NCBI GenBank assembly: GCA_051747585.1
Contig: JBNJGH010000003.1
Span: forward strand, 1,980-65,979
Length of the DNA stretch: 64,000 bases
Source of the DNA: Candidatus Rifleibacteriota bacterium
GTDB taxonomy: Bacteria; Muiribacteriota; Ozemobacteria; Ozemobacterales; Ozemobacteraceae
Reading direction: 5' to 3'
Part shown: positions 1 to 64,000 of the stretch, piece by piece
Position numbering within the stretch: position 1 is the stretch's first letter
Layout: each line of letters opens with the position of its first letter
The notes under the pieces: generated by a model
Database searches by the model: none
Seen by the model: only the letters and a program-made list of their open reading frames with translations
Told to the model about the DNA's origin: nothing
Position numbers and translations under genes: made by a program

Positions 1-1408
1 AATGCTCGCATGCCCCTGACCGATTTTCAAAAAGAAAATCGACTACCGGATCTTTTTCTGCTGAAAAACTTTCAAATAATGAATAAACGCAATTTTCTTT
101 TAAATAAGCCATTACTCTTTTTACTCGTTGATTTATCGTCGTTGCATTTTCTGACAACTTGTCAGCAAGATCCCTTATTCTTTTATCTATTCCATTCCTG
201 TTAAGGTATATTCGCGTTGGCCCTGAAATATTAAGCGAAGACATCTCTACATCTCTTACAGGGGGCTGATCAATCAATACCCGAGCAAGATATCTTCTTC
301 TTGCCGACGATCTTCCCGGGAAAAATATAGAGCGATCACTCTCAACCATTATAAAGTTACTATCTATATCAAGGTTAACCGTAAGATCAGGAACAAACAA
401 AACAGGCGGCTCAGTATTTTCAAGATTAATTTCCAGCTGATGAAGGGTTCTGTCGGTATTATAATCTTCTTTCAACCAGAACTGGCCTGTGTTTTCCCTG
501 AGGTTAACAAAGTATCTGCTATATCGATTTCTATACCATCTTCCTCTGGAATAATTAGCAAAGGTTGTACCTCGCATAAGCTTGCCTTTTAGTCTTCTGA
601 GTATGGATAAAGAAAGAGAAGCCTTGTCACTCGGTCTTATCCTCATAACAACAGCAGGATTATCTTCAAGCAAACCACCTTCGCCTATAGTCAAAGCATC
701 ACTGAAACCTTTGAGGGATCGTTTAGAAGCACGAGAAGCAAGTCCATATCTTTTAGTCCTGGGAATCATATAAAAACATGATCCCCAAACCAGCACAAAC
801 AAAAAAGCCAGGCCGGCAAGTTTTAATGGGCTGAAAGTTTTACAATCGGTTGGTTTTAATTTACGGGTCAAGCAGCTATGTCGCATCATTACAATTTTAT
901 GAAGCACAATAAAGATACAGAACAAATATGGAATAAGACTCAATGGAAACAAAAAGTTTACATTCATAGCCGCTACCGCAAGAATTGCCATTAATGACAA
1001 GACTAAAAAACCCGTTACAGTTTTTGCATTATTTGTAATTTGAAGCTGAAGAACAATGATAATTGAAGTAAACTCGAGCATTATAACAATACCGGGAATT
1101 TCAAACTTGCTATAGACAATTAAAATATAACCCAAAGTCAACAGGCTTAAAAACTGAGTAAGACGTGGAAAAGGAAGCAACCTGCGACCCGATATCAGCA
1201 CAAAAAGAGAAGGAAACATTAATACAGTCATTAAAGTTCTTAAATAACCGGTTGTCCATACAGACACGAACGAAATTAAAGCTATTAGCGCCAACAATCT
1301 TAAAAAACCGGAGTCAACGGTAAAATCATTTACAAAAGCTTTGTTAAAGCTTTTAACTTTGCCTTCTATTTCCATAAATCTATCGTTTGTTTTATTTATA
1401 TCAGGCAT
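1..1408 (-). CDS. Transglutaminase-like membrane protein (TgpA/DUF3488-like). N-terminus in window; C-terminus runs off the 5' edge.
   Basis: I translated the minus strand by hand from the ATG at 1408 (MPDINKTNDRFMEIEGKVKS...). It gives an uninterrupted reading frame with multiple hydrophobic helices, then a soluble region ending ...FENRSGACEH, a transglutaminase-like Cys motif. The ORF track misses it because the frame stays open to the window edge. It sits directly downstream of MoxR and DUF58, the classic MoxR-DUF58-TGase gene order. Confidence 0.55.
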   Translation of the reverse strand, partial: MPDINKTNDRFMEIEGKVKSFNKAFVNDFTVDSGFLRLLALIALISFVSVWTTGYLRTLMTVLMFPSLFVLISGRRLLPFPRLTQFLSLLTLGYILIVYSKFEIPGIVIMLEFTSIIIVLQLQITNNAKTVTGFLVLSLMAILAVAAMNVNFLFPLSLIPYLFCIFIVLHKIVMMRHSCLTRKLKPTDCKTFSPLKLAGLAFLFVLVWGSCFYMIPRTKRYGLASRASKRSLKGFSDALTIGEGGLLEDNPAVVMRIRPSDKASLSLSILRRLKGKLMRGTTFANYSRGRWYRNRYSRYFVNLRENTGQFWLKEDYNTDRTLHQLEINLENTEPPVLFVPDLTVNLDIDSNFIMVESDRSIFFPGRSSARRRYLARVLIDQPPVRDVEMSSLNISGPTRIYLNRNGIDKRIRDLADKLSENATTINQRVKRVMAYLKENCVYSLFESFSAEKDPVVDFLFENRSGACEH

Positions 1409-2348
1409 TTATTTTACTCAGAATTTCATTAAAATCTATTCCACGACAGTCACCCGTAGGCGGAGGAATCTTGTCATACTCTTTTAAGTCGGCAAGCCAA
1501 TGCAAAAGAGTCGAATAATTATCAGTTACGGACATCCAATTATAAGAACCATGTTCCTGCCTGGCCCAGATAAAAGCATGGCTGCCGTTTTCCCGCAGTT
1601 TGAAAATGATACTGGTAACAATTTTAAGACAGTCTTCAAATACTTCGTCGGTTAGACCCGAGAAATTGAAGTAAAGCTTCTCGGGCAAACCATAGTTTAT
1701 GGATTTAATCAATACCCATTCAAAGTTTGATCTTGCCGAAATTGTCCAGTTGATTAAAGAAGCATCTTCACCGGACTGATAAGGTTTCTGCATCCAGTAG
1801 TCCCCTTCTTTTCCCGGCTCAAACTTCTGGATCGCACCGCCAATTTCTTTCTCGATAAGTTCGGGAATAACTCTTGCTTTTTTGGGCGCAACAAACACAG
1901 ACTGTTGAGGCAATAAGGCTCGAATAAAAATCAAGCCAAATGGATGAAAGGAAAACAAAGCAAAATTTTTAAGTTTATATATTCCCCGTTTTTCTGCTCT
2001 AATTCTGGTTCTAAGATAAATGATTTCTTCTGCTTCCAGTTTTCCGGTAAAGTCATCTTCAAAAGCAATACAATAATGAGCCCTTCCCTCAAATTCTTTC
2101 AAGCGACATTTTATCGAAAACTCTTCTCCGGCATAAATTTCCTCTTCAGCTTCAAGTATAGGCTCAAGACCGGAAATGTTTCTGTATGATATATATAAAA
2201 TAATAATAAAAGCTGCTATAAAACAGCTGGCCATAACAAATAACAGATTGTTGCCGGTATTTTGAGCTGAAAACAACAAAAAGACCGACAAAAAAATGCA
2301 TGCTTTACCAAAATTAGTCAGACAGATTTTAATTCGGGGTTTATTCAA
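1401..2348 (-). CDS. DUF58 domain protein, the MoxR-associated partner; N-terminal TM helices
   Basis: Contains the YQSGEDASLINWTISARS motif, which fits the DUF58 signature (Y.xGDD.R.IDW...AR). Its start overlaps the MoxR stop, and it is followed after 4 nt by the transglutaminase-like gene. Confidence 0.6.
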   Translation of the reverse strand: MNKPRIKICLTNFGKACIFLSVFLLFSAQNTGNNLLFVMASCFIAAFIIILYISYRNISGLEPILEAEEEIYAGEEFSIKCRLKEFEGRAHYCIAFEDDFTGKLEAEEIIYLRTRIRAEKRGIYKLKNFALFSFHPFGLIFIRALLPQQSVFVAPKKARVIPELIEKEIGGAIQKFEPGKEGDYWMQKPYQSGEDASLINWTISARSNFEWVLIKSINYGLPEKLYFNFSGLTDEVFEDCLKIVTSIIFKLRENGSHAFIWARQEHGSYNWMSVTDNYSTLLHWLADLKEYDKIPPPTGDCRGIDFNEILSKINA

Positions 2349-3285
2349 TCTTTACCTTTTGCAGCAATTCATGCTGAACCCACTCAGCAGGTGCTCCCTC
2401 GCTGTTAAATGTTGTTGTGCCCTTTAATCCTATTCTGTGGCACCACACACCAGGGAGCAATTCTTTAATAATATCAATATTAACGGTTTCCAGGTCTCTT
2501 AAATATGCAAGAGCCTGGGCTGCACGCATAAGTGCAATGCATCCTCTGGGGCTTACCGGCAAATCGACTTCTTCATGGTTTCTTACAGCTTCAGTTAGTC
2601 GTGTAATATAATCGTAAACATGTTCCGGAACCTCAATCTCATTAGCTAGCTTCTGACAATCGCGAATTTCGTCAAGCTCGAGAACCTGCTCTAATTTAAT
2701 CTCTGATTTCAGCCCCCATTTCATTTTCAATATTTCTTTTTCTGACTGAGCATCAGGATAGCCTATGGTCAATCGCATGAGAAATCTGTCTCGCTGAGAT
2801 TCGGGGAGAGGATAGGTTCCATGGAATCCGCGCGGATTCTGCGTCGCAATAACCATAAAGGGCAAAGATAGCTGAAAATGGTTCCGGTCGACACTTACTT
2901 CATATTCATTCATTGCCTGAAGCAGAGCGCTCTGAGTCTTAGGAGGCGCGCGGTTCAACTCATCGGCAAGAACAATATTTGCAAAAATAGGCCCTTTAAC
3001 AAATTCAAATTTTTCAAGACTACGTCTGTAAATTTTGGTTCCGAGAATATCAGAAGGTAACAGATCGGCAGTAAATTGAATTCTGTTGAAAGTACCACCA
3101 ATTGCCTGAGACAAAGCCGAAGCGAGTGTAGTTTTGCCTACTCCGGGCAGGTCTTCCATTAAAAGGTGACCATCAGCCAGCAGACAGGTCAAAGTTAATT
3201 CTATCTGGTCGGGCTTTCCAAGTATTACTGTTTTCAATTTTTGATCTAGTTCTAGTAGTGATTCTTTGAGTTGTTCTTTGTTCAT
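2341..3285 (-). CDS. MoxR-family AAA+ ATPase
   Basis: Walker A motif PGVGKTTLASALS, Walker B motif IVLADELNRAPP, and the MoxR C-terminal lid region. Confidence 0.85.
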   Translation of the reverse strand: MNKEQLKESLLELDQKLKTVILGKPDQIELTLTCLLADGHLLMEDLPGVGKTTLASALSQAIGGTFNRIQFTADLLPSDILGTKIYRRSLEKFEFVKGPIFANIVLADELNRAPPKTQSALLQAMNEYEVSVDRNHFQLSLPFMVIATQNPRGFHGTYPLPESQRDRFLMRLTIGYPDAQSEKEILKMKWGLKSEIKLEQVLELDEIRDCQKLANEIEVPEHVYDYITRLTEAVRNHEEVDLPVSPRGCIALMRAAQALAYLRDLETVNIDIIKELLPGVWCHRIGLKGTTTFNSEGAPAEWVQHELLQKVKIE

Positions 3286-3441
3286 CAGGTAATTCTCACC
3301 AGCATTATTACGATTTTATAAATATTACTTTTCGGAACTGACTAACTAAATGATACAGAATTTAGCAGGAAAAACAAAGTCAGCTTGTATTAATTCAGCA
3401 ATTATCCATTTGTTTGTTGAAACTCTCTAATATTACTACAT

Positions 3442-3649
3442 GGAATGCCACTAAGATAAGAAGTAAAATTTTGCGAATCGTGCTCGCCTGTCCGCCATAG
3501 CCTTGGCGACGGCGGATGATCGTAATCCTAATCGTAATCGATTTAAATGTTGATTATTCGATTACGATCTCGCTGATTACGAGCACCGCTTTGCTGAGCA
3601 CGAATAAATCATCTCTGCTTTAAATATCTCCTTAACTTAGTGGCATTCA
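3442..3649. repeat. Short variant of the window's palindromic repeat family (R1), bounded by 14-bp inverted repeats
   Basis: The inverted repeats ggaatgccactaag (3442-3455) and cttagtggcattca (3636-3649) flank a nested palindrome (cgtgctcgcc...gatcgtaatc...cgattacgatc...gagcacg). That palindrome shares the module cgattacga..accgcttYgctgagcacga with the tails of copies R5 and R6. Confidence 0.5.
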
Positions 3650-3752
3650 TTACAACATGGATAATAACTAGTATTAATTTATATCACTAAATACTTGCTA
3701 AATATGCTAATATATTACCCAATTAAAATACTCAATATTAAGGAAAGGATTT

Positions 3753-5192
3753 ATGGCTAAGACAACAAAGAAAAAAAATACTGCCTTAAAAATCCCTAAC
3801 GCATGGGATGTTCTCAAAAGCAAAGATGGCAAAAAGCTCGAAAAGAGGGCACAAAGCTATCGCAATTTTTTAGACAATTGCAAAACTGAACGAGAAACAA
3901 TAATCTTCATCGAAGAAGATGCAAAAAAAGCCGGTTTTAAACCTCTACCCCAGCTGGGTACCGGCAAGAAACTAAAGCCCGGAAGCAGGGTTTATTTTAT
4001 TAATAAAAATCGCGCCATGGGTCTTGCAATAATTGGTAAAAAAAATCCCAGCGAAGGTTTCAGACTAATAGCAGCTCATCACGATTGTCCCAGGCTGGAT
4101 ATCAAAGCCGTGCCTCTTTATGAAAAACATGGCCTGGCACTTTTAAAAACACATTATTACGGTGGAATTAAAAAGTTTCAATGGGCTGCTATACCACTTG
4201 CCCTTCATGGTTTTGCAATAACAAAATCCGGCAAAAAACTAAATTTTAATATTGGCGAAAAAACCAGTGATCCTGTTTTTTCAATTACTGACATAGCTCC
4301 TCATCTGAGCAGAAAGATTCAAGATGATAGAAAATCGTCTACAACTATTAAAGGTGAAGAACTAAATCTGGTTATTGGTCATCGTCCTGCCCTCAAGGCA
4401 AACAAAGATTCAGAAAAAGAGACTCCCGATCGCATAAAACAGGCAATTATCGAATATCTTCACAAAGAAATGGGCCTCGAAGAAGAAGACTTTGGTTGGG
4501 CTGAGTTTCATGCAGTGCCGGCTTTCAACTCAAGAGAAGTCGGATTGGACAGAGCATTGATAGGTGGCTATGGTCATGACGACCGAGCCTGTGTTTTTGC
4601 CTCTTATGACGCTCTTTGTGATATAAAAGTTCCACAACATACTTGCGCCATAATGTTTCTTGACAAAGAAGAGATCGGATCATGCGGTGCCAACGGTGCG
4701 CAGTCAATGATGGTCACAGATTTTCTCGGAATGCTTGTAGAAGCCACCTCCGGAAAAAGCGACTTCGCTTCCATAAGAGGCGCAATTTCTGAGTCAATGG
4801 TAATTTCGGCAGATACCAGCACGCCACTTGATCCAACCTTCGATGGAACCCATGATCAGTTGAATTCTGCCTTAATGGGTAAAGGAGTCTGGATAAGCAA
4901 ATACGCCGGCAGCGGCGGTAAAATGTTCAGCGGCGAAGCTGATGTAGAGTTTATCAACTATATACGACAAATGCTCATAAAAGAAAATATACCTTATCAA
5001 TTTGGCGAAATGGGTAAAGTAGACGAAGGCGGCGGAGGTACTGTTGCCTACCTGCTTTCGAACCTCAATATGCATGTGCTTGATATTTGCCTCCCCACCC
5101 TGAGCTTGCATTCTCCCTTTGAACTGATTTCAAAAGTTGATTATTACTACACCGTCTCGACCTATAAAGCCTTCATGGAGAATACCTACTAA
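3753..5192 (+). CDS. M18-family aminopeptidase (aspartyl aminopeptidase-like)
   Basis: Motifs AAHHDCPRLDIK (compare the HTDSPCL motif of M18), DKEEIGSCGANGAQ, and the GGGGTVAYL ... HSPFE metal-ligand region. A length of 479 aa is typical for M18. Confidence 0.65.
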   Translation: MAKTTKKKNTALKIPNAWDVLKSKDGKKLEKRAQSYRNFLDNCKTERETIIFIEEDAKKAGFKPLPQLGTGKKLKPGSRVYFINKNRAMGLAIIGKKNPSEGFRLIAAHHDCPRLDIKAVPLYEKHGLALLKTHYYGGIKKFQWAAIPLALHGFAITKSGKKLNFNIGEKTSDPVFSITDIAPHLSRKIQDDRKSSTTIKGEELNLVIGHRPALKANKDSEKETPDRIKQAIIEYLHKEMGLEEEDFGWAEFHAVPAFNSREVGLDRALIGGYGHDDRACVFASYDALCDIKVPQHTCAIMFLDKEEIGSCGANGAQSMMVTDFLGMLVEATSGKSDFASIRGAISESMVISADTSTPLDPTFDGTHDQLNSALMGKGVWISKYAGSGGKMFSGEADVEFINYIRQMLIKENIPYQFGEMGKVDEGGGGTVAYLLSNLNMHVLDICLPTLSLHSPFELISKVDYYYTVSTYKAFMENTY

Positions 5193-5198
5193 TTTTCT

Positions 5199-6323
5199 AT
5201 GAAATTGACTGATTTTGAAAAACTTATATCGCAGGGTAAGCTTGCTTACCCTGCTTATATTTTTTCCGGTCCGGAAGATTTTTTAAAGTTACGTACATTT
5301 GAAAAAATAATTAAAAAATTTATTCCAGACAAAGACCGCAGCGATAACATTTTTAAGATTGATTGCAACACAAAAGAAGCCGAGAATTCAGATGAATTAA
5401 TTTATAGTTTTGCATTTAATTCAAGCCCCAGGTTTTTTCTTTTTAACGATTTTCAAAACCTGAAAAAAAGAAAACCTTTGCTTGAAAGAATCTATGACAA
5501 CGGAATTCCGGCAGATACTTTTTTAATTTTCAATACAAACAACAAAAAAGTTGCCCAGGAAATCTCAACCAAACTGAAACAACAGAATGAACAGGTTGAG
5601 TTCTGGCGCCCATTTGAAAATCAGCTGCCTCTATGGGTAAAGAAAGAAGCCAATGAGCTTGGAGGAAAAATCCAGCCTGACGCCATAGAACTGCTCTTAG
5701 ACCTGACAGGCTCTGAGTTGTCTATTTTATTCCAGGAGCTCAAAAAACTTGTTATCGCTTCCGGCAACGCTCCCATAACGAAAGATAAGATAAAAGAATC
5801 TGTAAGATACCTGCGGAAAGACTCCGTTTTTGATTTTCTCGAACAATTCGGCAATCGCCGCCTTAAAAGCTGCTTAAGAACGCTTGAGTCTCTTTGTCTT
5901 AGCGGCGAACCACCTCAAAAAATCTGGTTCATGCTTGTTCGACAATTGAGGGATTTCAGACTTTTTCATGAACTTACAATTGACCGCCCCGATATTTTTG
6001 CTGAGATTAAAAGGCATTTGCAAGACTACAGACAGATTTATGGCAAAACAGACTTTAAATCGAATCAGAAAAAGAAAAGTATTATTACCGAGATTCAAAA
6101 ATCAATCAGGTCATTACCCCCATCTTTGCTTTCAACCACTGGATACAGCAACCCCATGAAAATCAAACAACTCTATATGGCACTGAATTTTGAATATACT
6201 GAACTGGTTAAAACCTGGCCTAAACTAATTCAAATGGATCTGCACTTAAAATCCGGGACACCTGATGCAAAAAACGCACTTCAAACTTTTGTAACCAGAA
6301 CACTTAGAAGCCAGACAAGCTAA
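5199..6323 (+). CDS. holA: DNA polymerase III delta subunit
   Basis: N-terminal LISQGKLAYPAYIFSGPEDFL matches the HolA signature (L..G.L.PVYLLYGEE.FL). The size and the position just before rpsT are also typical. Confidence 0.55.
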   Translation: MKLTDFEKLISQGKLAYPAYIFSGPEDFLKLRTFEKIIKKFIPDKDRSDNIFKIDCNTKEAENSDELIYSFAFNSSPRFFLFNDFQNLKKRKPLLERIYDNGIPADTFLIFNTNNKKVAQEISTKLKQQNEQVEFWRPFENQLPLWVKKEANELGGKIQPDAIELLLDLTGSELSILFQELKKLVIASGNAPITKDKIKESVRYLRKDSVFDFLEQFGNRRLKSCLRTLESLCLSGEPPQKIWFMLVRQLRDFRLFHELTIDRPDIFAEIKRHLQDYRQIYGKTDFKSNQKKKSIITEIQKSIRSLPPSLLSTTGYSNPMKIKQLYMALNFEYTELVKTWPKLIQMDLHLKSGTPDAKNALQTFVTRTLRSQTS

Positions 6324-6325
6324 AA

Positions 6326-6373
6326 CCATTTATCGGCGACACCCGACCATGTCGCCGATAAATGGCTAATTTT
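6326..6373. terminator. Bidirectional hairpin terminator between the convergent holA and rpsT genes
   Basis: Perfect 16-bp stem, ccatttatcggcgaca / tgtcgccgataaatgg, with an 8-nt loop, followed by ctaatttt. Confidence 0.5.
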
Positions 6374-6393
6374 AAAAATCTTTAAAACTTAAA

Positions 6394-6666
6394 TTATGCG
6401 TTCTGAGCTCTGTTAACAGCTTTCATTAAACGACTAACTTTGCGTGCAGCCGTTCTAGGATGAATATATTCATTCGAAGCTGCTTTATAATATTTTTTTA
6501 CAGTCAAATTCAATATTTTTTCAATTTCTTCCTGTGACTGCTTTTCTTCTGCAGCAGTCATGGTTTTCTTACGATAAGTCTTGAGTTCAGAAATAGCACG
6601 AACTCTTCTAGTATGTCTACGATTTGCTTTTCTAGCATTTTTAGCAGCCGACAATGTATTAGCCAT
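6394..6666 (-). CDS. rpsT: 30S ribosomal protein S20
   Basis: MANTLSAAKNARKANRRHTRR... is the S20 signature. I place the start at the ATG at 6666, which is preceded by an aaggtga ribosome-binding site, rather than at the longer ORF-track start at 6690. Confidence 0.85.
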   Translation of the reverse strand: MANTLSAAKNARKANRRHTRRVRAISELKTYRKKTMTAAEEKQSQEEIEKILNLTVKKYYKAASNEYIHPRTAARKVSRLMKAVNRAQNA

Positions 6667-6773
6667 GATAATCACCTTTCTCATATTCAAAAATCAGGAA
6701 TGGTATTCTAGCACGTACAAAACCTTTTTTCAAGTACACAATTTCCCGCTTCATTACAGGGAGTCTCGAACTC

Positions 6774-7775
6774 TCAAAGATCGTAGGTCGCCAGAACATA
6801 TTTCCCGGGTTCAAGATAAAAAGTAAGAATTTTGCCCTCCGGGGTTACAACTTGCTTCCGTGGCAAATCAGGTGCCAGACAAGGAACTCTGATAATGTCA
6901 GAAAAACTCAGTACTCTACCTGAAGGCGAGCATCTATAAAGCCGGTCGCGATAAATAGCGCCATTTTCTGAATGACAGGCAACAAGGTTTAAATAAATAT
7001 TGCCTGCTGAATCTTTGCCGATGATTTCTCCACCGGCATAGTTAACTTTTGAGTCTTTTATTTCCAGAGGAAACTCAGCAAGCTGAAGATCCTGGGGCGG
7101 AGAAGCAACAATTCGTAAGTTTAAAGTTGCATTGCGTTTTTTCAAATTTAAGCCGAGAAGCTTGTTACCGATGCCATAAACAGGAGAAAGCCCCTTACCA
7201 TAAGGTATTTGCTTTTTTAGCGTATCACTTTCGTCAAAGCTCAGAATAGAAGCCATCATCGGCATATCTACCAGAAGATTTTTTCCTGAGGTTTCAAGTG
7301 ACGCAGCATCAAAAAAGCCCTCAATAACGGTTTTCTGTTTACCTTCAGAATCTATCTTATAAATATATCCCTCGATTGGAGCGAATAACCAGAACGATCC
7401 ATCTGGGGCAAAGGCAAAATCCTTGATAACTTTGCCATAAGAGGCAATTGAAATATTTTTTTTCAAACCGGTATCCGGACTGAAAAGCTTAAGCTGATTG
7501 TTCGCAGAATCGAGTATCCATACTTTTTCGTTAATCGAACGAAATGCAAAGGGAACTCCTTCGGTATATCTTTCTTCATCTTGTTCAGATGCCCCGATTT
7601 CTGAATCTGCCTCACCAAGTGGGATTTTTAGAAGAACGTTTGACCTTTGGGCTTCGAACATGCTTTTATGATAGTTCAAGGAAAATATCCGTTTGAAATT
7701 ATTTTCCTCTGCAGAACCCTCAAATACAACAGAACAAAACAACGAAATCATTACTATAAATAAACATTTTTTCAT
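6774..7775 (-). CDS. Secreted hypothetical protein with signal peptide, possibly beta-propeller-like
   Basis: N-terminal MKKCLFIVMISLFCSVVFEGSA signal peptide; beta-rich composition; no motif I recognise. Confidence 0.35.
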   Translation of the reverse strand: MKKCLFIVMISLFCSVVFEGSAEENNFKRIFSLNYHKSMFEAQRSNVLLKIPLGEADSEIGASEQDEERYTEGVPFAFRSINEKVWILDSANNQLKLFSPDTGLKKNISIASYGKVIKDFAFAPDGSFWLFAPIEGYIYKIDSEGKQKTVIEGFFDAASLETSGKNLLVDMPMMASILSFDESDTLKKQIPYGKGLSPVYGIGNKLLGLNLKKRNATLNLRIVASPPQDLQLAEFPLEIKDSKVNYAGGEIIGKDSAGNIYLNLVACHSENGAIYRDRLYRCSPSGRVLSFSDIIRVPCLAPDLPRKQVVTPEGKILTFYLEPGKYVLATYDL

Positions 7776-7790
7776 TTTATCACCTGCGCC

Positions 7791-8894
7791 TTAGGGTAAA
7801 GGTATTCCAACGGAACGCGGATTAACGTAACTTCCATTCTTCTTTAAACCGAAATGAAGATGTGGGCCTGTTGTCCATTGCCCAGTGTTATCAGATCTGG
7901 CAATTTCCTGGCCGGCACTTACCCGGTCCCCCTTACTCACTGAAGTGCTTTGCAGATGGCAGTAAAAAGATTCATACCCGTTTGCATAGCGAACTTTAAC
8001 ATAGCGACCGCCACCGGATTCATAACCGGATGCAATTACTGTTCCATCCCCCAGAGCGTTCAATCGTGTTCCATTAACTACCGGCAAATCAATGCCATTA
8101 TGGAATTTTCTGGTGCCCAACGTCGGATGTGTTCTCCAGCCGAACTCACTACTGGCGCGACCAGGCATTGGCTGACATGGAGCGGAGGTAAGTGGGCCAC
8201 CATTTGCAGCAACAGATGCAGGTGCCGGCAAGTTTCCTGAAGGAGACTGATTAGAAGGGCGATTTACAGCCGTCTGTCCTGCTGATTGCTGAGGAGTATC
8301 TACATAATTAGCATGAATATATGCTGTTTGCCCGTTATGATCAATCTTGTACCAGTCCCCATCTTTGCCGATTATTTTTACAGGATTGTTATTGTAGAGA
8401 CTACCGATAATCGTTCCCCAGGGCGAGGTTCTAACATTCAGGCTGGTATTAACTTTTACCGTTCCATTAATAACTTTACTCTCTTCGTCCTCTTCATCAT
8501 TTGCGGCAACTTCTTCATCAGACTCTTCAACTTCTCCTGCTACTTCTTTCAGGCGATTAGAAACTTCGCTAAGTCTTTTTGCCAAATCAAGCATCTGCTG
8601 AACAAAATCACGGTAGTCGCCGTTTTCATCGGCAAAGGAGTCTGGGTCTTCGGCAAATTTTTTGAGAAGATCAGAATATTTTTGATTGGCTTCGTCAAGC
8701 TTTTTAATTGCTCGGTTCAGGTTGTCCCTGTCTATACTGCCAACACTCACACTCGCCTGTTCATTGTCCGATACGGCTTCGTCGGCAGACTGCCGAATAT
8801 TGATTTCTCCTCCGGCAAAAGGGTTTGTCGCACAAAAACCTGAAACAGTTATATAAAACATAAAAATTGCAAAAATGAACAACTGTTTTTTCAT
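7791..8894 (-). CDS. M23-family (LytM-domain) metallopeptidase with SH3b domain and coiled-coil
   Basis: Signal peptide; a coiled-coil segment; an SH3b-like segment (GTVKVNTSLNVRTSPW...YKIDHNGQTAYIHANYV); and the C-terminal M23 motifs HNGIDL ... GPHLHFG. Confidence 0.75.
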   Translation of the reverse strand: MKKQLFIFAIFMFYITVSGFCATNPFAGGEINIRQSADEAVSDNEQASVSVGSIDRDNLNRAIKKLDEANQKYSDLLKKFAEDPDSFADENGDYRDFVQQMLDLAKRLSEVSNRLKEVAGEVEESDEEVAANDEEDEESKVINGTVKVNTSLNVRTSPWGTIIGSLYNNNPVKIIGKDGDWYKIDHNGQTAYIHANYVDTPQQSAGQTAVNRPSNQSPSGNLPAPASVAANGGPLTSAPCQPMPGRASSEFGWRTHPTLGTRKFHNGIDLPVVNGTRLNALGDGTVIASGYESGGGRYVKVRYANGYESFYCHLQSTSVSKGDRVSAGQEIARSDNTGQWTTGPHLHFGLKKNGSYVNPRSVGIPLP

Positions 8895-9020
8895 AATCTT
8901 CTCCTCTTGGCTTGCTTTACTTATTTTACCACCATTATTTTTAAAAGTTTTTATTTTTTTAAGAGTTAGCTATGGATTAATTCTCGGTAAATCATTATTC
9001 TCTGGGTTTCAAACGTTCTG

Positions 9021-9110
9021 GTTTATTTCTTTGTGGCTTTGAGGCTTGGTGTGAAGCAAATTCTTTTCTGAAACAAGTTGTTAGTCGCTGACCCAGAATT
9101 GCTGGTAGCT
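9021..9110. repeat. Partial copy (R2) of the right-end module of the repeat family
   Basis: ttatttctttgtggctttgaggcttggtgtgaag...gttgttagtcgctgacccagaattgctgg matches the tail of R3 at 36636-36718. Confidence 0.45.
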
Positions 9111-9187
9111 ATGCCTTGATATGAGAAGTGAAAAGTTTTATACTTAGCTGTTACTAACAGTTTGACGCATTGATACCGGAGTAAACT

Positions 9188-11968
9188 TTGAAAAATTCCC
9201 TTCTCAAATCACTTGTCAAAGCACAGCACATAGAAAGCTTCAACAGTTTTTCTCAACTTGACAAAAGTTTTTTAAACGAACTTGAAAATAAACCTGCCAT
9301 TATACTGCGAGTCTATTCGGGCAAATCAGACGGATCCTGGCGTTTTCTTTATCAGGATTCTCAAAAATCATCACCTAAATCTGATATTGCAGAATTGACA
9401 GATTTTTCCGGCCAGAATCCCGAAAACCTTTTAAGCTGGCATCATAAAGACTCGGGAAACAACGAACAATATTTGTTTATCAGTCCTTATATCAATAATG
9501 GCTATCATCTGGGTGATCTTATCCTTAAAATTGAATCCGCCCCCCCCCTTGATTTTAAAGAGCTCACTGAATGGCACTTTTATTCAGATATTTTAACCAA
9601 TCTTATTTTTGCCCACTACCAGTTTGCCCCACACCTTTTACCTGTTTTTGCCAACGATTCTGAAAGACTTTTAAGTTTTATTCGTGAAACCCAACTGATT
9701 TTGACTGCCAAAAATCAGGTTATTGCCCTGACTATAGAGCAAGACAAGCAACAAGCTACAGAATGGTTCAAAGAAGACCAGCCGATTCTTTCAAAATTTA
9801 TTTCCAGAGTACAACAAGAATTAAACCTGCCCGGTATTTTTATATTACAGAATGCAGCGCCGGGCTTTATTCATCAAGTTATTGCTACTTCGAACTCTGA
9901 AAGCAAAGATTTGACAGATTCCATTTACGAAATGATCGAGGCTGTCAAACAATACGATGAAGAATTTAATCAAGCAATAGTAAATGAATACAAGCTTTTT
10001 AACAGTATATCTCAAACAGAGGGACAAAAACTGGTTCCATTGGTTTTCAGTTGTCAGGCCGGTGGAATTACCTTTGGTCATCTTGGTATTTTTGCCACCC
10101 GACAGAGCCTTGCAAGGTATCTAAACCATAGATCAAAAATTCTTCCCATGCTTGCCAATCAACTGGGATTTTATTTCAGCCACCTCCACCAGTTAAGACG
10201 CGAAGCTCTTGAAGCAAGGATGTTGCAACAAATCAACCAAACCTGCAATACAATTAACTCATCGGTAGATATAGGGGCAATCCTTTTTAAACTGGTAGAA
10301 AGTTTGAATAATTTGTTTCGCCAGTATTCAGGTGCCATCCTGATGAACTCTCCCGAAACCCAGGAACTCGAAGTTACTACCCAACTTGGCGGCCCCGTAC
10401 CTGAAAACCTTGACATCCACAGCGAATTAAAAAAGCATCCAGATATTTATGACTTAATTCATGAGGGAGCTGTATTTGATAATAGAGATGGAAAATATCC
10501 ATTACCTATACGATACATTTTACCTCTTTCTGCCACTCCTCAAGCTCTGATAATTTCAACCGATCTTGCTACTCCGGCTTCACTCGGGGCAGTAATTCTT
10601 TACGAGCATCCTATCAACAAAAACCTGACCGAAGAGACATTACAAAAGCTTTTACCTATTTTATTAAATGGTATCAGCGCTTCTTTACAGGTCGCCCGGA
10701 ACTATGCAGAAAAGCTGGAAACAATAAAATCACTCGAAGGGTTGATGTCAAAGCTTTCTGATTCTGACTCACTTTTTGACGAGATGATTACTATTATACG
10801 CCGGCTATTGAGAGTTAACCGAATTTCATTTTTAACCCTCGATGAAAGCGAAAAATATTTATACATCCAAAAAGAATTCGGTCTTCCAGAAGGAATCAAA
10901 GAAACTACCCGCATACCAATCGGAGACGAAATTTCTGGTTATGTTGCCAGACATGGCAAGTCGCTACGAATTGACAATATCGAGCGAGAAGGACTTTTTA
11001 AAAAGCGCTCAATGGAAGATTATCTTAACAGGTCATTGCTGTCGGTTCCCCTTATAAGCAAAAGCGGCGGTTCTGACAAGGTTATCGGAGTTATAAATGT
11101 AAACAACAAAACGAACGGATTAACTTTTACTCAGCAGGATCAACAATTGCTGGAGGCAATAGCCCACCTTGTTGTTACGGCACTTGAAAAGGTAAGGTTT
11201 CTTGAAGAAAAGCATGAAAAAGAATTGCTTGAGCGACAGCTTAAAGATGCCAAAGACATTCAAATGTCGTTATTGCCCAAATCTTTCAATGAGTTTCCGG
11301 CAAATATCGAGATGTATGGTAAAAGCATACCCGCAAGACAAATTGGCGGCGATTTCTTTGATATCATTCCCATGGATGACGGTCGGATACTTGTCGCCCT
11401 GGGCGATGTCTCCGGCAAAGGAATGCCCGCTGCAATCCTGATGGCGGTTTCGCGCATGATTCTTCGTTCGGTAGTTCAAGATACAAGCGACCTGACGACT
11501 ATTCTGGATAAAGTAAATCAGAAGCTTTCACTAGAACTGGACTCATACCATTTCGTTACTTTACAGATAGTAACTATCGACCCTGAAAGTGGAAATGCAG
11601 AAATGACGTCTGCCGGTCATGGTCCTTTAATGGTAAGACTTAATGGCAAGATAACTTTAATTGAAACCAAAGGCGGGCCGCCACTTGGCATTTCAGGTAT
11701 TCCGGTTGCTTTTGACACCAGAAAATTTGTAATGCATCCTTCAGATTGCCTGCTTATGTTTACCGATGGCCTTTCAGAGGAACATTCCGAAAACGGCGAA
11801 ATGTTCGGCAGCCAAAGAATAGAAAAGTTTCTTGCCCAATCCGAAGATCTAAATGCAAGGGAAACAACCGAAAAGTTAATATCTGAAGCCATAAAATGGC
11901 GCGGATCAAGAGAAGCACACGATGATTTGACACTGCTAACCTTAAAATTTAAGGGTAATATAAAATGA
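9188..11968 (+). CDS. Multi-GAF sensor fused to a PP2C/SpoIIE-type Ser/Thr phosphatase (RsbU-like)
   Basis: The C-terminal 230 aa carry the SpoIIE/PP2C motifs GGDFFDI ... LGDVSGKGMPAAILMA ... TDGLSE ... DDLTLL. GAF-like segments lie upstream. The only in-frame start is the TTG at 9188, so the start assignment is uncertain. Confidence 0.75.
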   Translation: MKNSLLKSLVKAQHIESFNSFSQLDKSFLNELENKPAIILRVYSGKSDGSWRFLYQDSQKSSPKSDIAELTDFSGQNPENLLSWHHKDSGNNEQYLFISPYINNGYHLGDLILKIESAPPLDFKELTEWHFYSDILTNLIFAHYQFAPHLLPVFANDSERLLSFIRETQLILTAKNQVIALTIEQDKQQATEWFKEDQPILSKFISRVQQELNLPGIFILQNAAPGFIHQVIATSNSESKDLTDSIYEMIEAVKQYDEEFNQAIVNEYKLFNSISQTEGQKLVPLVFSCQAGGITFGHLGIFATRQSLARYLNHRSKILPMLANQLGFYFSHLHQLRREALEARMLQQINQTCNTINSSVDIGAILFKLVESLNNLFRQYSGAILMNSPETQELEVTTQLGGPVPENLDIHSELKKHPDIYDLIHEGAVFDNRDGKYPLPIRYILPLSATPQALIISTDLATPASLGAVILYEHPINKNLTEETLQKLLPILLNGISASLQVARNYAEKLETIKSLEGLMSKLSDSDSLFDEMITIIRRLLRVNRISFLTLDESEKYLYIQKEFGLPEGIKETTRIPIGDEISGYVARHGKSLRIDNIEREGLFKKRSMEDYLNRSLLSVPLISKSGGSDKVIGVINVNNKTNGLTFTQQDQQLLEAIAHLVVTALEKVRFLEEKHEKELLERQLKDAKDIQMSLLPKSFNEFPANIEMYGKSIPARQIGGDFFDIIPMDDGRILVALGDVSGKGMPAAILMAVSRMILRSVVQDTSDLTTILDKVNQKLSLELDSYHFVTLQIVTIDPESGNAEMTSAGHGPLMVRLNGKITLIETKGGPPLGISGIPVAFDTRKFVMHPSDCLLMFTDGLSEEHSENGEMFGSQRIEKFLAQSEDLNARETTEKLISEAIKWRGSREAHDDLTLLTLKFKGNIK

Positions 11969-14082
11969 ATTCACCGCAACAAACTCTTCAATTTTACAAC
12001 CGACTTGCCGAAAAATCGGCCAATACAAAAGACTTGCATCAGCTGATCGACTCTATTATTGACGAAACAATTCATTTTCTTGATGCCGATTCCGGCTCTA
12101 TAATGGTGTATGACCAGAACGAAAATTGTCTGCGCCTGTTTGCTTCAAAAAGACACCCTAGAATAAAATCCAACAACAGCTCAGGGGCGGTAGCAAAAAT
12201 TGGTATAGATCATGGGATTGCCGGTGAAGTTTTTTCGAGTGGCAAACCTGTAATTGTAAGTGATTTAAGCAAATATGACCAAAAGCTTCGTCTCAACCAA
12301 AAAACTGCCAAAGGCTCTTTTTTATCTTTACCCCTTAAAATCAATAATAAAATCATCGGCGTAATGAATCTAAACCGGCCGCCAAAAAGAAAAGGGTTCT
12401 GCGAACAAGACTTGAAACTACTTGCATCTGTCGAAACAACCATAGCCGGCTTAATAGAAAAGGAAAAGCTTGTGGCCAGCATAGACGCCAACCGGCGCGA
12501 GATCAGCAGCCTTTATTCACTCAGTCGCATTTTAATTGAATCTACCAATTTCTATGCCGGTCTGGAAACCTTTCTTGAAAAGTTATCGGAATTTCTAAAC
12601 CTGGAGCGATCTGCAGTAATAAAAATCCCCGAGAATTACAAAAAGCAAATTAACAGCGAAGCAATTACAAATACTGAAATTGAAATTATTGCCGCAAATA
12701 AGCTTGAAAAAAAGCAACTGACAAAAATGTTTCATTCCGTATCCAGCAGGTTGAAAAATCAGTTAACCATGCCATGGACAAAGGACACTTCAGATTTCGA
12801 AAAACCGCCGTTATCGCTTTCATTCGAAGAAAATGCTGCGACCCGCGAACTTTTCTGCATCCCTCTTATAGTAGAGGGGAATCCATCACACATGCTTCTT
12901 GTCAGCCGACGCTATCTTGAAAATGATATAGAAAAGGCAAAAAAACATTATCGTTTTCTTTATTTAATTGCGCAAAACCTGAGCATGTCGCTGGAAAAAG
13001 AAAAAATGATTGAGCGCATTCATGAAGATCAAGATATGCTGCTTGCAAACGCAACCAGGAACAGAATTTTTCTGGAAATCAGTAAAGATCTGGCATCAAC
13101 CCTTGACCCATTAGTCATTTTACAAAAAGCATTTAACCAGTTCAGCGCAGTCATATCTTATACATCAATTGCCATTCTTTTGTTTGATGACCTCGATGAG
13201 ACTTATCGCCTGATAACTCAGCCAACTATTTCTATCTCAAAATCTTATCAGGAATCTATTGCAGATAATATTTTCAAACTGTTTCAAGAATTTCCGACTG
13301 ATCCTGAACTTACCAGAGAAAATTTTGCCAAACCGGTTATATTCAAGCCACAACAGGTGGGTGGAAAACCAAAGCGCACCTTTGAACAAACCCTGCATCT
13401 TCCAATAATTATAGGTGATCGAGTTGCCGGGCTAATTCATCTTTCCAGAGCTGAAAACGAGCCATTTACCAATCACGAACTCGACATTACTTCACAATTC
13501 ACCGGTATATTTATTACCAGCATCAAAAATGCGCTTATACATAAGCGCACTGAGATGCTGGCGTTTACCGACCCTTTAACCGGTCTTTTCAATCATCGTT
13601 ATTTTCAGGAAACCTTGTCGCATGAATTTACCCGTGCCTCGAGGTATTCAATTCCGTTATCATTGATGGTAATGGATATTGATTTTTTCAAAAAATTTAA
13701 CGATACCTATGGGCATCTCGTAGGCGATAAAGTCTTGCGTCACGTTGCCGGAATATTTAAGAACTCCATACGTGAACAAATCGATACGGTTGCCCGCTAT
13801 GGTGGCGAAGAATTTGCGGTTATTCTTCCGGAAACCACACTTGATGGTGCACAACAATTCGCTGAAAGAATTCGCAATACTGTAGAAGAAACTACCCTGA
13901 TGGAAGAAGACAAAGAACTTTCGGTAACATTGTCAATTGGGGTAGCATGCACAAGAGTAACTGCGTGTCATAAAACATCTGACCTGGTTGAGGCGGCAGA
14001 TAATGCTCTTTACTGGGCTAAAGAACACGGAAGAAATCAGGTAAAAACTTTTGAAGAAAGCACAATCGAAAATGGCAGCTAA
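11965..14082 (+). CDS. GAF-GAF-GGDEF diguanylate cyclase
   Basis: The C-terminus carries the RYGGEEF motif and the GGDEF fold (DIDFFKKFNDTYGHLVGD). Two GAF-like regions lie N-terminal. The ATG overlaps the upstream stop (ATGA). Confidence 0.85.
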   Translation: MNSPQQTLQFYNRLAEKSANTKDLHQLIDSIIDETIHFLDADSGSIMVYDQNENCLRLFASKRHPRIKSNNSSGAVAKIGIDHGIAGEVFSSGKPVIVSDLSKYDQKLRLNQKTAKGSFLSLPLKINNKIIGVMNLNRPPKRKGFCEQDLKLLASVETTIAGLIEKEKLVASIDANRREISSLYSLSRILIESTNFYAGLETFLEKLSEFLNLERSAVIKIPENYKKQINSEAITNTEIEIIAANKLEKKQLTKMFHSVSSRLKNQLTMPWTKDTSDFEKPPLSLSFEENAATRELFCIPLIVEGNPSHMLLVSRRYLENDIEKAKKHYRFLYLIAQNLSMSLEKEKMIERIHEDQDMLLANATRNRIFLEISKDLASTLDPLVILQKAFNQFSAVISYTSIAILLFDDLDETYRLITQPTISISKSYQESIADNIFKLFQEFPTDPELTRENFAKPVIFKPQQVGGKPKRTFEQTLHLPIIIGDRVAGLIHLSRAENEPFTNHELDITSQFTGIFITSIKNALIHKRTEMLAFTDPLTGLFNHRYFQETLSHEFTRASRYSIPLSLMVMDIDFFKKFNDTYGHLVGDKVLRHVAGIFKNSIREQIDTVARYGGEEFAVILPETTLDGAQQFAERIRNTVEETTLMEEDKELSVTLSIGVACTRVTACHKTSDLVEAADNALYWAKEHGRNQVKTFEESTIENGS

Positions 14083-16273
14083 AAAAAATAAATCTAACAA
14101 TACGACCGAGCAAACTTTTAAACGCTTATCGCGACTTTCCGATATTTCAATGGCTCTTTCTTCAGGACTCGAGCTTGACGAGCTGCTTAAAACAATGGGG
14201 CGCTCGGTAAAAGAAGCCCTTGATTCAGACGAAGTTTATTTTCTTCTCCTGATCCGAGATACTTATGAACTGAAGCTCTCGCAGGCAATAGGTATCAGGC
14301 GCAAAAGGCCCAAAAATATTCCATGTCCAGACAGGCGCACTATTATGGTATCAGAAGAAGAGTTCGGCTTTGCCCCCTGCCCCACAAATACGGATAAAGG
14401 CAAGCAAGAAAAAAAACTCAGCCCCGAAGCCAAACTAATGCGCAGTGCATTTTTCAGTCGCCAACGCCTTCTTTTTAGTGGTGAAATGAATGATCCGTTG
14501 TTCAAAGACTCTCCTTTCAAATCTGCGCTAATCATTCCTTTAACTACTAACACCAGATGTGTTGGCCTGATGTCGGTTGCCAACATAAAAAAAAGCCGAT
14601 CATTTACGGTAAATGACCTCGAAGAAGCAACCGTTTTTGCAAATCTGGCTGCCATGGCAATAGAGCACCTTACCCTTGTGGAAGAAAGAGAAAGCAGAAT
14701 AAGGGAGATGGAAAAGCTCAACACCCTGGCCAAAAGATTTTCTACGGTGCAAACCCTCGAAGGTCTTATCGGCCTTTCTTTTGAATATCTTTCGCAGCTT
14801 ATTCCCCATGACCTTGGCGTAGTTTGCCTTTTTAAAGATGACGAAGAAACCAGATATTTCGTTTCCCGATTACCACTCTCTCCCTCAAGCCTGGATCGAC
14901 TTTCTAATCACATAAACGACATCAGCTCAAAAATCCGGGGCTCAGAGTCAAGGCTTATAAGGTGCCAACAACTGTTTCTTCCAGGTCAGAAAACCCTTAC
15001 AATGACCAGTGTTTTTAGACGCAAGATTCAATCTTTTTTAACGGTTCCCCTGACTGTTCAAGGCAAAAGCATCGGTATAATTAATATTTCGGCGACAAGA
15101 GCCAATGCCTTTAACCGAGAACACTTAAGAACCTTTACTACTTTATCAAATCTGCTGGCTACAGCTGTCGAAAACGTTAAAATAAGACTATACCTTGAAA
15201 GACGCATAGATGAAATCTCTGTATTGTTTGAAATTTCTCAGTCTATTACCTCTACACTTGTTCTTGACGAAGTTTTAGACTCTATTGTGAACTTTTCAAT
15301 GGAAATGATGAACGCTCTGAGATGCGAACTTAGACTACTTGACCAAACCGGAAAACTTTTAGAGGTAAGAGCTTCACGAGGCTTGTCAAAATCATTTCTG
15401 GCTTCAACTGCAATAAAAACCGGTGAAGGAATTATAGGGAACTGTTTCTCTCAAAAGCTCCCTATTTCTGTAGTCGATGCCCGCAAAGACCCGCGAACCA
15501 AATACATCACAATGATAAAGCGCGAAAAACTTGCAGGTCTGCTTGCCGTACCAATAATACAGAGAGGCCGATCTATCGGGGTCATCACAATTTATACCAG
15601 TAAACCAAGAGACTTTTCACAAGACGAGATTGACCTGCTTTCTACTTTTGCATCTCAGGCAAGTATCGCTATAGAAAATGCTCAGCTCTATGCCAACATG
15701 AAAGAACAATATTTATCAATGGTTATGGCATTAGCCGCTGCTATAGAAGTAAAAGACTCATACACCCATGGACATAGTACAAATGTAATGGAATATGCGG
15801 TTAAAATAGCTAAAGAGCTTGATCTACCGGAAGAAGAAATTGAAACAATCAGATACGCAGGTCTTTTACATGATATAGGGAAAATCGGTATTAAAGATGT
15901 CATTTTGACCAAAAGCGGACATCTCACCGAAACAGAAATGAACGAACTGCATCGTCATCCTGAATATGGTGCAAATATCATGGAAAGGGTCGAGCTCTTA
16001 AAAGACATAGCACCTCTAACCCTTTACCATCATGAAAGATACGACGGCAAAGGATATCCTCTTGGCCTCGTCGGAGAACAGATCCCTCTGGGCGCACGAA
16101 TTCTAGCAGTTGCTGACACCTACGATGCAATGATTGCAGATCGGCCATATAGAAATGCTTTTCCTTTCGATTATGTAAAAAAAGAAATGAAAAAGGTTGC
16201 AGGAACCCAATTAGACCCTGAAATTGTAAATATATTTTTTGATATTCTTAAACGCGAAGGTAACGATAAATAA
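14051..16273 (+). CDS. Multi-GAF HD-GYP c-di-GMP phosphodiesterase
   Basis: HD-GYP signature: HGHSTNV ... LLHDIGKIGI ... HHERYDGKGYP. Three GAF-like segments lie upstream. The true start is probably the second Met at 14072. Confidence 0.85.
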   Translation: MKKAQSKMAAKKNKSNNTTEQTFKRLSRLSDISMALSSGLELDELLKTMGRSVKEALDSDEVYFLLLIRDTYELKLSQAIGIRRKRPKNIPCPDRRTIMVSEEEFGFAPCPTNTDKGKQEKKLSPEAKLMRSAFFSRQRLLFSGEMNDPLFKDSPFKSALIIPLTTNTRCVGLMSVANIKKSRSFTVNDLEEATVFANLAAMAIEHLTLVEERESRIREMEKLNTLAKRFSTVQTLEGLIGLSFEYLSQLIPHDLGVVCLFKDDEETRYFVSRLPLSPSSLDRLSNHINDISSKIRGSESRLIRCQQLFLPGQKTLTMTSVFRRKIQSFLTVPLTVQGKSIGIINISATRANAFNREHLRTFTTLSNLLATAVENVKIRLYLERRIDEISVLFEISQSITSTLVLDEVLDSIVNFSMEMMNALRCELRLLDQTGKLLEVRASRGLSKSFLASTAIKTGEGIIGNCFSQKLPISVVDARKDPRTKYITMIKREKLAGLLAVPIIQRGRSIGVITIYTSKPRDFSQDEIDLLSTFASQASIAIENAQLYANMKEQYLSMVMALAAAIEVKDSYTHGHSTNVMEYAVKIAKELDLPEEEIETIRYAGLLHDIGKIGIKDVILTKSGHLTETEMNELHRHPEYGANIMERVELLKDIAPLTLYHHERYDGKGYPLGLVGEQIPLGARILAVADTYDAMIADRPYRNAFPFDYVKKEMKKVAGTQLDPEIVNIFFDILKREGNDK

Positions 16274-16279
16274 CCACAA

Positions 16280-18907
16280 ATGACACCGGACAACTTGGAA
16301 ATAGTCGCTTTTTCGCACAATGCTGACCTTGATCAACTTGGAGCGGCACGTTGTATTTTGCTTGCTAATACCAATGCCAGCCTGATGCATCCGGTAAGGC
16401 TTAAACAAAATGCCTGGGAATTTGCACGCAAACAAAACTGGTTTGAAACCATAAATATTAAAGAAATTGATTTTAAAAAGGTCAACAAAGTCCACCTGAT
16501 TGGAGTAAGCCTGCCCAAACACAACCCTGAGCTGTCAAATAAACTGGTAAGACATAATATTGAAACAATCATTTATGCCAACAGGCGATGTAAGTTACCT
16601 TTCAAGTTCTTTACCCTCTCAACCAGAAGTCAAAGCATTACTGCCGGGTTGCTTAACAGGCTTTTAAAAGATAAGAAAGAATTCAATCACGAAGACCTTG
16701 ATCTTTTCGCCATGGCAATTTGTGAAAAAACCTGGGCCGGTCTTTCAAGCAGGGTTACGCCCACAGATCTAATTATCCTTGACTTTTTGCGCAAAAAGCG
16801 GGTTTCAAACCGTCGAATTGCCGACAGCATTGTTCTTGGCCTCAGAGAAGGACAAACCCGACTTTATCATGAAATGCTGAGAAACATTCAGGATATTCAC
16901 CCGGGCAACTGGCCTGTTACATTGATCTGCGTGAATTCAGCCGGCAAGGTTCAAGATTTGGAGCCAATTGTAGAAAGTATCTGGTCAGAAATTTGTCCTC
17001 ACATTGCTGTTATATGTATAACCTCAGGCAAATTTTCCAGGGTCTGGGCCCGAAGCAGCATAAGCGAAGTAGACCTGGCCGAAGTTTTCAAGGATTTCAG
17101 GCCCGACCTGAAAAGAAACTGGGTAAGTTTTAATTTTTCAGGAACTAACCACAAACTTAATTCTTACGTTTTAAAAGATTATCTTTTTCGCTTCCTGCCC
17201 CCGGCACTGACAGCCGAAAAAATAATGTCGGTATCGCCTCAATCAATAGACTGTATTGCTTCCGTAAAAAAAGCAATGGATGCCATGCTAAAATTCAATC
17301 TAATGTCCCTGGTAGTGACCAGACAGGGAAAATATGCCGGCATAATCACCCGCCGCGATCTTGACAGAGCAGTTCAAATGGAATTGCTCGATTCACCAAT
17401 CGAGCCCTACGTTCCGACTTCAACTCCGGTTGTGGGGCCAACAACACCTGCCAGAGCCCTGAAAAACATAATGGTTAGATTCAATCTTACCCGATTACCT
17501 GTCGTTCAAGAAAATGAGGCCATAGGAATCATTACCACCAGAGAATTGTTACGCGCTTTACCCGACCATTTGCCACTACCTCCTGATTACCTGCCATTGG
17601 CAGAAGTGGCCAAACTCCCTTCTGCAAACAAGATAGAAGAAATAATAAAGAGGGTTTTTTCTCTTAAAGTATTTCATATTTTAAGCAAAATCGGTAAATT
17701 TGCCACCCGGGATCAAATCAATGCTTTCGCTGTTGGTGGTTTTGTAAGAGACCTGTTAATGGAAAAACAGAACCTTGACATAGATATTGTTGTAATCGGT
17801 GACGCAATCCCCTTTGCCCGGAGAATGAGCAAAGAATTTAACTGCGATTTCAAAGTTTTCGATCGTTTTCATACCGCCAGAATTTACCTTGAAGATATGA
17901 AGATTGATTTCAGCTCAGCCAGAATTGAGCACTATCCTGATCCCGGAGCACTGCCCCAGATTGAATTTTCCGGACTTTCAAGCGATCTTTATCGCCGAGA
18001 TTTCACCATTAACTCACTGGCACTAAGTCTTAACTCTGTAACATTTCTTGAATTAAAAGACTTTTTTGGCGGATTTGCCGATCTAGCGCAAAAAAAAATC
18101 AGAATTCTACATTCTTTCAGTTTCATAGAAGATCCTACCCGCCTTTTCAGAGCAATCAGATTCGCAAGGCGTTTTAACTTTAATTTCGAAAAAGATACAA
18201 GACGTGCATTTGACCTGGCGGTTCATCGCGGATGCATGCGTAAGCTTTCGATAAAAAGAATCGGAAGTGAAATTTCGCGTTGCCTTAACGAAGAAAAGCC
18301 CTACAAAATAATAGAAGAATTGTTTAACAATGATTTAATGACAGCTTTGAGTCCTGAACTGAACGATATCTCAATGATTCCGAGTAGATTCAGGCTTGTC
18401 AAAGGACTGGTCAAAAGATTCAAAGTTATTGAAGAAGAAATTGATGAAGAGGCTATTTTATGGACAGGACTGCTGTGTACCCTTTCTCCACAGAAAGCAG
18501 CAAATATTCTCGATTCTATCGGAACTCCCCACAGCAGAAGAGTACTGGTGGTAAGTGCTTTAAAAGCCGTCAACCAGGTTCCTGAAAAAATATCAGCTGT
18601 AGATATTGATAACAACAGCAATCTTTTTAATCTTCTTTCACCATATCCAATAGAAGCTTTGATCGCTTTAATGGCATTTGCTCTTGAAAAAAGAAATTCC
18701 AGAAAAGTCTTGAAATTTATTGGAGAATTAAGAACAATAAAGCCCCTGATTAACGGACATGACTTGATTTCAGCCGGGATCCCACCCGGACCACATATGA
18801 GAACTATTTTTAAACATATCCTTGAATTAAAGCTTCAGGGAAAGAAACTTAGCAAAAATAAGGAGTTGGAAATTGCCATACAGAAATATAAGATTTTATC
18901 GAGCTAG
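16280..18907 (+). CDS. Multidomain tRNA nucleotidyltransferase / poly(A) polymerase-family protein with a DHH-like N-terminus and a CBS pair
   Basis: Poly(A) polymerase head-domain motif GGFVRDLLM ... DIDIVV ... RRDFTINSLA. A CBS pair (two MSLVVTRQGKYAGIITRRDL-like units). An N-terminal IVAFSHNADLDQLGAA DHH-like motif. Confidence 0.7.
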   Translation: MTPDNLEIVAFSHNADLDQLGAARCILLANTNASLMHPVRLKQNAWEFARKQNWFETINIKEIDFKKVNKVHLIGVSLPKHNPELSNKLVRHNIETIIYANRRCKLPFKFFTLSTRSQSITAGLLNRLLKDKKEFNHEDLDLFAMAICEKTWAGLSSRVTPTDLIILDFLRKKRVSNRRIADSIVLGLREGQTRLYHEMLRNIQDIHPGNWPVTLICVNSAGKVQDLEPIVESIWSEICPHIAVICITSGKFSRVWARSSISEVDLAEVFKDFRPDLKRNWVSFNFSGTNHKLNSYVLKDYLFRFLPPALTAEKIMSVSPQSIDCIASVKKAMDAMLKFNLMSLVVTRQGKYAGIITRRDLDRAVQMELLDSPIEPYVPTSTPVVGPTTPARALKNIMVRFNLTRLPVVQENEAIGIITTRELLRALPDHLPLPPDYLPLAEVAKLPSANKIEEIIKRVFSLKVFHILSKIGKFATRDQINAFAVGGFVRDLLMEKQNLDIDIVVIGDAIPFARRMSKEFNCDFKVFDRFHTARIYLEDMKIDFSSARIEHYPDPGALPQIEFSGLSSDLYRRDFTINSLALSLNSVTFLELKDFFGGFADLAQKKIRILHSFSFIEDPTRLFRAIRFARRFNFNFEKDTRRAFDLAVHRGCMRKLSIKRIGSEISRCLNEEKPYKIIEELFNNDLMTALSPELNDISMIPSRFRLVKGLVKRFKVIEEEIDEEAILWTGLLCTLSPQKAANILDSIGTPHSRRVLVVSALKAVNQVPEKISAVDIDNNSNLFNLLSPYPIEALIALMAFALEKRNSRKVLKFIGELRTIKPLINGHDLISAGIPPGPHMRTIFKHILELKLQGKKLSKNKELEIAIQKYKILSS

Positions 18908-18920
18908 ACCGCCTGGAGGA

Positions 18921-19703
18921 ATGCCAAAAGAATCTTTTGACCGCCTTATAATAATTGTCGGTTTGATTCTGTTTTTATTTGCCTTGAGCCTCGCATTTCA
19001 AAGCCCAAAAGACATTCTTTCTTCAGCAATACATTATATTGTGCTTATTCCGGTCATTTTAATTTCTCTGACATTTCATGAACTTGCACATGCTTTAATG
19101 GCCGATTTTCTTGGCGACCCAACCCCGAGAAGAATGGGAAGAATTACGCTTAACCCATTACGTCACCTCGACATACTGGGAGCAATGATGCTTTTTATTG
19201 CCGGCTTTGGCTGGGCCAAGCCGGTAAGGGTCGATTCGAAAAACTTTAGAGTGCCTGCCAAAGCCATGGCAGCGGTAGCTATAGTAGGGCCGCTTTCCAA
19301 CTTCAGCATGGCGGCTATTGGAATGCTTCTGATGAAGGGCCTGGCTGCGCTGATTAATTATGCCGAGCTGGCACCAATAGTTGTAATGCTTGGCCAGAGA
19401 ACACTCGAAACTTTTATTGTGATAAATCTCGGCCTTGGCATTTTTAATCTGCTGCCCTTTCCACCCCTTGACGGTTCAAGAATAGTATCATTCGTGCTTC
19501 CGGCCAGGTATAGACTGCAATATCACAGGTTCGAAGAAGTTGCCCCCTTTATACTACTCATTCTATTTGCCCTGGGTGGACTCGGAATGCTCCTTACGCC
19601 GCTGATAACCAATTCATACAGCTTTTTAAACAACATCACCGGAAACCCGATAAAAGAAATAAGCCTTTATCTTTTTAAATTTACAGGAGGAGTAACCCTG
19701 TAA
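18921..19703 (+). CDS. Site-2 protease family (M50-like) membrane metalloprotease
   Basis: HELAHALMADFLGDPT (HExxH inside a TM helix) followed by RITLNPLRHLD, typical of small S2P/SpoIVFB-like proteins. I chose the start at the Met after the upstream stop. Confidence 0.6.
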   Translation: MPKESFDRLIIIVGLILFLFALSLAFQSPKDILSSAIHYIVLIPVILISLTFHELAHALMADFLGDPTPRRMGRITLNPLRHLDILGAMMLFIAGFGWAKPVRVDSKNFRVPAKAMAAVAIVGPLSNFSMAAIGMLLMKGLAALINYAELAPIVVMLGQRTLETFIVINLGLGIFNLLPFPPLDGSRIVSFVLPARYRLQYHRFEEVAPFILLILFALGGLGMLLTPLITNSYSFLNNITGNPIKEISLYLFKFTGGVTL

Positions 19704-19716
19704 AAAACAGTTCATT

Positions 19717-19771
19717 GAGCGAAACTGACTGGTGGTTTCGACTATCGCTCAACCACCAGTCAGCTTCGCTC
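19717..19771. terminator. Long, near-perfect hairpin between the convergent S2P and ferritin genes
   Basis: gagcgaaactgactggtggtt (19717-19737), a 13-nt loop, then aaccaccagtcagcttcgctc (19751-19771). The 21-bp stem has 1 mismatch and is flanked by A/T runs. Confidence 0.45.
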
Positions 19772-19793
19772 AACTACCAGTTAAAAAACCTGG

Positions 19794-20321
19794 TCAGGCT
19801 TCTTCTGCGGTCGGATTCATTGGGTCGCCGCCTGAAGGCCTGGTTGCCAGTTCTTTATCGACCATAAACATGCCACCGGGTGCTGCACCGGTAAGATTGA
19901 ACATATCTATTACTTCCTGCACTGAAGACTCTTCTTCGACCTGCTCAGAAACGAACCAGTTCAGCATGTTAACTGTTGAGTGATCTTTTATGGAAAGAGC
20001 CATATCCATGAGCTCGTTTATACATTTGGTAATGTGAGCTTCGTGTTTAAGCGCTTCTTCAAAAGCCTGCTTTGCAGATTTCCAGGATTTTGGCGGAGCT
20101 TTTAAAGCCTTGAGCTCAACCGCCGCGCCTTTTTCTTCAAGATAATTCATAAAGCGCACTGCATGGCCCATTTCTTCCATTGCCTGATTTCTCATCCAGA
20201 TCTGCATACCGGGCATACCTTTGTCGGCTGCATATTCAGCCATTGCAAGGTAAAGATAAAAAGAATAAAGCTCTTCTTGAATCTGCTTGTTAATTGCATT
20301 AACCATTTTCTTATCAATCAT
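19794..20321 (-). CDS. ftn: Ferritin (non-haem bacterial ferritin)
   Basis: Ferritin-like di-iron ligands (E..EE.GHA, E..H) and overall similarity to Ftn: ELYSFYLYLAMAEY ... AMEEMGHA. Confidence 0.8.
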   Translation of the reverse strand: MIDKKMVNAINKQIQEELYSFYLYLAMAEYAADKGMPGMQIWMRNQAMEEMGHAVRFMNYLEEKGAAVELKALKAPPKSWKSAKQAFEEALKHEAHITKCINELMDMALSIKDHSTVNMLNWFVSEQVEEESSVQEVIDMFNLTGAAPGGMFMVDKELATRPSGGDPMNPTAEEA

Positions 20322-20391
20322 TTGCTGCTCCTTTAAATAATATTTCTTCTCAAAGTCTATTTAATAGTACTCGTTACTGCAAATATTTTTT

Positions 20392-20859
20392 TTATAGTCG
20401 GTCATCAAAAGTTTGAAACCTTTTCAATAAATCATTTGTAGGATTTTTCTCGTGATGTCTTAACACCATTCTCACAATTTTTTTTTCAAATCCAAGTTTT
20501 TTAAGCAATTTTGCTCCGGCAATACAATGAGCGGTATTTTTGACCGGAAAAAGCACTTTGGCAACCTTAAAAATAATAGTATGGCGGGTTACGCCTTTTC
20601 CTATGTCGTGTAACAGAGCCAGCTTCAAAAGCGTTTTTTTCTCGAATTGGGAAATGTTTTTATCTTCGAGAATAGCATTATAAACTCTTAAAACATGAGC
20701 CTTTTCTGATCTACGCAAGCGATTAAGATGAAAATGGCAATCCAAAGGCATTGTTTTTACCGCATCATTCCATTGTTTTTTACTATATTTTGGCAACAAA
20801 ACCTGTTTAAATTGCCAAATTCTATAAAGAATTCTATTAAACAAATTTGTCCCTGACAT
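20392..20859 (-). CDS. HD-domain phosphohydrolase
   Basis: LLHDIGK ... HH... HD motif. Confidence 0.5.
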   Translation of the reverse strand: MSGTNLFNRILYRIWQFKQVLLPKYSKKQWNDAVKTMPLDCHFHLNRLRRSEKAHVLRVYNAILEDKNISQFEKKTLLKLALLHDIGKGVTRHTIIFKVAKVLFPVKNTAHCIAGAKLLKKLGFEKKIVRMVLRHHEKNPTNDLLKRFQTFDDRL

Positions 20860-22209
20860 TTATTTTTTCCTGTTGTATCGTTCTGGCCAGAGCTTTTTCA
20901 AGCGATCTGATACGAACTTTTCTTTACCTGTATTCTTGGGTCGATAAAAAAGCCTGCCGGAAATTTCATCAGGTAGATAAGAATCTTTTACAAAGCCCCC
21001 CGGATAATCATGAGGGTATTTGTATTCTTTGCCGTAGCCCATATCTTTCATCAAACCTGTCGGCGCATTCCTGATATGAAATGGAACAGAAGGCTCATTA
21101 CCTTCTTTGATAGCTCTTTTAAGAACTCCTTCAGCTTTATAAAGAGAGTTGCTTTTTGGCGCCGAAGCTAGATAAACAGCCAGTTGTGCCATAAAAAGAT
21201 GCCCTTCGGGTGGGCCAACGTAATCAAAAGCCTGTGCTGCTGACATCGCCAGAGTTAAGGCATAGGGGTCTGCCATTCCCACATCTTCGCTGGCAAACCT
21301 GATCATACGCCTGAGAATAAATTTGCAATCCTCTCCCCCTTCTATCATGCGATAAAGCCAGTATAAGCTGGCATCCGGGTCTGAGCCCCTCATCGATTTA
21401 TGCATTGCAGAAATAAGGTTGTAGTGCTCTTCCCCGCCTTTGTCATATCTAAGAGACTTTGCCTGAAAACTGTCTTTTACAAGTTCGAGAGTGACTTCAG
21501 GCTCGTATGGATTATTCTGACGGGCAACTTCATGACAGGTTTCAAGAACATTCAATCCGATCCTGGCATCTCCGGAGGCCATAAGAGCGATTCTTTCCAG
21601 GGCTTCTTCTTGAATTTTCACTTTGGGCTCTTGATTCAGCTGCTCATCTGATTCAAGAGCACGCAGAAGAATATTAATCAAGGCATCCTCGGATACCGGC
21701 TTGAGCGTCAAAACCTGACAACGAGACAATAAGGCCGAAATGACCTCGAAACTTGGATTTTCGGTTGTCGCACCAATAAAAATTACGGTTCCATTTTCAA
21801 TATGAGGCAGAAGCGCATCCTGTTGAGCCTTGTTGAATCTATGTATTTCATCGACAAAAAGCAAAGTCTTTCTTCCCGATGAGCGGCGAAGATTGTCTGC
21901 TTTTGCAAACACATTTTTCAGATCTTTTACCCCTGATGTTACTGCAGAAAGTTGAATAAACTCAGAATCAGAGGTTTTAGCCATTACTCTTGCAAGTGTT
22001 GTTTTTCCGCAACCGGGCGGGCCCCAGAATATAATTGAACCGCTCAGGCCTGCCTCGAGTAAAATACGCAGTGGTCTGCCTTCACCAAGGATGTGTTCCT
22101 GTCCGAGAATTTCTTCTATTTTCTCGGGGCGCATTCGGTCAGCTAATGGCTGATATGGCCTGGAAGCCTGCAGGTTGCCTGATTTTTCGAGATTAAAAAG
22201 ATCGTTCAT
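20860..22209 (-). CDS. rarA: Replication-associated recombination protein A (AAA+ ATPase, MgsA/WRNIP family)
   Basis: GPPGCGKTTLARV Walker A, DEIHRFNKAQQD Walker B/sensor, and the conserved RarA C-terminal domain. Confidence 0.85.
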   Translation of the reverse strand: MNDLFNLEKSGNLQASRPYQPLADRMRPEKIEEILGQEHILGEGRPLRILLEAGLSGSIIFWGPPGCGKTTLARVMAKTSDSEFIQLSAVTSGVKDLKNVFAKADNLRRSSGRKTLLFVDEIHRFNKAQQDALLPHIENGTVIFIGATTENPSFEVISALLSRCQVLTLKPVSEDALINILLRALESDEQLNQEPKVKIQEEALERIALMASGDARIGLNVLETCHEVARQNNPYEPEVTLELVKDSFQAKSLRYDKGGEEHYNLISAMHKSMRGSDPDASLYWLYRMIEGGEDCKFILRRMIRFASEDVGMADPYALTLAMSAAQAFDYVGPPEGHLFMAQLAVYLASAPKSNSLYKAEGVLKRAIKEGNEPSVPFHIRNAPTGLMKDMGYGKEYKYPHDYPGGFVKDSYLPDEISGRLFYRPKNTGKEKFVSDRLKKLWPERYNRKK

Positions 22210-22211
22210 TT

Positions 22212-22766
22212 TCAGGCAATCAGCTGATCTTGAATTTCACTCATTGCCTTTAATGACAAAGCAATGAATTCAGGAAACTCGATCCCGGCTTTTTCGCACT
22301 CAAGAATATTTTCGCGCGAAACGCTTCGGGCAAAGCCTTTTTCTTTCATTCGTTTTTTTATTGATTTAACCTTTACCGAAGAGATTTTACGATCAGGATA
22401 AACCAGTGCACAAGCCACTATAAGCCCGGTAATACTTTCTGAAGCTGCAAGAGCATGGTCTAAAACCGACTCACGCCTGGCCCCGGTTTCTTCGTTGTGG
22501 GCTTTTATCGCATGCAGATATTCGTCTTTAAAACCTTCTTTTTCAAGCATTTCTGCAGCCACCGCCGCATGCCTTTTCATATCCGTTCCGACTATATCGA
22601 GGTCCATATCATGTAGAAGTCCTAGAATTTCCCAATCCTGAGCCGGCTCGCTCAGTTTTTCTGCAACTGCCTTCATAACAGCACCGCTGGCCAGGCAATG
22701 TTTTCTTAAGTTTTCTGTTTTTAAATTTTCGTAAAGTAATTCCAAAGCTTTTTCTTTACTTATCAT
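22212..22766 (-). CDS. HD/HDIG-domain protein
   Basis: LGLLHDMDLD ... H..H pattern. Confidence 0.45.
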   Translation of the reverse strand: MISKEKALELLYENLKTENLRKHCLASGAVMKAVAEKLSEPAQDWEILGLLHDMDLDIVGTDMKRHAAVAAEMLEKEGFKDEYLHAIKAHNEETGARRESVLDHALAASESITGLIVACALVYPDRKISSVKVKSIKKRMKEKGFARSVSRENILECEKAGIEFPEFIALSLKAMSEIQDQLIA

Positions 22767-22781
22767 GCTGTCTTCCTTTCT

Positions 22782-23636
22782 TTAAAATGAACTGATATCG
22801 GCCAGATCTTTCTGGGTATTCCTGGCAAGCACTTCAATCACTTTCCAGGTATGGCGTCTGTATGCCATTGCAACCTCGTGGGCAATTTCCTTCAGACCTT
22901 TGCGACTCATAGGTTGTTTTGGATAAACCATAAGTTTACGGGTAGTTAAAAAAACCGCCTTTTTGATAGGTAGATGTTTGACCGCCCAGTCTTTAAACTC
23001 GGCATTGTCGAGCAAAACCCCGGCAGTAGCCAAATCAAGACCACCAGATTCTTCTTTGATAAATGCAGGCGCTTGCCCATTTCGATGAAAGCAATCCTGG
23101 CAGGGCAACAAACCGTTCAATTTTTTTATATCTTTAATCCATATTCTTTCAGTGCCGGTTCCGCATTCCAATAAAGGATCGTGATAAAATTCCTGATTTT
23201 TTCTTATCCAGGCGATAGTTGGAGAATCTTCAGGTTTTTCAGATTTTTCTTTTTTTATTTCTGATTCTTTTTTATCTGATAATTTTTTTACAAAACTTGC
23301 AGGCATAATCTCTGCTTCTTTTTCTTCAGATTTTGTCGAAGAATAAAGACCGGTAAATATTTGCTGTGCTTCAGGGTATTTCTTTTTTTTGAAAGATCGA
23401 TCAGGAAAAACGTAACCATCGGCATAACCAACCGGAGTTAATTGGCTGCCGGATGATTCTGAAAGCACATGATCTGCATCAATTAAAATTTCTTTGCCAT
23501 TTTGGATTGCAATAAATGCATCGGGTCTGTTTGCCTGCTGAGAAAATGAAACCGAAACAGATGCAAGAACAACAAAAAGCAAAATATATATAAATTTATT
23601 TTTCACTTGGTTATCACCTTTTTTGATTTTGTACAC
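22782..23636 (-). CDS. Secreted hypothetical protein
   Basis: Signal peptide followed by a Lys/Glu-rich linker, then a Cys-containing C-terminal domain. No family I recognise. Confidence 0.35.
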   Translation of the reverse strand: MYKIKKGDNQVKNKFIYILLFVVLASVSVSFSQQANRPDAFIAIQNGKEILIDADHVLSESSGSQLTPVGYADGYVFPDRSFKKKKYPEAQQIFTGLYSSTKSEEKEAEIMPASFVKKLSDKKESEIKKEKSEKPEDSPTIAWIRKNQEFYHDPLLECGTGTERIWIKDIKKLNGLLPCQDCFHRNGQAPAFIKEESGGLDLATAGVLLDNAEFKDWAVKHLPIKKAVFLTTRKLMVYPKQPMSRKGLKEIAHEVAMAYRRHTWKVIEVLARNTQKDLADISSF

Positions 23637-23765
23637 TCAGTCTAACAAAGAATGAAAAATTTTTCGCGCTGATTTTATTTCTCGAATTCGAGGAGAAAAG
23701 CAATATCATTATCAGCAAAACAAAAATTGTTTTACAAATAGTTGAATTCAGGTTTTATTTAATCC

Positions 23766-25637
23766 ATGTGCGGAATTAATGGAATTATATTATTTGATCA
23801 ATGTAAGCCTTCTAGCGAATTAGCTCATATCGTAGAACTGATGAATGAAAAAATCATTCATCGGGGACCTGACGAAGAAGGTTGCTTTGTTAATAACAGC
23901 CTGGGACTTGGAATCAGAAGGCTATCGATAATTGATTTAAAAACCGGAAGCCAGCCGATTTTCAATGAAGACCACACCCTGGTAATGGTTTGCAACGGAG
24001 AGATTTACAATTTTAAAACCCTACGCCAGATTTTGATTAAAAAGGGGCACCTATTCTCTACTCGAACAGATTCCGAAGTAATTATCCATGCATACGAAGA
24101 ATATGGCAATGATTTTTTAGACAAGCTGGAGGGAATGTTTGCTTTTGCCCTTTATGATATTAAGCAGAAAAAAGTCATTCTCGCCCGCGACAGATTAGGA
24201 GAAAAACCCTGTTACTTTTACAAAGATCAGCATAGACTTATTTTTGCCTCAGAACTTCAAAGTTTACTGTCTACGGGTTATATAAAAAAAACAATTAACA
24301 AGCATGCCCTTGCCCAATACCTTCAATTAACCTATATACCTTCGCCATTAACTATTTATGAGGGTGTTTACAAGCTTAAGCCCGCCCATTATCTGGAGAT
24401 AAACCTAAATGGAGATATAAAAGAGAATTGTTACTGGCATCTTTCATATAAAAAGACCTTAATGGGCTATGATGATGCATGCCAGACACTGAGGAAGAAA
24501 ATTCTTGAGTCCGTTAAAAACTGTATGATCAGCGATGTGCCGGTTGGAGCTTTTTTAAGCGGGGGAATCGATTCGGCTTCGATTGTCAGTTCTATGGCTC
24601 AACTTTCCGACAAGCCCGTAGAAACCTTCACCATTGGTTTTGCCAATAAAAAGTTCGATGAACGAGATAAAGCCAGGCTGGTTGCAAACCTGTATAAAAC
24701 CAATCACCATGAATTTGTTTTGAATTTTAACCAGGCCATAACTATGATAGACAGGCTCATAGAAACTATGGCAGAGCCTTTTGCCGACATATCAACCTTG
24801 CCCACCTATTTTATTTCGCAATTTGCATCTGAACAGGTCAAAGTTGTGCTGACCGGTGATGCCGGAGATGAAATTTTTGGCGGATACAACAAATACTTAA
24901 TAAATTACTTTTCTAAAATTTACTGCAAAATTCCACGATTCCTACGCAAAGGATTCATAGAGCCGATCGTATTTAAAATTAGAGACCGGAATTTTTTAAG
25001 CAGAAAAATAAAAAAAGTTATATCAGCCTCTGAAAAGTCCTATCTAGAACAGAGTATTGATCTAATGACTCTTGGATTTAAGAGAAATGAGCTCGAACTA
25101 CTTCTAAATCCACAACACTATCAATCTGACAGTTTAAAATTCATAAAAGAAATCTATAAAGAAGCACCGGCCAACGATTCTTTGAACAAAACCCTTTATA
25201 CAGATTTAAAGGTCGTTCTAGAAGGAGATATATTTAATAAAGTCGATAAAATGAGCATGTTAAACTCCCTTGAAACCCGAGTTCCGTTTGCAGCCAGGTC
25301 TATTGTCGAGTTTGCCGCAACACTACCGATTGCCTATAAAATTAAAAATAAAAATCTTAAAATCATTCTAAAAGACAGCATGCGAAATGCATTGCCCCCC
25401 CAAATTTTAAATGCGCCGAAATCAGGATTTGAAATTCCCCTGGGCCATTGGTTTCGAAATGAGTTAAAACCAGAGCTCCTGGCGGTTTTAAACAAAAAAA
25501 ATATCGAAAAGCAGGGATTTTTTAACTATTCTTATATAAACCGTATAATACAAGAACACTTGAGTTGCAAAGTCAATCGAAGATATGAGTTATGGGTATT
25601 GTATGTTTTTACAAAGTGGTATTCGAAGCAACAATAA
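23766..25637 (+). CDS. asnB: Asparagine synthetase (glutamine-hydrolysing) family amidotransferase
   Basis: N-terminal MCGI (Ntn-type Cys2), SGGIDS PP-loop, and AsnB length. Confidence 0.85.
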   Translation: MCGINGIILFDQCKPSSELAHIVELMNEKIIHRGPDEEGCFVNNSLGLGIRRLSIIDLKTGSQPIFNEDHTLVMVCNGEIYNFKTLRQILIKKGHLFSTRTDSEVIIHAYEEYGNDFLDKLEGMFAFALYDIKQKKVILARDRLGEKPCYFYKDQHRLIFASELQSLLSTGYIKKTINKHALAQYLQLTYIPSPLTIYEGVYKLKPAHYLEINLNGDIKENCYWHLSYKKTLMGYDDACQTLRKKILESVKNCMISDVPVGAFLSGGIDSASIVSSMAQLSDKPVETFTIGFANKKFDERDKARLVANLYKTNHHEFVLNFNQAITMIDRLIETMAEPFADISTLPTYFISQFASEQVKVVLTGDAGDEIFGGYNKYLINYFSKIYCKIPRFLRKGFIEPIVFKIRDRNFLSRKIKKVISASEKSYLEQSIDLMTLGFKRNELELLLNPQHYQSDSLKFIKEIYKEAPANDSLNKTLYTDLKVVLEGDIFNKVDKMSMLNSLETRVPFAARSIVEFAATLPIAYKIKNKNLKIILKDSMRNALPPQILNAPKSGFEIPLGHWFRNELKPELLAVLNKKNIEKQGFFNYSYINRIIQEHLSCKVNRRYELWVLYVFTKWYSKQQ

Positions 25638-25713
25638 TTTGTTTACCAACCAAAATTTATAAATTAATAATTTAAAACGTGTTAATCTATTTGCCTGCTT
25701 AAAACTTGCTTTC

Positions 25714-25742
25714 TTGTATTATAAAAGGCGATATGCTATAAA
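25714..25742 (+). promoter_or_regulatory. Candidate sigma70-like promoter upstream of the GT4 gene
   Basis: TTGTAT, a 17-nt spacer, then TATAAA, about 60 nt upstream of the ATG at 25800. Confidence 0.3.
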
Positions 25743-25799
25743 TATTTTCGTCGAGCCTTATTCAAGAACCATCCCCAAACTCACCTAAGACTATACCCG

Positions 25800-26924
25800 A
25801 TGAAAACCCGAAAACGAATTGCATTCTCAGCTTCTTCCAAAGCTTTTTTGCGGTCCCGCAAGCACTTAATAAGCAAGCTGGCCAAAATGGGCCACGAAGT
25901 CTTTTGTATAGTACCCATAGAAGAAGGCGAGAACTGTAAAAACGAATTCGGCGCGGAATTTCATTGTTTACCCCTGCAAAAAACGGGATTTAATCCTTTC
26001 AGTGACCTGAAATTTCTATTGGGCCTTATAAAGCTTTTTCGCCGCCTGAAAATCGACATGACAATTGCTTTTACCATAAAACCTGTCATTTATTGTTCAA
26101 TTGCGGCCAAAATTTCTCGAGTCCCCTTTGTAAGCTCAGTTATTACCGGACTGGGCTACGCTTTTGTTAACAATTCTTTTCACCAGAAATTTGCCGGGTT
26201 TATAGCCTCAAAACTATATAAGATAGCTCTTGCCTGTAATCAAAAAGTCTTTTTTCTCAATCCTGATGACCAGATAGAGTTTTTGAACCTTGGAGCGGTC
26301 AAGCCAGATCAATGTGCAATCATAAATGGCCCGGGAGTTGATCTTGAACACTTTAATTTTTCGCCCTGGGAATCAAACAAAACCAGCTTTGTATTGATTG
26401 CTCGAATGTTAAAAGAAAAGGGAGTGATGGAATTCGTCGAAGCAGCCCGCAAAATAAAAGAAGTTTATCCTGAAACTGAATTTAACATAGTTGGACCTTC
26501 AGATCCCGGCCCTTCAGCAATAAGTATAAAAAAACTCGAAGACTTTACACGCCGGGGCCTGGTTAAATATCTTGGTTACACCGATGATGTGCGAACTTAT
26601 TTGCGGAATTCTGCCGTTTATGTGTTACCTTCTTATTATCGGGAAGGAATTCCAAGAACTAATCTTGAAGCAATGGCAATCGGAAGAGCAATAATTACAA
26701 CTGATACTCCCGGATGCAGAGAAACTGTTCAAAATGGGAAAAATGGTTATCTAATACCTCCACGTAACAGCAGCGCTCTGGCCAAAGCTATGCTAAAATT
26801 TATTGAGAAGCCATCACTCGCGAATACGATGGGAAAAGCAAGCCGAGAATTGGCAGAAAAAAGTTTTGCCGTGAATGAAATAAATCATTCTATGATGTCC
26901 GACCTCAATCTATTAGAAACCTGA
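25800..26924 (+). CDS. Glycosyltransferase family 4 (GT-B, RfaG-like)
   Basis: C-terminal EGIPRTNLEAMAIGRAIITTDTPGCRE E-x7-E-type motif. Confidence 0.8.
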   Translation: MKTRKRIAFSASSKAFLRSRKHLISKLAKMGHEVFCIVPIEEGENCKNEFGAEFHCLPLQKTGFNPFSDLKFLLGLIKLFRRLKIDMTIAFTIKPVIYCSIAAKISRVPFVSSVITGLGYAFVNNSFHQKFAGFIASKLYKIALACNQKVFFLNPDDQIEFLNLGAVKPDQCAIINGPGVDLEHFNFSPWESNKTSFVLIARMLKEKGVMEFVEAARKIKEVYPETEFNIVGPSDPGPSAISIKKLEDFTRRGLVKYLGYTDDVRTYLRNSAVYVLPSYYREGIPRTNLEAMAIGRAIITTDTPGCRETVQNGKNGYLIPPRNSSALAKAMLKFIEKPSLANTMGKASRELAEKSFAVNEINHSMMSDLNLLET

Positions 26925-26937
26925 CCGGGAGTTTACC

Positions 26938-27831
26938 GTGAATTATTTAAACGAAAAAGAAATAACTTTTGGCCAATTCAAACAAGTTGCCTTACAGCAT
27001 TACGGGTGGGCATTAATTTGTATTATCTCATTACTTTTTCTCGAAAGCTTTTTCTTTATTTATCCGCCCCGCGGCTTTGTTGCCGAAGATTTCGTTACTT
27101 TGGGCAGCATAAAAGGGCAACCTCTGTTATCTATTGACAGCCTCTGGCAAAGCAAAATCAGCGACGATATATTTATGCTTGATATTCTAGATGGTTCTGA
27201 AATAAAAAGGTTTAAAAACCGTGTAGAAAAATTGAGATACATAGAAAATAATTTGCGCCCCAATCTTCATTTTACCAGTTTAAACAAAACTATTTTTAAA
27301 ATAACCTTTATTCAACCTTCAGCAGAAAAAATCAGGCCGTTTTTGAATGTTTTTACCAAAAAGTTTCTCGATCAAGTTGCCTTAATAAGCCGGGAACAAT
27401 TGCAAAACAGAAGAAGAAACGCCAATTTTTTTTATCGGCAATTGTTGCGACGTAACGCTCTAATTCACAGCTTATTCAAACCTACAACCAAGTTTGAAAA
27501 AATAATTCCCGATCAGAAAAGTCGAATAGACAACGTATTTCCTCAAGATGAAGATAGCTGGCTTGGCAAAATTGGTCTTATAACAATTAATGAGTTAAAT
27601 AAATACCTTTTTAGAGCTCAAACTATGTTAAAAGATTATACTGACGAACAACAGAAAATATTGTCTTTGTTCCCATTTACTCACAAAAGACTCACCGATC
27701 CCGAAATGCCTCCCAAGCCTGTACAACCCTTTTTGTTTGTATTTCATATTTTTGTAGTTATAGCGATTTTCCTTATCTATATTGCCGGATTGTTTTATTA
27801 TTTTCCCTTTAAAGACGAGGACAAGTCGTAG
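26938..27831 (+). CDS. Hypothetical membrane protein with Wzz-like topology (two TM helices flanking a soluble domain)
   Basis: An N-terminal TM helix and a C-terminal TM helix (FLFVFHIFVVIAIFLIYIAGLFYYF). GTG start. Function is inferred only from topology and gene context. Confidence 0.3.
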   Translation: MNYLNEKEITFGQFKQVALQHYGWALICIISLLFLESFFFIYPPRGFVAEDFVTLGSIKGQPLLSIDSLWQSKISDDIFMLDILDGSEIKRFKNRVEKLRYIENNLRPNLHFTSLNKTIFKITFIQPSAEKIRPFLNVFTKKFLDQVALISREQLQNRRRNANFFYRQLLRRNALIHSLFKPTTKFEKIIPDQKSRIDNVFPQDEDSWLGKIGLITINELNKYLFRAQTMLKDYTDEQQKILSLFPFTHKRLTDPEMPPKPVQPFLFVFHIFVVIAIFLIYIAGLFYYFPFKDEDKS

Positions 27832-29052
27832 ATGGAAAGAGGCGTTACCGATGACTCTGCATTTCCCTTACCCCTTTCTCTTTACATCATTTTTTTTCCC
27901 ATAGCTATAGGAATCCTTGGACCAAGTTTCATTGTCGCCGACATATTTTTTCTTTTATTTATTTTTGCCTGTCTCATTAAAGCCTTTATTAGGAAACAAT
28001 TTACCATTATTTCTTTAGACGCTATATTTTTAATTTTTCTTGGGTGTACGGCATTCGGCAACAATATTACCGCTCACTTGCCCGCCTATTTGTTTGAAGT
28101 AGCTTCTCTTGTTTACATGTATGCAGGATCTCGATGCATACTAAGCCAGATTGACAGTAGCGAAAAACTAAACCAATTTATTGATCTGATAAGAAAAGTT
28201 TTTATTATATTTTTGTTATTTTCCGCCATCATAATAATTTTCAGGGCATTAGGTTTTAATCACATAACCGAGTCATTTTTCAAATATGGTAAAAATTACA
28301 AAGGCTTTTTTAATTTTACCAATCAGCTATCCATCTTTTTTGCCTGTTTATGGCCAATTACAATTATTGGCTTCTCTGAAAAGCCGGCTTGGAGATTTTT
28401 CTTTTACTTTATTTATTTAGTCATTCTCAGCTACACAGGATCTCGCAGCGGCTTCTGGATAGGTCTTGGGCAAACCACTCTAATTGAAATTCTTTTTTGC
28501 AACAAAAAACAGAGCGCATTTTTAGTGGCACGAGCTTTTGGCCTTGCCGCCGTTCTTTTTTTTGTTATAACCATTATGGCAACCATGCCGTCTTTAAACA
28601 GGAGTTTAGGACAAAACAAAGACGCTTCTTTGAGCCTGGATCAACCAAGAATTATAAACTTCCGCAATGCTTTTAACAATTCAAAATCCTGGCTAAGCGG
28701 ATATGGTTTAGGCTGTTTTGACCAGGTCTATCGCTTCGAAGTCCACAGCACTCCGTTGTCAATTTTAGTTGAAACAGGAATCTGTGGTTTTCTGTCTTTG
28801 TCGCTGGGAATTATTATTTTTGCTAATGCTTTTTTAAGGGCAAGTCCCGACCGATCCCTACCAAACCTGAAAAAAGCTCTTATCATTTCTTATTTGGGAA
28901 TTATAGGAATTGGAACAGTTAATTATTTGTTTCGAAACCGTTCCTGCTGGTTATTATTTGCAATAACCCTTGTATTTATAAAAATCCAAAGTAAAGAAAA
29001 AGTTTTACTCAAAACATTTGCAAAGACTTCTGGCGAATATAAACATAACTGA
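27832..29052 (+). CDS. O-antigen polymerase/ligase family (Wzy-like) polytopic membrane protein
   Basis: About 10 TM helices and a Wzy_C-like loop (GYGLGCFDQVYRFEVHSTPLSILVETG). Confidence 0.6.
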   Translation: MERGVTDDSAFPLPLSLYIIFFPIAIGILGPSFIVADIFFLLFIFACLIKAFIRKQFTIISLDAIFLIFLGCTAFGNNITAHLPAYLFEVASLVYMYAGSRCILSQIDSSEKLNQFIDLIRKVFIIFLLFSAIIIIFRALGFNHITESFFKYGKNYKGFFNFTNQLSIFFACLWPITIIGFSEKPAWRFFFYFIYLVILSYTGSRSGFWIGLGQTTLIEILFCNKKQSAFLVARAFGLAAVLFFVITIMATMPSLNRSLGQNKDASLSLDQPRIINFRNAFNNSKSWLSGYGLGCFDQVYRFEVHSTPLSILVETGICGFLSLSLGIIIFANAFLRASPDRSLPNLKKALIISYLGIIGIGTVNYLFRNRSCWLLFAITLVFIKIQSKEKVLLKTFAKTSGEYKHN

Positions 29053-29944
29053 CCAGCATTTTTTGAATAAAGCCTTTCCACATAGACCTCAATATTTCAT
29101 TTCGTTTTAAAAATCTGGCATATCTTAAAAATCTAAAAGTCTCACTAAGGCTCAGATGCCCAATACTTGCCAATCCTGTTTGAAAAAATTCTTTTGAAAG
29201 CGCAGTTTTATAAAATTTACCACCTTTATATTTTTCAAGAATTTTCATTCTGTTTTCATGCATATATTTGAAATTAAAAACGGTATTGCTGTCGTGTATT
29301 CTATACTTGGCAACGGGCACAGGCAAAGACCGCAATTTACCTCCCGCATCAGACAATTTAAGCCACATATACCAATCCTCTATTTTAATATTAGAATCAT
29401 AACCACCGACGTTTTGAACAGCATCTCTTCTAAGTAGGGCTGCAGGCCCTGAAGGTATGTATTTTTGCATTATAAGCTCCTCAAAACTATGCCAATGATC
29501 CATACCTTTTTGTATTTTTAATACTTTACCCTCTTCGTCAATCAATTCGTATCCACCGAAAGCTGCAGAAATTCTTGAATCTTTTTCTAATATTGGAAGT
29601 AAAATTTTTATCTTTTCGGGCAAAAGAATATCGTCAGATGCAACAACCATAAAATATTTGCCGTCTGCCCAGGCAAGTCCCTCATTTAAAGTTGGCGTAA
29701 GCCCTTTGTTAGGTCTATTTCTATACTCAAACCTCTTTAAAGAGGCTTGGCAAATATTGAGTATTGGCTTGATACGTTCATTGGTTTTGTCGTTTGAGCC
29801 ATCATTAATCAATATAAATTCCAGATTGTTATAATCCAGCCTCAAAACGCTTTTTACAGCTTCAACAACAAATTTTTCATGATTATAAGCCGGCATACAA
29901 ACAGAAATTAAGGGGTTATTTTCAGTTGTTTTTTCTTTTGCCAT
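29009..29944 (-). CDS. Glycosyltransferase family 2
   Basis: ISVCMPAYNHEKFV ... LINDGSND GT-A signature. Confidence 0.8.
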   Translation of the reverse strand: MAKEKTTENNPLISVCMPAYNHEKFVVEAVKSVLRLDYNNLEFILINDGSNDKTNERIKPILNICQASLKRFEYRNRPNKGLTPTLNEGLAWADGKYFMVVASDDILLPEKIKILLPILEKDSRISAAFGGYELIDEEGKVLKIQKGMDHWHSFEELIMQKYIPSGPAALLRRDAVQNVGGYDSNIKIEDWYMWLKLSDAGGKLRSLPVPVAKYRIHDSNTVFNFKYMHENRMKILEKYKGGKFYKTALSKEFFQTGLASIGHLSLSETFRFLRYARFLKRNEILRSMWKGFIQKMLVSYVYIRQKSLQMF

Positions 29945-30248
29945 GAGTTTTATTATGTACGTTACCTACTTTTTTAAAAAGTAGCAGCAGAATAGAATTT
30001 ATAATCTAGAACAAAAAACATACTTGGGCAAGACATAAAGATTGTAATACCAGACAAAGCTCTATTGTATGGAATCAACTCCTTGAATTTTCGAATATAT
30101 TGGAATAAGCTATAGCTTGATTGAATGTTTTCTACGCTCAAATACTTGCAGATGACTGCTTGAAAAAAAAGACAGTTAAATTAGCTATTCAGCAAATTTT
30201 TCACGTAATTTTCCAGTCTCCAACATCAAATTAAAATTCTGAAAAAAA

Positions 30249-31127
30249 TTGAAATCTGAAAACCATACTAACCAAATAATTACAAAGTTATATAAAAAAA
30301 TAAATAAGATTGTGCGGAACAAATTGTTTCCCTCAAGATCACCGTATTTCATGATCATAGGTGCAGAAAAATCCGGCACAAGTTCCTTACATTATTACCT
30401 TGACCAGCACCCACTGCTGGATGGTTCCAATCCCAAAGAGTTACATTATTTTGACCGGGAAAAATATTACAATAAAAACATAATATGGTATGAAAACCAT
30501 TTTTGTTCGTTAAGAAAAAAGATTAAACATTTCGAATCTACCCCTAATTATATTTATTATGAATCTATAGCAAGAAATATTAAGGACTTATATCCAGAAA
30601 TAAAACTAATTTTGCTACTTCGTGAACCAATTAAAAGAGCCTATTCAGCCTGGAACATGCATAAAAAATTTTTCGAGTCAAAAAAATCACCAGTAAGCAA
30701 ATTTTTACCAGATGGTTCCAGCAATCCTCTTTATAATTATTTTTATAAAAACAGATCTACTTTTCCTTCTTTTGAAGAGTGCATCCAGCTGGAATTGGAT
30801 GAGAAGGTCAAAAACACTAAAGAACCGGCTATTGTGAGACGAGGGCTATATTTTGACCAAATACAAAATTACCTGAAATACTTTTCCAGGGATCAACTTA
30901 TGATATTGGGGATCAAAGATTTAAAAGAGCGTAAAATTGAGACTTTAAATAATTTAATGAAATTTCTTGAGCTTCCCCAGTTTAATTGGAAAAGAATAGA
31001 TTTAACGGAAATAAACAAAAGAACCTATACCCAGGCAATGAAAAGCGATACCAGAAAACGACTTCAAGACTTTTATTCAGAACCCAACAAAAAACTATTT
31101 GAAAATTTTGGAGAAATTAATTGGTAA
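30249..31127 (+). CDS. PAPS-dependent sulfotransferase
   Basis: 5'-PSB loop IIGAEKSGTSSL and 3'-PB region LLLREPIKRAYSAW. Confidence 0.7.
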   Translation: MKSENHTNQIITKLYKKINKIVRNKLFPSRSPYFMIIGAEKSGTSSLHYYLDQHPLLDGSNPKELHYFDREKYYNKNIIWYENHFCSLRKKIKHFESTPNYIYYESIARNIKDLYPEIKLILLLREPIKRAYSAWNMHKKFFESKKSPVSKFLPDGSSNPLYNYFYKNRSTFPSFEECIQLELDEKVKNTKEPAIVRRGLYFDQIQNYLKYFSRDQLMILGIKDLKERKIETLNNLMKFLELPQFNWKRIDLTEINKRTYTQAMKSDTRKRLQDFYSEPNKKLFENFGEINW

Positions 31128-31148
31128 AGAACACTTTATGAATATTTT

Positions 31149-32120
31149 TTAACGAACATAGCCGAATTGTTTCAATTTTTTCTTTGAAAAGCCATAATCC
31201 TGCAAAAATAAATTATCTGCACAAAGTATTTCTGACAAATCGTGCTTTTGCGAGTCGTTGAGATAGCTATGAGCATTATCTTTTGTTACTTTTACATTTT
31301 GACACTTTGCAAGAATTTTTGAGTAAATGGGTTTAAGAAAATGAAAATTCTTTAGAAGATAGCCCAAATGAGTTTTTCTTATTTTTTCAACTCGATAATG
31401 AATTTTTTGACTCAGGGTTATCCCCGGGCTAACCTTACCATAAGAGCAATAAACGCTTTTATTACAGGGCTCACTGTTAAACTGGCTTTGAAGCATTTGC
31501 CAATCAAGTTTCAATAATTCGCCAAGCTTACCAAAATAGGAATTCGAATCGTTTTGCAGATCTTCATATAAAATTACCTCAAGATCCGAGAAATATTTAC
31601 TAATATAATTTATCAGGCGGCGATAGAAAAGAATGTCAAAAGCCTCTTTCTCCGGGTTGCGCAGGACGCCAGCAACAAATTTGTTTAAAGAATTCATATC
31701 TTTTTCATTATGAAAAATCCAACGGAACATTTCAACATAATAGGCATAAACAAAACTCGTAGGCTCTCTAAGACTTATAAGTATTTTTGTATTATAAGGC
31801 TTTAATAATTCAGCTAATTTGGGAATCATCTGTTTATGATAAAGATTATGAGAAATTGAAATACATTCTTCACTGATTACATTCATCAGATCTCTGGTTA
31901 ATTGCTCTTCAAGTTCATTTCTTATCAGCGAAATGTTTCTGCCATTTTTCAAACTGCTGAGAATCTGGCCAATGGGGTTGTAAAGACCTTCCTGCAAAAA
32001 AGCTCCATGCCGACCGAGAAAATTGATTTTTCCGTTTGAGTGAAGAGGCATCAATAAATTTGATTGTAAGGAAGTTGTAGCTGTTTTAGGTAATCCAACG
32101 TGAAGAACAATTTTTTTCAT
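31149..32120 (-). CDS. Second sulfotransferase-family protein
   Basis: HVGLPKTATTSLQ P-loop-like PSB motif at the N-terminus and RE...R region; more divergent. Confidence 0.5.
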   Translation of the reverse strand: MKKIVLHVGLPKTATTSLQSNLLMPLHSNGKINFLGRHGAFLQEGLYNPIGQILSSLKNGRNISLIRNELEEQLTRDLMNVISEECISISHNLYHKQMIPKLAELLKPYNTKILISLREPTSFVYAYYVEMFRWIFHNEKDMNSLNKFVAGVLRNPEKEAFDILFYRRLINYISKYFSDLEVILYEDLQNDSNSYFGKLGELLKLDWQMLQSQFNSEPCNKSVYCSYGKVSPGITLSQKIHYRVEKIRKTHLGYLLKNFHFLKPIYSKILAKCQNVKVTKDNAHSYLNDSQKHDLSEILCADNLFLQDYGFSKKKLKQFGYVR

Positions 32121-32123
32121 CGA

Positions 32124-33221
32124 TCAAAATCCATTAACAAGCTCTATTATTACTTTTGTATCTTCTTCATTCTGTACTGAACTAACAGGCAAACTCAAAA
32201 CCTGTTCATGAATAATTTCAGTAATTTTCAACTCAGTAGTTTGCAGGTCCTTTAAAGACTTTTGGCGGTGAGGTGGAATTGGATAATGGATCATTGTCTC
32301 GACACCATTTTCAAAAAGATATTTTTGCAAATTCTTTCGATCTTTTGCCCTTATAACAAATAAATGCCAGACATGACTATCATCTTGTATGAATTCGGGC
32401 AAAATGATTGCTGAATTGGAGATGCTTTCACAATACAACCTTGCAATGTTTTTACGCTTATTATTCTCCTGATCAATGTATTTCAACTTTACTCTCAAAA
32501 AGGCGGCCTGAAGTTCATCGAGCCGACTATTAACTCCCAGGTAATTATTGACGTATTTTTTATCACTTCCATAATTTCTCAATGCTTTAATACAGGTTGC
32601 CAACTCTTTGTTATTAGTTATTACAGCGCCCCCATCACCTAAAGCACCCATATTTTTTCCCGGGTAAAAACTGAATCCCGCAGCATCGCCAAAAGAACCG
32701 GCTTTTTTACCGAATTGGATTGCGCCATGTGCCTGAGCAGCATCTTCAATTACTAACAAGTTATGTTTTTTAGCAATTCTTACTATTTTATTCATTTCAG
32801 CAACGCGGCCATAAAGATGAACCGGCATAATAGCTCTTGTCTTTCTGGTAATAAACTTTTCTATTAAAGTTGCATCTATATTGTATGATTTAATATCTGG
32901 CTCGATTAGAACAGGCTTTAAATTATTTTCAGTTATAGATAGAATGGTCGCAAAATAAGTGTTAGCCGGAACAATTATCTCGTCACCCTCAGTTAATAAC
33001 CCAAGCTCTTTGTAAGCTCTCAAAATAAGGGTTAAGGCATCGAGCCCATTAGCAACACCAATACAATATTTTACCTTATTATAAAGCGCAAACTCTTTTT
33101 CGAACGAATCAACCTCAGTTCCCAAGACATACCAACCCGAGTTCAGCACTCGCTCAAATGCCTCACTTAATTCTTGTTTATATTGAAGATTTATTTTTTG
33201 TATGTCGAGAAAGTTGATCAC
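32124..33221 (-). CDS. fdtB: DegT/DnrJ/EryC1-family PLP-dependent sugar aminotransferase (dTDP-3-keto-6-deoxyhexose 3-aminotransferase-like)
   Basis: Family-typical N-terminus and PLP-Lys region; it sits in an fdtA-fdtC-fdtB arrangement. Confidence 0.75.
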
Positions 33222-33227
33222 AATATA

Positions 33228-33683
33228 TTATCTCAGTTTTTTTACAATTCTGGCGGGCACCCCTGCCACAAGAGCATTCGGGGGAACATTTGTGGTTACA
33301 ACTGCGCCGGCGGCTACCATCGCCTTGCTTCCGACAATGATTCCAGGCAATATAGTAGCGTTCGCTCCGATAGAAGCTCCCTTACAAATAACTGTTTCGA
33401 GAAAACTATCGGGGTATTTTCCTGATTCAGGATATTTGTCATTGGTAAAGGTCACGTTGGGTCCAATAAATACGTTATCTTCGATTTTTATACCATCCCA
33501 AACCTGAACCCCACACTTGATTGTAACATTATCGCCAATAGTTACATCATTTTCAATAAAACAATGAGAGCAGATATTACAATGTTTGCCAATTTCTGCA
33601 CCTGCCAGAACAACGCAAAATTGCCAGATATTGGTATCTATACCAATATTCTCAGACTGCACATCACTTAATTTATGAATCAT
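33228..33683 (-). CDS. fdtC: Hexapeptide-repeat (LbH) sugar N-acetyltransferase
   Basis: Left-handed beta-helix hexapeptide repeats ([LIV]-G-x-x-x-x). It sits between fdtA and fdtB. Confidence 0.7.
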
Positions 33684-34072
33684 AATAAAGCCTTGAATTT
33701 GCAGTAATCTCTAATATAATCTTCTTCAGAAAAATAATTGTCTGCCAGAACCATCAAAACACAATCTGGCGAAAAATCATATAACTCCCGCCATGTCATT
33801 TCATCGATAAAAAGCCCTCTATCAGGTGAATCAAGGGTAACTTCCGCCTTTTCAAAACCATCGTCAAGACAACATTTGCAACTGCCATTCAAACAAACGA
33901 CAATCTGCTTTAGTTTTTTATGGGCATGACAGCCGCGTTTAACACCTACTTTGGTATCGAAAATGTAATAAATTCTTTTGATTTCAAAAGGAATATTTTT
34001 CAAACTTTCTAATGCAACAAGCGAACCTCGATCATCGCCCATTATTTCAAAGTTGAAAATTGCAGGTTTCAT
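33680..34072 (-). CDS. fdtA: dTDP-4-keto-6-deoxyglucose 3,4-ketoisomerase (cupin, WxcM C-terminal type)
   Basis: Very close match to the FdtA consensus: KRIYYIFDT ... RGCHAHKKL ... VCLNGSC ... DDG. Confidence 0.85.
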
Positions 34073-34296
34073 TGATCAGCCAAGTCCTTTAAGCTTAAGT
34101 CAGCATACTCACAAAACAGGATAACACAACTTTGAACATCAAGCGCAGTGTTCTAATTCATTTGACTTAGCTCACTACAAGTATTAAATTACAGCCTGTT
34201 TAACTTGCGAATCTTCGATATATACTTTTTGAATGCGGTTACAATGTTATTAAAATTTAAAACCTTTTCTTTTAAAATCTTATTCTGGAGCTATCT

Positions 34297-35058
34297 ATGA
34301 GAAAAGTTTTTGATTTTTTTATCAGCAGTCAGGTTCGGCTCTCTGCAATTTTTGACAAGTTTCTTCCAACAATTATGAGAAGAGATGGTTATTCTGACTA
34401 CATCTCAGCCATTATGCCCACAAAGCTTAAAAGGGGCTTAAAAATTGTCGATGTTGGCGGGGGAAAAAAGCCGGTTATATCGTTGGCGCAAAAAGAAGGT
34501 CTGGGCCTCAAAATTACTGGTTTTGACCTGAGCAGCAGGGAATTAAAAAAAGCACCCCAAGGCATCTATGATCATATTTTTACCGGCGATATCTGTAAAA
34601 CCTGCATTAACTTAAATGCTGATCTGGTTATCTGTATAGCAGTTCTCGAGCACGTAAAAGATACAGAAGCTGCCCTTAAAAATATTGCTGCAATGCTTAA
34701 CCCCGAGGGAAAAGCTCTTATTTTTGTACCCTGCCGAAATTCTATTTATGCACAGTTAAATTTAATCCTTCCGCAAAATTTGAAAAGAACTCTTCTTTCT
34801 TTTTTATGCCCCGGAAGTGAAAAATACCAGGGATTTAAAAGCTTCTACGACAGATGCACTCCCGCAAAATTTAAACAAAACGTCCGCAAAGCTTGTCTTA
34901 AAGTAATTGACGAATATTATTATTTTCAAAGCGACTATTTTTCTTTTTTCCTGCCTTTACATGTTCTATACAGATTGACGACTCTTTTACTTCGTAGATC
35001 GCTTGGCAATGATGCCGCCGAAACTTTTACTCTTTTGCTTCAGCGCTCTGATGACTAA
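34297..35058 (+). CDS. Class I SAM-dependent methyltransferase
   Basis: Motif I: KIVDVGGGKKP. Confidence 0.55.
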   Translation: MRKVFDFFISSQVRLSAIFDKFLPTIMRRDGYSDYISAIMPTKLKRGLKIVDVGGGKKPVISLAQKEGLGLKITGFDLSSRELKKAPQGIYDHIFTGDICKTCINLNADLVICIAVLEHVKDTEAALKNIAAMLNPEGKALIFVPCRNSIYAQLNLILPQNLKRTLLSFLCPGSEKYQGFKSFYDRCTPAKFKQNVRKACLKVIDEYYYFQSDYFSFFLPLHVLYRLTTLLLRRSLGNDAAETFTLLLQRSDD

Positions 35059-36262
35059 GCCAGGGCGGCTGATTAGCATAAAACTCTTTATAAAGCATTG
35101 TTATTGCTATTAAAGTAATAATAGTATGGTTCGCGCACAGGCCGGCAATTTTAAAATTCAATGCCAGAAATATTGCCAGAAATATTCTGATAAATGCAAG
35201 TTTAAGCATAATTTTATTCAGCTTTGCTTCAAGCCCGAGACTGTAAAACAAAGGTATCATAAAGGCATTGGGAATAGCCATCCAGAGTGATAACCATAAA
35301 AACAAAGCTGCAAGTGTAACTTCGTTAAAAGCATAAAATTTTAAATACCATACCAGTGCACCGATTACCATGACCGAAACACAAACAGCTCCGCCAAGCT
35401 TGAAATGCCTTTTTTTTGCCAGCTCGAGCTCTTGTTTATCTGTTTTGTTAACAGCTTCGTTCATTCCCGGGTATACTGCCTGAGCACTGACATAAGACGG
35501 CCAGATGCATAATTTAAGTGCAGAATCAAGGGTTCCATAAACGCCCAACAGTTCAGGGCTAAAGAATCTGCCTGCCACCAGCGAATCGATTCTTACATAA
35601 ATTGAATTAGCAACTCCCAGCGCCATAAAAGGCCATGCTGTTTTAAACATTAATCTAAATTCATTATTGGATTTTGCAATCGGATGCGCCTGCGAAGAAT
35701 CAATAACTATTGTTTCTATCCAGACACCAATTGCGAGTGCAGCCAGTGCAACATTGGCATTAAAGGATTGAAGACTCGCACAAATTATTATAAAAAGCAT
35801 AGCCGACAAGAAATGAACTATAGAACCGCGCAGAAGCGAGCTATATTCCTGGCGGGCGTGACGATAGCCCTGATTTCCCAGTAAAACGACCCTGCCGACG
35901 CAAAAGAAGAAAGCAGCCAGCCCTGCGCCTTGCCAGCTCCAGGCAATTTCACCGAACTGGTTAAAAATTATAAAAATCAGACCGCCAAAAAATCCTAAAA
36001 TTATTCTGGTGATAATTATTTCAGGAAGTTGGGGATGAGTTCGATTATCTCTGCTGCCAAACAACACAGGAAAAGCTTTTGCCATACCCATATCAGCAAT
36101 TTGCGACACAACAAAAGCTGCATTTGAGATAAAAAAGAATTTGCCCGCTTCTGCTTTTGAACTGAATATTATCAAAGCGAACTGCAAAAGTGGAATTGCC
36201 GCCAGACTCATGGTTCTGGCAAGAGCGAAAGGTAAAATTTTTCTAAAAATAAATTCGAACAT
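35027..36262 (-). CDS. Wzx-like polysaccharide flippase (MOP superfamily)
   Basis: About 12 TM helices and a Wzx-like N-terminus; it lies within the glycan cluster. Confidence 0.6.
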   Translation of the reverse strand: MFEFIFRKILPFALARTMSLAAIPLLQFALIIFSSKAEAGKFFFISNAAFVVSQIADMGMAKAFPVLFGSRDNRTHPQLPEIIITRIILGFFGGLIFIIFNQFGEIAWSWQGAGLAAFFFCVGRVVLLGNQGYRHARQEYSSLLRGSIVHFLSAMLFIIICASLQSFNANVALAALAIGVWIETIVIDSSQAHPIAKSNNEFRLMFKTAWPFMALGVANSIYVRIDSLVAGRFFSPELLGVYGTLDSALKLCIWPSYVSAQAVYPGMNEAVNKTDKQELELAKKRHFKLGGAVCVSVMVIGALVWYLKFYAFNEVTLAALFLWLSLWMAIPNAFMIPLFYSLGLEAKLNKIMLKLAFIRIFLAIFLALNFKIAGLCANHTIITLIAITMLYKEFYANQPPWLSHQSAEAKE

Positions 36263-36361
36263 AACTTTTTGTTTTATTGGAATGCTGATAATACTGTTTA
36301 TTGATTATTTTGTCATCAACCCTTTCGCTCAACTGAAGAATACTGAACAAAAAACCAGATA

Positions 36362-36718
36362 TTCTCGGTCAATTATTATCAGCTGGTTACCAAAATTTTT
36401 GGTTTTACTTCTTTTTGTCAAATATAGAATTTAAACCACCGAGATCACCGAGGCCACCGAGTGGATTTTTTTATCTTTTTCAGCCGTGGATTGTCCGGGG
36501 GACAATCAGCCGGCGACTTTTTGTCGCCGGCTTTCCCGGCATAAGCAAGCTCTAAGAAAAACACTGGTGCTTTTCTTAGAGCTTGCTTATGCCGGGAACA
36601 AGGCTGAAAAAGATTCTCTGTGCTGCTCTGTGAACTCTGTGGTTATTTTCTTTGTGGCTTTGAGGCTTAGTGTGAGAAATTTTCTTTTTCTTAAACGAGT
36701 TGATGGTAGCTGACCGAG
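36362..36718. repeat. Full copy (R3) of the modular palindromic repeat
   Basis: The core at 36465-36602 is bounded by the 11-bp inverted repeats ctttttcagcc / ggctgaaaaag. Hairpin H1 is at 36479-36497, H2 at 36498-36522, and H3 at 36525-36586 with a 26-bp perfect stem. The flanks are about 90% identical to R4. Confidence 0.8.
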
Positions 36719-36801
36719 AATTGCTGACAAAAAACTGTTGGTTGTTATTAATCTGTCGGTCTATGGTATAATAAGAAAAAATCTTTTAGGAGGCAGGCTG
36801 A

Positions 36802-38478
36802 ATGCGCCGCAATGCTGTTTATAAACATAAAGGTTTCACAAAGCTGGCAGATTATTATTACCGTGAAATTTTAAGCAGAAATCCGGTAACCGCCACCTGG
36901 CTCGGGGAGCATTCTTTTGATGGGTTTCTACCGGAAACCGGAGCAGAAGCCATTGAACGCAACAATTCTTTTTTGCGGGAAATGCGAAACGCTTTTCTAT
37001 CTCTGCCAGAGGGTGAACTGTCTATCGACGAACGTCTTGATCGAGACATAGCCGTTCATTTTGCTTCGACTCAATTATTTCTAGAAGAAGATCTTCAAAG
37101 GTGGAAAATGGGCCGTGATTTGGCTATGAATATTGGCGATTCTCTCTTTTTACTTTTCACCAGAGACTTTGCCCCTCTCCATGACCGGGCAGAGAAAATG
37201 ATTTTACGCTTGAAGTCTGTTCCTGCCTATCTGATGAGGAGCAAAACCCTTTTTCAAAACGTCCCTGCCCTCTGGGGAGAAATATTCCTGGAATCTATGA
37301 CTCAGCTACCAGGATTTATAGAAACAGTTCAACAAAGCATAAGTCCTCGAATTTCTCCCTTGCTGGCAGATGAATTCGAGAAAGCTGCAGCTAGCGCCAA
37401 AAAAGCAATTGCCGAGTTCAAAAACTGGTTTACCCATGCCATAATGCCTAAAGCTGAACATGACTGGGCAATGGGAGAAAATGCTTTTCAAGCCTATCTT
37501 GGCATAATTAAAACCGGTTTAAACCAGAGTGAAATTCTTGACATTGCCGATAAGACAGCCCAACAAGCAAGAATCGAGCTCGAACTTTTAACTGACGAAA
37601 TTTTAGGAAAAAGCACAGGAAGAGCTGCGGGAGCCAGGAAAGAAGCTCTTAAAAGAATCAGACACCATTGTCCTGCAAACTTTGAAGTCGCATTGGCAAC
37701 CTACCGAGATGCCATAAAAAAATGCCGTGAGTTTGTAAAAACTTCAAGCTTTGCAACTCTTCCCGAAAATGAAGAGCTTGAAATCATGGAAACCCCTGAT
37801 TTCATGTCACATTTAATTCCATTCTCTGCCTATATTGGACCTGAAAGGCATGCAAAAATTCAAAAAGGAATCTACCTTCTCACCCGGGATAAACAGGGAT
37901 CAAATTCAAGCAGATATAACTATGCTGAAATTGCAAATGCAGCCTTACACGAAGGATACCCGGGGCATCATCTTCAGTTAACCGGTCAAAATCTTCATCC
38001 CGGAAAAATCAGGATTTTTGCTGAAAGTCTTGAAATGATAGAAGGATGGGCGCACTATTGCGAAGACCAGTTAAAAGACAAAGGCTTTTATAAATCTAAA
38101 GAGGAAGCCTTTACCCACGCTCTTGACCAATTATTTAACGCGGCCCGGCTGAAAATTGACATTAATTTGCAATGCAAAACCTGGAACTTTGACAAAGCCA
38201 TGCAGTTTTTAATGGAAGAAGCAGGAATAGACAAAGCCTCTGCTTCTGCAGAGCTCAAAAGGTATTCACAGAGTCCAGGATGTCAGTTAAGCTACATCGT
38301 AGGAAAAGAGCTTTTAAATGACTTAAAACATAGCATGAAGAATAAATTGCAAAACGATTTTTGCGAAAAAGACTTTCACGATTTAATAGTCTATGAAGGC
38401 AGTATACCAACTTTCATGGCAAGAAAATATTACCCGGAAATTCTTGAGCAAAATCGCAAATCAACCGGCAGGACATGA
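36802..38478 (+). CDS. DUF885-family protein (putative metallopeptidase)
   Basis: HEGYPGHHLQ motif, and length and N-terminal region typical of DUF885. Confidence 0.55.
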   Translation: MRRNAVYKHKGFTKLADYYYREILSRNPVTATWLGEHSFDGFLPETGAEAIERNNSFLREMRNAFLSLPEGELSIDERLDRDIAVHFASTQLFLEEDLQRWKMGRDLAMNIGDSLFLLFTRDFAPLHDRAEKMILRLKSVPAYLMRSKTLFQNVPALWGEIFLESMTQLPGFIETVQQSISPRISPLLADEFEKAAASAKKAIAEFKNWFTHAIMPKAEHDWAMGENAFQAYLGIIKTGLNQSEILDIADKTAQQARIELELLTDEILGKSTGRAAGARKEALKRIRHHCPANFEVALATYRDAIKKCREFVKTSSFATLPENEELEIMETPDFMSHLIPFSAYIGPERHAKIQKGIYLLTRDKQGSNSSRYNYAEIANAALHEGYPGHHLQLTGQNLHPGKIRIFAESLEMIEGWAHYCEDQLKDKGFYKSKEEAFTHALDQLFNAARLKIDINLQCKTWNFDKAMQFLMEEAGIDKASASAELKRYSQSPGCQLSYIVGKELLNDLKHSMKNKLQNDFCEKDFHDLIVYEGSIPTFMARKYYPEILEQNRKSTGRT

Positions 38479-38479
38479 A

Positions 38480-38986
38480 ATGACTTTTCAGAAACAGCTT
38501 TTTATACCCAACAAAAAAGATTATATTACCGGAGAAAAAAGACCTGAAGTTGACTGCATAATCTGTTCCATTATTTCTAAAGCTCCAGAAGTTACCAATC
38601 TGTTAATCTGGAAAAACAAGCATGTAGCAATTTGTGCAAATCTTTACCCTTACAATGCAGGACATTTACTGTTATTCCCCACACGGCATATAAACGATCC
38701 CAGGGATTACAACAATACAGAAATTATACAGATGCAGATGCTTTTAAGCAGAACCCTCGAGATTTTAGACAAACTCTATCAACCTGCCGGTTATAACATC
38801 GGCTACAACGTGGGCGAAGCTTCAGGAGCGAGCATAGCGCACCTTCATCAGCATGTCGTTCCCAGATATCCCAGAGAACTTGGCTTTGTTGATATTACCG
38901 CCGGGGCAAAAATTATAATAGAAGACCCGCAGATAACCCTTGAAAACTTGAAAAATGCTTTTGCCAATTTCTGCTTGGAATCTTAA
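38480..38986 (+). CDS. HIT-family (histidine triad) nucleotide hydrolase/transferase
   Basis: HLHQHVVPR histidine triad. I chose the start at the ATG at 38480, immediately after the upstream stop. Confidence 0.7.
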   Translation: MTFQKQLFIPNKKDYITGEKRPEVDCIICSIISKAPEVTNLLIWKNKHVAICANLYPYNAGHLLLFPTRHINDPRDYNNTEIIQMQMLLSRTLEILDKLYQPAGYNIGYNVGEASGASIAHLHQHVVPRYPRELGFVDITAGAKIIIEDPQITLENLKNAFANFCLES

Positions 38987-39047
38987 CTTCAGGCATCAAT
39001 TTTTTTATGTTATAATCCTCAAATAACAATAAACGGGAGAGTTTTAA

Positions 39048-39719
39048 ATGAACAAAAAACTGCTTGCAAGCTTGATTATGGGCTTTTTGTGTTTTGCCGT
39101 TACAGGATGGACTTCACCGGAAGGTGACCTGCAATTCCTGGGTTTTTCCAATGAAATGATCGATGAAGTCAACAATGTTCTCGATGTCGAAAATAACGAA
39201 TTTGTTCAAACTCCAGAGAATGATTCGCAGAAGCCAAAAGAGACAAAAACCGAAGCCGACTATTTACAGGAACAATTGGTAGAGCTTGCTAACAGCCGTG
39301 CAATAACCGCAGGTAGAAAAGATAAATCAGAACAAATAAGAAACAAAACCATGAAATTCTGGTCAAAAATGCAACCGGCAAACCAAAATAGCCCTGCAAC
39401 AGATGAGTTGCGTAGCCAGGTTCTTGCCGGGTTAAGAGAATCGCTAACCCTGGCAGGCTACCGCATTATTCAGCTTGACCTGCTTGACCTACCACCTGAG
39501 ATGTCTGAAAATAAATTTAGAGCGGTAGTAAGAGTTACCAAACCTTTAAAAAGCAGAAATTCCTACAGGGAAATTCAAAATAATCTTAAACAAATTAAAG
39601 AAGTTTGTTCAAATGCAGCAACTATTGAAGGTAAAAACTACCTTTCAGAACTAACAACCTTCGTAGCAGAAAATCCTGAAAACAAATATTATTACGAAAA
39701 AACCATTTTGAGGTATTAA
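39048..39719 (+). CDS. Secreted hypothetical protein
   Basis: Signal peptide only. Confidence 0.35.
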   Translation: MNKKLLASLIMGFLCFAVTGWTSPEGDLQFLGFSNEMIDEVNNVLDVENNEFVQTPENDSQKPKETKTEADYLQEQLVELANSRAITAGRKDKSEQIRNKTMKFWSKMQPANQNSPATDELRSQVLAGLRESLTLAGYRIIQLDLLDLPPEMSENKFRAVVRVTKPLKSRNSYREIQNNLKQIKEVCSNAATIEGKNYLSELTTFVAENPENKYYYEKTILRY

Positions 39720-39725
39720 TTACTT

Positions 39726-40139
39726 ATGAGCCTTCTAGCATCGCAACGACAATCAACCCGCCTGATGGTTTATGCGATGGTTTGCACCCTGGTCGTCGCT
39801 TTTGGCAGCATTGGCGCTGTGTTTGCAGCCCATATTGGCCCTCAATATTCACTTATGGGCCTCTTTCTTGGTTCAGCTCTCGGAGCTTTTATTGCTGTTT
39901 TCGAATCAACAATTATAGGCTGCATGACCGGTATGCTTACCGGTTTGGTAGTTTTTCCTCTTGTTTATTACTTTATTGATTTTGAAACTGCTTACCTCAT
40001 AATATTTGTTCTGGCCCTGTTCGGTGCAATAATGGGCGAGCCCCTGGCCTATTTCTGGCGCGAAGCCGAAGAAATCGAAGATGCTGACGACAATATAGAA
40101 AGCTTCAAAGAAAACGACCGGGAGTATTTTGATGAGTGA
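39726..40139 (+). CDS. Small hypothetical membrane protein (3-4 TM helices, acidic tail)
   Basis: Hydrophobic helices followed by a D/E-rich C-terminus. Confidence 0.35.
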   Translation: MSLLASQRQSTRLMVYAMVCTLVVAFGSIGAVFAAHIGPQYSLMGLFLGSALGAFIAVFESTIIGCMTGMLTGLVVFPLVYYFIDFETAYLIIFVLALFGAIMGEPLAYFWREAEEIEDADDNIESFKENDREYFDE

Positions 40140-40533
40140 AATTCGCCTTATAATGCTGGAAAATGGCGAGGCTTCATCCGGCCATATTCCCTCATCTTCT
40201 ATCCCATCTATTATGTGGGCAATCTCACAAAAAGCTGACAACTCCGAAACACTTTGGAACCTGTTAGAGGATATGGATCCGGGACTTTTCGAACATTTTT
40301 CATGCAACAATGATGATTCTCCGCTGCTTGAGGGTTTTGATGACGGCCTTCTGGTAATTAACTGGGATCACAACTGCATAGAATCATTCCAAATTTACCA
40401 GCCCCTCAAATTCTCAGGAGTCGTGATTCCCCACAACGGAAAACACCTTGATATTGAGCATGAAGAAATACCTTACAAAATTGAAAGAAATTGGAACATC
40501 ATAGATCACCACTTTGAAGAGAGCAGGCATTGA
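40129..40533 (+). CDS. Small acidic hypothetical protein
   Basis: ORF only; overlaps its neighbours by a few nt, consistent with translational coupling. Confidence 0.3.
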   Translation: MMSEIRLIMLENGEASSGHIPSSSIPSIMWAISQKADNSETLWNLLEDMDPGLFEHFSCNNDDSPLLEGFDDGLLVINWDHNCIESFQIYQPLKFSGVVIPHNGKHLDIEHEEIPYKIERNWNIIDHHFEESRH

Positions 40534-42931
40534 AAAAATGATTAATTGTCCCGGCTGTGGCGCCGTAAATAATGAAGACTCAATCAGCTGCATTGCATGC
40601 AATCGCACCCTGAAAGTAGTTTGCCCGCAATGCTCTTTAAGAAATCCTTTAACAGCTGCAATCTGCAGCCAATGCGGAAGAATTCTCAATGAAAAAAATG
40701 ATCCGAGAATTATGCAACAAAAGATCGGGGATCCGGTTAGCGACATGTATGCAGAAGATGATGGCATAACTGCGACTGATGAATTCCCGTTAAATTCCTT
40801 TTTAAAAGTTTTTATCGGCGGATTCGTTTTTGCTCTTCTTTACCTGAGTAAAATTTTAAGTGGATATCCTTTTGCTCTATTGGGCTCCGGACTTCTAAGT
40901 GGTATTCTCGCCCTCTGGGGTTTAATTGAAATTGCTTTCTGGCTGATTGAAGACAATGTAATTAATGAAAATCCGAATAAGGACAAATTACCGGATAATT
41001 ATCCTACAAAAGAAGAAGGCGGTCTTCCCGTCATAGGTGAATCTTTTGAGGAAACAGACAAAGAACTTATTAACAAAAATAAGAGCAGCGAAAAAGCACC
41101 TGAACAACCATCCTTATCACCAGCAGAAGAAGAGGCTCTTTCTGATGCGGTAAAAGCCGATACCCAAACAGCCTCAGTTAAAGAATCCGAAGAAGATTCA
41201 ACCAAAGAATTTTCCCAGGCATCTTCCGAGTCGGATAAGCCCTCCAAACCTCAATACGAAACCCTGGCCGAATTTCTTTCAGATGGTATAGAAAAAGAAA
41301 TTCAGGCAGTACAGCGCAAAATAAGACGATCACCGGAAAATTATGCACTTTTGATGCATCTGGCTCAACTTCATGAAGAGCGGGGAGAATTGAACCTTGC
41401 TCTCGAAAAGATGACAGAATGTGTAAGTTTTGAACCTGAAATTGCAGAAATTTATCTGTATTTCGGGGTGCTAAACATGAAAAGCGACCAGATAGAAGAA
41501 GCCAGAGAAGCCTTTTATAAAGCCCTGGACCTCAATCGCTTTATGTCAAAAGCTTTTTATCAACTTGGCATACTTGAACGCGGCTCCGGCGACCTGCAGA
41601 AAGCAAGAAAAAACCTCCAGAAATGTATACAGCTTTCTCCAGACGATGCCTATGCTCATTACCAGCTGGGTATGGTTTACCGGGAAATGGGAGATTCAGG
41701 ACTTGCAATGATGGAGCTCAAAAGAGCAACCATACTTCACCCAACTGACTCTTACGGTCACAGTAAACTGGGACAAATTTACCAGCAAAACGGTCAATAC
41801 GATCTATCAATAAGTGAATATTCCCAAGCTTTGAGTCTAAAACCCCACGATCCGTTTGTGCTTGAAAAACTGGCGGAGGTCGTTGCAGCAAAGGGCCTGC
41901 CCGCCAGAGCCGCAGAATTGTTTCAAGAAGCACTGGCAAAGCAGTTTCATCCCAAAATTGAAACAATGATATCTCTGGGCAAAATGCTGAGAAAACTTGA
42001 AGAATTTGAAGATCTCGAGCTCCTTGCAGACGAAATTCTCAGGCTCTCAGAAAACAATTCAGATGGTTTATTTTTAAAGGCATACGCTGTTTTACAACAA
42101 AACCGCGAGCAGGAAGCAATTGAATTATTTGAAAAGCTGAGCGAGTATCCTCATGCAAGCTATGAAGCCTGGCTGGAGCTCGGAAAACTATACCAGAATG
42201 AAGGAAGAGAAGACAAAGCTCTTTCCGCCTTTATAAGAGCTTCGACCAATGCGCCTGACCAGGCCGGAATCTGGAATAATATTGGAATACTGCTCGGCAA
42301 TCAAAAAGCTTATGAAGAAGCTTTAAAAGCCTTTAAAAAAGCGGCGAGCTTTGACTATTCAGATCAACAGATAGCAGACAATCTAAAAGCCGTTGAAAAG
42401 AAACTCGAATCCAGTTGCAGTCGAATTATCGAAAGTCGCAAAGCACAGCTGCAAAAAGAGCCTGATGACTTAAATGCATACATAGAAATGGGTCGCGCCT
42501 ACGAAGTTTTGCAAAGACCAGATGATGCGCTAATGGCATATCAACGTCTGCTGGCTATCAATCCGGAGCATGTTGACGGTCTTATCTGTTATGCTGAGCT
42601 TTTACGAAAACGTGGTAAGTTAAAAATGGCAATGCGCTGCTATCGCGAAATTCTTAAATTACAGCCTGAAAACGCACGGACTCATTTGTATCTGGTGCAG
42701 GCAAATCTTAATTTAGGGTTTTTGAATGAAGCCTTGAGGCATGCAGTTACTGCACAAAAACTTAACCAGGATGACCCCAGAACCCATTTTCTTCTGGGCA
42801 AAATTTATTTTGCCAAAGGCCTTGCCCCCAGAGCTCTTAAAGAATTTACCGTTGTCGCTTCAACAGCTTCTGATCCAGATATGATAAGCTGGGCCGAGTT
42901 AATGAGAAGACGACTTTCAAGGACAGTTTAA
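40514..42931 (+). CDS. Double zinc-ribbon / TM / TPR-repeat protein
   Basis: N-terminal CPGCG...CIAC...CPQC...CSQCG, then two TM helices, then about 600 aa of TPR repeats. Confidence 0.6.
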   Translation: MKRAGIEKMINCPGCGAVNNEDSISCIACNRTLKVVCPQCSLRNPLTAAICSQCGRILNEKNDPRIMQQKIGDPVSDMYAEDDGITATDEFPLNSFLKVFIGGFVFALLYLSKILSGYPFALLGSGLLSGILALWGLIEIAFWLIEDNVINENPNKDKLPDNYPTKEEGGLPVIGESFEETDKELINKNKSSEKAPEQPSLSPAEEEALSDAVKADTQTASVKESEEDSTKEFSQASSESDKPSKPQYETLAEFLSDGIEKEIQAVQRKIRRSPENYALLMHLAQLHEERGELNLALEKMTECVSFEPEIAEIYLYFGVLNMKSDQIEEAREAFYKALDLNRFMSKAFYQLGILERGSGDLQKARKNLQKCIQLSPDDAYAHYQLGMVYREMGDSGLAMMELKRATILHPTDSYGHSKLGQIYQQNGQYDLSISEYSQALSLKPHDPFVLEKLAEVVAAKGLPARAAELFQEALAKQFHPKIETMISLGKMLRKLEEFEDLELLADEILRLSENNSDGLFLKAYAVLQQNREQEAIELFEKLSEYPHASYEAWLELGKLYQNEGREDKALSAFIRASTNAPDQAGIWNNIGILLGNQKAYEEALKAFKKAASFDYSDQQIADNLKAVEKKLESSCSRIIESRKAQLQKEPDDLNAYIEMGRAYEVLQRPDDALMAYQRLLAINPEHVDGLICYAELLRKRGKLKMAMRCYREILKLQPENARTHLYLVQANLNLGFLNEALRHAVTAQKLNQDDPRTHFLLGKIYFAKGLAPRALKEFTVVASTASDPDMISWAELMRRRLSRTV

Positions 42932-42932
42932 T

Positions 42933-44084
42933 GTGAATAGTTCTAAACTTATAACAGCTTTTATTGTTTTTTTATTTTTTTCATCTACTTATTCTGCAAA
43001 TTGCCAATTCAGCAACGAATTAGAGTCAGACGTCTCGGTTAGAGATCTACTCGAAAATTATGAACGTAACCCCAAGGCCGAAACCTATTACTTAATGGCC
43101 CTGGCCGAAACCCAGAAAAACAATATAGAAAAAGCTGAAAAGGCGATAAAAACCGGACTTGCAATCAATCCTCGTTCGGTCAGACTGTTGAATCTGAAAG
43201 GGGCAATCAAAGCCAGACAAGGGCAACCGGCAGCTGCCAGAAGAATTTTTCTGGGTGTTTTACAGCTCGATCCGGAAAACGAGTATGCCCAAACGTCTTT
43301 AAGATCGGTTGAAAAACAGTTACAGCCACGAAGAAAGCGTTTGCCGCTTTTAGAAAAATCACCGGATAACAAAGTGGACTCTTCTCCTGACAGCCCTCTG
43401 AAAAAAACTGTAAAAAAACCGAAGGTTGAGAAAAAAATACTACAATCTTCTTACTTCGAAGAAGTTAAAGATAAGCAAAATTGTTATTATGGCATGGCTT
43501 CGATTGACAGGGCCTATAAAAGATATTTAGATTCGAACCCCACTAATAAAGAATTTTCTTTGAACAAATTAACCGAAGAGGGGTATCTAACTTCAAAACC
43601 TATATGCCCTGATTCAGGGCAATACTCCTACAACGACTCCGATGTCGTATGCAGTGAACATGGCAATAAAACAGAACTCGGTGGTGAAGTAACTTCAGTT
43701 TTTAACGATTATAACCGCGGTATTAAAGCAAAATTGAGCCATAATTACCTCGATGCCCTTAAAGCTTTTGAACAGGTGGTAGTTCTTTATCCGCGCTGGG
43801 CTGAAGCTCATTACCAGCTTGGAGACACCCTGTTCAGACTGGGAGAAGCCGACGCCGCAATGGTTTCTTTAAGAAAGTGTTTGAAACACAACCCAGATAA
43901 TCTTGACGCGAAACTTCTTCTTGCAAACATTTACTTTAAAGTCGGTCAGAAATCTGCTTCTTTAAAGATTCTCGATGAAATTATAAAAGAAAAGAAAGGT
44001 ACGGTATACGGCCTTTCAGCCAAAAGTATTGCAAGATCAATACGTTCTGGCAGAAACTATTATCAGGTATTTCCTCCCAATTAA
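42933..44084 (+). CDS. Secreted TPR-repeat protein
   Basis: Signal peptide and TPR repeats. GTG start. Confidence 0.5.
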   Translation: MNSSKLITAFIVFLFFSSTYSANCQFSNELESDVSVRDLLENYERNPKAETYYLMALAETQKNNIEKAEKAIKTGLAINPRSVRLLNLKGAIKARQGQPAAARRIFLGVLQLDPENEYAQTSLRSVEKQLQPRRKRLPLLEKSPDNKVDSSPDSPLKKTVKKPKVEKKILQSSYFEEVKDKQNCYYGMASIDRAYKRYLDSNPTNKEFSLNKLTEEGYLTSKPICPDSGQYSYNDSDVVCSEHGNKTELGGEVTSVFNDYNRGIKAKLSHNYLDALKAFEQVVVLYPRWAEAHYQLGDTLFRLGEADAAMVSLRKCLKHNPDNLDAKLLLANIYFKVGQKSASLKILDEIIKEKKGTVYGLSAKSIARSIRSGRNYYQVFPPN

Positions 44085-44095
44085 AGCTGCTTGAA

Positions 44096-44959
44096 ATGAA
44101 AAAGAAATTAAAAAAATTAGCATTTATATGTCATCCGACTCGATCATCGCTTCCACCGATCATTAAAGAGCTGATTTGCTGGGCTGAGGAAAATGATATC
44201 GGAGTAAGACTCACTCCCCGAATGGCTCAAATAGTTCAACGACCTGAACTTGGACTTCCCCGTCAGGATATGGCTCGCGAAATCGATATGGTTATAGTTC
44301 TTGGTGGAGACGGTTCTATTCTTGAAACCACTAGAGCTTTTGCCGCAGACGGAATTCCGGTAGCAGGTCTCAACCTTGGTCATCTAGGTTTTTTGACGCT
44401 GGATGAACCAAAAAATGCAATAAGCACCCTTGAAAAATTGCGGGACGGTAAATTTCGTATCGAAAACCGTATGATGTTGCAGGCAGTCGTTTACCGCAAC
44501 GGCAGACAAATGTTTCGGGGAATCGCTTTAAACGATGTCGTAATTCAAAAAGGCACAATGCTGAGAGTTATTAACATTGATGTAGCTATTTCAGGTGCCA
44601 AAGTAAATACCTATCATGGAGACGGGATCATTTTCGCCACACCGACAGGCTCAACTGCATATTCGTTGTCGGCAGGCGGTCCAATTGTTCCACCCTGGGT
44701 TAATGTTATGGTGATTTGTCCGCTTAATTGCCACACACTAAGTGCCAGACCGGTAATAACTTCGGATCAGGAATACATCAGCGCAAAAATCAGCTGCATT
44801 CATTCCAAGGTAGATCTGGTTCTCGATGGACAGGAAGGCTTCAGACTGCTGGATGAAGATATTATCGAAGTATCGCGAGCACAAGAGTTGGGAAAAATCG
44901 TGGTATTCAAATCGCGAAATTTCTTTGAAGTACTTAGTAAAAAAATGAACTGGGGTTAA
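44096..44959 (+). CDS. nadK: NAD+ kinase
   Basis: GGDGSIL ... NLGHLGFLT motifs. Confidence 0.85.
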   Translation: MKKKLKKLAFICHPTRSSLPPIIKELICWAEENDIGVRLTPRMAQIVQRPELGLPRQDMAREIDMVIVLGGDGSILETTRAFAADGIPVAGLNLGHLGFLTLDEPKNAISTLEKLRDGKFRIENRMMLQAVVYRNGRQMFRGIALNDVVIQKGTMLRVINIDVAISGAKVNTYHGDGIIFATPTGSTAYSLSAGGPIVPPWVNVMVICPLNCHTLSARPVITSDQEYISAKISCIHSKVDLVLDGQEGFRLLDEDIIEVSRAQELGKIVVFKSRNFFEVLSKKMNWG

Positions 44960-44968
44960 AAAGAAAAA

Positions 44969-46852
44969 ATGAGATTTAAATTTTTTTCTATTCTGTTACT
45001 ATTATCTCTTTTTATTCCGTCCAGCTTATCTGCTCAGGGCGATTTTGATATTAAGGCTATAAGACCCGCAATTAAAGAAAACGGGCATTTTCTGGCTCAG
45101 ATTAAAGTCGTCGTTGGAGAAGATCACCTTATTTATCGCGAACAAACGAGTATTACCAGTGAATCAGATAAAATCGAGATCGTATGGCCAGATACCAGAA
45201 TAAAGCCTGACCCCTTTACCGGCAAAAAAGTAGAGGTTTTTGACGCAGGCAGTCATATTTTTAAAATACTGGTATTTAGCGAAAATCTTTCTAAAGAAAC
45301 AATCAAGCTCAAATTTAGTTACCAGGGCTGCTCAAATAAAACCTGTTTTTTTCCTACCAGTAAGACACTTAACTTTTCAGTTAAAAATGAGCCAACAACA
45401 AATCAACCGACTGACACCTCAAACAGCCCCTTTCAAATTTCCACACCCGGTCTTATGTCTTTAAATCTTGAGTCCGATAAAGAGCCTGAGGCTGAAACAG
45501 AAAAAACCAAAAAAAAAACCAGTTTCAAGCACCACAAAAAAATTACAGTAAATAATGCTGCAAAAGTTGAAGAAGAAAGCTTTGATACCGGCTTCGACCA
45601 AATGTCTTCAGTTTTAAAAGAACATGGTATTTTCTGGGTGCTGATTTTATCATTCCTTGGCGGCTTGCTGATAAGTTTAACTCCATGCGTTTACCCTATG
45701 ATTCCGATAACTCTTTCGATTATAGGCAGTCGGAAAGAAAATCAAAGTTTTTATAAAGGCCTCGGACTTTCAGCCATTTATGTCGCCGGCCTCTCGCTAA
45801 CTTATGCCCTGCTTGGACTAACCGCTGCCACTTTTGGAGCTCAGATTCGCAGCATACTTCAAGGAACTGCTTTTCAAGCAGCTATTTCAGTGATTTTCTT
45901 TTTACTAGCGCTGTCGATGTTTGATATTTTTATGATTCAGGCTCCAACTTCTTTGCGCAATAAATTAAGTAACATAAAAAAGACCGGGCTTTTCGGAATT
46001 TTTATTATGGGTCTGGTTTCCGGGCTGATGGCCTCTCCATGTGTTGCTGCACCTCTTGCAGGAATTCTTGCTTTTATTGCAGCTACCGGCAGTCAAACGA
46101 TGGGCTTCTTTATGCTTCTGCTGTTTGCCTGGGGTATGAGCATACCCTTGCTTTTAATTGGTGCCTTTTCTGGTTCGTTAAACGCATTACCCAAAGCAGG
46201 GGAATGGATGAACCGGGTCAAAGAATTTTATGGTTTCCTGCTCATGGGTGCTTCGCTTTATTTTGCCAGACCACTTATTGGCGAAACCTGGACAGATCTG
46301 GGTGTTGCGCTTCTTTTGGCAGCATTTGCAGCTTTTCTTGGCCTCTTCAATAAGCTCGAACAAAACTCAACTTTTTTGCAAAAATCATTTAAAGCATTCG
46401 GCATAGTAACAATTGCGGTGGCATCTGCATTTGCAATCAGCGCAACAGCCAGATGGGGCAGCCTGTGTATGCCCGGCCCTGCAAACGAAAGATTGCAACA
46501 ATCACAGACTATAAGCTGGAATTACGACCTCGACTCGGCCCTAAAAGAAGCTGCGGGCAAAGACCAATTAATCTTTGTCGACTTCCGGGCCGACTGGTGT
46601 ACTATTTGTCGGGAACTCGAAGAGCGGGTTTTCCCCCGCCCTGCGATTGCAAACCTTTTAAATAAAATGGTGGCTGTCAAAATTGATGCAACCACCACCA
46701 GCCACGAAATCAAGCACCTTAACCAGAAATATTCTGTTGTCGGTCTCCCCACTCTTCTTATTCTTGACTCTCAAGGCAACGAAATTAAACGAATGGTCGG
46801 AAACATCAGCACTCCCGACCTGAAATCAATCCTGGAAAAAGCCCTGAGATAA
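44969..46852 (+). CDS. dsbD: Thiol:disulfide interchange protein DsbD-like (CcdA membrane core plus C-terminal thioredoxin)
   Basis: Signal peptide, N-terminal beta domain, TM core with conserved Cys, and C-terminal WCTICRELE thioredoxin motif. Confidence 0.75.
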   Translation: MRFKFFSILLLLSLFIPSSLSAQGDFDIKAIRPAIKENGHFLAQIKVVVGEDHLIYREQTSITSESDKIEIVWPDTRIKPDPFTGKKVEVFDAGSHIFKILVFSENLSKETIKLKFSYQGCSNKTCFFPTSKTLNFSVKNEPTTNQPTDTSNSPFQISTPGLMSLNLESDKEPEAETEKTKKKTSFKHHKKITVNNAAKVEEESFDTGFDQMSSVLKEHGIFWVLILSFLGGLLISLTPCVYPMIPITLSIIGSRKENQSFYKGLGLSAIYVAGLSLTYALLGLTAATFGAQIRSILQGTAFQAAISVIFFLLALSMFDIFMIQAPTSLRNKLSNIKKTGLFGIFIMGLVSGLMASPCVAAPLAGILAFIAATGSQTMGFFMLLLFAWGMSIPLLLIGAFSGSLNALPKAGEWMNRVKEFYGFLLMGASLYFARPLIGETWTDLGVALLLAAFAAFLGLFNKLEQNSTFLQKSFKAFGIVTIAVASAFAISATARWGSLCMPGPANERLQQSQTISWNYDLDSALKEAAGKDQLIFVDFRADWCTICRELEERVFPRPAIANLLNKMVAVKIDATTTSHEIKHLNQKYSVVGLPTLLILDSQGNEIKRMVGNISTPDLKSILEKALR

Positions 46853-46892
46853 TTAGAACAATCAGCAATTCTCAGTGAACTGTTATTAGCTG

Positions 46893-47195
46893 GTTTTTAA
46901 AATCTTTGGTTTTATTTCTTTCTGTCAAATATAGAATTTAAACCACCGAGATCACTGAGGCCACCGAGTGGATTGTTTTATCTTTTTCAGCCTTGTTCCC
47001 GGCAGCAGCAAGCCCTCAGAAAAACATGAGTGCTTTTCTGAGGGCTTGCTGCTGCCGGGAAAGCCGGGCGGTGAAACCGCCGGCTGATTGTCCCCAGGAC
47101 AATCAGCCGGCTGAAAAAGATGCTCTGTGATTCTCTGAGAGCTCTGTGGTTAATTTCTTTGCGGCTTTGAGGCTTGGTGGTGTGAGGAATCTTAA
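46893..47195. repeat. Full copy (R4) of the modular palindromic repeat
   Basis: Core at 46982-47119, bounded by the same 11-bp inverted repeats. H3 is at 46998-47059 and carries the different but fully compensated stem cccggcagcagcaagccctcag. The H1/H2 block lies on the opposite side of H3 relative to R3. Confidence 0.8.
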
Positions 47196-47199
47196 ATAA

Positions 47200-47964
47200 T
47201 TATAGTCCTGTTGGCAGGTCTATAAATTCATATTCCAGCGCGAACTTTTCGGCCAGATGTTTGGCCAGAGCTTGAACTCCAAAAACCTCAGTCGCATAAT
47301 GTCCCGCCGAAACCATGTTTACTCCTACATCTCGGCAGGCTGCAACCCCCTGGTGAATAATTTCACCGGTTAAAATTAAATCGATTTCGCCGTTATAAAC
47401 CTGCTCAGCATTTACAGAGCTCCAGCCACCGCCGGAAGTAATTCCAATATTTTGAACTTTTTCTTTACCAAAATCCAGATTGGTATTGATTGGGCCAATC
47501 AATTTTTCGATTTTATTTTTAAACTCATTTAGTGATACAGGTTGCTTGAGTCTGGCAAGTACACCCACAGGATTTCTGCCTGCTCCAAAAGGGCCTTTTA
47601 CTTCTGCTTGAAGTAAGTTGGCCATTTGAGCATTATTACCAAAAATCAAATGCGCATCAAGCGGTAGATGCATGGCAAAAAGATTAAGATCGCCCTTCAT
47701 AAGCGATTTAACCATTCGTTGTTTTATGCGGTTAAGGCTTGTCCATTCTCCGCCTTTCCAGAACAGGCCGTGATGAACAAATGCAAAATCACCGTTTTTT
47801 TTGATTGCCTTATCAAAGAACTCAACAGTTGCATCAACGCCGGCAATTATTTTTTTTATTTCTTCTTTTCCTTCAAATTGCAGGCCATTGTATGAATAAT
47901 CGGGAAAATTGTAATCTGCAAAAATTTCATTAATATATTTAATCAGTTCATTTCGATTTACCAT
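47200..47964 (-). CDS. Nif3-family dinuclear metal-centre protein (YqfO/YbgI-like)
   Basis: Conserved Nif3 N-terminus (ADYNFPDYSYNGLQFEG) and the HHG motif. Confidence 0.8.
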   Translation of the reverse strand: MVNRNELIKYINEIFADYNFPDYSYNGLQFEGKEEIKKIIAGVDATVEFFDKAIKKNGDFAFVHHGLFWKGGEWTSLNRIKQRMVKSLMKGDLNLFAMHLPLDAHLIFGNNAQMANLLQAEVKGPFGAGRNPVGVLARLKQPVSLNEFKNKIEKLIGPINTNLDFGKEKVQNIGITSGGGWSSVNAEQVYNGEIDLILTGEIIHQGVAACRDVGVNMVSAGHYATEVFGVQALAKHLAEKFALEYEFIDLPTGL

Positions 47965-48748
47965 TAAAATCTCTCCTGTTCATCTTAAGTGGTATTGTAT
48001 CAAAACAATAATCGATACCCAGCTCATTACACTTTTCTTTAACAAATAATTTCTGCTGACCGGTTTTTGATGCTTCGACTGTCAAAAGCAAACAATCATT
48101 ATTTAATAAAGGCTCAACTTTTTTTAAGCGCTTTTTGCGCTGCCAGGGATGAATATGTTTACCGTTTTTATCATTGAATAAACCGCTGGTAATTACACCA
48201 TCGATTTTATTGTTTATTAACGTTTCTTCGACAAAGGTTTCACCTTCAAGCAATATTAGAGGATCACTTTTGTATCTCGCAGCCTGCTCAGTTATTTTTA
48301 AAACAAGCTGCCACATCATTCGTTTATTTAAAGGATTGTTAGAAACGAGTTTAAAATAATCTGCCCGTGCCAGTAAAATACCTTCAAAGCCTTTCAACAT
48401 ATATTCTCGCACTCTACTGACAAGAATATTTGTGAATGCCTGGGAATAAAAGCGGGCAAATTTAAGATTTTGGGGTGATTTTTTCCGATCTAAGACATAG
48501 TTTTTGGCTCTAATGTCTAAAGGCATAATACGCCAGTCTTCGACCTCACAAACATTCAGCCAGGCTACAGGAGTAAGTCCTTTATTTACGAGCTCCTGTA
48601 ATTGGGCACGACTGTAACAGTCAGGATCCAGCACAACTATACCATTTGAGGCCGTAATTTCTTCACCGGTGGCTACAAATTGCCAACCAAAAGCTGATAC
48701 CGTAGAAAAAACAAATACAAGCAACAGAGACAGGATATTTTTTTTCAC
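47948..48748 (-). CDS. Secreted hypothetical protein, possibly a GH114/TM1410-like TIM-barrel hydrolase
   Basis: Signal peptide. The family assignment is tentative and based on size and composition only. Confidence 0.3.
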   Translation of the reverse strand: MKKNILSLLLVFVFSTVSAFGWQFVATGEEITASNGIVVLDPDCYSRAQLQELVNKGLTPVAWLNVCEVEDWRIMPLDIRAKNYVLDRKKSPQNLKFARFYSQAFTNILVSRVREYMLKGFEGILLARADYFKLVSNNPLNKRMMWQLVLKITEQAARYKSDPLILLEGETFVEETLINNKIDGVITSGLFNDKNGKHIHPWQRKKRLKKVEPLLNNDCLLLTVEASKTGQQKLFVKEKCNELGIDYCFDTIPLKMNRRDFNGKSK

Positions 48749-50163
48749 AATAACGCCTCTGCTTCTTTGATCTTATTTTCTACGAACTGCTTATATTCAG
48801 ATAAGCTGCTTGTATCTTCGGCCTCAAACCTTGAAACAAGAATTGGCTGAGTATTTGAGGCTCTTACAAGGCCCCAGCCTTTATCGAACTCAACTCTTAT
48901 GCCATCGGTTAAATTTATGTTTCTTATAATCGGTGCAGTTAAACTTTTATTATGGGTTTGAATTAAATTTATAACCTGATCAACTACTTTGAACTTTTTG
49001 CTTTCTTCGCAATCTATTCTTATTTCCGGAGTCACAATAACTTCAGGTAAATCTCTTAAAAAATCGGCAGGGCATTTATCGGGCATTGCCTGAGCCGATA
49101 TGCGGGCAATCTCGAGTGATGCGTGAATCGCATCATCGAAGCCGAAGAATTCTTCGGCAAAAAAGATGTGTCCGCTCATTTCGCCTGCCAGCATTGCTTT
49201 GGCTTCTTTCATTTTATTTTTAATCAAAGAATGCCCGGTTTTCCACATAACCGGGTTGCCGCCGGCATTTTCAATTTCGCGATACATTCTGGTCGAACAT
49301 TTTACCTCTCCAATAATTGTGGCATGAGGATTTCTTTGCAGAACATCTCTGGCCAGAATAATCATAATTTCATCGCCCCAGAGAATATTGCCTTCGTTAT
49401 CGACCACTCCCAGCCGATCGCTATCGCCATCATAAGAAAAGCCCACATCTGCCCCGACCTCTTTTACTTTGCTTACAAGGTGCTGCAGATTTTTTTCCAC
49501 TGTCGGATCCGGATGATGATTTGGGAAATTGCCATCGGGCTCACAGAATAATTCAATAACTTCACAACCCAGTTTTTTGAAAATTTGCGGTGCAACAAGC
49601 CCGGCTGTGCCATTGCCTGCATCGACAACCACCTTCGGTTTATTTGCTTGTTCTTTGAGGGCTTTCTGTCTATTGATCTGAAAATCTATATAAGCTTCAA
49701 TAATGTTATAAGAACTTTGCTTTCCGTTTCCATCAATGAAGCTTTCTTTTTCGAGAATTTCGCGAACTTTTTGAATTTGATCGCCATAAATAGTAGTTTT
49801 GTTAAAACCAAGTTTGAAGCCGTTGTATTCAGGCGGGTTGTGGCTTCCCGTAATCATGATGGCTCCGTCAATATCGAGCTTGAACATGGAATAATAAACC
49901 AGAGGAGTCGGACACATTCCCAGATCGATAACATCGACTCCTGAGTCGAGAAGCCCTCTGGTAAACCAGTCCTGCAATTGCGGACCGCTAAGACGGGCAT
50001 CTCGCCCTATTGCCATGCGTAGCTCGCCGGGCTTGCCTTTTTCATTGGCCACATAAGCTGCAAAAGATCTGGCAAGCTTATATATGAATTCCTCTGAAAA
50101 GTCTTTCTCAACTATTCCTCTTATATCGTATTGTTTAAAAACGCTTTTATTAAAATTTTTCAT
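48745..50163 (-). CDS. Phosphomannomutase/phosphoglucomutase (alpha-D-phosphohexomutase)
   Basis: TGSHNPPEYNGFK active-site Ser loop, GDGDSDR metal loop, and typical length. Confidence 0.85.
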   Translation of the reverse strand: MKNFNKSVFKQYDIRGIVEKDFSEEFIYKLARSFAAYVANEKGKPGELRMAIGRDARLSGPQLQDWFTRGLLDSGVDVIDLGMCPTPLVYYSMFKLDIDGAIMITGSHNPPEYNGFKLGFNKTTIYGDQIQKVREILEKESFIDGNGKQSSYNIIEAYIDFQINRQKALKEQANKPKVVVDAGNGTAGLVAPQIFKKLGCEVIELFCEPDGNFPNHHPDPTVEKNLQHLVSKVKEVGADVGFSYDGDSDRLGVVDNEGNILWGDEIMIILARDVLQRNPHATIIGEVKCSTRMYREIENAGGNPVMWKTGHSLIKNKMKEAKAMLAGEMSGHIFFAEEFFGFDDAIHASLEIARISAQAMPDKCPADFLRDLPEVIVTPEIRIDCEESKKFKVVDQVINLIQTHNKSLTAPIIRNINLTDGIRVEFDKGWGLVRASNTQPILVSRFEAEDTSSLSEYKQFVENKIKEAEALL

Positions 50164-50189
50164 TATCGCCTCAACTCTTTGTATAAAAT

Positions 50190-51920
50190 TTACCAGTTTG
50201 TTATTTTAAAAGTATTAGACAGACTGACCTGTAAGTCTGAACTGGTTGAAGTATAGTCGATACTTATTCGTGAAACGTCGTCAACTGCCTCGCCAAAATA
50301 AATTTGATCGCTTAAAAGATTGCCAAAGTAAGCCCACTTCATTGAAGATTGCAAAGTTGGATCTATCGGGATCCAACCGCGACGGGGGAAAAACACTTCA
50401 CACCAGGCATGACCAATAGAGGTCTCTTGCCCCATTAATTCAGGTTTAACCAGAAAGCCGGTCACCATTCTGGCAGGTTTTTGTTTACGCAAACACAGCG
50501 CTGCCAGCATGCGGGAATATTCGGTACAATCACAGTTGTCAGGATTATTAAAGGCCCATTCAACCGAATAATCCTTAAAATTTTCTTTATATTTCAACCC
50601 ATCATTAACGGCAATAGTAGCTGTTTGCACATAATTGCCGCCTCTTCGCTCGATTCTGTCTGCCATAAGCGCAAGCAAAGAATTGTTAACTGCATACTTT
50701 TCGCTTAAATTATTGTAATCGATTGCAGGAACACTTATGCTTTGATCTGCCATATCGGTTGCAAGTAGTGGCCTGGTCTTGATTCTGTAGACAAGCTTGA
50801 GAGTGAAATCAGGCTTTATATATTCTTTTGGTACAGAGAGTCTCAAGTAGCCATTAGATTTTTTTTCAGTAATTCTAGCTCTGCTGTTTGATCCCCCCGA
50901 TAATATTTGAGCCTGCACAAGTTTAGCGCTCTGATGTGACTCAATATCGGGCACAGGCTTTACCAGAAAATCAAGCCTCTCAATATTTGAAGGCCGGGTT
51001 ACCCTGACCTTAATTTTTTCTTCGAGTCTGAAATCCTGGGGTTCAAGGGCAAATAAAATTCTTTCCAGACTTTCTTTATTCAAAAGGTTTGAAAATCTGC
51101 GCAAAACCTTTTTACATTCATTTGCCAGCCCATCAAGCTGCCCTGCATAAAACCTGGCTCTTATCCAGGCATCATGAGAGTAGCCTTTGTTATCAAGTGG
51201 CATTGCCGCTTCAAAAGCTCTTATCGCAGGGTTATAGTCTTGCCGCTCAAGGTAATGTAAACCAAGCATATAATGAGGGTAGGCATCATTTGTGCTGGTA
51301 AAAGCAGTATTTTTTAGAATATTAAAAGCGCTTTCTTTATAACCGGCATTTTCATAAGCGGTTGCAAGCGCCACAGCAAGCGATACGTTTTCCTGGTCTC
51401 TTTCGAGTGCATAGTTTAAGAATGCAATTGCATCTAATGGGCGTTCCATGTCGTTGAGCAAAATTAATCCAGCTATCTGAGCAGCTTGAGAATTTTCCGG
51501 ATCAAGAGCCATAACCTTTCTGGCAAGCTCAACGGCTAAAACGGCCTTGCCTTCTATTTTTCTTGCTGCCAACAATCTGTTGTTCCAGAAGCCCTTCTCT
51601 CCAGGCGCTAGTTTGCATGCCCGGGAAAAATAGGTTTCTGCAGCCTTATAATTTTTATTTCGCAACTCCTCTAGCCCCTGATTGTTGTATTCAACTGCCT
51701 GATTAAAGTCTGACACTTCAGCCTGCCGAAATTTCATATCCGGCAATTTAACCCTGAGAGTGCGATTAAAGCTCAAGAACTGTTTTTCTCTGGGAAAAAA
51801 GCGCTCAATAAGTTTCTGATCAAAAGCATGCAAAAACTGCGGCAATGCCAGGAAAAATAAAAAGAAAACTATTGCCTTTTTCATCTTATTAATATTATCA
51901 CCCGCATTGCGTGCAAACAA
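50190..51920 (-). CDS. Secreted TPR-repeat protein with a C-terminal transglutaminase-like cysteine protease domain
   Basis: Signal peptide and TPRs. C-terminal DNCDCTEYSRMLAALCL ... GHAWCEVFF ... IPIDPT, giving the Cys-His-Asp transglutaminase-core arrangement. Confidence 0.65.
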   Translation of the reverse strand: MFARNAGDNINKMKKAIVFFLFFLALPQFLHAFDQKLIERFFPREKQFLSFNRTLRVKLPDMKFRQAEVSDFNQAVEYNNQGLEELRNKNYKAAETYFSRACKLAPGEKGFWNNRLLAARKIEGKAVLAVELARKVMALDPENSQAAQIAGLILLNDMERPLDAIAFLNYALERDQENVSLAVALATAYENAGYKESAFNILKNTAFTSTNDAYPHYMLGLHYLERQDYNPAIRAFEAAMPLDNKGYSHDAWIRARFYAGQLDGLANECKKVLRRFSNLLNKESLERILFALEPQDFRLEEKIKVRVTRPSNIERLDFLVKPVPDIESHQSAKLVQAQILSGGSNSRARITEKKSNGYLRLSVPKEYIKPDFTLKLVYRIKTRPLLATDMADQSISVPAIDYNNLSEKYAVNNSLLALMADRIERRGGNYVQTATIAVNDGLKYKENFKDYSVEWAFNNPDNCDCTEYSRMLAALCLRKQKPARMVTGFLVKPELMGQETSIGHAWCEVFFPRRGWIPIDPTLQSSMKWAYFGNLLSDQIYFGEAVDDVSRISIDYTSTSSDLQVSLSNTFKITNW

Positions 51921-51968
51921 CCAATTTTAGATCAGTAATTCCCGGCCAAAGAAAAATCGACTGCTTTT

Positions 51969-52515
51969 AAGAATGAAAATGCATCACACTAAGCCTCAGA
52001 GCCACGGCGTTCACAAAGAAGAAATAAAATAAAAAAAGTGCATCTCGCAAAGATCGCCAGGTTCGCTAAGTCCGCAACGAAGAAATATTTCAACAAGCTT
52101 CAGACTTTTTCATTACAAATTCTTAGTATATTTTTAACCACAGAGCCCGCAGAGCTGCACAGAGAATCTTTTCAGCCATTGTTCCGTTTGTCAACAAGGG
52201 TTCAGAAAAACACTGGTGTTTTTCTGAACCCTTGCTGACAAACGGAAAGCCGGACGGTGAAACCGCCGGCTGATTGTCCCATGGACAATCAAGGGCAGAA
52301 AAAGAAAAAAACAACTCGGTGACCTCAGTGATCTCTGTGGTTTAAATTCTTTGCGCTCTTTGCGGCTTGGCGAGATGTTTTTTTCAGGATTCGACAACGA
52401 TGACGGGCAGGATGCCCTAATGCTGGGGCACCTGAGGATGCAGTGCGCCCCAATGCAACGATTACGATAACCGCTTCGCTGAGCACGAGCACGATTTTTC
52501 TTTTGTGTGAGGCAA
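51969..52515. repeat. Extended copy (R5) of the modular repeat, about 550 bp, in reverse orientation relative to R3 and R4
   Basis: Same end modules as R3/R4 plus an extra conserved insert of about 120 bp. Core at 52167-52304, with H3 at 52182-52247 (stem ttccgtttgtcaacaagggttcag). The tail shares the gacgggcaggatgccctaatgctggggcac and cgattacgataaccgcttcgctgagcacgagcacga modules with R7 and R1. Confidence 0.8.
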
Positions 52516-53523
52516 TTATTTTTTGCGGGTTTTTTTGGTTTTTCGCTTTGCTTTATATTTGCCGGTTGGTTCTGAGACTTTGTTCTTTTCTGCCAGCTGT
52601 TCGATTTGTTTAATAGAAAGCTCGGTAATTTCACTTATTTCTTCAAAAGACTTGCCCCTGGCAATCATTTTAAGAGCAATTTTCTCGCATCTTAATTGAT
52701 CACCCTTTTCTATACCTTCTTCAAGGCCTTCTTTGCGGCCTTCTTTGCGGCCTTCTTTGCGGCCTTCTTCAAGGCCCTCGAATTTGCCGACACCATAAGT
52801 TGAGTCAACCATGCTGGCCTGGTAACTGAGATCGGCAAGGTAAGCTTCGTATTCCTGGCGCTCTTTATCGCTCATTTTTAAAATGTCGAGCTTTTTTTGC
52901 GCCTTTTTTAAGCCCTTAGCCTTGAAATTGTCTTTGATTTTTCCGTTTTTGAGAAAATATATCCATTCATCGAGGGTATTTTTTGCCACATCGTCAAAGT
53001 TTTTGACCTTGATTACATACATTTCAGGAAAAAGCTGTGAAGGATGGTCTTTTTTGAGGCATTTTCGCTGCAGCGGACTCAGGGTAAGCTCTTCGTTTTT
53101 ATGAACGCCCTTAAAAGTGGTAGTGCCATGATAGATATAATCGCTACCCTTGCCGAGATCGAAATAAACTATGGCTACAGAAATAACCTTAACTATTTCA
53201 GAGTATTTCTGACCCTCTTTAAAGTGCTCGGTTATGGCTTTGGCAACCCCGAACAAAACCCGCTGCAAAAAGTCTATTTCCCTTTGATATTGAACCTCAA
53301 TTAAAATTATTTCGCCTTTGTGGGTTTTGCATTTTAAATCGAGCCGGCTGAATTTATCATGTGATGTTTCTTTGTTGCTTTCGCTTTCAAGAATCTCGAC
53401 AATGGTGATTTTATTGCCAAGCAACTCAGTCAGAAAACCTTCTAAAATATCAAAATTGGCTTTACTGCGTAAAAGCCGTTTCATCGCCCAGTCAAAACTG
53501 ACAAGTTTTCGAGTTGAAGCCAT
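52516..53523 (-). CDS. Rpn-family recombination-promoting nuclease / putative transposase (PD-(D/E)XK, Transposase_31 / YhgA-like)
   Basis: N-terminal FDWAMKRLL ... LIEVQYQ PD-(D/E)XK core. The C-terminal short-period repeat EGRKEGRKEGRKEGLEEGIEKG is characteristic of Rpn proteins. Confidence 0.8.
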   Translation of the reverse strand: MASTRKLVSFDWAMKRLLRSKANFDILEGFLTELLGNKITIVEILESESNKETSHDKFSRLDLKCKTHKGEIILIEVQYQREIDFLQRVLFGVAKAITEHFKEGQKYSEIVKVISVAIVYFDLGKGSDYIYHGTTTFKGVHKNEELTLSPLQRKCLKKDHPSQLFPEMYVIKVKNFDDVAKNTLDEWIYFLKNGKIKDNFKAKGLKKAQKKLDILKMSDKERQEYEAYLADLSYQASMVDSTYGVGKFEGLEEGRKEGRKEGRKEGLEEGIEKGDQLRCEKIALKMIARGKSFEEISEITELSIKQIEQLAEKNKVSEPTGKYKAKRKTKKTRKK

Positions 53524-53640
53524 TGTTTACCTCTGAATGCAGTGTTCTTGACTCTAATTTTACGCTGATGCAATTTAAATAGCAAATTTACCTTAAATTC
53601 CCAGCAACATGCGTGTTAACTGCTATCAGCTGCTCTCAAG

Positions 53641-54210
53641 AAAGAATATGCATCACGCTAAGCCTCAGAGCCACGAGGTTCACAAAGAAGAAATCAAATA
53701 AAAAAAGTGCATCTCGCAAAGATCGCCAGGTTCGCTAAGTCCGCAATAAAGAAATGTTTCAACAAGCTTCGGATTTTTTCATTTCAAATTCATAGTAGAT
53801 TATAAACCACAGAGTCCTCAAAGGTGCACAGAGGATCTTTTTCAGCCTTGGATTGTCCTTTGGACAATCAGCCGGCGGTTTCACCGTCCGGCTTTCCCTT
53901 CATTAATAACAGGGTAGAAAAGCACCAGTGTTTTTCTACCCTGTTATTAATGAAGGGAACAATGGCTGAAAAAGATTAAGAAATCAGCTCTGTGATCTCG
54001 GTGATCTCTGTGGTTTAAATTCTTAGCGCTCTTTGCGGCTTGGCGAGATGTTTTTTTTCAGGATTCGACAACGATGACGGGCAGGATGCCCTAATGCTGG
54101 GGCGCCTGAGGATGCACTATGCCCCACGATTACGATGACGATTACCGCTTCGCTGAGCACGAGCACGAGCACGAGTTTTCTTTTTGCCTTAGCGGCTTTG
54201 GGTGAGGCAA
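53641..54210. repeat. Extended copy (R6) of the modular repeat; a direct repeat of R5 on the other side of the Rpn gene
   Basis: About 95% identical to R5 outside the core. Core at 53837-53974, with H1 at 53851-53869, H2 at 53870-53893 and H3 at 53896-53957. Its stem (cccttcattaataacagggtag) is unrelated to R5's, and its loop is inverted relative to R3. Confidence 0.8.
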
Positions 54211-54214
54211 TTAA

Positions 54215-56605
54215 TTAAAGTTCTACTTCGAGTCTTTCGAGGAGAATTGCGAATTCTTCTTTGCCAGGCTTGGAGAAATACATTCTGCGATTTGCATATT
54301 TAAAGTATGGAAAAAGGCCGAAAGCCTCGGTTCCATCTCGTGATAATACTACCAGCTCAGACTCAGGCAATTCTATGCCTGGTCTTTTATCAGGTTTCAG
54401 GGCAACGGCAAGAGGCCCGGTCAGATCTGCAAAAGGCACTTTGGTACCTTTAGGCGTCTTCATAACTATTGAATTGTTTAAAATTGATTTAGTACCCCGC
54501 AAAATTTCAGCAAGCCCTTCAACTGCCTGGGGAATAGTTTCGTTCAAAGGCTCGATAGGCTGCTTCAAATACTCGCGTAGTTCGCGCAACATCATTAAAG
54601 GGTTAGTATCAGATGAGTCGGAAAGAATTTTGGACAAAGAAAAGGTAAAAAATACCGGGTTTTCTTTTGACTGCTTCATTGCCAAAGCAAAATTATGCAG
54701 ACAACGTAAAGCGGTTGGCCCGATCAAATGACCTTTAAGACAGTCTTTAACGCTTTTTTCAAGCATTGCTGAGGGCGGAGCAAAAAACATACAAGATTGC
54801 AAAAAACACAAATTAAGATAGGCAATCAGATTATCGCTGACTTTGTTTATAACGTTTAGCAGTTGCTCTTCCGATGCAGGTTTAAAAAGCACCGAGAAAG
54901 GCGTTGAAATAAAAGAAGGAAATCTCGAGATAATAGTTTGAGCCGCAGGAATTGGTTGGATTTTGATTAAATTTTTGCTTTCTCTGGCGGGTCGCTCTTT
55001 TGACTTTGTCTTTTTTTCAGGAGCATCTGTTGGTAATTTTTTGGGCGGCGGTTTGATAGTAGTCGCTTCTTTTTGCTCTTCTTTTTTTTCAACTTCCGCC
55101 TCAGCCTTTTCAGATACTGATTCTTTTATATCGCCCTTTTGATCTTCTAAAGAAGCGTTCTTTACTTCTTTTTCACTGGCTTCTTCTGTTTTTTGGTTTT
55201 CGTCTGTTTTTTGGACTTCAGCAGCTTCTTGCAGAGCTAATTCATTCTGAATTTCAATTTCTTCTGTGCCACTATCATCTATCTGTTGACTGATTTCTTC
55301 AAAATCTACATTCTCTATTTCAACGCTTTCAATCTGGGAACTTTCGTGCTTTTTAGAAGATTGTTCCTCTGCTTCAGATTGAGCGAGTGAATCATCATCA
55401 GCCTTATTCGCAACAACCGAGTCATCTTCTAGTTTTTTCTCATCGTTTTCTTTTTGTGGTTCTGCCTCTATAATCTCTGCGTTATCATCTATTTCGCTGA
55501 TTGCACTCTGCTCTTTTTCAAATTCAAGATTTTCCTTCAGGGCGTCATCTTTTTCTATAACCAACTCTTCGGTATCTTTCTCGTCTGTCTTATCCTCTGC
55601 TTCATCAGAAAATGTCTCTACCGAATTAGCAAAATCTTGTATTTCTTCGGGGCTGGTCTGAGCAAGTTCTGCTTCAATTTTTTCATTTTCTGCTCGTTTC
55701 TTTTCTTCTTCTTCCATGCGCTTTCGTCTTTTTTCTTCCATTTCCTGTTTGAACGAGACGAACTCCCCGTCTTTTTTTTCGTCAGCCTGGGCCTGGGCCT
55801 TATCTTTAGAGGCATCTGCTTTGCTCTCTATCTTATTTTTTTGAAGTCTTTCTCGCTTTCGCTTACTTACAAAAGGAATGGAATCAAGTTCCTTTAAGGC
55901 TTCTCTTGCTTTTTTTGCAACCAGAGGATGGTTATGATACTGAACCTTGGCAATAACTTTTCTAAGATCATTATTTATTAACAATGGAAGAAAAGGGGCA
56001 ACATTCTGCAAAACCCATTCATCCGGAGAACCCAAAGCATAATCCAGAATAATTTTCATCTGTTCCGAAGGCAGAGCTTTAATTACTTTAAAAGCAGTTT
56101 CAGAAACAAGCTTATCCGCATCAGTTACCAGGTTCAGCACCTGAGCAAAATGGGTAGGTCTGCCACTGTTAACTGCTACCTGGCATGCCATCGCTCTAAC
56201 TTCCGGGTCAATGTGGTTTAGGCAGGCATCCATAAAGTCGTGTGCTTTTGTTGGTATTGTTTCTCCCATTGCGCCCATGGTTGCTATCAACATCTGACTA
56301 CTGCCATGGGTTGCCAGGTATTCCCACATTTTCTGATTCATTTCTGTGGTTCCGGACTTTCGCTGTAAATGCTCGAGGATCTGGCGTTCTAAAGACGGGT
56401 CTCGCGGAAAAGCTTCAAGAGTAAGACAGGTCTGGGCAATCAATATGGCGATTTCTTCGTTCTTTTCGTATATCGCGGCTTCTTTGAGGTCGGGAATTAG
56501 ATTGTGCCGACGATCAAACAAAATTCGATACACGGCTTCTTTTCTAACATCGGGTTCGGTGCTGTAAAGCCGTGAAATTATTTCTTTTTCCCTGAGATTT
56601 CGCAT
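54215..56605 (-). CDS. HEAT-repeat protein with a roughly 300-aa hyper-acidic E/K/D-rich disordered linker and a C-terminal domain of unknown function
   Basis: N-terminal PBS-lyase/HEAT-like repeats (DPEVRAMACQVAV...). The central segment is low-complexity EEKKR / EEAEDK. The C-terminal ~250 aa have no recognisable motif. Confidence 0.5.
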   Translation of the reverse strand: MRNLREKEIISRLYSTEPDVRKEAVYRILFDRRHNLIPDLKEAAIYEKNEEIAILIAQTCLTLEAFPRDPSLERQILEHLQRKSGTTEMNQKMWEYLATHGSSQMLIATMGAMGETIPTKAHDFMDACLNHIDPEVRAMACQVAVNSGRPTHFAQVLNLVTDADKLVSETAFKVIKALPSEQMKIILDYALGSPDEWVLQNVAPFLPLLINNDLRKVIAKVQYHNHPLVAKKAREALKELDSIPFVSKRKRERLQKNKIESKADASKDKAQAQADEKKDGEFVSFKQEMEEKRRKRMEEEEKKRAENEKIEAELAQTSPEEIQDFANSVETFSDEAEDKTDEKDTEELVIEKDDALKENLEFEKEQSAISEIDDNAEIIEAEPQKENDEKKLEDDSVVANKADDDSLAQSEAEEQSSKKHESSQIESVEIENVDFEEISQQIDDSGTEEIEIQNELALQEAAEVQKTDENQKTEEASEKEVKNASLEDQKGDIKESVSEKAEAEVEKKEEQKEATTIKPPPKKLPTDAPEKKTKSKERPARESKNLIKIQPIPAAQTIISRFPSFISTPFSVLFKPASEEQLLNVINKVSDNLIAYLNLCFLQSCMFFAPPSAMLEKSVKDCLKGHLIGPTALRCLHNFALAMKQSKENPVFFTFSLSKILSDSSDTNPLMMLRELREYLKQPIEPLNETIPQAVEGLAEILRGTKSILNNSIVMKTPKGTKVPFADLTGPLAVALKPDKRPGIELPESELVVLSRDGTEAFGLFPYFKYANRRMYFSKPGKEEFAILLERLEVEL

Positions 56606-56794
56606 AGTTTTTTATGATTCAATTTTATCTTTATTTGCCGGCTGAAACAACAGGTAAAATCATCGCGATTATCATAAGTTAAGAGATTGCTTCGTCGGCT
56701 TCGGCCAGATCAGCCGATCTGACCTACTCTCCTCGCAATGACATATTGCGCGGTCCCTGAGCGAAGTCGAAGGGACCAGGTAACTGTTCTTTGG

Positions 56795-56870
56795 TGGTTT
56801 TGACGGGCAGGATGCCCTAATACTGGGGCACATGAGGATACAAAGTGCCCCAGTGCGACTAACGCTCAAC
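56795..56870. repeat. Partial copy (R7) of the gacgggcaggatgccctaat...ctggggcac...gtgccccag module
   Basis: Matches R5 at 52390-52460 and R6 at 54070-54130. Confidence 0.5.
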
Positions 56871-56876
56871 CACCAA

Positions 56877-56913
56877 ATAAAAAAGCGGCTCGTCTCGAGC
56901 CGCTTTTTTTTTT
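56877..56913. terminator. Bidirectional rho-independent terminator
   Basis: A-run, then the stem gcggctcg / cgagccgc with loop tct, then a 10-T run. It lies just downstream of the minus-strand FmdB gene. Confidence 0.7.
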
Positions 56914-56923
56914 AATTTTTATA

Positions 56924-57274
56924 TTATAAAAAGGCTGCGGACGGAACCGTTGTATCGCTTTTAGTTGAAGTAGATGTGTCGCTTTTTGATTCAGATGAAG
57001 GTTTAGCCTCTTTTTTCTCTCCGCTTTTTTCCTTGCCTTTGTCATCTTTTGATTTTGCAGACTCGTTATCTCTCTTTTTCGCTTCAAGATAACCGGAGTC
57101 GCGATAATCAGTCGAATAAAAACCAGACCCTTTAAAAATAACCGAGCTGGCTGACATCAGCTTCTGACCGACCCCGTTACAATCCGGGCAATGCTGTGGA
57201 TCTTTACAGGACATTGAATGAAAGGCATCAAATACTTTATTGCATTTTTTACATTTATAACTATAGGTAGGCAT
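56924..57274 (-). CDS. FmdB-family zinc-ribbon protein with a Ser/Lys-rich tail
   Basis: MPTYSYKCKKCNKVFD ... CPDCNG CxxC-x17-CxxC zinc ribbon at the N-terminus. Confidence 0.65.
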   Translation of the reverse strand: MPTYSYKCKKCNKVFDAFHSMSCKDPQHCPDCNGVGQKLMSASSVIFKGSGFYSTDYRDSGYLEAKKRDNESAKSKDDKGKEKSGEKKEAKPSSESKSDTSTSTKSDTTVPSAAFL

Positions 57275-57339
57275 TTACCTTTCCTCCTGAATTAGAAAGC
57301 AGAGTTTAGCACTCTTATTATCAGAGTGCTAACAATCTA

Positions 57340-59007
57340 TCATAACCCGGCAGCCTGTTCAAGAAAAATATCGCAATCTTTTAACAGTTGCTGGCTTTCA
57401 TTGCCGGTATAAACGAAACAAACCAGCTGATTCAATCTATTAAATTCCTTTTTGTATTTATCATCTGACATATCGATTTTTTTTAAACGTTTTGCAGATG
57501 TTTCGATTTGCATTTTTGTTTTTTCATCAGGTATTGGCAAGGGAATTGACCTGATTTGTGAGACCGTTATATGAAAACTGTGATAATTGCCGCTAAACCA
57601 TGCATTAACCAAAAGACTGTTTAAGACAGCTTCCAAATACAATAACGAAATTCTTTTATTTTCTGACAAAATAAATGATAAAGAATTTTTGGGGTAAAAA
57701 CCTTTTTCATCAAGTGCGGCCACAATACGTATTTTTAATTTTTCATTACGAATATTCTGGTATAACAGCTTATTCCCCGCAAAAATTTCGGGTTTACCTG
57801 CATAGGCAAGATGTTTACCATAATCTATATATTTGCCATTCCAGTTAATTTTAAATGGAGTTATCTCTTTTCCTTTTAAAACCGGACGAAAATTATCGGC
57901 CAATTTCTGGTCATAAACAAACTTTGAAACCGTTCCCTTTCTTTTCTGGGCTTCTTGGATGCCGACCCCGACCTTGCAAAGGCTTCCTAAAGTTGGAAAT
58001 TTTTGCTCCCAAAAAGCAAAGATTTCTTTTAATGCCGCGGGCACTATGCTTTGTCTGAGCCCCTTGCCTTCGACAAGCTCAGCTAACTCAGCCCGGTGGC
58101 AATTTTTCCAAACTCCATCGCTTTTGTAATCACTATGAATTTTAACAATACCGGCTTTTTGGGCAGGTTGTTTTACCAGGTGAGTAACAACGGGCAACAC
58201 GCCCGGAGCTTTGGGAAAAAATCTGCCGGGTAATAAAAAAATATTTTTTACCCGGTTGGCGAAAACATGTTTGCGAATTGCCTTGCATTGATGGTTTACC
58301 AAATAAGTATGAGACGTCAAAAATAGCAGATTTCCCTGTTTTTTTAACATTTCAATTGATTTTTCAATAAAAAATGTATAAAGATCTTTTTCGCCCTCTG
58401 TCGTTTTGTAGGTTTTGAGCAGATAGTTTTTAAGCTGCTGGGAAAGATTTACTTTGTAGGGAGGATTCCCAAGAATTAAAGAAAATTTTGTTTTAATTGA
58501 AGTAGTAAGAAAATTTTCACATCGCAAGACAGGCCACCCGGCTTTTGGAAAAGAAGAAAGCAATCGGCCAAGGCATACAAGTAAAGCCTGATTATCTATG
58601 TCATAACCAAAAAGTCTATTTAAAAATTTTGTTTTATCGTTGTTGGACTTCAGTCTATTTGCAACTGCGAGCAAAAAACTACCATCACCGCAAGCTGGGT
58701 CCAGCATTTTGCCTTTTAAATCAGGCTCAATTTTATTGAGTATTTGCTCGGCAAAAACATCGGGCGTGTAATACTGACCTGAATTTCTTTTCAGCGTCTT
58801 AACCCGGCTTTCTAAATCGGGAATATCATGTCCTTTGCTCAATTTAAGACTGAAGCTGCTATCTTGCAGATCTTTCGCCCAGGCTAAAATATATTCGGGC
58901 GCAGCTAATTCAAGCAGAATTTCATAAGGAGTTTCAGGAAAAGCAGCAGAAAACCGCTTTTCGATGGTATTTTTGAACCATGCAAATAAACTGGCTTTCT
59001 GCTGCAA
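57340..59007 (-). CDS. Solitary gamma-class N6-adenine DNA methyltransferase (Eco57I/TaqI-like) with a C-terminal target-recognition domain
   Basis: Motif X GQYYTPDVFAEQIL; motif I LDPACGDGSFLL; motif IV GNPPY. No adjacent endonuclease gene. Confidence 0.75.
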   Translation of the reverse strand: MQQKASLFAWFKNTIEKRFSAAFPETPYEILLELAAPEYILAWAKDLQDSSFSLKLSKGHDIPDLESRVKTLKRNSGQYYTPDVFAEQILNKIEPDLKGKMLDPACGDGSFLLAVANRLKSNNDKTKFLNRLFGYDIDNQALLVCLGRLLSSFPKAGWPVLRCENFLTTSIKTKFSLILGNPPYKVNLSQQLKNYLLKTYKTTEGEKDLYTFFIEKSIEMLKKQGNLLFLTSHTYLVNHQCKAIRKHVFANRVKNIFLLPGRFFPKAPGVLPVVTHLVKQPAQKAGIVKIHSDYKSDGVWKNCHRAELAELVEGKGLRQSIVPAALKEIFAFWEQKFPTLGSLCKVGVGIQEAQKRKGTVSKFVYDQKLADNFRPVLKGKEITPFKINWNGKYIDYGKHLAYAGKPEIFAGNKLLYQNIRNEKLKIRIVAALDEKGFYPKNSLSFILSENKRISLLYLEAVLNSLLVNAWFSGNYHSFHITVSQIRSIPLPIPDEKTKMQIETSAKRLKKIDMSDDKYKKEFNRLNQLVCFVYTGNESQQLLKDCDIFLEQAAGL

Positions 59008-59032
59008 TTAATAGCTCCGAATTAAGCGAACT

Positions 59033-60268
59033 TTATACCGATTCGGTTCGGGCCGGGCTTTTTCTTTCCTGCTCTTTTCGTCGATTAATAAACTCGATGA
59101 GGAAAGATGCGAAAACACCTAAAACTCCGGCGCTGAGGCCCGCAAGAATAACCATTATAGATCTGCGGGGTTTAGATTTGAGTTCTGGTGGAACAGGCTC
59201 GTCAATAACTTCAAATTGATTTACTTCTTCGGCCTCGGTAATCTTAGCCATTTCATATTGTTCGGTTAAAACTCCGAAAACCTTTTCTTTAACCTTGAGA
59301 TCACGCTTTAATCTGACAAATTCAAGTGAAAGGTCGGGTATGTCTACCAGTTTTTCTTCGGTAAGTGCAATCTCTTTTTCGATAGAATTCAAGCGAGCTT
59401 CTTCAGAAACTTTCTGTCCTTCTATTTTTACCAGCTCGGGCACATTTCCTGAGGCTTTAAGCAAACTGTTCTGCATATTAAGCTTGATTTCGGCTTCAAC
59501 CTTTTCGGCTTCGAGTTTGGCAAGCTTATCTATAAGAGCGCTGGCCTGCTGCTCCATAGAAAACACTTTATGCTTGCTTTGAAATTTTTTGAGCTCGTTT
59601 TCAGCTGCAACAAGTTCTTTACGAACTTTTTTCAGCTGTCTTTCAATAAAGAGTCTCTTTTCTCTTTGCGGTCCACTTGCAAAGCTGGCCAGAAAATCGA
59701 GATAAGCCGAGGCTATTTCGGCAGAGACCTTTGGATCAAGGGTTTCAACACCTACGGTTATAAGCCCGTCCTTGTCTTTATCTACCGAAACAATGCTGTT
59801 CACCTTTTTAACGGTTTTATCGTAAATTATTTCTTCGGGCGGATTCTCGCCGACAATAGCAGGATGAGTGGCTATACCGAAACGTTTTATGATTCTATCG
59901 GTCATAGTTCGGCTTTTAAGATAAGCCATAAGGTATTCGGCAGAGCCACCGCCGCCTGCGCTACCAAGCATGCCCCCCAGAGGCAGACTGCTTAACAGAG
60001 ACTGCATTTTTCCGCCACCTGAATGAACGAAAATGGTAGCACTGGACTTGAAATGATTAGACAACGTCAAACTGTATAATGCAGTTGCTACTGCAACAAG
60101 AAAAGGAAAAACTATTACAAGTTTCCAGTGCTTTACCAATACTCTGAACAGCTCAAAAAGATCTATTTCGTCTTCTTCGAGCCCCATAAGTATTTCTCGC
60201 TTTAAAAGCTCTTCTTTAACTTCTTTTTTAAGCTGCTCTGCGTTAATTTCCGTATTTTTTTCGTTCAT
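59033..60268 (-). CDS. Wzz/GumC-like polysaccharide co-polymerase (chain-length determinant) without a kinase domain
   Basis: An N-terminal TM helix, a long coiled-coil periplasmic region, and a C-terminal TM helix (IMVILAGLSAGVLGVFASFLI). Confidence 0.6.
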   Translation of the reverse strand: MNEKNTEINAEQLKKEVKEELLKREILMGLEEDEIDLFELFRVLVKHWKLVIVFPFLVAVATALYSLTLSNHFKSSATIFVHSGGGKMQSLLSSLPLGGMLGSAGGGGSAEYLMAYLKSRTMTDRIIKRFGIATHPAIVGENPPEEIIYDKTVKKVNSIVSVDKDKDGLITVGVETLDPKVSAEIASAYLDFLASFASGPQREKRLFIERQLKKVRKELVAAENELKKFQSKHKVFSMEQQASALIDKLAKLEAEKVEAEIKLNMQNSLLKASGNVPELVKIEGQKVSEEARLNSIEKEIALTEEKLVDIPDLSLEFVRLKRDLKVKEKVFGVLTEQYEMAKITEAEEVNQFEVIDEPVPPELKSKPRRSIMVILAGLSAGVLGVFASFLIEFINRRKEQERKSPARTESV

Positions 60269-61398
60269 TATTCTTCGATTATTTCTACATTAGCTCTTGG
60301 TAATACCATTTTTTCGCCGCCCTTGAGGGTCTCAATTTCGACGACGCGAACTTTTGCTTCTGAAGGTATTTTGGTTGGTTTTTCCGGAAGATTTACCACT
60401 TTTGCAACTTCACCGAAATGTGGTTCACGAATAATACGCACCATGCTGCCAATCTGCATTCCAGTTGATGAAACCTGAGGAGCACTGTCGATAGAGGCCC
60501 CTTCGATTGGGATCACAACTTCAGGCCGCATAACTCCGGCGCGGATCTGGGTTGCGCCATTAATAGAAGTCTTTTTGCCTTCACAGTTTTTTAGCAGATC
60601 AAAGGTTTTTTGAGCCATATTTATTTGCCCAAACCCTTCTGTTACAACAAGGGTTATGCCTTTTTCTTCGGTTCCGGTAATTGCAACACCAAGATCATAG
60701 CCAAGAAATTCCTTGAGATCATTGGCATCGTAACCGCCAACCACAACCCCGGCTGCTCCAACTTCGACAGCTCTGCTTAAAGCATCTGCCGTTACAAGAG
60801 AGCCACCAACAATAATTTTGTTTTTATGCTCAATTTTTATGTCTTCTTTGTTAAGAATATCTGAAGGCGATTGGGCGACCATTTCAAGCTCACCAATTGC
60901 TTCTGGACCGATTCCAAAAATTCCCTGCACGAATGTGGCAACTGTATCGACCTTGACACCTTCATCTTCGTATACATCATCAATGAAGCCATCGACATAA
61001 GCATTTACTTCGACAGGTATGGGCGGCTCACGCAAGATAGCCTGACCGGTAGCATCAGAAAGACTTTCTATCGTTCCGGTTATGGGAGCCTTAATCTGGG
61101 TTTTAAAGAAACCGAAAAGACCTTGAGTTTCGGCAATAATTTCGTCTTTTGCTATTTCATCGCCCTCTTTTTTTACCAGAAAAAGATTAATTTCTTTTGC
61201 CTCACAACCCAGCATATTTGCCAGATTCAAAGGGTAAACATTACCGGGCAGATCAGTAGAGGCAACTACATCTTCGGCAGTAACCTTATCACCTTTTTTA
61301 ACATGCACTTTTCCAAGCATTGGCAAACGACGATCTTTTTCTACAAGGGTTTTACCAACAATTTTTAATCCGGGAGTATAAGCACTAGCCATTAGCAA
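60268..61398 (-). CDS. Hypothetical protein, partner of the ASKHA ATPase; possible barrel-sandwich-hybrid segments at both ends
   Basis: N-terminal KVHVKKGDKVTAEDVV and C-terminal EKMVLPRANVEIIEE resemble lipoyl/biotinyl-like hybrid motifs. The middle is Gly-rich (VGAAGVVVGG). Tightly coupled to the upstream gene. Confidence 0.35.
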   Translation of the reverse strand: MLMASAYTPGLKIVGKTLVEKDRRLPMLGKVHVKKGDKVTAEDVVASTDLPGNVYPLNLANMLGCEAKEINLFLVKKEGDEIAKDEIIAETQGLFGFFKTQIKAPITGTIESLSDATGQAILREPPIPVEVNAYVDGFIDDVYEDEGVKVDTVATFVQGIFGIGPEAIGELEMVAQSPSDILNKEDIKIEHKNKIIVGGSLVTADALSRAVEVGAAGVVVGGYDANDLKEFLGYDLGVAITGTEEKGITLVVTEGFGQINMAQKTFDLLKNCEGKKTSINGATQIRAGVMRPEVVIPIEGASIDSAPQVSSTGMQIGSMVRIIREPHFGEVAKVVNLPEKPTKIPSEAKVRVVEIETLKGGEKMVLPRANVEIIEE

Positions 61399-61410
61399 CC
61401 ATCCTTTCTA

Positions 61411-63270
61411 TCACAGGCCAGGATAGAGATCCATGGCTTTATACCATGATTTCACCAGTTCAACACGTTTCGATTTATCTTTTGGTAAGGTAAAAGGCCT
61501 TCCGCGGGTATCAAAAACAAGTCCGACAACTCCGCCATCTACTTTAGCCTCTATTTCTTTACCATCACCTTCGCCAAGATCAAATCCCCATCTTGGTTTG
61601 ATAAACAAGTCTGCCTTTTCACCGACTTTCAATGGCACAACATTCAGTTCCCCGCCTTTGCAGGTAATATTTTTCTTTTCGCCATCGGGCATGGTAAGAG
61701 TAACTTCCATTACCGCTTCACCCATTTTGACCTTGCCGACCGGTGCAATACAGGTTCCAATATAAATTAAACAGTCTTTTTCGAAAACGCTCATTGCTGC
61801 ATCTTCATGAACTTTAGCCAGAACACCAAGCTGAGGCATCATAAAGATGGAGTCAACAGTCAGCATGGTTATTCCTTCGGGCATGAAAGCATCAATTAAC
61901 ATCATTGCCGTCTGCTGCCTTCTTGGAGCGTGTGAAAGAACACCGCCTGAACCTATAAGCATATCAAGCTCTTTAAGGTTAACCAGGGTTTCACCCGTCA
62001 TACTTTGATCAAAAACATCGCCGATAGTTCTTTCCTGTTGAACACCTTTCAGACCGACAGCTAATGAACGGTGCTGATCGAATGACAATCTTAAAGCTTC
62101 ACGGGCGCAGGCTTGCTCAACCATCAATTCCTGCAACAAAGAAGGAATGGTGGTAGGTCTGATCATTTTATTTTTAACGCGGTTACGCAAATCGGCTTCT
62201 TCCATATCGAAAGGAACCCAGCGCATGATTTTATCAATTCCCGCTTCAGCAAAAACATTACTGATTGAATAACTCATACCATAGTTTGCAGAAACAGACT
62301 TGTTGTAAATTCCGCCAAATACGCTGAAAACATCTGTAGTCGCGCCGCCGATGTCTGCACCAACGACATTGATGCCTTTTCTTTTGGAAATAAGCTGCAT
62401 AATATCGCCGACTGCGCCTGGAGTAGGCATAATATCTTCATCGGTTAATTCCATAAGATGCGGATAACCCGGAGCATGACTCATAACATGTTCAAGAAAC
62501 AGCTGCTGAATTTTCTGTCGAGTCGGCATCAGGTTTTCTTGTTCAAGAGTAGGTCTGAGGTTATCGGTTATATCAAGCGAGACTTTGTCTGCAAGACGCT
62601 CTTTTATAAGGTCTGTTGCCTGGTTGTTACCCGCATACAAAACCGGCAGCTGATAACTTACACCTAGTCGTGCTTTCGGGTTTGCTGCAGCTATAATTTC
62701 TGCCAGTTTTGCAACATGAGAGGTTGTTCCGCCATCGATACCGCCGGAGAGCAGAATCATATCAGGTCTTAAATGCCTGATTCGCTGAATTTTCTCATGA
62801 GGGAGTCTACCGTCATTAATTGCCAGAACATCCATAACAATAGCTCCGGCACCAAGAGCAGCTCGAGTTGCCGATTCTCCGGTCATTGTTTTAACAACAC
62901 CGGAAACCATCATCTGAAGGCCGCCACCGGCCGAACTGGTTGAGACGTATAAATCTACGCCTTTATTGTCGTTAAGCGGTTTTATAATTGCCGTTCCATC
63001 ATCGGTTAAAATCTGCCTTCCGGCAAGTTCTTGAACTTCAGATACAGCATTGAGCACGCCCTGAGTAACATCTTCAACCGGTGCTTCAACCGTAGTCGGG
63101 GCTTCACCCCTGACAATGAGTCTGAAAACACCGTCACGCTTTTCGATAAGAATTGCCTTAGTGGTTGTACTACCACAATCCGTAGCCAGGATACTTTGAA
63201 TATCACCTTTGCTCACGTGATTCACCTTCCTTACTGTCCTTTTTAAGCTTTTCCAGGTCTTCGATGGCAA
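61411..63270 (-). CDS. ASKHA-superfamily ATPase of the GlmL/MutL / EutA / DdrA-reactivase type, 619 aa
   Basis: Phosphate-1 motif ATDCGSTTTKAIL; LLSGGIDGGTTSHV; a second motif GADIGGATTDVFSV. It is longer than a canonical GlmL (about 460 aa), so the family assignment is approximate. Confidence 0.5.
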   Translation of the reverse strand: MPSKTWKSLKRTVRKVNHVSKGDIQSILATDCGSTTTKAILIEKRDGVFRLIVRGEAPTTVEAPVEDVTQGVLNAVSEVQELAGRQILTDDGTAIIKPLNDNKGVDLYVSTSSAGGGLQMMVSGVVKTMTGESATRAALGAGAIVMDVLAINDGRLPHEKIQRIRHLRPDMILLSGGIDGGTTSHVAKLAEIIAAANPKARLGVSYQLPVLYAGNNQATDLIKERLADKVSLDITDNLRPTLEQENLMPTRQKIQQLFLEHVMSHAPGYPHLMELTDEDIMPTPGAVGDIMQLISKRKGINVVGADIGGATTDVFSVFGGIYNKSVSANYGMSYSISNVFAEAGIDKIMRWVPFDMEEADLRNRVKNKMIRPTTIPSLLQELMVEQACAREALRLSFDQHRSLAVGLKGVQQERTIGDVFDQSMTGETLVNLKELDMLIGSGGVLSHAPRRQQTAMMLIDAFMPEGITMLTVDSIFMMPQLGVLAKVHEDAAMSVFEKDCLIYIGTCIAPVGKVKMGEAVMEVTLTMPDGEKKNITCKGGELNVVPLKVGEKADLFIKPRWGFDLGEGDGKEIEAKVDGGVVGLVFDTRGRPFTLPKDKSKRVELVKSWYKAMDLYPGL

Positions 63271-63547
63271 CGATAAGCTGTTCTATTCGTTTACGATCTG
63301 CGGCAATCGCCTGCAGTTTTTCCATCTTGACCGGATCAATAATCGTTTCAAGTATAGGGCCAAACAATATAAGGGTACTATGACCTATGAGCGACAAGGG
63401 CTTGCACATTTCCAGAGCCATAACCGCAGGAACACTCATTCGACGACGAACTACCCCATCGGCAAGCAAATTGATAAACTCATCAATTTCTTCGTCAGTG
63501 AATTTAGTATTTTCTTCCGGGCTTTCCGGAATTGTCCACATGCCCAT
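63203..63547 (-). CDS. Small hypothetical protein (114 aa)
   Basis: ORF only; its C-terminus overlaps the ASKHA gene start. Confidence 0.3.
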   Translation of the reverse strand: MGMWTIPESPEENTKFTDEEIDEFINLLADGVVRRRMSVPAVMALEMCKPLSLIGHSTLILFGPILETIIDPVKMEKLQAIAADRKRIEQLIVAIEDLEKLKKDSKEGESREQR

Positions 63548-63558
63548 ATAAATTCGCC

Positions 63559-64000
63559 TTATATTATATGTAACCAGTCAGATAACAGGAACTGAAATCG
63601 ACCGATCAGCAGAGAAATACGACCCATCACAGTCGTTCCGAACGCTGCGCCGAAACTTACCATCAGAAACCAGATACCTACACGGCTTAGATTGCCGTAA
63701 ACAGGGCCGCGGTGCTCGGTTGAAAAGAAGAAGTAAAACAAACAGGTTATTGAACCAATTACCAGAACCAGATTTGAGAAACTCTGCATATAATCGCCGG
63801 CAACAGCCAATGGTCTAATTGCTTTTGCGACCTGTGGTATAAGCATCTGCTGAGTTGAATAAACAATTGCCAGCCCGGTAGAAACACCCATAACAAAAGA
63901 TATGGTAAAACGACTGACCCAGGAATAAGCTGGACTAAGCTTAAACAACATTAACAAACCCAGAAGCCCGGGAATAATATAAGCCAACTCTGCGGGGTTG
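63559..64000 (-). CDS. Hypothetical polytopic membrane protein; the reading frame stays open to the 3' window edge, so it is probably N-terminally truncated here
   Basis: Four hydrophobic helices. The ORF-track start at 63987 is a TTG, and the frame continues without a stop to position 64000. Confidence 0.4.
   Translation of the reverse strand, partial: NPAELAYIIPGLLGLLMLFKLSPAYSWVSRFTISFVMGVSTGLAIVYSTQQMLIPQVAKAIRPLAVAGDYMQSFSNLVLVIGSITCLFYFFFSTEHRGPVYGNLSRVGIWFLMVSFGAAFGTTVMGRISLLIGRFQFLLSDWLHII

Follow-up and report, generated by a model that had tools for sequence, protein, structure and literature searches.

An Rpn-family nuclease gene set between two direct copies of a nested-palindrome intergenic repeat in Candidatus Rifleibacteriota

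The 64-kb stretch of DNA analysed here (the window) carries an Rpn-family nuclease gene, rpnL, embedded between two copies, R5 and R6, of a strongly folding intergenic repeat that we call R. Comparison with related genomes and metagenome contigs showed that the R-Rpn-R block is an insertion, that R occurs independently of Rpn, that the R copies flanking Rpn evolve in concert and that Rpn-R-Rpn junctions exist in a related population. We think it on balance probable that the block arose by homologous recombination between R copies, with R serving as portable homology on which the rpn gene hitch-hikes. The features of the block and of the R family are collected in Table 1.

Table 1. Features of the R-Rpn-R block and other members of the R family in the window
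Feature	Position (nt)	Strand	Basis or context
Short R-family member, 133 nt, outer element only, without arms or core	8973-9105	no strand	
R3, full copy, 17-nt terminal inverted repeats	36354-36728	no strand	divergent intergenic region, no Rpn nearby
R4, full copy, 347 bp, between the convergent DsbD and NIF3 stop codons	46853-47199	no strand	no Rpn nearby
R5, copy downstream of Rpn	~51931-52515	no strand	alignment and fold z-score -9.6
R5 core, hairpins A-B-C on the plus strand	52167-52305	no strand	inverted repeats I1, I2
rpnL, Rpn-family PD-(D/E)XK nuclease gene, 335 aa	52516-53523	minus	profile matches
Putative internal rpnS (antitoxin) frame, 98 aa, start Met238	52516-52812	minus	conserved Met
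12-nt tandem repeats coding for the (EGRK)n tract	52703-52791	minus	repeat family D2, period 12
Rpn leader with promoter-like site	53524-53597	minus	belongs to the gene, not to R
R6, copy upstream of Rpn	~53598-54214	no strand	alignment and fold z-score -10.7
R6 core, hairpins C-B-A on the plus strand, inside 13-nt inverted repeats ATCTTTTTCAGCC / GGCTGAAAAAGAT	53835-53976		
Solo outer module X1 (GACGGGCAGGATGCCC...), otherwise in R5 and R6	56801-56859	no strand	repeat family D4

The rpn gene, its leader and a putative internal frame

A first-pass annotation of this DNA had called the enclosed gene an Rpn-family nuclease with a PD-(D/E)XK core and C-terminal EGRKEG repeats, and profile searches bore out the family assignment. 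The product matches PF12784 (PDDEXK_2, Pfam; E 1.2e-30, 107 bits versus a cutoff of 27.4) and TIGR01784 (Rpn family, NCBIfam; E 3.3e-29, 102.5 bits versus a cutoff of 52.1, residues 10-310); both scores exceed the curated cutoffs and place the gene in the Rpn family. It has more than 7500 homologues, the nearest in Candidatus Riflebacteria. Residues D62, E76 and Q78 (RLDLK...IEVQ) are kept in 13 of 13 aligned homologues of 52-98% identity (alignment A3) and form the predicted PD-(D/E)XK catalytic core (D ... E-x-Q/K) by analogy with RpnA, for which mutants of the proposed catalytic residues, including Q84A, have been described (PMC5350276). A PDB sequence search with the product returned nothing informative, and PADLOC-DB 2.0 contains no model matching Rpn. 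The gene is no transposase.

The product also carries LEEGRKEGRKEGRKEGLEEG, which stems from the 12-nt tandem repeats of its gene. EGRK repeat number differs among homologues (A3), and the orthologue P0001, 96% identical, has exactly one 12-nt unit less than the window gene (alignment A1, columns 1748-1759). These variable 4-aa repeats begin 14 residues after Met238, a residue located in the motif QASM and present in all 13 homologues of A3. Since the 4-aa repeats of RpnS begin 8-20 residues after an internal Met (PMC10400941), the 14-residue spacing fits a putative rpnS frame at Met238, where a second translation start would lie. Judged from its sequence, the window gene is thus probably an RpnL/RpnS gene of the usual toxin-antitoxin or defence kind, with the corresponding function: its C-terminal 4-aa repeats follow an internal Met and vary in number among close relatives. 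It shares with the published RpnL/RpnS genes (PMC5350276, PMC10400941) the Pfam/NCBIfam family, the D/E/Q core, the internal Met before variable 4-aa repeats, a patchy single-gene presence/absence and the occurrence of several paralogues per genome. The difference lies in the surroundings, since the published survey reports no flanking repeats and the gene described here sits between 0.6-kb direct repeats of a dispersed element. The annotation had also supposed that such flanking of Rpn by repeats was undescribed; indeed, we found no description in the searchable literature, and according to Zhong et al. 2023 (PMC10400941) no repeats can be identified on either side of rpn genes.

Between rpnL and R6 lies a leader of ~74 nt with a sigma-70-like promoter candidate, TTGCTA-17-TAAAAT (53585-53557, minus strand), that is a consensus match only. 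Because the same leader sits upstream of the paralogue P0007, which has no R, we assigned it to the rpn gene rather than to R, and the bounds of R5 and R6 were set after removing these 74 nt common to other Rpn genes.

R5, R6 and the R family

R5 abuts the stop codon of rpnL and its other end lies 10 nt from the start of a TPR-transglutaminase gene, while R6 terminates at the stop codon of the upstream HEAT-repeat gene. The two copies align directly over ~549 nt at 79% identity, with colinear blocks of 88-91% identity spaced 1669-1674 nt apart, and they are each other's best match. Their common outer modules X1, X2, X3 and a GAGCAC repeat occur in the same order and the same orientation. A single long nested hairpin is the predicted fold of each copy (DNA minimum free energy of -115 kcal/mol for R5 and -130 kcal/mol for R6), and the z-scores listed in Table 1 are relative to shuffled sequence. 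The earlier description of two copies in the same orientation holds for the flanks, but not for the central ~137-140 nt: this core of three hairpins is opposite in orientation between R5 and R6. It is the R6 core that is inverted, relative both to R5 and to the positionally orthologous copy of a JGI strain. Hairpin A, moreover, differs between R5 and R6 at ~40% of its stem positions and belongs to different sequence classes in the two copies.

An asymmetric segment within inverted repeats that occurs in both orientations recalls the flip/flop terminal repeats of parvoviruses and AAV as well as invertons. R is unlike flip/flop ends in being chromosomal and dispersed rather than located at replicon ends. 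Nor does it behave as an inverton, since core orientation is identical in all copies of the 11 core-holding JGI contigs, one orientation per locus, and no invertase or recombinase was found in the window; orientation differs between copies and between lineages only.

The 32-bp stems of the R hairpins are hypervariable yet always perfectly complementary, with two-sided compensation at 19 pairs and one-sided or G-U changes at 0. That the stems vary freely while staying perfectly Watson-Crick points to maintenance of R at the level of the DNA hairpin, and on the same counts we rejected a reading of the hairpins as RNA structures. Rfam returned no known RNA family, either for the window at gathering thresholds or for the locus at E <=5; both searches gave only generic miRNA-type hairpin noise. 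Scans for intrinsic terminators and promoters found nothing within R above chance, and R has no credible ORF, the frames inside it being shadow frames.

These observations bear on the view that R is a cis-acting insulator, terminator, mRNA stabiliser or promoter context serving a toxic rpn gene and its neighbours, and is for that reason kept on both sides. REP and BIME elements play such regulatory roles in enterobacteria, and R is extremely structured and fills the space between co-oriented genes. We nonetheless hold a regulatory role to be very improbable, given that neither the terminator scan nor Rfam lends it support, that Watson-Crick-only covariation without G-U pairs argues against selection at the RNA level, that core orientation is not constant between copies and that other rpn genes manage without R.

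R is widespread in the window. Its modules occupy 7 of the 17 intergenic regions, and four full copies plus fragments, all of them intergenic, lie within the 64 kb. R3 and the short copy have terminal inverted repeats of ~17 nt with the consensus TCAGCAATTCTCGGTCA, and the short copy matches R3 at 36361-36417 and 36640-36726. R4, R5 and R6 each have one divergent or degenerate end, and the terminus by which each of the three adjoins a TAA stop codon is shared, ...GTGAGG(C)AAT-TA. The R4 site is polymorphic: the 347 bp of the window compare with 0 bp between the same stop codons in a related strain (L022), where the orthologous junction reads TAA/TTA and Rpn is missing, and with 108 unrelated bp in another species. 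The single filled/empty pair at this site is also the basis for a possible 6-7-bp target duplication (ATAATTA). Adjacent Rpn genes are lacking at R3, at R4, at the short copy and at a further copy on a metagenome contig (L003:888-1186). Because R modules occupy so many intergenic regions, because R4 is polymorphic in the absence of Rpn and because R3, the short copy and the L003 copy stand without Rpn, R is independent of Rpn.

The exact core pattern GATTGTCCNNNGGACAATCAGCCGGCG gave 0 matches in GTDB genomes, a set of representative genomes, and 0 in JGI metagenome contigs; the pattern GGCTGAAAAAGATN{13,19}CTCTGTGGTT had no match in genomes or in IMG/VR, and its single hit, within pilT (L036), was due to chance. 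The R-bearing JGI samples discussed below were reached through protein look-ups only and not through these scans. We conclude that R, a non-coding nested-palindrome repeat of MITE-like character, is lineage-specific and fills intergenic regions independently of Rpn, and that it constitutes an undescribed repeat family. Its MITE traits are that it is multi-copy, non-coding, intergenic and strongly folding (z about -10) and that it shows presence/absence polymorphism at the orthologous R4 site.

Rpn loci in related genomes and the origin of the block

An empty site is available for comparison with the filled one, as the first-pass annotation had proposed. The HEAT-repeat and TPR genes of a related species (L028) are separated by no R and no Rpn, and because these neighbours lie only 105 bp apart there, the R-Rpn-R block is an insertion. 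The TPR protein of L028 is 64% identical to that of the window; the nearest empty site is that of a distant relative.

The R copies flanking Rpn evolve in concert. X1 is common to R5 and R6 and absent from the JGI copies, and a CATTGCGAGG module is common to the upstream and downstream JGI copies and absent from the window. JGI copies are 92-98% identical among themselves and 72-85% identical to the window copies, the variants being mosaic. R also separates consecutive Rpn genes in the related population, on contigs that are short-read metagenome assemblies. Contig L005 has the order R-Rpn(P0001)-R-leader-second Rpn, in which the second Rpn is 17.7% divergent, and three other contigs (L001, L006 and L008) start with an Rpn 3' end followed by R-leader-Rpn. 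In L011, L003 and L021, R comes after an ATPase gene and an ORF of 62 aa and is joined to three different partners. As short-read assemblies of a repeated unit, L003, L011, L021 and L005 may be chimeric graph walks; the first three hint weakly at a second R-Rpn locus or a deletion allele and may be assembly chimeras.

In the related population, assembled contigs frequently end or fork at R and Rpn, as might be expected if the window itself contained a repeat-induced misjoin in a metagenome-assembled genome. Such an artefact is exceedingly unlikely, since R5 and R6 differ by 10-20% plus the inversion and independent JGI assemblies of other samples again show R, Rpn and R in this order beside these neighbours.

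The pairing of R and Rpn is not general, contrary to the idea that Rpn paralogues are usually flanked by R. The flanks of four related Rpn genes (P0003/P0004, the 316-aa paralogue in its common context, P0007 and P0006) are short and free of repeats, in a comparison that left out the NCBI MAG paralogues P0002, P0015 and P0020 and any further Rpn loci in the source genome, and on account of these flanks we regard Rpn as independent of R. R lies at 2-3 of 6 Rpn gene borders in R-bearing genomes versus roughly 4% of other gene borders, so a specific R-Rpn affinity may nevertheless exist.

Could RpnL itself act on R? Were RpnL a structure-specific nuclease able to nick or resolve the hairpins or cruciforms of R, R-Rpn-R would be an autonomous element and solo R copies its non-autonomous derivatives, in the manner of RAYT and REPIN. 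The annotation had stated that the window holds no other transposase-like gene and no RAYT, and we agree: Pfam revealed no further transposase, RAYT or recombinase among the window ORFs, with 36 ORFs scanned (33 of >=120 aa at 1-40.5 kb and three others) and the others covered via precomputed Pfam lists of homologous genes in related loci. This leaves Rpn as the only nuclease- or transposase-like gene detected in the window, and R is mobile, yet its mobilising enzyme was not found there. Strict Watson-Crick palindromes and the core flip would fit a DNA-hairpin intermediate, and Rpn is joined to R at several junctions in the related population. A transposase could, however, lie elsewhere in the genome beyond the 64 kb, and we know of no autonomous transposase made of PD-(D/E)XK alone. 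The suggestion that Rpn recognises or mobilises R hairpins also sits poorly with the four related Rpn genes without R and with the polymorphism of R4 at an Rpn-free site. RpnA cleaves DNA almost or entirely without regard to sequence (PMC5350276), and Zhong et al. found no evidence of rpn transposition (PMC10400941). A functional pairing is in our judgement very improbable, and the stronger claim, that cutting or resolution of R hairpins by RpnL drives both the R core flip and the spread of R, is highly doubtful.

Alternatively, Rpn may have arrived alone, and two elements of an active R subfamily may then have inserted independently on either side of it at preferred AT-rich TAA/TTA post-stop sites. 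Such a coincidence gains from the terminus that R4, R5 and R6 share at TAA stop codons, from the density of R and from the different hairpin A classes of R5 and R6. Against it, R5 and R6 are mutual best matches with all outer modules in common, in the same order and orientation, and the two copies of the related strain likewise share one module set that is different from that of the window. We consider coincidence unlikely; because the modules match within each strain's pair, recombination between the flanking copies is needed in any case.

Recombination between R copies could have produced the block by two routes. In one, a circle or donor segment comprising R, leader and rpn would enter a resident R by Campbell-style integration; in the other, R copies would cross over unequally. 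The resulting 0.6-kb direct repeats would then permit tandem duplication, deletion or movement of the rpn unit. Both the mechanism and the direction are inferred. Zhong et al. 2023 (PMC10400941) describe rpn genes as non-autonomous, probably hitch-hiking, with arrays formed by tandem direct duplication. Several points count against recombination: the ~40% divergence of hairpin A exceeds what simple duplication would lead one to expect from flanks that differ by 10%, the tandem and second-locus junctions come from short-read assemblies, some of them possibly chimeric, and neither a HEAT-R-TPR allele with one R and no Rpn nor a free circle was seen.

The first-pass alternative of a composite mobile cassette is thus partly upheld. 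Insertion, concerted repeats and Rpn-R-Rpn junctions agree with it, but composite-transposon traits do not, as R has no credible ORF and so encodes no transposase.

Known systems and significance

Several known systems resemble R or the block in part. Like Correia/NEMIS, ERIC, BOX, RUP and BIME mosaics, R is non-coding, intergenic, multi-copy, strongly hairpin-forming and modular or nested, with presence/absence polymorphism, terminal inverted repeats in some copies and short derivatives. Unlike them, it is much larger (350-620 nt, in three nested layers), has an asymmetric three-hairpin core in both orientations and a hypervariable complementary stem, and its cognate transposase was not found in the window.

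REPs measure 20-40 nt and REPINs about 100 nt, and their cognate RAYT is a Y1 HUH transposase. R shares with them the spread of palindromic intergenic repeats in one lineage, and both systems suggest the picture of a domesticated enzyme gene, present once and bordered by repeats of its own. The short palindromes of REPINs, paired as inverted doublets, are replaced here by three nested layers with 32-bp stems, a RAYT is missing from the window ORFs, the flanked gene encodes a PD-(D/E)XK nuclease instead of an HUH transposase, and most related Rpn genes have no R.

The block as a whole resembles IS26 translocatable units, tandem IS/rrn amplification and Campbell-type integration, in which a passenger gene also lies between direct copies of a dispersed repeat, with concerted repeat evolution and evidence of tandem units. 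It differs from IS26-type units in that the bounding R codes for no transposase, so that movement must use host recombination or another enzyme.

The accepted view of what Rpn proteins do is unchanged by this locus. If RpnL did cut R, R-Rpn-R would represent the autonomous form of a new class of hairpin element, a PD-(D/E)XK counterpart of RAYT/REPIN, and Rpn proteins would gain a cognate DNA element. The less ordinary details of the locus are the inverted core and the strictly Watson-Crick covariation of the hairpins, and the pattern of R hairpins and core may merit study as a case of maintenance at the DNA-hairpin level. In the principal survey of rpn genes (Zhong et al. 2023, PMC10400941), where flanking repeats were not found, recombination or hitch-hiking was suggested but no example was worked out. 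With its R-embedded rpn, empty site, concerted flanks and tandem junctions, the locus offers a concrete case for how rpn genes move, and because the empty site and concerted flanks combine with tandem junctions in a sister population, recombination on portable homology is directly testable.

An Rpn gene between two copies of a palindromic repeat

The ORF bracketed by R5 and R6, two full copies of the nested-palindromic intergenic repeat family R, encodes an Rpn-family nuclease, as the first-pass annotation had stated: it matches Pfam PDDEXK_2 (E 1.2e-30) and NCBIfam TIGR01784 (E 3.3e-29), clearing both cutoffs by a wide margin, and LEEGRKEGRKEGRKEGLEEG, encoded by 12-nt tandem repeats, lies in its C-terminal part. 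D62, E76 and Q78 are invariant among 13 homologues (52-98% identity), as is Met238 (QASM), and 14 residues after this methionine the EG(R/I/L)K-type repeats begin, their number differing among the homologues; the window gene has exactly one 12-nt unit more than that of the related protein P0001 (96% identical). Internal Met238 and variable four-residue repeats match the architecture of the RpnL/RpnS toxin-antitoxin, in which an internal start gives a small antitoxin and the hypervariable repeat number sets partner specificity (PMC10400941). The gene adds a new member to an established family, and belonging to that family would make it a defence-type toxin-antitoxin gene.

Rpn and the downstream TPR-transglutaminase (TPR) protein have their closest homologues in Candidatus Riflebacteria/Rifleibacteriota MAGs, with a 100% identical protein in one NCBI MAG. 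Rpn had been described as the sole transposase-like gene of the window, with RAYT absent. This was borne out by a Pfam scan of 33 ORFs of at least 120 aa between 1 and 40.5 kb and three others, the remaining ORFs being covered by precomputed Pfam lists of homologous genes in related loci: besides Rpn, neither these 36 ORFs nor the lists held a transposase, RAYT, integrase or invertase, and all other genes are housekeeping or envelope genes. The middle of the upstream HEAT-repeat protein is long, highly acidic, of low complexity and rich in E, K and D. Farther upstream, an N6-adenine DNA methyltransferase (N6_Mtase/Eco57I/TaqI_C domains, PADLOC MTase_II) has no adjoining restriction gene; it lies outside the inserted block, since it is syntenic even in the species without the Rpn insertion.

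Coordinates of the Rpn locus and of R-family features (window positions)
Feature	Position	Strand	Remarks
Rpn-family ORF	52516-53523	minus	335 aa
Rpn leader	53524-53597		74 nt upstream of the start codon
R5	~51931-52515		downstream of Rpn
R6	53598-54214		between Rpn leader and HEAT-repeat gene; bound set after subtracting the leader
R3	36354-36728
R4	46853-47199		347 bp
R3 core	36473-36614
R4 core	46980-47121
R5 core	52167-52305
R6 core	53835-53976
Short family member	8973-9105		133 nt; terminal inverted repeats kept, arms and core absent
Solo X1	56801-56859
Separate hairpin module	56684-56745		intergenic, upstream of HEAT gene
HEAT-repeat gene	54215-56605	minus	796 aa
Methyltransferase gene	57340-59007	minus	555 aa

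Anatomy and upkeep of R

The outer element of R carries terminal inverted repeats of ~17 nt (consensus TCAGCAATTCTCGGTCA), clearest in R3 and in the short form, whose lack of arms and core implies either nested insertion of an inner into an outer element or internal deletion. The outer element encloses a pair of arms that consist of three CAC(A/C)GAG motifs and are made asymmetric by an A/T-rich spacer in one arm only; the arms enclose a core bordered by perfect 13-nt inverted repeats (ATCTTTTTCAGCC / GGCTGAAAAAGAT) and composed of hairpins A (32-bp stem), B (GCCGGnCGG) and C (GATTGTCC). R5 and R6 have the extra outer modules X1, X2, X3 and a GAGCAC microsatellite, and X1 also occurs solo. A separate hairpin module (TGTCATTGCGAGGA ... 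GACGAAGCAATCTC, variable centre) is found both between genes and within the outer part of related-strain R copies (L001:115-190, L002:5215-5290), which makes the intergenic space a patchwork of several such small palindromes. No Rfam match to R was obtained, and R is a new repeat family of known kind.

Folded as single-stranded DNA, R5 and R6 each form one giant nested hairpin (z = -9.6 and -10.7, respectively, against dinucleotide shuffles). ORFs of up to 147 aa inside R5 and R6 (52191-52634, 52038-52314 and 53824-53979) were rejected as shadow frames overlapping the palindromes on both strands. Aligning six distinct R cores revealed two-sided, pairing-preserving changes in 19 of 61 base pairs, no one-sided or G-U changes and almost no broken pairs. 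Such strict Watson-Crick compensation on both strands argues against RNA structure and points to maintenance at the DNA level, by hairpin or cruciform formation or by arm-to-arm copying. The hairpin A stem is hypervariable among copies yet always perfectly complementary, which suggests arm-to-arm homogenisation of the DNA.

R5 and R6 had been described as two direct copies of roughly 550 bp. They are indeed co-oriented, aligning by blastn over about 549 nt at 79% identity (colinear blocks 88-91% identical, start-to-start spacing 1669-1674 nt), but their central ~137 nt run in opposite orientations, a point absent from that description. Relative to the asymmetric arms, R3, R5, all related-population copies, L003a and L011 share one core orientation, and R4 and R6 the other. 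In sequence class, hairpin A of R6 agrees with the positionally orthologous copy of the related strain, but it is inverted; the R6 core therefore flipped in place after the strains split. The flip is not a fast phase switch, since all copies in the related population (11 contigs with a core) have a single orientation, with no mixture seen. What is less ordinary about the locus is this flip, together with a stem that is hypervariable yet strictly Watson-Crick.

R without Rpn and Rpn without R

R-family modules occupy 7 of the 17 window intergenic regions of at least 40 nt, and four full cores are spread over about 47 gene junctions. R4 fills the gap between the stop codons of DsbD and NIF3, two convergent genes; in a related strain whose TPR protein is 89% identical, these stop codons directly abut (TAA|TTA, L022:7328-7333), and another species has 108 unrelated bp there. 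R was therefore gained or lost at a site free of Rpn, with a possible 6-7-bp target duplication (ATAATTA) in this single case. Conversely, R is missing beside related Rpn genes. These are P0003/P0004 (85% identity), located between EF-G and IDH, P0006 (82%), P0007 (79%) and a 316-aa paralogue where it stands in its usual setting, 82 bp from TrmO on one side and 50 bp from EF-G on the other.

The first-pass annotation had proposed that Rpn may recognise or cleave the R hairpins and had asked whether other Rpn paralogues are flanked by R. The R-free paralogues and the Rpn-free R4 polymorphism speak against a specific link. E. coli RpnA shows little or no sequence preference in cutting DNA (PMC5350276), and Zhong et al. 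(2023; PMC10400941) concluded that rpn genes are not transposases. That Rpn and R, for all their juxtaposition, form a true enzyme-substrate pair is very unlikely. The 74 nt between R6 and the Rpn start codon also precede an R-free Rpn paralogue, which marks them as the gene's own leader. A cis-regulatory role for R is very unlikely.

R-Rpn-R as a unit, probably shaped by recombination

In a related species (locus L028; TPR 64% identical) that shares the gene order between MutL and NAD kinase, 105 bp separate the HEAT gene from the TPR gene, and both Rpn and R are absent. Given this empty site, the 2.3-kb R-Rpn-R block is an insertion in the window's lineage. A JGI metagenome population (Rpn 96%, TPR 89% identical) carries R-Rpn-R at the same position, and an assembly artefact is extremely improbable. 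The JGI contigs are short-read metagenome assemblies of a repeated unit; its copy number and some of their joins are uncertain.

Each flanking copy is closer to its partner across Rpn than to its positional orthologue: X1 is common to R5 and R6 and missing from both JGI copies, a CATTGCGAGG...GAAGCAATC module shows the reverse, and identity between the upstream and downstream JGI copies is 92-98%, against 72-85% to the window copies, with JGI variants that are mosaics of one another. This indicates concerted evolution of the flanking copies, that is, apparently ongoing recombination between direct repeats. The Rpn stop codon is the exact end of R5 and that of the HEAT-repeat gene the end of R6, positions that independent R insertions at stop-codon-proximal AT-rich targets could also produce; beside the likeness of the flanks, we consider these unlikely.

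Several JGI contigs have the order Rpn gene - R - leader - another Rpn gene. L005 holds two Rpn genes, 17.7% divergent, with R between; L001, L006 and L008 open on the 3' end of an Rpn gene, after which come R, leader and Rpn; and in the 54-kb contig L011, R and leader precede a variant of the usually R-free 316-aa paralogue. Insertion, concerted flanks and this order support the earlier idea of a cassette-like unit.

One left flank, cation ATPase gene - 62-aa ORF - R (L021:3262-4207, L011:1659-2670, L003:5000-6000), continues, depending on the contig, into one of three partners: the 316-aa paralogue variant, Rpn P0001 or, with nothing between, the TPR gene. Such joins are either real R-/Rpn-mediated rearrangements or assembly chimeras; the 62-aa ORF, in repeat-like sequence, is probably spurious. 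The 316-aa alleles of L011 and L012 (2671-3310 in each) differ by about 5.6% over their first 640 nt, then are identical, with entirely different upstream regions, a pattern suggestive of recombination or gene conversion among rpn paralogues, unless the contig is chimeric.

To our knowledge, as in the first-pass annotation, the Rpn/R juxtaposition is undescribed; known recombination processes account for it most simply. We somewhat favour a joint reading in which R is a novel, independently spreading MITE-like family, rpn is a defence-type toxin-antitoxin gene, and homologous recombination between R copies built R-Rpn-R and keeps the copies homogeneous. The block could have arisen by Campbell-type integration of a circle carrying R and rpn, or by unequal crossing-over between R copies. 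Such a history agrees with a published proposal in which rpn genes hitch-hike and form arrays by tandem direct duplication (PMC10400941), and either route would make the rpn unit duplicable, deletable and movable.
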